Below are positions 1-11,393 of a DNA stretch of 11,393 nt, one piece after another. The stretch is from a virus. Position 1 is the stretch's first letter. Each line of letters starts with the position of its first letter. The position numbers were made by a program, and so were the translations under genes. Below the pieces are notes generated by a model. The model did not search any database. It had not been told where the DNA came from and worked only from the letters and a program-made list of their open reading frames with translations. The DNA is taken from the IMG/VR virus record IMGVR_UViG_3300050133_000071, positions 1 through 11,393 of that record; one strand, given 5' to 3'.

Positions 1-2083
1 TATCACGTGAGTATTTACGGTATGCCGCCTGAAGTTTACCGGTAGACATAGCCATGATCTCATTCTTTGTCAGCAGTCGATCTCCAGATGACCTCCAGTA
101 TCCGTGTGCATCAATTTGCCATTGTGCGCGGGTATATTCATCCTTGGTTTTCATGACAGGGTGATCTGCATATGCCTTGCTTGTATCTGTGGGCAGTTTT
201 CGGAAAAGGAGAATGTATTCAGGGCACCCGATGCCCATCTTTGAACCATCTTTGCATTGCTCAGACCATCCGAGGCGATAAGTTTGATTATTTTCCCTTA
301 CGACGTCCGTTACAACCGTAATCATGCCAAAGTACTGAAACCCGTGCTTAATAAAATGCTCAATAACATAGACATGAAAAGGCTCTATGGTCGGCATTCC
401 GGTACCTGTGGCGTTACCAAACAAGACACGATCTTTTACGTGGATGGCGGCGACGCGCCCGGGCATAAGGCTGTGGTACAGGTTCGGGGTTAGATAATCC
501 ATCTGTTCGAAAAATCGGCCAGTGTTTGCGTTATGCCCGAAATCGTTATAGCTGGCCGAATATTCATAATGGTTGCCGAATGGGATCGATGTATGTATTA
601 AACCAAAGGTGTTTTCGGGTAACTGCTCGCATTCTAAGATGCAATCGTTATTTATGGCCGTGAAATGCTCTCCTTTGATTACCACTCGTTTCACCCCTAT
701 ACTGCGGGCCATTTTATCCATCACATTTACGCCTGCCAGTCCATATTTTTTTATAATCTCCGTCATTTTCTTTGCAAGGTAATTATGCTGTTCCCACTTT
801 TCGAGTAGTGCCTTAAGGATCTCGGCCTCTCCTTCGGTGTAGATAATGTCGATGATAACCTGATCGGTTTGCAGAAAGCGGTATATCCTATGGATGGCCT
901 GAATGAAATCATTGAACTTATAATCTATCCCGACAAATATAGCCCTATGGCAATGGCGCTGAAAATTGCAGCCGCTCCCTGATATTTTCTTTTTGGTGGC
1001 AAGCAGCCGTGTTTTGCCTTCTGAAAAGTCAATGGTTCTTTGCTCTTTGATATTGATATCTTCTGAGCCAAATATTTCAACAGCGTCCGGCAGTGCCTTC
1101 TTGATTGCATGCCGCTCGGCTTCAAGATCATGCCAGAGAATAAAATGCGCGTCAGGGTCCGAATTGACAATTTCAACTGTTTTTTTGACGCGGGCAGCGA
1201 GGCTCTCGTTTTTCTCGTGGGAAGCATCCGAAAGTGATACCGAGGCTTCGCGCATGATCTTCATCTGGCCGTCGCGGTCTTCCACCGGTGCGCCGCTCAT
1301 CGTTATTTTGTGGTACCTGACTTCAAGTGGCGGCAGGTCATAGCCGGTGTCGTCATATCCGAGGTCGCTTGGCTTCGTAATAAAGAGCGCCCAGCTGCTC
1401 AACCATGCCCAGAACTTATTTTCCTGCGATTTATAAAGCGTGAGGTTGTTCGCTTTGGTGCTGTCACGCTGAAAGAAGCGCGTGAGAGCCTGTCCGGTAT
1501 CCATCACCTCAAGGAAGCCTGCATAATGGATAAGTTCTTTGTATCGGTTTGGTGAAGGTGTGGCCGTCGAAACAAATTTATATTTCACGCCTTTGAATTT
1601 TATCAAGAATGTCTGATAGGTGTCTGACCCGTAACTCCGTAACACTGAAGCTTCGTCAAGATGGCAAACCATGAAATATTTAGGATCAATATCCCCATCC
1701 CTGACCCGCTCATAGTTGGTCATCATAATGTCATCTGTGCACGCTCTTACCTCAGCCATTGTACGGACGTATTGAGGCGGCAACATATGAAGGAGTTCAA
1801 CAGCGTCGCGGGTGAATTCCTGTTTCACCCCGAGCGGCAGAACTATAAGAGCTTTGCCGCCTTTATGCTTAATTACAATGCGGCTGATTTCAAGTTCCTG
1901 TGCTGTTTTCCCAAGCCCGAAAGCTTCAAAAATTGCGCGGCGCCCGCCACTTATTGCCCATTTGACGGCATCGCGCTGATGTGGCTTTAATACAGAATTG
2001 ATTTCGGAGGTCTCAATTTCAAAGCCTGTTTCAGGCGCGATATCAATTTTTGATTTAAGAAAATCTATGTAATTATTCGTCAC
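1..2083 (-). CDS. SNF2/DEAD-like helicase fused to a beta-class N6-adenine/N4-cytosine DNA methyltransferase domain (C-terminal end lies beyond position 1)
   Basis: Hand translation of the minus strand gives an uninterrupted frame from GTG at 2083 to the window edge. GGAGG at 2094-2098 lies 10 nt upstream of the GTG. The ORF is missing from the track because it is edge-truncated. Helicase motifs seen: FGLGKT (Walker A), HLDEAS (motif II) and QAIHRIYR (motif VI-like). The C-terminal half carries IHTSIPF, a (D/S)PP(Y/F)-type methyltransferase motif IV. Motif I is not yet reached, as expected for beta-class domain order. All plus-strand ORFs at 257-1990 are short and antisense to this frame. Confidence 0.85.
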   Translation of the reverse strand, partial: MTNNYIDFLKSKIDIAPETGFEIETSEINSVLKPHQRDAVKWAISGGRRAIFEAFGLGKTAQELEISRIVIKHKGGKALIVLPLGVKQEFTRDAVELLHMLPPQYVRTMAEVRACTDDIMMTNYERVRDGDIDPKYFMVCHLDEASVLRSYGSDTYQTFLIKFKGVKYKFVSTATPSPNRYKELIHYAGFLEVMDTGQALTRFFQRDSTKANNLTLYKSQENKFWAWLSSWALFITKPSDLGYDDTGYDLPPLEVRYHKITMSGAPVEDRDGQMKIMREASVSLSDASHEKNESLAARVKKTVEIVNSDPDAHFILWHDLEAERHAIKKALPDAVEIFGSEDINIKEQRTIDFSEGKTRLLATKKKISGSGCNFQRHCHRAIFVGIDYKFNDFIQAIHRIYRFLQTDQVIIDIIYTEGEAEILKALLEKWEQHNYLAKKMTEIIKKYGLAGVNVMDKMARSIGVKRVVIKGEHFTAINNDCILECEQLPENTFGLIHTSIPFGNHYEYSASYNDFGHNANTGRFFEQMDYLTPNLYHSLMPGRVAAIHVKDRVLFGNATGTGMPTIEPFHVYVIEHFIKHGFQYFGMITVVTDVVRENNQTYRLGWSEQCKDGSKMGIGCPEYILLFRKLPTDTSKAYADHPVMKTKDEYTRAQWQIDAHGYWRSSGDRLLTKNEIMAMSTGKLQAAYRKYSRD

Positions 2084-2282
2084 CGATATAAACCTCCTCT
2101 ATCAGGGTTACGTTATCAAAATAGATGATGTAGATGGTTTTGGATGAATTCGCGACTTTGAGCGTATTTCCGATCCGCTCACCATTTTCGCATATGCCTG
2201 ATATTGCACCGTAAAGATTTGACCTAGCTCTATATTTCCTGCCATAGAAAAGAACTGTATCTAATTTTGTCCCCAATTTCAA
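2073..2282 (-). CDS. hypothetical small protein (69 aa, TTG start)
   Basis: The ORF-track frame has a TTG start that overlaps the TGA of the upstream ASCH gene (TTGA). Its 3' end overlaps the helicase GTG by 11 nt, which is operon-style packing. It has no recognisable motif and no internal ATG. Confidence 0.35.
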   Translation of the reverse strand: MKLGTKLDTVLFYGRKYRARSNLYGAISGICENGERIGNTLKVANSSKTIYIIYFDNVTLIEEVYIGDE

Positions 2283-2794
2283 CCGGGCACTGCGCGGTGA
2301 ATGCTGCTGCTTGCATATTCAAAATTCCCTTCCGGTCTCCACGTCCAAAGACCCTGCGCGCCGCGGGCGGGCACCGGTTGGGTAAATGGCTGTGGATGCG
2401 TTGTGATCCAGGCGAACCGCCCCGGGCTATAATCCCCGAAGGCCAGCTCATCACCGGTAACCTCCCTCCCATTTGCGAGGAGCGCCGACATGTGCTTTGC
2501 TCCATTGATGGGGTTTGAGACTTCCCTGAGTTTGAGAATCTTTACGCAGTTTGTAACTTCGATGGTGCCGAGCACCGTACCGAGGGTCAGGGGCCGCGTT
2601 GCCAGTGCCCGTTGAAAAGCTGGCGTCTGCATAAGGGTCATAGCGTCGTCATCAAGCTTTTTCGCCGAATGAATAGCAATCAGGCCGCGGAAGTTTGTTG
2701 CCCATCCGCGCGTTTCTATTCCTTTTGCGCCGATGATCAGCAGCGTGGCCCACGGCTGCCAGTCGGTCAGGACCTTTATCTCATCTATGTGCAT
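2279..2794 (-). CDS. ASCH domain protein (PUA-like fold)
   Basis: The N-terminus WQPWATLLIIGAKGIETRGWATNFRGLIAIHS matches the classic ASCH signature (QPWA..I..G.K..E.R.W....RG...IH). The C-terminal GDYSPGRFAW...ARGAQGLWTW is also typical of this family. The start is ATG at 2794. Confidence 0.8.
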   Translation of the reverse strand: MHIDEIKVLTDWQPWATLLIIGAKGIETRGWATNFRGLIAIHSAKKLDDDAMTLMQTPAFQRALATRPLTLGTVLGTIEVTNCVKILKLREVSNPINGAKHMSALLANGREVTGDELAFGDYSPGRFAWITTHPQPFTQPVPARGAQGLWTWRPEGNFEYASSSIHRAVPG

Positions 2795-2803
2795 TTGCTC
2801 ACC

Positions 2804-3349
2804 TCAATCTAAAAACTTAAGCATGCCGCTCTCAAAATCGAGCCTGCAAGTGTCAAGGTCTTTGGCGGTCACATATTTGCGGCCGAACTGCTCTTTCATC
2901 GAAGTCCAAACTTTCCATGGTACCCGGAAGAAATCACAAAATCCGAAGGAAACCATGACAAAGCACTTGGCTCCGAGCCGAAAATGCAGGTTGAGGGCGT
3001 CGGTCTGCTCCGGCGTCACACGGTTTTGTGCCATTTTTTCGGTGTCAGTGTGTTTTGCCTCAAAGCAGACCGCATGGCCGCCGCTCAGTGTGCCCTTGAA
3101 ATCCGGCTGGGCCTTTTTCTCAAAGTTTGCGATGAACCTGCCCTCACCGAGATCCTTTATCGGTCGCATGGGCTCCGGTGTTTTCTCTATGTAGGCACGC
3201 CCTTCATTTTTATAAACCTCGCAGGCTCCGATAATAAGATTTTCAAAGGTTCTCCCACTGTTTCGATTTACCGCTCCTTGCAACTGACGTCTGGGATGCG
3301 TGCAATCTGCGATCATTGCCCTGAAATCAGCTGAGGTCATGTCACCCAT
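2804..3349 (-). CDS. recU: RecU-like Holliday junction resolvase (PD-(D/E)xK nuclease)
   Basis: GRTFENLI...YIEKTPEP...PDFKGTL..GHAVCFEAKHT...CFVMVSF mirrors the RecU layout (G..fE..I, K.P.P, D(F/Y).G...FEAK.T). AAGGAGGA lies 6 nt upstream of ATG 3349. Confidence 0.8.
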   Translation of the reverse strand: MGDMTSADFRAMIADCTHPRRQLQGAVNRNSGRTFENLIIGACEVYKNEGRAYIEKTPEPMRPIKDLGEGRFIANFEKKAQPDFKGTLSGGHAVCFEAKHTDTEKMAQNRVTPEQTDALNLHFRLGAKCFVMVSFGFCDFFRVPWKVWTSMKEQFGRKYVTAKDLDTCRLDFESGMLKFLD

Positions 3350-3363
3350 GGGCGTGTCCTCCT

Positions 3364-4125
3364 TTATCCTGTGTCGTTATCGTCTTCATCCGGCAGCCGA
3401 CCGCCTCCTTCCGCAAGGTCAACCGCGCCTTCTCTTATGCATTTCAGATATTTTGACGTGCCGGTTCTCTCTGAGCTGTAAACCTGATAGTCAAGCATCC
3501 TGTATCCTTTGGGTGTTGGTATTATTCTTTTGGGATCGATGCGCTTGATCTTCTTGTATTTCACGATTGGCTTTTTTAAGTTTCGGCTTGATGACCAGCG
3601 CCGCTTATGCTCCTCAGGTTTCTCCTTAGTGATATAGTGTGCAAGTCCGGTGTAATCGCCTCCGTCAAGATTGCTGCTGAGAACTCTCCCAAGTTTCCAA
3701 AGCTTTGTTGCAGCATCCCTGCTCATGCCGCTCATAATGAGGTGATGGTGTTCGCGCCCCTTTTCCCCTGTTTCCGTCACTGCAATCCATTTTATTTCTG
3801 GGAGAGCATTTTTCCGACGGTAATCGCGTAATCGCCTGAAATAGTTTTTAAGTTCCTTCTCAGGTTCTCCTTTTTTCGGGCGGCAGGCATATGTCAGGGT
3901 TATAAATAAGTCCTCCTCTGCAAAATTGCCATTAATTAGCCTGCTGAGTTTTTTCCGAGCATTTTGTTCGTTAAATTCCTGCTGCTGTTCTGGTGTTAAA
4001 CCTTGATTGCCTTTTCTCCTTGTATATGTTTCGCCCGGTTGGCGGAAGGAGACTATTTCTTCTATCTCACAAACCGGACCCGAATAAATATATTTACGGT
4101 AATTCATATTGCCATTTACCCCCAC
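3364..4125 (-). CDS. HUH-superfamily rolling-circle replication initiator (Rep)
   Basis: Three ordered RCR motifs are present: LFITLTY (motif 1, FLTLT-like), REHHHLIM (motif 2, HUH) and GLAHYITKE (motif 3, catalytic Y-x-x-K). The track start is GTG 4125. ATG 4107 (MNYRKY...) is an alternative start. Confidence 0.75.
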   Translation of the reverse strand: MGVNGNMNYRKYIYSGPVCEIEEIVSFRQPGETYTRRKGNQGLTPEQQQEFNEQNARKKLSRLINGNFAEEDLFITLTYACRPKKGEPEKELKNYFRRLRDYRRKNALPEIKWIAVTETGEKGREHHHLIMSGMSRDAATKLWKLGRVLSSNLDGGDYTGLAHYITKEKPEEHKRRWSSSRNLKKPIVKYKKIKRIDPKRIIPTPKGYRMLDYQVYSSERTGTSKYLKCIREGAVDLAEGGGRLPDEDDNDTG

Positions 4126-4181
4126 GTCCTTAAAATAATGATATTATCGAGGATTTAAAGAGCCTTCCTTAGCCCTTTTAA

Positions 4182-4210
4182 TTGACAACATATTGGGGTT
4201 ATGTTATACT
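4182..4210 (+). promoter_or_regulatory. sigma70-type promoter, TTGACA-17 nt-TATACT, pointing rightward against the operon
   Basis: TTGACA sits at 4182-4187 and TATACT at 4205-4210, separated by an exact 17-nt spacer. The site lies in the 179-nt gap between the 211-aa gene and rep. Confidence 0.6.
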
Positions 4211-4240
4211 GTTTTCAAGGTGTTCACTACAATATGTTGT
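4185..4240. repeat. 11-bp perfect inverted repeat bracketing the promoter -10 region
   Basis: ACAACATATTG (4185-4195) and CAATATGTTGT (4230-4240) are exact reverse complements, 34 nt apart. Confidence 0.7.
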
Positions 4241-4284
4241 ATGGTGCTTAGTGGCTCGATGTACAGTCGAGCCACTATTTTTTT
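4217..4284 (+). ncRNA. candidate approximately 68-nt antisense (counter-transcribed) small RNA in the rep leader
   Basis: It is bounded by the promoter above (predicted TSS about 4217) and the intrinsic terminator at 4251-4284. There is no credible ORF or RBS inside. It is antisense to any minus-strand transcript entering rep. Confidence 0.5.
4251..4284 (+). terminator. rho-independent terminator, plus strand only
   Basis: A 9-bp perfect stem pairs GTGGCTCGA (4251-4259) with TCGAGCCAC (4267-4275), with a 7-nt loop. TATTTTTTT follows at 4276-4284. On the minus strand no U-tract follows the hairpin. Confidence 0.65.
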
Positions 4285-4304
4285 GTGGCTTTTTATTTCA
4301 TATC

Positions 4305-4940
4305 TCATGTGGTATCATCATCCTCTTCAGGTTGCTCTTCTGTGAAGCCGATTTGAGGATACTCTTCGATGTCTCCTGCGGCTTTCCTTGTTGAAAATGC
4401 AAAACGACATTGTTTTGTTAATTCTTCCATTTGAACAACAAAATCCTTGTTTATGATTTCATAAGGCATGATAACAGCCATTATCATAAAACCGGTCTTT
4501 GCAACTATGTATATCTTTCCATTGGTTGTAAGCCGCTCGTATAATTCCAAGGTGTCAGCAGTGTCAGAAAGAGGGCTTAGATACTTGGCATCAATAAAGA
4601 CAAGGCCACGCTGAGTTTTTAGCGGAATAAGTACCCGCCCCGCTGCGACAATATTGAGCTTTTCGCTTTCAAGCCTGTTTTCGCAGGGCACAGCATCCTC
4701 AAAGGAGAATTGAGTCGGTAAATCTTCATGTTTATAAGTATATTTGTCATGAATTTTTTCAGGGATATCGAAGATAGCAAATATGCTTTCCTCCTCAAGG
4801 TTCGGTAACTCAAACGCTGGATACATGACAGCACCGTCACCGATCCAATGCACATCAATTCCTCCGTCGCTCAACTTTTTGTCGTAAATGAAAATGCGCT
4901 TACTTTTTGCGCAGATTGAAGCTATAGACTTAATTTTCAT
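4305..4940 (-). CDS. hypothetical protein (211 aa) with an acidic C-terminal tail
   Basis: GGAGGAG lies 9 nt upstream of ATG 4940. The ORF is long and compositionally normal, and it ends EEQPEEDDDTT. I recognise no family. Confidence 0.75.
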   Translation of the reverse strand: MKIKSIASICAKSKRIFIYDKKLSDGGIDVHWIGDGAVMYPAFELPNLEEESIFAIFDIPEKIHDKYTYKHEDLPTQFSFEDAVPCENRLESEKLNIVAAGRVLIPLKTQRGLVFIDAKYLSPLSDTADTLELYERLTTNGKIYIVAKTGFMIMAVIMPYEIINKDFVVQMEELTKQCRFAFSTRKAAGDIEEYPQIGFTEEQPEEDDDTT

Positions 4941-5166
4941 GCTTAATTGCTCCTCCGTCTTTCCTATTCCTTGTTTCCTCTGCTATGACTCGTTCATACG
5001 CCGGAGCGCTATATTTCGACAGTTGGCCACTCAGGCATTCTTCAGTTTGCTTGATAATCTCCTTGACTGCTTCAGGGCATCGCTCAATGTTTATATTGCT
5101 GCCGGTGCTCGCGACAATCCCGTGGTGATCCATCATTATGGTTATTGTGGCTATTCCCCATATCAT
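4930..5166 (-). CDS. hypothetical small protein (78 aa)
   Basis: GAGGGA lies 6 nt upstream of ATG 5166. The stop overlaps the next gene's start by 11 nt. Confidence 0.6.
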   Translation of the reverse strand: MIWGIATITIMMDHHGIVASTGSNINIERCPEAVKEIIKQTEECLSGQLSKYSAPAYERVIAEETRNRKDGGAIKHEN

Positions 5167-5232
5167 TGCGTGTCCCTCATTTCGTCTGTTTCTACCCCCT
5201 TTTATTTAAAGGCTTTGCAGCCACTATATTGA

Positions 5233-5580
5233 TTAAAAGAGTGATGTTTGTCTCGGCTTATTCTCATCTGGTATGATTTCAATTTCTTTATCTCGAGATC
5301 GATCACGTTTTTTATATTGTTTCACTTCCATCTGCTCAGCAATCTCAGTGAGGATGCAGCTGCCATAGCCAAGCCGAATTTCATACCCTTCGTTTAAATA
5401 ATCCGATTCCGCACCCACATCACGCTTGAGGCGCTGTAAGCGGCAACAAAATTCCGTGTAATCGATGCTGAGCCATCCGTCCCCGCCTTCGTTAAACCGA
5501 ATGCTCACTCGTGGAAAGCCGCTTTTTAATGTCGGTGGGTTTAGGCCGTATATCTTCCAATAAGGCTGCTCGCAAACCAT
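5233..5580 (-). CDS. hypothetical protein (115 aa from the internal ATG)
   Basis: The track ORF runs 5233-5610. AAGGGAGGG lies 6 nt upstream of ATG 5580 (MVCEQPYW...), whereas the longer start has no RBS. I recognise no family. Confidence 0.75.
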   Translation of the reverse strand: MVCEQPYWKIYGLNPPTLKSGFPRVSIRFNEGGDGWLSIDYTEFCCRLQRLKRDVGAESDYLNEGYEIRLGYGSCILTEIAEQMEVKQYKKRDRSRDKEIEIIPDENKPRQTSLF

Positions 5581-5610
5581 GATCAACCCTCCCTTTGCAG
5601 TTGACTGCAA

Positions 5611-5787
5611 AACGTATTTCCGTGAGTTTCGCTCGGCCCCGAATAATTCTCAGCGGGAGTGGTAGGACTTTCAACGGAGGCCGATATAGCCTGTCCATAT
5701 CTATTTGCCACTCACTCTCTACTGGCGATTGGATATAAGTGTCCGACTTCTATCCTTTCTCGGAGCCGAGCGCAGCCCGCGGCTGCG
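5611..5787 (-). other. structured non-coding leader, copy A of a duplicated bipartite element
   Basis: Read on the minus strand, the 5' block CGCAGCCGCGGGCTGCGCTCGGCTCC (5787-5762) matches copy B at 23 of 26 positions. The 3' block GGGGCCGAGCGAAACTCACGGAAATA (5640-5615) matches copy B at 22 of 26. About 120 nt of hairpin-rich insert separates the two blocks. Confidence 0.45.
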
Positions 5788-5856
5788 TAACTGTTACATT
5801 GGTCCCACCCATCCTTTCACGGTAAGTCAAGCCCAAGGTTGCTATCTCATTTTCAC

Positions 5857-5885
5857 TTGTAATATTTAGCCTTATGGTGTAATAT
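5857..5885 (+). promoter_or_regulatory. candidate promoter TTGTAA-17 nt-TAATAT for the plus-strand zinc-ribbon gene
   Basis: TTGTAA is at 5857-5862 and TAATAT at 5880-5885, with a 17-nt spacer, 22 nt upstream of the ATG. It overlaps a tandem TATGGTGT-AA-TATGGTGT at 5873-5890. Confidence 0.5.
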
Positions 5886-5907
5886 GGTGTCGGAAGGAGG
5901 CGATTGT

Positions 5908-6303
5908 ATGCCAACAACTGGAGAGAAGCCGGGCAAGGGTTATTACAAATGCATAAAATGCTGGACAGTTATTCTTCTTGATAATGATGTTGATACTTTG
6001 CCACCATGCCCGCATTGTGAAAACATAGATTTCTTAAATAGCGGAAAGCTATTTCCGTGGACAAACAATAATATTGAAGATGCAATACAAATTATCGATT
6101 TAGATAAGAAATTAAATCCTTCCGAAAAGGAAGATTTTAAGTCTGTAATCCCCGATCTGATTTCAGAAACTCCTAAGACCAATGCTGCATTACAAAAAGC
6201 AAAAAAGTATATGAAAAAGTTCGGAACTTCTGCTGCCTTGTCGTTTAGACAATTTATAATTGACTGGTCCTGCGAATTTGTAAAAAAATCACTACAGGGG
6301 TAA
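5908..6303 (+). CDS. zinc-ribbon (CxxC...CxxC) protein, 131 aa, opposite-strand insert
   Basis: GGAAGGAGG lies 7 nt upstream of ATG 5908. The N-terminus YKCIKC...17 aa...CPHC is a four-cysteine ribbon, and the rest is lysine-rich and helical-looking. The gene is visibly AT-richer than its flanks. Confidence 0.8.
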   Translation: MPTTGEKPGKGYYKCIKCWTVILLDNDVDTLPPCPHCENIDFLNSGKLFPWTNNNIEDAIQIIDLDKKLNPSEKEDFKSVIPDLISETPKTNAALQKAKKYMKKFGTSAALSFRQFIIDWSCEFVKKSLQG

Positions 6304-6317
6304 ACTTATGCTTGGTA

Positions 6318-6554
6318 TCATCCCCACGCGTTGTGGCGTTTAAGAACGTCAATTAACTCGGGCGCGTATTCTTCATCAATATTTACAACTATGTATTCAG
6401 ATTTTGAATTGCGCCCTTGTAATACACGCATATTGCCAATCCAATGGTTGGCCTCGTTAATCGCATTCTGAAGTTTCAGAGGTAGCAGTTCAATATCAGA
6501 TAGTTTAAAAACAAGATGGGTAAGGCGCCCGCCGCATTTCATAGATTTATTCAT
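6318..6554 (-). CDS. hypothetical small protein (78 aa from the internal ATG)
   Basis: GGGGGAGGAGGA lies 5 nt upstream of ATG 6554 (MNKSMKCGG...). The 37-aa N-terminal extension in the track (to 6665) has no RBS and runs through structured element B. Confidence 0.75.
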   Translation of the reverse strand: MNKSMKCGGRLTHLVFKLSDIELLPLKLQNAINEANHWIGNMRVLQGRNSKSEYIVVNIDEEYAPELIDVLKRHNAWG

Positions 6555-6574
6555 ATTATGTCCTCCTCCCCCTG

Positions 6575-6673
6575 TTCTTTTTCCGTGGGTTCCGCGCGGC
6601 CCCAAAATCACAGTTGCAACTGCCAAACAGCCATGATTTTTATTTAGGAGCTGCGCGCAGCCCACGGCTGCGC
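6575..6673 (-). other. structured non-coding leader, copy B of the duplicated bipartite element
   Basis: On the minus strand, an 8-bp hairpin GCGCAGCC-GTG-GGCTGCGC (6673-6655) is followed by GCAGCTCC. Downstream lies GGGGCCGCGCGGAACCCACGGAAAAAG (6603-6577). About 43 nt separates the 5' block from the 3' block, including the palindrome CAGTTGCAACTG (6611-6622). Confidence 0.45.
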
Positions 6674-6748
6674 TATGTATTTATTCTGATATTGCGCGGC
6701 CTTTTCGTGCAATATGGGCATATGTAACCTTTGCGCGGGATCCTGGCC

Positions 6749-6919
6749 TTAATGCTTATGTTCCAGCCTTTTCGGCAAACTGAGCATCTTGCGTTCAAGC
6801 TTAATCAGCCCCTTCCGGAGCGAACGGATCTGCAACAAGCATCTGAATATCAGAGCAGCGCAGCCTATCCAAATTGAGATAAACATTAGATAGATAATCA
6901 GATCGTATATGGTGTGCAT
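6749..6919 (-). CDS. small membrane protein (56 aa; one TM helix plus a basic tail)
   Basis: It is below the track size cut-off. AGGAGA lies 7 nt upstream of ATG 6919 and overlaps the TAG stop of the upstream gene. Translation: MHTIYDLIIYLMFISIWIGCAALIFRCLLQIRSLRKGLIKLERKMLSLPKRLEHKH. Confidence 0.6.
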   Translation of the reverse strand: MHTIYDLIIYLMFISIWIGCAALIFRCLLQIRSLRKGLIKLERKMLSLPKRLEHKH

Positions 6920-6930
6920 AAGTGATTCTC

Positions 6931-8190
6931 CTATTCTTCCGGGTCGTATTCTTCTTTCACGTCTTCGGCGTCAATCAAACTATCCATGTCGTCAAATGCG
7001 CACTGGCGGTTTTCGAGAAGTGCATCCGTGCTGTCAAACACATCTAAAATAGTGGGAATTCCCTTGCTTCGCGTTTTATAGAGTTTTCTCAATTCTTCTG
7101 CCATGCCGTAGTCCATGAGCGCTTTCCACTGCGAATGGTGCGTATGGCGTAACATTTGCTGATGATTGTTTTTATATAAGATGTCTGTTGCACAACCCAT
7201 GCAGCCATTGCGTTGCATTTTGTGTTCTATTCCTTTATTGTCCGTGTAAGCCACGTTGTATACTTCCGAATATGGCACATCAAAAGTGTGTATGTACTCC
7301 CAAATATCATCATCCGTCCAAATCTGTAATGGATTGCAATGGTAAAAAGGGTCTTCTCCGAGATGCGGCCTATGAGATTTAAATAAATATCCTCGCGTTG
7401 CAAAATTGATTTTCCTCGTCCGGCTTTCTGATGCCATTAAGCCTTTGAATATCACATCGACATCAAGTTCCACCTGCAATTTTTCGGAAGGTTCCTTTTT
7501 AATGAGCTTGCAACAGTGCTGCGAAAATTTGCACTCTCTCAAGATGTCATAATATTTCAGGAGCTCTTCTTTATTGCTTGCGCTTTCAGAAAATTTTAAA
7601 AAACAGTCAATATTGATTCTCCTTGCGTCAAGCTTTGAGGCCGCCTTGCCTAAAATCGGGAAACCGTACTGATCTGCGCACCACCAATAAGACATTATTG
7701 TCCCAGCAGGCCAAACAAGATTCCGTTTTTTAAAGTCCTCCCACATCTCATGAGTTGCCTTTTGTTCAAAAGAGTGGGTATTTTTAAGCTTGCCATCATC
7801 TTTTAGCACCTCTGAAAGCCTGCCCTCTTTAATGAGCCATTCCAGCACTTCACGCTGAGCCTGATATTTTAAACCATTTTCTTCGGTGCGGCTAAGTTGT
7901 GTTTCGTAAAAGTGTTCACCGCCCCATTTTTTCCCGAGTTGACGGGCAAATTTTAAACTTTCAGGGTATTCAACGCCAGTATTTCCAAAGATGATTTCAG
8001 GCGTTCTTTCGGGAAAATATGTACGAATTAAATGCCACAAAACGGTGCTGTCTTTACCACCGCTAAACGCAATGGCTGTATTATGCGTTGATACTGCAAA
8101 TCCGGCGGCTATTGCTTCAATGGCTTTGTCTATCTTGTAGTCAAGTGGCTTTTTGATTTCGGCCGCAATGTCGGTAAATGATATGTACGT
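6931..8190 (-). CDS. PP-loop ATP-pyrophosphatase / PAPS-reductase-like protein (DndC/IbrA-like family); 5' end uncertain
   Basis: The track starts at TTG 8040, but the same frame is open upstream to 8205 and encodes AIAFSGGKDSTVLW, the SGGKDS PP-loop. The family-typical CCKLIKKEP and C-terminal GCMGC cysteine motifs are also present. There is no ATG, GTG or TTG between 8040 and 8205. ACG 8190-8188 sits 6 nt after GGAGGG. The stop is TAG 6933-6931. Confidence 0.8.
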   Translation of the reverse strand, partial: TYISFTDIAAEIKKPLDYKIDKAIEAIAAGFAVSTHNTAIAFSGGKDSTVLWHLIRTYFPERTPEIIFGNTGVEYPESLKFARQLGKKWGGEHFYETQLSRTEENGLKYQAQREVLEWLIKEGRLSEVLKDDGKLKNTHSFEQKATHEMWEDFKKRNLVWPAGTIMSYWWCADQYGFPILGKAASKLDARRINIDCFLKFSESASNKEELLKYYDILRECKFSQHCCKLIKKEPSEKLQVELDVDVIFKGLMASESRTRKINFATRGYLFKSHRPHLGEDPFYHCNPLQIWTDDDIWEYIHTFDVPYSEVYNVAYTDNKGIEHKMQRNGCMGCATDILYKNNHQQMLRHTHHSQWKALMDYGMAEELRKLYKTRSKGIPTILDVFDSTDALLENRQCAFDDMDSLIDAEDVKEEYDPEE

Positions 8191-8192
8191 GT

Positions 8193-8564
8193 TTATCCCT
8201 CCAATTCACCAAGCGCAGCCGCGATCTCGGCCTCACGCTTTATGTAGCCGTTTAATGCGTCAGGCCTGTGCAGCCCCATCACTTCAACCACTCTCCGGCT
8301 GACCTGAACCTTATTTAGTTGCTCTTTTAATTCCCGAATTGTTACTCGAACCGATCGTCCCGAAATGTAACGGCTATTATCAGAGGTTAAGTGCGGGTAA
8401 TCTGTAGGGTCGTCAGGTTCAAATTTATCGGGGCACTCCGGAAAATCGTCCTTGTCGGGCTCTTCGGGCTACGCGGTGAATGTGGCCGTTAAACGCCGCT
8501 CTATGCCATTGAAAAAAGTCTCGCCGGTATTGCCCTGATGGTAAATTTCGCAAGCTGACATCAC
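8193..8564 (-). pseudogene. coding-looking frame (about 123 codons) interrupted by one in-frame TAG; unknown function
   Basis: AAGGAGGA lies 8 nt upstream of GTG 8564 and 11 nt upstream of ATG 8561. Thirty sense codons follow, then TAG at 8471-8469, then 91 more stop-free codons to TAA 8195-8193. The segment after the TAG has no start codon near its beginning. No ORF appears in the track anywhere in 8041-8632. Confidence 0.6.
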
Positions 8565-8632
8565 TTTTTTATTCCTCCTTTACATAAATTTCTAACCTCT
8601 GCTTGCCGAACTGTACCGCCGCGGCGTGGGTG

Positions 8633-8932
8633 TTATTTGCTCGCGTGCAATCTCGCATGTTCTTTCCTCGACATAATCATAAGATTTTCCGGTCGATTGT
8701 CGCGCTTATCGCCGTTGATAACGCTACAATACTTAGAGGTTAACTTCTTTTTAGCGAAACTTTTCCCACAAGTCGGGCAAATGGAATACTGAGTTTCCGT
8801 TCTACTCTTATGCATCCCAACACATTGCCGTGAGCAAAACCTCTGTTCATGGTCAGCACGAGCCGTGAAAGGCTTTCCACATTCCTCACAGACAAAGGTT
8901 TTCATTTTTCTGGATTTTGCGAAATTATCCAT
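8633..8932 (-). CDS. HNH-family endonuclease remnant (two zinc ribbons plus a truncated HNH core)
   Basis: CEECGKPF...FCSRQC and CPTCGKSF...YCS are two zinc ribbons. The C-terminus INGDKRDNRPENLMIMSRKEHARLH is the distal part of an HNH motif, but the usual preceding VHH catalytic histidine and linker are absent. AGGAG lies 8 nt upstream of ATG 8932. Confidence 0.7.
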   Translation of the reverse strand: MDNFAKSRKMKTFVCEECGKPFTARADHEQRFCSRQCVGMHKSRTETQYSICPTCGKSFAKKKLTSKYCSVINGDKRDNRPENLMIMSRKEHARLHASK

Positions 8933-9366
8933 ACCTTTAGCTCCTGTTTTCCGAAATTTAACGCCGATTGATGGTCGTTCATAAAAATATCAATATGTTT
9001 GCCTTTGATTTTGCCACCGATATCCTGCACTACTCGGGTGCCTTCAACCCCGTCTATTTGCACCTCTGTCCCTTCCGGCAGCACCGACCAGTCGGCCGCG
9101 ATCGTTATACCCTCAACCGCTTTAACTCCGCTTTTGGTTATGCCGTCCGTTTTTCCGCAATCCTCATATGTAGCGGAGTATGCCGTGACCGTAAATGTGC
9201 CTAAATCTATCAATGCGGTTTGCACCCCGCTGCGCTGATCTGCTGAGCATTGGACGATTATTGTGTAAACCTGCGCTGGCTTGTCCGCTTTTGCCGGAAG
9301 CGGACCGATTATAAGTAGAAATACTGTAATTGCCGTAAGTACCGCGACTCTCTTTATATGTCGCAT
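8902..9366 (-). CDS. secreted 3D-domain protein (RlpA/MltA-like double-psi beta-barrel, peptidoglycan-acting)
   Basis: The N-terminus looks like a signal peptide (VAVLTAITVFLLIIGPLPAKA). It is followed by TAYSATYEDCGKTDGITKSG...IAAD...LPEGT...VQDIGGKIKGKHIDIF, the 3D-domain pattern. GGAGGGG lies 5 nt upstream of ATG 9366. Confidence 0.8.
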   Translation of the reverse strand: MRHIKRVAVLTAITVFLLIIGPLPAKADKPAQVYTIIVQCSADQRSGVQTALIDLGTFTVTAYSATYEDCGKTDGITKSGVKAVEGITIAADWSVLPEGTEVQIDGVEGTRVVQDIGGKIKGKHIDIFMNDHQSALNFGKQELKVWIISQNPEK

Positions 9367-9384
9367 TACATCCCCTCCGATATT

Positions 9385-9639
9385 TCAGCTTTTATTTTGC
9401 ATTGCTGCCGTTCCCCCGTTGCGCTGCCACTTATCAAGTTCGTCCTGGATAAAATAGATGCGATTGCCAACAAGATAATATAATCCTTCGAGCTTGCCTT
9501 GCTTATGTAGCCGCCGAAGCGTCCGCTCCGAGCAGGGTATGGCCGCGGCGGCCTCTTTGAAATCAAGTGGGGTGATCAAGCGGTTCACTTCCTTTCTACT
9601 CGTCGCACATGGTTGTTTTTTCTTGTCTTTTTCGCCCAT
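9385..9639 (-). CDS. excisionase-family HTH DNA-binding protein (HTH_17-like)
   Basis: LITPLDFKEAAAAIPCSERTLRRLHKQGKLEGLYYLVGNRIYFIQDELDKWQ is the Xis/MerR-like winged-helix pattern. ATG 9639 has no RBS and sits inside a 9-bp inverted repeat. TTG 9579, preceded by GAAAGGAAGTGA, is an alternative start giving 64 aa. Confidence 0.7.
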   Translation of the reverse strand: MGEKDKKKQPCATSRKEVNRLITPLDFKEAAAAIPCSERTLRRLHKQGKLEGLYYLVGNRIYFIQDELDKWQRNGGTAAMQNKS

Positions 9640-9662
9640 AAAATGTAATATTGTGGGCGAAA
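9630..9662. repeat. 9-bp perfect inverted repeat spanning the annotated xis-like ATG
   Basis: TTTCGCCCA (9630-9638) and TGGGCGAAA (9654-9662) are exact reverse complements with a 15-nt spacer. Confidence 0.6.
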
Positions 9663-9835
9663 GAGATAACGCCGAGCCAAGCCCTTAGGGGAAGGTGTAA
9701 CGACTGGACACGGAGCAACCGTTCGCGGCGGTTGAAGGCACAGTCTGAACTTTGCGGTGACGTAAAGAGCTTGACGGAAACGATTAGGCCACGCAGAAAT
9801 GCGGAGTAACAAATTGGATTAATGGAATTAGTAAT

Positions 9836-9982
9836 ATGAGTGATATGAGTAAAACAATAGGCAAAGGTCTTTATTCTTCATTTGAGGGGTTAGACAAAAT
9901 TTCTGAAACATTTGGCAACGCATTCAAAGGCATTACATCCATAAAAATAAATCCAGAGGTGAATGGTCGCCCTGCCGCGTAG
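9836..9982 (+). CDS. possible small protein (48 aa), weakly supported
   Basis: ATG 9836 to TAG 9982 translates to MSDMSKTIGKGLYSSFEGLDKISETFGNAFKGITSIKINPEVNGRPAA, which is protein-like and amphipathic. It lies in an AT-rich tract on the same strand as the next gene. There is no convincing RBS. Confidence 0.25.
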   Translation: MSDMSKTIGKGLYSSFEGLDKISETFGNAFKGITSIKINPEVNGRPAA

Positions 9983-10054
9983 TAATATGTGGTCTGCACT
10001 CCGTAAATTCGGCGAAAGTCTCTTTCTAATATTGTGGCGAAAGGAGGAATACGT

Positions 10055-10315
10055 ATGATTTATTCAATAAGTTACGATCTCAAAAAGCCCGGCAGAAGTT
10101 ACGAAGAAGTATATGGCGCAATTAAATTGATTGGTGCATGGGCGCATTGCCTTGAATCCACATGGGTGGTTGAATCTGATTTAAGTGCAGAGCAGATTTA
10201 TAAAATTGTTCATGCCAAAATGGACGAAAACGATTATCTACTTGTTTCTAAAATTGGAGAATCGCATTGGCTGTTGGAAAAGGAAGTTTCGGATTGGCTT
10301 AGCAATCACCTTTAG
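10055..10315 (+). CDS. small protein (86 aa) with predicted beta-alpha-beta-beta-alpha-beta (ferredoxin/Cas2-like) pattern; function unknown
   Basis: AAAGGAGGA lies 6 nt upstream of ATG 10055 (MIYSISYDL...). The pattern is a hydrophobic strand plus YDL, a helix, then STWVVES, a helix, then DYLLVSKI. The fold assignment is by eye only. The stop is TAG. Confidence 0.75.
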   Translation: MIYSISYDLKKPGRSYEEVYGAIKLIGAWAHCLESTWVVESDLSAEQIYKIVHAKMDENDYLLVSKIGESHWLLEKEVSDWLSNHL

Positions 10316-10460
10316 ACCCACATTCAACATTCAACCCGGTGCCAACAGTTACAACTCCATCGGTGCAACCTGTTGGTACAAATTTTTCTTTCGGCTGCGC
10401 TGTTTCTTCCAGCGTGGCCACTCTTTTTTCAAGGTCTTCGATGCGTTTATTGTTAAACAT
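10299..10460 (-). CDS. hypothetical small protein (53 aa; N-terminal coiled-coil-like, Cys/Gly-rich tail)
   Basis: It is below the track cut-off. AAGGAGGTG lies 7 nt upstream of ATG 10460. Translation: MFNNKRIEDLEKRVATLEETAQPKEKFVPTGCTDGVVTVGTGLNVECGSKGDC. Its 3' end overlaps the convergent plus-strand gene by 17 nt. Confidence 0.6.
   Translation of the reverse strand: MFNNKRIEDLEKRVATLEETAQPKEKFVPTGCTDGVVTVGTGLNVECGSKGDC
10338..10390 (+). terminator. candidate intrinsic terminator for the plus-strand cassette
   Basis: The stem pairs GGTGCCAACAG (10338-10348) with CTGTTGGTAC (10370-10379), with core CCAACAG/CTGTTGG. The loop is large, about 21 nt. AAATTTTTCTTT follows. The whole structure lies inside the convergent 53-aa gene. 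Confidence 0.35.
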
Positions 10461-10498
10461 TCTTTTTCACCTCCTTCTTATTCCGTCCCAATGTATGG

Positions 10499-10708
10499 TC
10501 AGGCCGTGTCGCGGGTATCGGGTTTTAAATCCTGAGCTACCATATAGGCTTCAAATCTTGCCCGAACGATAATGTAGCGCCATGAATTTTTAAGCCAGAT
10601 TGCGTGGCCGAACGGGCAATTAGGGTCTTTTGTCCACTCTCTAATCGTGGGAATATCAAGACCCATAATTTTCGCGACCTCTTCGGCCTTGATTAATATT
10701 TCCGACAC
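10499..10708 (-). CDS. HTH DNA-binding protein (excisionase/AlpA-like)
   Basis: The start is GTG 10708, with AAGGAGG 10 nt upstream. LIKAEEVAKIMGLDIPTIREWTKDPNCPF...W is an HTH_17-like pattern. Confidence 0.7.
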   Translation of the reverse strand: MSEILIKAEEVAKIMGLDIPTIREWTKDPNCPFGHAIWLKNSWRYIIVRARFEAYMVAQDLKPDTRDTA

Positions 10709-10747
10709 CGACTGCTCGCCTCCTTTCTTGTTTCGTGCTATGTATGG

Positions 10748-10996
10748 TTAGACGCTGGTGGGGGATGCGGGCGTTCGTGGTGTGGAGTAGATGAAACCAG
10801 AATCTATCGCGAAAAGATAACTAATTTCAAGATTTGAGAACAAAGTATTCCGTATCTTCAACACATCAAACCATGAAATCTTTGTTGCGCCATTGAGATA
10901 GTTTCTCGCGGTCTTTTCGCTAACTCCTAAACAATCGCATATATCCTTGACCGCTAATCCATGGCGCGCCATTTCAGCCGCAAGATTTTTGAACAT
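10748..10996 (-). CDS. Cro-like XRE-family HTH regulator, first gene of the leftward early operon
   Basis: VKDICDCLGVSEKTARNYLNGATKISWFDVLKI is an XRE-type HTH. The gene is divergent from the CI-like gene across an operator-bearing region. Confidence 0.8.
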   Translation of the reverse strand: MFKNLAAEMARHGLAVKDICDCLGVSEKTARNYLNGATKISWFDVLKIRNTLFSNLEISYLFAIDSGFIYSTPRTPASPTSV

Positions 10997-11014
10997 ATAT
11001 TCACCGCCTTTCTC

Positions 11015-11103
11015 TAACCGTATTCGGTTACCATATCCATATAATAATACCGTATTCGGTTAATGTCAAGGACTTTTAAAAGATATTTTACCGAATGCGG
11101 TTA
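11015..11103. promoter_or_regulatory. three operator copies (AACCG-N4-CGGTT palindrome family)
   Basis: The three copies are TAACCGTATTCGGTTA (11015-11030, perfect dyad), TACCGTATTCGGTTA (11048-11062) and TACCGAATGCGGTTA (11089-11103). Confidence 0.75.
11041..11069 (-). promoter_or_regulatory. leftward early promoter, TTGACA-17 nt-TATTAT
   Basis: On the minus strand, TTGACA is at 11069-11064 and TATTAT at 11046-11041. The middle operator fills the 17-nt spacer. Confidence 0.6.
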
Positions 11104-11121
11104 TTTATTCCTAATATTTTA

Positions 11122-11150
11122 TTGACAATCGGAAACAAAGGATTTATAGT
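11122..11150 (+). promoter_or_regulatory. rightward promoter, TTGACA-17 nt-TATAGT, for the CI-like gene
   Basis: TTGACA is at 11122-11127 and TATAGT at 11145-11150, with a 17-nt spacer, 22 nt upstream of ATG 11173. Confidence 0.65.
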
Positions 11151-11172
11151 ATATTTATGGATGGTGATATTA

Positions 11173-11393
11173 ATGGGATTAGATTTAATAAACATTTTAA
11201 AAAAGCAAAAAGGGCTTACAAGCGAAGAACTTGCAAAGCTTTCAGGTGTGCCCATCGGAACACTTAATAAGATACTAAACGGACAGTCAAAAAATCCTCA
11301 ATTAGAAACTTTAGCTGCCCTTGCTCGAGTGTTGGAATGTTCAATAGATGATTTTGATACTTCATTTAACAACAACTTCGCCATAGACCCTGC
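11173..11393 (+). CDS. CI-like XRE-family HTH repressor (3' end beyond the window)
   Basis: Hand translation: MGLDLINILKKQKGLTSEELAKLSGVPIGTLNKILNGQSKNPQLETLAALARVLECSIDDF..., a canonical HTH_3 domain. The frame is open to the window edge. GGTGA lies 5 nt upstream of the ATG. Confidence 0.85.
   Translation, partial: MGLDLINILKKQKGLTSEELAKLSGVPIGTLNKILNGQSKNPQLETLAALARVLECSIDDFDTSFNNNFAIDP

What the first reader, a model, noticed from the sequence alone, without database searches (positions are those of the whole stretch)
4182..4284. Promoter, short transcript and terminator antisense in the rep leader, nested in inverted repeats (ctRNA-like control or replication origin)
**What the sequence shows**
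- The 179-nt gap upstream of the HUH Rep gene holds a near-consensus promoter on the opposite strand, TTGACA-17-TATACT (4182-4210).
- About 35 nt downstream of the predicted start there is a strong plus-strand-only intrinsic terminator: a 9-bp stem plus a T-run (4251-4284).
- This defines a discrete RNA of about 68 nt with no ORF.
- An 11-bp perfect inverted repeat (4185-4195 and 4230-4240) brackets the -10 element.
- A plausible minus-strand promoter, TTGAAA-17-CAATAT (-35 at 4218-4213, -10 at 4195-4190), overlaps the plus-strand promoter back to back.

**Why it matters**
- Rolling-circle plasmids such as the pT181 and pMV158 families control rep with counter-transcribed RNAs in exactly this position. 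They also place the double-strand origin in hairpin-forming repeats next to rep.
- The same logic inside a prophage early operon is unusual. It suggests copy-number-type control of phage or satellite replication.
Basis: partly seen in the sequence, partly recalled or inferred. Interest (0 to 1): 0.65.

Follow-up and report, generated by a model that had tools for sequence, protein, structure and literature searches.

The report
Antisense small RNA gene beside phage origin
The flagged promoter and terminator look like a real gene for a roughly 68-base non-coding RNA, read against the phage's early operon just upstream of the replication origin and initiator gene, and the same layout recurs in many unrelated-looking relatives, so it probably controls phage DNA replication.

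Summary
A near-consensus plus-strand promoter (4182-4210) is followed 32 nt after its predicted start by a strong one-way terminator (4249-4284). An 11-bp perfect inverted repeat brackets the -10.

It is not chance. Upstream of 128 distinct Rep homologues, a strong antisense promoter-plus-terminator unit occurs in 52-74 loci. It occurs on the sense strand in 0-1 and in control segments in 0/858 to 12/850. At least 11 clades have unrelated sequences but the same geometry, with predicted RNAs of 56-82 nt.

The origin nick site is not in the flagged interval. A pC194/phiX-type motif (CTCGATAATATCATTATT, 4134-4151, minus strand) and a GC hairpin (4157-4178) lie between the RNA promoter and rep.

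Rep has no promoter of its own, so it is probably read through from upstream, which makes the small RNA a counter-transcript of its leader. In three other clades the RNA also pairs with rep codons 1-5. In the window's clade it does not, so the mechanism here is inferred.

No expression data could be obtained. I class it as a new variant of plasmid ctRNA or lambda OOP-type control.

The parts
4182..4210 (+). Promoter of the small RNA: -35 TTGACA (4182-4187), 17-nt spacer, TG at 4202-4203, -10 TATACT (4205-4210).
   Evidence: Scores 11/12 plus an extended -10. Identical in the 69%-Rep relative L003. Analogous 17-nt-spacer promoters occur on the antisense strand in 46/128 related loci against 1/128 on the sense strand.
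4217..4284 (+). Predicted non-coding RNA of about 68 nt: a weakly structured 5' part of about 32 nt, then the terminator hairpin.
   Evidence: Folds at -24.3 kcal/mol, z = -4.3. No Rfam or tRNA match. Predicted RNAs in 18 related loci are 56-82 nt. The promoter-plus-RNA segment is 81.6% identical to L003, against 68.4% for rep and 62.1% for the upstream ORF.
4249..4284 (+). Intrinsic terminator acting on the plus strand only: 12-pair stem, 5-nt loop, T7.
   Evidence: Compared with L003 there are two pairs changed on both sides and two U-A to U.G changes, which pair only on the plus strand. In larger clades the non-Watson-Crick pairs of this hairpin are G.U on the small-RNA strand.
4185..4195 (.). 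Left arm of the 11-bp perfect inverted repeat (ACAACATATTG). It lies in the -35/spacer of the RNA promoter and is not part of the small RNA.
   Evidence: Invariant in L003 while 5 of the 34 bases between the arms differ. Repeats of the same geometry but unrelated sequence occur in other clades.
4230..4240 (.). Right arm of the inverted repeat (CAATATGTTGT), at about +14 to +24 of the small RNA.
   Evidence: Both arms are present only on a rep-sense read-through transcript, where they form an 11-bp stem in the predicted fold.
4157..4178 (-). GC hairpin on the rep-sense strand (AAAGGGCU-AAGGAA-GGCUCUUU), followed by UUUAAAU. It ends 4 nt from the -35 of the RNA promoter. It may be a Rep recognition hairpin, a leader attenuator or both.
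   Evidence: Its two non-Watson-Crick pairs are G.U on the minus strand and A.C on the plus strand. A hairpin ending no more than 15 nt (5-7 nt in most listed examples) 5' of the nick core occurs in 62/128 loci on the rep strand against 2/128 on the other strand. In other clades the wobbles are also on the rep strand.
4134..4151 (-). Putative double-strand-origin nick motif CTCGATAATATCATTATT. By analogy with CTTG/ATA, the nick is predicted between G4148 and A4147 on the minus strand.
   Evidence: It is the only match in the window (0.09 expected). The motif CTYGATAAnnnnATTAAC occurs in 47/128 loci on the rep-sense strand, 0 on the antisense strand and 7/1354 controls, at fixed distances from the rep ATG. 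CTTGATA is the conserved nick site of Rep_1/pC194-type origins (PMC10378824).
3364..4107 (-). rep, encoding an HUH rolling-circle initiator of 247 aa from ATG 4107 (253 aa if GTG 4125).
   Evidence: PF23343 at E = 1.7e-13 and phrog_3584 at 1.9e-59. Invariant HHH and Y-I-x-K motifs. The AlphaFold model (pLDDT 84.8) best matches HUH endonuclease domains.
4305..4940 (-). Upstream same-strand ORF (211 aa, phrog_24518, function unknown). Its stop codon lies 21 nt beyond the 3' end of the small RNA.
   Evidence: In related loci the 3' end of the RNA lies a median of 7 nt from the upstream ORF's stop.

Best explanation
**What it is**
- The interval 4182-4284 is a gene for a non-coding RNA of about 68 nt.
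- A strong sigma-A-type promoter, probably constitutive, drives it, and a one-way intrinsic terminator ends it.
- It is transcribed against the minus-strand early operon of a temperate phage or phage-like element.
- It sits immediately upstream of the rolling-circle origin (GC hairpin 4157-4178 plus nick motif 4134-4151) and of the HUH rep gene.

**How it most likely works (inferred)**
- Rep has no promoter of its own, so its mRNA is most likely the read-through transcript from the upstream genes. The small RNA is perfectly complementary to the leader of that transcript, 110-177 nt before the rep ATG.
- I propose it lowers Rep synthesis in two ways:
  1. It forms a 68-bp duplex with the leader, which would expose it to RNase III-type cleavage and decay.
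  2. Polymerases fired from its strong promoter collide head-on with polymerases reading towards rep.
- The 11-bp inverted repeat would fold the target region of the leader into a stem-loop that presents the complement of the RNA's 5' end.
- The net effect would be a threshold or copy-number-type brake on origin firing, for example keeping Rep off in the lysogen.

**Shown and inferred**
- Shown: the signals, their conservation and strand bias, and the neighbouring origin motif.
- Inferred: transcription of the RNA, co-transcription of rep with upstream genes, and the negative effect on Rep.
For: **The signals**
- Near-consensus promoter and strong one-way terminator.

**Family-wide recurrence of the same unit upstream of Rep homologues**
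- Strict rules: 52/128 on the antisense strand, 0/128 on the sense strand, 0/858 in controls.
- Looser rules: 74/128, 1/128 and 12/850.
- At least 11 clades have unrelated sequences. All have 17-nt spacers, and the predicted RNAs are 56-82 nt.

**Selection on the non-coding segment**
- It is more conserved than the flanking genes between the window and L003: 81.6% against 68.4% and 62.1%.
- The terminator stem keeps pairing through two double changes and two G.U changes that are valid only on the RNA's strand. The same strand bias is seen in larger clades.

**Rep depends on upstream transcription**
- No rep-sense promoter of at least 10/12 in 127 of 128 loci.
- The terminator lacks a T-run on the rep strand.
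- A metatranscriptome contig spans upstream ORF, gap and rep in relative L006.

**A direct link to rep in relatives**
- In clades L004, L089 and L104 the 5' part of the RNA has 11-15 nt of contiguous complementarity to rep codons 1-5 (shuffle p at most 0.003).

**Known systems with this logic**
- pT181, pSK41, pIP501 and pC194 ctRNAs (PMC5703833).
- Lambda OOP (PMC3349717).
Against: - **No expression data.** No RNA run holds the window. The runs found for relative L006 are unstranded assemblies and do not resolve a small RNA.
- **No pairing with the rep start in this clade.** The longest run is 8 nt, p = 0.47.
- **No predicted switch.** Folding predicts no RNA-dependent change in the rep ribosome-binding region or in the GC hairpin. 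A pT181- or pSK41-type structural switch is therefore not supported here.
- **Small clade.** The window's clade has only two distinct sequences, so its covariation statistics are weak (131/500 shuffles reach the observed values).
- **Unproven transcription.** Read-through transcription of rep is inferred, not shown.
- **Incomplete coverage.** About 40% of related loci did not pass the automatic scan. Several of those show the unit by eye.
Confidence: 0.5

Rival explanations
1. Origin-coupled transcription unit. What matters is the act of transcription next to the origin, or the RNA as a primer, not antisense control. The strong promoter fires away from the hairpin and nick site. The negative supercoils left behind would help melt or extrude the site that the HUH Rep must cut. 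Alternatively the RNA, which is complementary to the last-displaced part of the nicked strand, primes complementary-strand synthesis in the way a single-strand origin does.
For: - The -35 lies 4 nt from the origin hairpin in the window and overlaps the hairpin arm in several clades.
- Geometry and promoter strength are conserved while the RNA sequence is not.
- The nick motif is on the rep-sense strand, so the RNA has the right polarity and position (just 5' of the nick on the displaced strand) for a primer. pT181-type single-strand origins use one primer made by RNA polymerase (PMC5714925).
- No RNA-induced refolding of the rep leader is predicted.
Against: - The conserved RNA size and strand-specific terminator selection, and the 11-15-nt complementarity to the rep start in three clades, are not needed for a supercoiling role.
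- A hairpin-plus-U-tail 3' end is a poor primer.
- The terminator's G.U pairs become C.A mismatches on the displaced strand, which argues against selection for single-stranded DNA structure there.
- No CS-6-like motif occurs in the gap.
Confidence: 0.2
2. Trans-acting phage small RNA whose main target lies elsewhere. Candidates are host or phage mRNAs, or the rep transcripts of a related superinfecting phage, in which case it acts as a replication-level immunity or incompatibility determinant. Its position next to rep would be historical or serve co-inheritance.
For: - A strong promoter that looks constitutive fits expression from a prophage.
- In some clades the RNA pairs with a non-overlapping site, the rep start, so action in trans is feasible.
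- Lambda oop-ori plasmids inhibit incoming rep-lambda phages (PMC3349717).
Against: - A scan of the window for other pairing sites gave nothing that stands out or coincides convincingly with a start region.
- The invariable linkage to rep and the origin across clades with unrelated RNA sequences points to a local function.
Confidence: 0.15
3. The inverted repeat and hairpins are DNA-level origin or operator elements (Rep or repressor binding sites, or cruciforms), and the promoter-like and terminator-like features are by-products that make no functional RNA.
For: - Origins are rich in repeats.
- The 11-bp repeat is invariant between the window and L003.
- In phiSM101 a 14-nt copy of the origin motif flank sits in the terminator loop.
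Against: - The strand asymmetry of both promoter and terminator is extreme across the family.
- Terminator wobble pairs fit RNA on one strand only.
- The repeat arms differ in sequence and position between clades while pairing potential is kept, which fits nucleic-acid pairing better than a protein site.
- The conserved nick motif lies outside this interval.
Confidence: 0.08

Closest known systems
Counter-transcribed RNAs of Gram-positive plasmids: pT181 RNAI (87 nt), pSK41 RNAI (about 83 nt, target about 100 nt upstream of the rep start), pIP501 RNAIII, and the predicted pC194/pUB110 antisense RNAs (PMC5703833)
   Same: - A small untranslated RNA made from its own promoter on the strand opposite rep, with a 5' tail and a terminator hairpin.
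- Complementary to the rep leader at a distance from the start codon, as in pSK41.
- A hairpin followed by U residues lies between the target and the rep start, as in pT181 and pIP501.
- The initiator is an HUH protein with a pC194-type nick core.
   Different: - It sits inside a multi-gene phage early operon rather than a dedicated rep transcript.
- The nick site lies inside the leader, between the RNA promoter and rep.
- No RNA-dependent terminator or start-site refolding is predicted.
- No sequence or Rfam relationship.
- Relatives fall into two types: RNAs that also pair with rep codons 1-5, and RNAs, like this one, whose gene carries a repeat bracketing the -10.
Bacteriophage lambda OOP RNA (77 nt, promoter pO, terminator tO; PMC3349717)
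   Same: - A short self-terminating RNA read against the early rightward operon.
- Located between the preceding gene and the replication initiator gene, near the origin.
- Conserved in position among related phages.
- Implicated both in antisense cleavage of the cII-O transcript and in silencing of replication.
   Different: - OOP overlaps the last 55 nt or so of cII and acts on cII. Here the RNA ends 21 nt short of the upstream ORF (median 7 nt in relatives).
- The lambda initiator O is an iteron-binding theta-type protein with the origin inside its gene. Here the initiator is an HUH nickase with the origin upstream of the gene.
pC194/pUB110 (Rep_1) and phiX174-type double-strand origins
   Same: - Nick core CTTGATA on the rep-sense strand upstream of rep (PMC10378824). 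It is exact in L003 and most relatives and reads CTCGATA in the window.
- It is followed by an AT-rich ATTAAC-like element, which from memory resembles the phiX174 origin CAACTTGATATTAATAAC.
   Different: - The Rep belongs to Pfam PF23343, not Rep_1 or Phage_GPA.
- The host replicon is a 26-54-kb tailed-phage genome.
- A GC hairpin 5-7 nt 5' of the core is a conserved part of the site.

Membership tests
Plasmid-type counter-transcribed RNA (ctRNA) control of rep | A small untranslated RNA with its own promoter and terminator on the strand opposite rep. | tested here: met
   Promoter 11/12 plus TG; terminator with 12 pairs and T7; 68 nt; longest frame 5 codons. This is at sequence level only, because expression could not be tested.
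Plasmid-type counter-transcribed RNA (ctRNA) control of rep | The RNA is complementary to the rep mRNA, so the rep transcript must start upstream of the RNA gene. | tested here: inconclusive
   No rep-sense promoter of at least 10/12 in 127 of 128 loci. No rep-strand T-run at the hairpin. An unstranded metatranscriptome contig spans the gap in L006. No 5'-end data exist.
Plasmid-type counter-transcribed RNA (ctRNA) control of rep | Pairing causes premature termination before rep, or blocks the rep ribosome-binding site. | tested here: inconclusive
   A hairpin plus UUUAAAU lies on the rep strand at 4157-4178. Constrained folding shows no change in it or in SD/AUG accessibility (0.36 against 0.37). 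Direct pairing with the rep start occurs in three other clades but not here.
Plasmid-type counter-transcribed RNA (ctRNA) control of rep | Homology to a described ctRNA family. | tested here: not met
   No Rfam match in this region at E up to 1.
Lambda OOP-type antisense RNA | A short self-terminating RNA read against the early operon, located between the preceding gene and the initiator gene. | tested here: met
   Gene order and strands. Comparison with PMC3349717.
Lambda OOP-type antisense RNA | The 3' part overlaps the coding end of the upstream gene, which is its target. | tested here: not met
   The RNA ends at 4284 and the upstream stop codon is at 4305-4307. The median gap in relatives is 7 nt.
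pC194/phiX-type HUH double-strand origin | Conserved nick core CTTGATA on the rep-sense strand near rep. | tested here: met
   CTCGATAA at 4144-4151 on the minus strand (one substitution), within the only match to the family motif in the window. 47/128 loci on the rep strand, 0 on the antisense strand, 7/1354 controls. PMC10378824.
pC194/phiX-type HUH double-strand origin | The initiator has the HUH metal-binding motif and a catalytic tyrosine. | tested here: met
   Invariant H120-H121-H122 and Y158-I-x-K161 in 19 homologues. PF23343. Fold matches to circovirus, geminivirus, SIRV1 and Helitron HUH domains, probability 0.93-0.99 with weak E-values of 0.02-0.1.
pC194/phiX-type HUH double-strand origin | Rep nicks the site in vitro or in vivo. 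| not testable with these tools
   Needs purified Rep and supercoiled or single-stranded substrates.
Single-strand origin (ssoA-type) | A structured, orientation-specific region just 5' of the nick on the displaced strand, with the conserved CS-6 element (TAGCGT from memory) and an RNA-polymerase-made primer. | tested here: not met
   The position and the polarity of the RNA fit. However, no TAGCGW occurs in 4108-4304, and the terminator wobbles disfavour structure on the displaced strand. Priming itself cannot be tested.

The most novel reading that the evidence does not exclude
The RNA gene, hairpin and nick site form one integrated origin-control unit shared by a large family of Clostridia and gut temperate phages.
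- Rep bound at the hairpin next to (in some clades overlapping) the -35 would shut off the promoter of its own antisense brake. That would give a bistable, self-committing switch for rolling-circle replication.
- The same RNA, made constitutively by the prophage, would block replication of related superinfecting phages, giving replication-level immunity that is independent of the repressor.
- The two types of RNA (one pairing with the rep start, one carrying the bracketing repeat) would be alternative solutions to the same task.
Probability: 0.15. Interest if true: 0.8.

Novelty: new variant of a known kind. Interest (0 to 1): 0.6.

Why it matters
- Replication control of tailed phages that use HUH rolling-circle initiators is essentially uncharacterised. 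This includes common prophages of Clostridium, Faecalibacterium, Butyrivibrio and Latilactobacillus.
- I found no paper describing this unit.
- If the RNA is real, it adds three things:
  1. A widespread class of phage regulatory RNAs that homology searches miss, because only the geometry is conserved.
  2. The probable origin of these phages, pinned to an 18-nt motif plus hairpin.
  3. A simple handle (one -10 hexamer) for testing how a prophage keeps a nicking initiator silent and how it commits to replication.
- It may also explain incompatibility or exclusion between related prophages.

Tried and rejected
- **RNA family and tRNA searches.** Rfam at E up to 1 and a tRNA/tmRNA scan found nothing in the region.
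- **DNA similarity.** blastn of 3300-5000 against GenBank phages gave no match. An exact search for the terminator hairpin in viral contigs gave none.
- **Single-protein locus search.** It found no viral relatives and one genome relative. A profile search was needed.
- **Pattern search for the inverted repeat in viral contigs.** It returned 4 hits, all unrelated long hairpins in other phages, and I rejected them.
- **Expression data.**
  - No RNA run holds the window or L132.
  - Runs found for L006 are unstranded contigs. Three runs from one organism cover about 1913/1921 to 2112/2155 at depth 3-6, which neither confirms nor excludes the small RNA.
- **Pairing with the rep start in the window.** Not significant.
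- **RNA-induced refolding of the leader.** None in the window and no consistent effect in 18 loci.
- **Other targets in the window.** A duplex-energy scan showed nothing convincing.
- **Small peptide.** MLYGA in the window and MLFGK in L003 are too short, and the conserved bases are explained by the repeat. I rejected this as the function.
- **Solved structures by sequence.** None for Rep.
- **One wrong-coordinate fold.** The L104 entry should be ignored.

Full report
**1. The observation**

The plus strand carries TTGACA-17-TATACT at 4182-4210. It scores 11/12 and has TG two bases before the -10, which makes it one of the three best promoter matches in the 11.4-kb window.

A hairpin at 4249-4277 has 12 pairs (11 Watson-Crick and one G.U) and a 5-nt loop, and seven T follow it. 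The finding gave the stem as 9 bp, so the terminator is stronger than stated. On the minus strand the same hairpin is followed by AAGCACC, so it can terminate plus-strand transcription only.

A start near A4217 gives a 68-nt RNA. It folds at -24.3 kcal/mol with z = -4.3. Its only AUG opens a 5-codon frame.

The inverted repeat at 4185-4195 and 4230-4240 is an exact 11-mer.

Two points in the finding do not hold.
- The proposed minus-strand promoter reaches only 8/12 and the scan did not report it.
- The gap is 197 nt rather than 179 nt if rep starts at the ATG at 4107, as in the 247-aa product on record.

**2. Context**

All real genes around the site lie on the minus strand:
- an ORF of unknown function (4305-4940, phrog_24518);
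- rep (3364-4107);
- a RecU-type resolvase (2804-3349);
- an ASCH-like ORF.

Rep matches Pfam PF23343 (E = 1.7e-13) and phrog_3584. Across 19 homologues it keeps an invariant HHH and a Y-I-x-K motif. A confident AlphaFold model (pLDDT 84.8) finds HUH nuclease domains of circovirus, geminivirus, SIRV1, parvovirus and Helitron proteins as its best structural matches, although the E-values are weak. No relative has a solved structure detectable by sequence.

The element comes from peat metagenomes. Rep relatives are encoded by temperate phages of Clostridium perfringens (phiSM101, phiS63), Latilactobacillus, Butyrivibrio and Faecalibacterium.

**3. Chance or selection?**

I collected 163 loci encoding Rep relatives and examined the 300-350 nt upstream of each rep start. 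This gave 128 distinct sequences.

| Test | Antisense strand | Rep-sense strand | Control segments |
|---|---|---|---|
| Promoter (at least 10) plus terminator 30-130 nt later | 52/128 | 0/128 | 0/858 |
| Same, looser rules | 74/128 | 1/128 | 12/850 |
| Promoter of at least 10/12 alone | 46/128 | 1/128 | not run |

- Several loci that failed the automatic scan show the unit by eye.
- The units fall into at least 11 clusters with no sequence similarity to one another. All have 17-nt spacers, and the predicted RNAs are 56-82 nt, with 68 nt typical.
- In the one close relative, L003 (Rep 69% identical), the promoter-plus-RNA segment is 81.6% identical. The rep gene is 68.4% identical and the upstream ORF 62.1%.
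- In L003 the promoter hexamers and both repeat arms are unchanged. The terminator stem keeps pairing through two double changes and two U-A to U.G changes that pair only on the plus strand.
- With two distinct sequences the formal covariation statistics are weak (131 of 500 shuffles do as well).
- Larger clades show the same bias. The non-Watson-Crick pairs in terminator stems are G.U on the small-RNA strand: 12 against 0 in one clade and 10 against 0 in another.

I conclude that this is a selected transcription unit that makes a small RNA. That conclusion rests on sequence evidence alone.

**4. The origin is next door, not in the flagged interval**

Between the RNA promoter and the rep start, relatives share a strand-specific motif, CTYGATAA-N4-ATTAAC.
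- It occurs in 47/128 loci on the rep-sense strand, 0/128 on the other strand and 7/1354 controls, at fixed distances from the ATG.
- The window has one match, CTCGATAATATCATTATT at 4134-4151 on the minus strand, where 0.09 are expected.
- CTTGATA is the conserved nick site of pC194-type (Rep_1) origins (PMC10378824). From memory, the phiX174 origin reads CAACTTG/ATATTAATAAC.
- By analogy, the nick would fall between G4148 and A4147 on the minus strand.

A short GC hairpin lies no more than 15 nt (5-7 nt in most listed examples) 5' of the core in 62/128 loci on the rep strand, against 2/128 on the other strand.
- In the window it is at 4157-4178.
- Its non-Watson-Crick pairs are G.U (or G.T) on the rep strand in the window, L003 and three other clades.
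- It is therefore a structure of the nicked strand or of rep-sense RNA.
- It ends 4 nt from the -35 of the RNA promoter. In several clades the -35 overlaps its 3' arm.

**5. How it probably works**

Only 1 of 128 loci has a rep-sense promoter of at least 10/12 in the 300 nt upstream of rep. The terminator does not stop rep-sense transcription. In relative L006 a metatranscriptome contig runs unbroken from the upstream ORFs through the gap into rep (it is unstranded and DNA carry-over cannot be excluded).

So rep is most likely translated from a read-through transcript, and the small RNA is perfectly complementary to the leader of that transcript, 110-177 nt before the ATG. This is the arrangement of plasmid ctRNAs. 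It is closest to pSK41, whose target lies about 100 nt upstream of the start, and to pT181 and pIP501, which have a hairpin plus U-tract before rep (PMC5703833). Within phages it is the arrangement of lambda OOP (PMC3349717).

A direct link to rep exists in three other clades. Their RNAs carry 11, 12 and 15 nt of contiguous complementarity to rep codons 1-5 (p at most 0.003 against shuffles).

The window's clade lacks this (8 nt, p = 0.47). Constrained folding also predicts no change in the rep start region or the GC hairpin when the RNA is bound. For this window I therefore propose the simpler effects: a 68-bp duplex that invites cleavage and decay, plus head-on transcriptional interference from a very strong promoter. 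These steps are inferred.

**6. The inverted repeat**

Repeats with the same geometry but unrelated sequences recur. One arm lies in the -35/spacer or just upstream, and the other lies at about +9 to +25 of the RNA.

| Locus | Repeat length |
|---|---|
| L023 | 11 nt |
| L032 | 10 nt |
| L170 (C. butyricum-type prophage) | 13 nt |
| phiS63 | 9 nt |
| L084, L080, L066, L028 | 8-11 nt, by eye |

- Non-cognate arm pairs never exceed 9 nt.
- The repeat was not seen (longest match 4-7 nt, within the non-cognate range) in the clades whose RNA pairs with the rep start.
- Only a rep-sense molecule contains both arms. In two clades, by eye, an imperfect position is G.U on the rep strand.
- I read the repeat as a stem in the leader that presents the complement of the RNA's 5' end in its loop. 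This is a hypothesis and is listed among the tests.

**7. Rival explanations**

- **Origin-coupled transcription.** The tight coupling of a strong outward-firing promoter to the nick site suggests that transcription itself may serve the origin through negative supercoiling. Alternatively the RNA may prime the displaced strand, for which it has the right polarity and position.
  - Against this: the conserved RNA size, the strand-specific terminator selection and the complementarity to the rep start in relatives.
  - No ssoA-type CS-6 element occurs in the gap.
- **Trans-acting or immunity role.** This remains possible.
- **Purely DNA-level reading.** This is unlikely given the strand asymmetries.

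**8. Novelty and verdict**

I found no description of this unit in the searchable literature, and it has no Rfam family.

It works like a plasmid ctRNA or lambda OOP but differs in three respects:
- its setting, a tailed-phage HUH module;
- its placement, upstream of the nick site with no overlap of either neighbouring gene;
- its two types of RNA.

I class it as a new variant of a known kind. The finding is real and worth experimental follow-up, but the mechanism in this particular clade is the least certain part.

Noticed in passing
window 9281-9767 (+): Weak match to the group I intron model (23.9 bits against a gathering score of 50; E = 0.012). It has a large unaligned insert and overlaps the antisense of an HTH_17 ORF. 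Probably spurious.
   Followed up: no
window 11041-11069 (-) and 11122-11150 (+): Two divergent 11/12 promoters about 50 nt apart, next to a small HTH ORF (10748-10996, minus strand). This looks like the lysis-lysogeny switch that would drive the minus-strand early operon.
   Followed up: no
L164 (phiSM101) 2311-2324 and 2416-2429: An exact 14-nt direct repeat, TACTAGATATTAAC. One copy is part of the putative nick motif upstream of rep and the other lies in the loop and 3' arm of the small-RNA terminator hairpin. It may be a second Rep site or a termination signal.
   Followed up: partly
L095, 100-160 nt upstream of rep: The 5' part of the small RNA that pairs with the rep start (AGATGTATCTTGGGC) is tandemly duplicated in this variant of the L089 clade.
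   Followed up: no
L170 2352-2420: A C. butyricum-type prophage has a perfect 12/12 promoter (TTGACA-17-TATAAT) for its version of the RNA and a 13-bp repeat bracketing the -10. An antisense-strand 67-aa ORF with a strong ribosome-binding site follows the terminator.
   Followed up: partly
L006 1913-2155: Three RNA-seq runs of one organism each assemble a 200-235-nt contig with a sharp left edge at 1913/1921 and a ragged right edge at 2112-2155. It covers a 44-aa Cys-rich ORF (1960-2094) and the 3' part of the predicted small RNA. The strand is unknown.
   Followed up: partly
window 4105-4111, 4185-4195, 4230-4240: The rep start context CAATATG repeats the core of the inverted-repeat arm. On a read-through transcript, ACAACAUAUUG (4240 to 4230) could therefore pair either with 4195-4185 (11 bp) or with the start codon (7-8 bp). 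L003 keeps this (CAATATGT). No regulatory consequence could be derived.
   Followed up: partly
window 4109-4136 (+): A second plus-strand promoter-like site, TTGCCA-16-TAAAAT (10/12), overlaps the rep start region. It could give a longer plus-strand RNA of about 140 nt that ends at the same terminator and contains both repeat arms. It is partly conserved in L003 but constrained by coding sequence and the ribosome-binding site.
   Followed up: no

Follow-up and report, generated by a model that had tools for sequence, protein, structure and literature searches.

In the early region of a temperate phage, two small genes are each preceded by a copy of the same GC-rich, structure-forming element, and the question arises what this repeat is and by what means it could act. 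The window, i.e. the whole stretch of DNA that was analysed, comprises 11,393 nucleotides and corresponds to the IMG/VR record IMGVR_UViG_3300050133_000071. An earlier note on this DNA had described a duplicated, bipartite element and had considered it either as a regulatory RNA, possibly a switch or an attenuator, or as a set of single-stranded DNA hairpins that serve the Rep protein encoded nearby. The analysis presented here identifies a two-copy inverted-repeat leader element that is real, lineage-restricted and outside any described family.

The phage is a temperate, siphovirus-type phage of gut-type Firmicutes and belongs to a poorly studied group; its host is probably a member of the Oscillospirales. 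The window covers the early region, in which an early operon on the minus strand leads from a cro-like gene to the replication genes. The divergent cI-like gene that faces the cro-like gene was seen in a longer contig (L268), and three operator repeats ACCGTATTCGGTTA are located between these two genes. The genes and the two copies of the element are arranged as follows.

10748-10996: cro-like HTH gene, facing the divergent cI-like gene
Minus strand, 3' of the cro-like gene: HTH genes, followed by 3D-domain, HNH, PAPS-reductase-like and 56-aa genes
Next in order: copy B, the 78-aa gene, the reverse DUF2321 gene, copy A and the 115-aa gene
Then: a second 78-aa gene, the 211-aa gene and the genes for the HUH Rep, RecU and an ASCH-domain protein
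6318-6554, minus strand: 78-aa gene downstream of copy B, with a weak match to phrog_5992
5908-6303, plus strand: reverse-oriented DUF2321 gene of low GC content (0.35) between the copies
5233-5580, minus strand: 115-aa orphan gene downstream of copy A

Copy A and copy B are direct repeats that bracket the segment with the 78-aa and the DUF2321 gene. They are about 0.9 kb apart and lie at a distance of 1.5-2.5 kb from rep; in addition to the HUH Rep, the operon of the element encodes several small HTH proteins. Both copies had been assigned to one operon. They are indeed located on the minus strand, but the plus-strand DUF2321 gene (5908-6303) separates them; the operon is therefore interrupted, and copy A is situated in a divergent intergenic region. 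The GC content of the DUF2321 segment is 0.35, compared to about 0.45-0.5 in its neighbours. No defence or anti-defence annotation was found for the neighbouring genes. At the start of another gene of the same operon, a 19-bp hairpin is present at 9623-9669 (z -6.2).

Among 5.8 billion proteins, the 115-aa protein matched only itself, and no other relative was found for the 78-aa protein. The DUF2321 protein has no close relative in IMG/VR. The 115-aa and the 78-aa genes were compared with each other as possible paralogues and are unrelated. A 115-aa gene call by JGI, which begins at GTG 6665 and runs through copy B, was rejected as coding sequence. It is probably an over-extension, because a strong Shine-Dalgarno sequence precedes ATG 6554 and the phrog_5992 family has a length of 75 aa. 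No credible open reading frame extends across either copy, which supports the description of the element as non-coding, structure-forming and located immediately upstream of two small genes.

Each copy consists of two blocks. On the minus strand, block 1 (CGCAGCCGYGGGCTGCGCKCRGCTCC) occupies positions 5787-5762 in copy A and 6672-6647 in copy B, with 23 of 26 positions being identical. Block 2 (GGGGCCGMGCGRAACYCACGGAAA) is found on the same strand at 5640-5617 and 6603-6580, respectively; the alignment of 5617-5643 with 6580-6606 comprises 23 identities in 27 positions. Copy A thus spans 5617-5787 and copy B 6580-6672, with a block identity of about 88% and the same order and orientation of the blocks. 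Both blocks were recovered independently by a direct-repeat finder (families D5 and D6) and were then aligned. Pattern searches of the window that allowed for up to three mismatches returned only copies A and B, compared to 0.00-0.01 matches expected from 200 shuffles. Repeat finder, alignment and mismatch searches therefore confirm the duplicated two-block element, and a chance origin of the repeat is excluded.

What the earlier note did not state is that the two blocks are reverse complements of one another; positions 6583-6603 of the plus strand match the block-1 pattern. The element is therefore an imperfect inverted repeat around a variable insert. When all inverted repeats of the window are ranked, copy B comes first (I1, 26-nt arms, 81% complementarity) and copy A third (I3, 23-nt arms, 78% complementarity). 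The inserts comprise 121 nt in copy A and 43 nt in copy B and cannot be aligned with each other. Since the arms are about 88% conserved whereas the inserts are unalignable and of unequal length, the stem has been kept and its filling has not. Five extra bases on the 5' side of the arm in the left block give rise to a perfect local 7-bp hairpin, which overlaps the left arm. Its half-sites are the same in A and B, and the central base alone differs. Hence, it is the arm pair and the local hairpin that are conserved between the copies. The parts of copy A are:

5762-5787, minus strand: 5' block with the hairpin CGCAGCC-GCG-GGCTGCG (5787-5771), which overlaps the left arm (5782-5762)
5641-5761, minus strand: insert of 121 nt with inner hairpins at 5731-5755 and approximately 5674-5698
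5617-5640, minus strand: 3' block GGGGCCGAGCGAAACTCACGGAAA, whose right arm (5640-5620) pairs with 5782-5762 in 18 of 21 positions
5611-5594, minus strand: hairpin TTTGCAG-TCAA-CTGCAAA adjoining the ribosome binding site, present in copy A only
5593-5587, minus strand: Shine-Dalgarno sequence GGGAGGG directly 3' of this hairpin, serving the 115-aa gene (ATG 5580)

The corresponding parts of copy B are:

6647-6672, minus strand: 5' block with the hairpin (G)CGCAGCC-GTG-GGCTGCG(C) (6673-6655), which overlaps the left arm (6667-6647)
6604-6646, minus strand: insert of 43 nt, which lengthens the stem by about 10 bp
6580-6603, minus strand: 3' block GGGGCCGCGCGGAACCCACGGAAA, whose right arm (6603-6583) pairs with 6667-6647 in 18 of 21 positions
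Minus strand, 3' of this block: Shine-Dalgarno sequence GGGGGAGGAGG, followed by ATG 6554 of the 78-aa gene

The sole sigma-70-like match of insert A on the minus strand (TTGAAA at 5674-5669, a 17-nt spacer and GAGAAT at 5651-5646) is not above chance, with 4 matches in the region compared to 3.6 by shuffling. In or beside copy B, no promoter-like site was found. The hairpin of copy B together with TATGTATTTA scores as terminator-like when read on the plus strand.

The predicted folds of the minus strand have energies of -78.5 kcal/mol for copy A (z -3.3) and -44.0 kcal/mol for copy B (z -2.4); the values for the plus strand are -76.0 kcal/mol (z -4.0) and -41.9 kcal/mol (z -3.4), respectively. 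Copy B is the third most structured 120-nt segment on the minus strand of the window. The hairpins that had been proposed at 5787-5771, 5731-5755 and 5594-5611 are all contained in the predicted fold of copy A. The fold also includes the second inner hairpin, albeit at approximately 5674-5698 and not at 5683-5701 as claimed. The 11-bp helix of copy A that is formed by CGCUCGGCUCC and GGGGCCGAGCG and contains one G-U pair had been described correctly. As counted from the pair types, 18 of 21 arm positions pair on the minus strand in either copy; on the plus strand, the numbers are 18/21 for copy A and 19/21 for copy B. Both copies are mismatched at the same two internal positions, and G.U and C.A mismatches are equally common in the arms. 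Because of this equal frequency and because the arms pair alike on either strand, no strand is singled out. Such symmetric mismatches of the transition type are as expected of a decaying DNA inverted repeat.

In the 11-bp helix, a U-A pair of copy A is replaced by a G-C pair in copy B, which had been interpreted as a compensatory change and as a sign of selection on structure. The double change is present, but the same helix of copy B also contains an A.C mismatch. Four paired positions differ between the copies: one change is compensatory, one is a G.U/G-C exchange, and two are pair-breaking (one C.A in copy A and one A.C in copy B). In a shuffle control for covariation, 265 of 500 shuffles scored as well or better. 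The compensatory change is without weight, because it is offset by the two pair-breaking changes and because only two sequences can be compared; the interpretation as selection did not hold. At present, there is no evidence that RNA structure has been under selection.

The local hairpin and the extended helix had further been regarded as two mutually exclusive folds of a switch or attenuator. In copy A, six of the seven pairs of the local hairpin are formed with a probability of 0.68-0.74, and the two folds are about 1 kcal/mol apart. In copy B, the extended helix is more stable by 4.6 kcal/mol, and the probability of the local hairpin is close to 0. Alternative folds thus exist, but the dominant ones differ (local hairpin in copy A, extended helix in copy B), and a mutually balanced switch is not consistent between the copies. 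Furthermore, the ribosome binding sites are unpaired in the predicted fold of copy B and in the centroid structure of copy A, and on the operon strand no U-tract terminator follows either copy. Given the absent U-tract, the free ribosome binding sites and the inconsistent folds, a switch that is based on a terminator or on the masking of a ribosome binding site is unsupported.

The claim that the element corresponds to no known RNA family agrees with the outcome of Rfam searches. Using cmscan with E-values of up to 10, both the whole window and each region yielded noise only, namely miRNA- or lncRNA-type matches of at most 16 bits. Look-ups of exact proteins led to five contigs from four samples that are 99.7-100% identical and have one orientation; across these five contigs, no sequence variants were found inside the element. 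The source metagenomes include SRR35930970, SRR35930613 and SRR35930696, and two assemblies break at window position 6734. Scans of IMG/VR DNA with four patterns gave only chance matches in high-GC phages, and in a blastn search against GenBank phages and plasmids the element was unmatched. A degenerate pattern for all arms, which was applied to metagenomes and genomes, gave single-arm chance matches from high-GC organisms (at least 120 listed), and no paired arms were found among the matches listed. Via the neighbouring 211-aa protein, 84 related loci with a total of 657 kb were fetched. None of them contains even one of the arms when up to four mismatches are allowed. A covariance model of the arms (R1) recovered copy B at 76 bits and missed copy A; its sensitivity is limited because the insert of copy A is long. 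In the relatives, this model produced noise only, including a 16-bit match in L018 that overlaps coding sequence. L266 and L268 add 7.4 kb of sequence from this phage and contain no third copy; in total, 18.8 kb of the phage were covered. The earlier note had named a lack of further homologues as an argument against its proposal, and within the searches made no homologue was detected. This is weak negative evidence, because the databases contain no close relatives of the phage and because two of the large scans, those of metagenomes and genomes, extend only to the matches listed. DNA homology to all 84 relatives stops at position 4940, the start of the 211-aa gene. As the region upstream of it is unique, mosaic breakpoints cannot be tied to the arms.

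The proposed role as sso-like hairpins for Rep can be compared with the region directly upstream of rep. This region (4126-4304) contains two perfect 11-bp inverted repeats (z -3.9) and is 84% identical to that of the closest syntenic relative, L021, while the adjacent protein is only 58% identical. Note that the location of rep beside the 211-aa gene was confirmed only in L019-L021 and not in L018. Neither copy A nor copy B occurs in L021, in L018 or in any of the 82 other loci. The region 4126-4304 is a natural candidate for the Rep origin or for an operator. Because it is conserved and contains perfect inverted repeats, the sso-like idea for copies A and B is weakened; with respect to a rolling-circle origin, the copies are neither adjacent to rep nor conserved with it.

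In the best-fitting reading, which is quite possible and which we tentatively propose, the element would act in cis as an RNA duplex in the 5' leader, of the type of an RNase III site or of a 5' stabiliser. This proposal is based on the conserved arms, the shared geometry of the stem, the strong structure, the free ribosome binding sites and the location in leaders of the early operon. From this location, we infer that both leaders are transcribed. Neither left arm is preceded by a promoter-like site, which fits read-through from upstream. Upon synthesis of the polycistronic early RNA, pairing would occur between the two conserved arms. The resulting duplex of about 21 positions, which has a conserved small internal loop, would close a variable apical domain; 13-30 nt downstream of the duplex, a strong and unpaired Shine-Dalgarno sequence would follow. 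The stem may then be recognised by host RNase III or by a dsRNA-binding factor from phage or host. If it is cut or bound, the orphan gene downstream would become uncoupled from the upstream RNA, which in the case of copy A would be antisense to DUF2321. The structured 5' end that is left would shield the message from 5'-exonuclease and would set the level of translation. We infer that minus-strand RNA would be the active form, that a nuclease or another protein would act on it and that expression would be affected.

The RNase III substrates mapped in B. subtilis contain 10-36 bp of duplex, in which pairs are separated by no more than two unpaired bases, and their strands can be more than 100 nt and up to 505 nt apart (PMC11780869). 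The predicted stems lie within this range: 18 of 21 positions are paired, the mismatches are isolated single ones, and the arms are 121 and 43 nt apart in copies A and B, respectively. The second long hairpin of the operon, at 9623-9669, is counted in favour of a role in processing or stability. What speaks against an RNA duplex as the functional entity is that there is no strand preference and no support from covariation, that the folds of the two copies differ and that no homologues were found. Moreover, a transcript of copy A might start inside the insert (TTGAAA-17-GAGAAT) and would then lack the left arm. A role in processing or stability, if true, would add another case in which phages punctuate early polycistronic RNA with reusable stem-loops, and would help to understand how orphan genes that a phage has recently gained become part of an operon that is already there.

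Recombination during the acquisition of the low-GC 78-aa/DUF2321 cassette is the probable origin of the two copies, or the probable means of their spread; an RNA duplex and a cassette boundary are therefore not mutually exclusive. In its own right, a boundary for DNA recombination would resemble the PeSLs (promoter-early stem-loops) of T4-type phages, repeated stem-loop motifs that have a preference for ORFans and undergo recombination with one another (PMC2839356). The arms would then supply short homology for the modular shuffling of orphan-gene cassettes, RNA structure would be incidental or act as a secondary attenuator, and the direct copies would be the footprint of the acquisition. Such an explanation, which would extend PeSL-like modular shuffling beyond T4-type phages, is the main rival but on the whole rather unlikely. 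The direct repeats bracket exactly one foreign-looking segment (GC 0.35, with the reversed DUF2321 gene), both downstream genes are orphans and mutually unrelated, the region upstream of 4940 is hyperplastic in that it has no DNA homology to the 84 relatives, and the pairing is strand-symmetric, as for a DNA repeat. However, there are just two copies in 18.8 kb and none in the relatives, and blocks of 26 nt with 88% identity and a longest exact run of 9 nt are a poor substrate for homologous recombination. A simple duplication would have copied the insert too, but the inserts are unrelated, and mosaic breakpoints could not be mapped to the arms. Copy B lacks a sigma-70 promoter, that of copy A is located in the non-conserved insert and is not above chance, and the operon strand is without a U-tract terminator.

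The equally good structure on both strands would also suit a DNA-binding site, either an operator or roadblock or an element of a replication origin. For this purpose, the 17-bp palindrome CGCAGCC-N3-GGCTGCG would bind a dimeric regulator, or an extruded hairpin or cruciform would be recognised by the HUH Rep. The perfect 7-bp half-sites are common to both copies, and small HTH proteins as well as the HUH Rep are encoded in the same operon. This function is nevertheless improbable: the arms are imperfect and the right one is no palindrome in itself, in contrast to the near-perfect candidate operators elsewhere in the phage (11017-11103 and 4185-4277), and the palindromes have no associated promoter. 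The region upstream of rep is a far better candidate, being 84% conserved unlike copies A and B, and it would be unusual for two origins to lie 0.9 kb from each other and 1.5-2.5 kb from rep. If the plus strand is the relevant one, the copies might be terminators or attenuators of antisense transcription, with the long helix competing as antiterminator. They would end the DUF2321 mRNA (copy B) and an antisense RNA across the 115-aa gene (copy A), and would thereby keep the early operon insulated or make convergent genes depend on each other in their expression. On the plus strand, where either copy ends in the GC-rich hairpin and a T-rich stretch, no terminator-like site other than the hairpin at 6655-6673 with TATGTATTTA was found downstream of DUF2321. 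The order of arm, hairpin-overlapping arm, hairpin and T-rich tail fits the logic of an attenuator on this strand only, and its folds have slightly better z-scores (-4.0 and -3.4). Yet the tail of copy A (TAACTGTTACATT) fails the T-run criterion, and no plus-strand gene or convincing promoter feeds this copy. The plus strand of copy B is predicted to fold into the extended helix and would thereby block the terminator hairpin, and the terminator would sit 350 nt past the DUF2321 stop codon; we consider termination on the plus strand quite improbable. Very improbable is the idea that the arms form a structure-specific ssDNA or RNA site for a phage factor, used for the mobilisation of cassettes in the manner of attC or PeSL or for toggling a bistable leader. 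If true, it would define an undescribed class in which only the arms are conserved and which would hence be missed by sequence searches; in a bistable leader, the choice between local hairpin and extended helix would time the expression of orphan early genes. The least probable of all these readings is mobile or invertible DNA, i.e. a MITE that was inserted twice or an inverton that a recombinase inverts. The variable interior is indeed enclosed by inverted arms of 21-26 bp, and copy A lies between divergent genes with the promoter-like site of its insert pointing at the 115-aa gene. However, neither copy has a target-site duplication, the block reaches 5 nt past the inverted repeat on one side only, and an interior of 43 nt, as in copy B, leaves no room for a promoter or an inversion. 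The 18.8 kb examined encode no transposase, invertase or recombinase, all five contigs from four samples show one orientation and an invariant element, and searches of IMG/VR and of the 657 kb from related phages yielded no further copies.

Although real, the finding is a fairly ordinary one, and the value of the element is at this stage mainly that of a candidate for the mapping of RNA ends. Several known systems resemble it in part. The put sites of phage HK022, which are antitermination RNAs, consist of two adjacent stem-loops and lie immediately behind the early promoters and ahead of terminators. Like putL and putR, the element would be a cis-acting structured RNA that occurs twice per phage, and the two put sites likewise resemble each other in sequence, with differences that largely preserve pairing. 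In contrast, the copies described here lie deep in one operon, form a single long stem with an insert and are not followed by a terminator. With the PeSLs of T4-type phages (PMC2839356, PMC4122927), the element shares a repeated GC-rich stem-loop that lies in a variable region and direct copies that flank orphan genes, with a plausible role in modular shuffling. It differs from them in that it has no consensus promoter (at least in copy B) and no U-tract, in that two copies are present instead of dozens, and in that the phage is a temperate siphovirus-type phage of Firmicutes and not a T4-like myovirus. Integron attC sites are likewise imperfect inverted repeats with conserved ends and a centre of variable length, located at the boundaries of gene cassettes; here, however, the RYYYAAC/GTTRRRY cores and an integron integrase are absent, and the element is situated 5' of the genes, near the ribosome binding site.

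For an RNA duplex in the leader, the closest parallels are RNase III sites of phage early operons. The early region of T7 contains repeated, sequence-related RNase III sites (R0.3-R1.3). In the early RNA of Bacillus phage SP82, the RNase III sites double as 5' stabilisers; that they too are repeated and sequence-related was described by Panganiban and Whiteley 1983, as cited in PMC4838370. The element is not similar in sequence to the sites of T7 and SP82, only two copies are present here, cleavage is putative, and a conserved local 5' hairpin would form at the expense of part of the stem. What the element has in common with them are sequence-related, imperfect long stems that are repeated in intergenic leaders of an early operon, have an internal loop and a variable apical part, and are located just upstream of a gene with a free ribosome binding site. 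Of the systems compared, the element most resembles in its probable mode of action the stem-loops that punctuate phage early operons.

The DNA homology of this phage to related phage loci has a sharp limit. In all 84 loci that were retrieved by means of the 211-aa neighbour protein, it ends exactly at position 4940, where the 211-aa gene has its start codon. In this DNA comparison, everything upstream of that gene (4941-11393) is unique to this phage. Among the features of the window are the following.

Positions 4126-4304: intergenic region directly upstream of rep, the HUH Rep gene of the minus-strand early operon, with two perfect 11-bp inverted repeats; the counterpart in the closest syntenic relative L021 is at 2180-2375.
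Positions 9623-9669: 19-bp near-perfect hairpin (z -6.2), which spans the HTH_17 start codon (9639).
Positions 11017-11103: near-palindromic ACCGTATTCGGTTA, present three times in the gap that separates the cro-like gene (10748-10996) from a divergent cI-like HTH gene.

The region upstream of rep is non-coding and conserved: its identity to the counterpart in L021 is 84%, whereas that of the adjacent 211-aa protein is just 58%. Its two inverted repeats are located at 4249-4277 and 4185-4240, and the fold z of the complete region is -3.9. It probably serves as promoter/operator of rep or as replication origin.

Within the unique part, the segment 5851-6450 has a GC content of 0.35-0.39, compared to 0.45-0.5 in its neighbours. 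It comprises the DUF2321 gene, which is in reverse orientation, together with a portion of the 78-aa gene, and has the appearance of a moron gained by horizontal transfer. Position 6734, just downstream of the 56-aa gene, is where two Logan contigs of the same phage, obtained from two samples, terminate; a further one ends at 6655, inside the hairpin of copy B of the leader element. These ends could be due to population variants or to a drop in coverage at the GC-rich hairpin.

The plus-strand half of the hairpin at 9623-9669 contains TAATATTGTGG..GAAAG(G)AG. The same motif recurs at 5880-5899 and 10027-10046, in front of the two genes on the plus strand, DUF2321 and the 93-aa gene, and resembles a -10 box plus RBS common to these sites. 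A group I intron match at 9281-9767 (plus strand; 23.9 bits, below the gathering score of 50; E 0.012) is probably spurious, because it leaves an insert of about 290 nt unaligned and overlaps with minus-strand coding genes. In the segment 8041-8632, upstream of TTG 8040, the listed start of the PAPS-reductase-like ORF, the frame stays open across the PP-loop motif SGGKDS, so that the real start is near 8170. The approximately 450 nt separating this ORF from the HNH gene are interrupted by numerous stop codons and have no gene call.

The divergent cI-like HTH gene opposite the cro-like gene is seen in L268, a longer contig of the same phage. The three ACCGTATTCGGTTA copies between both genes are likely the operators of the lysis-lysogeny switch.
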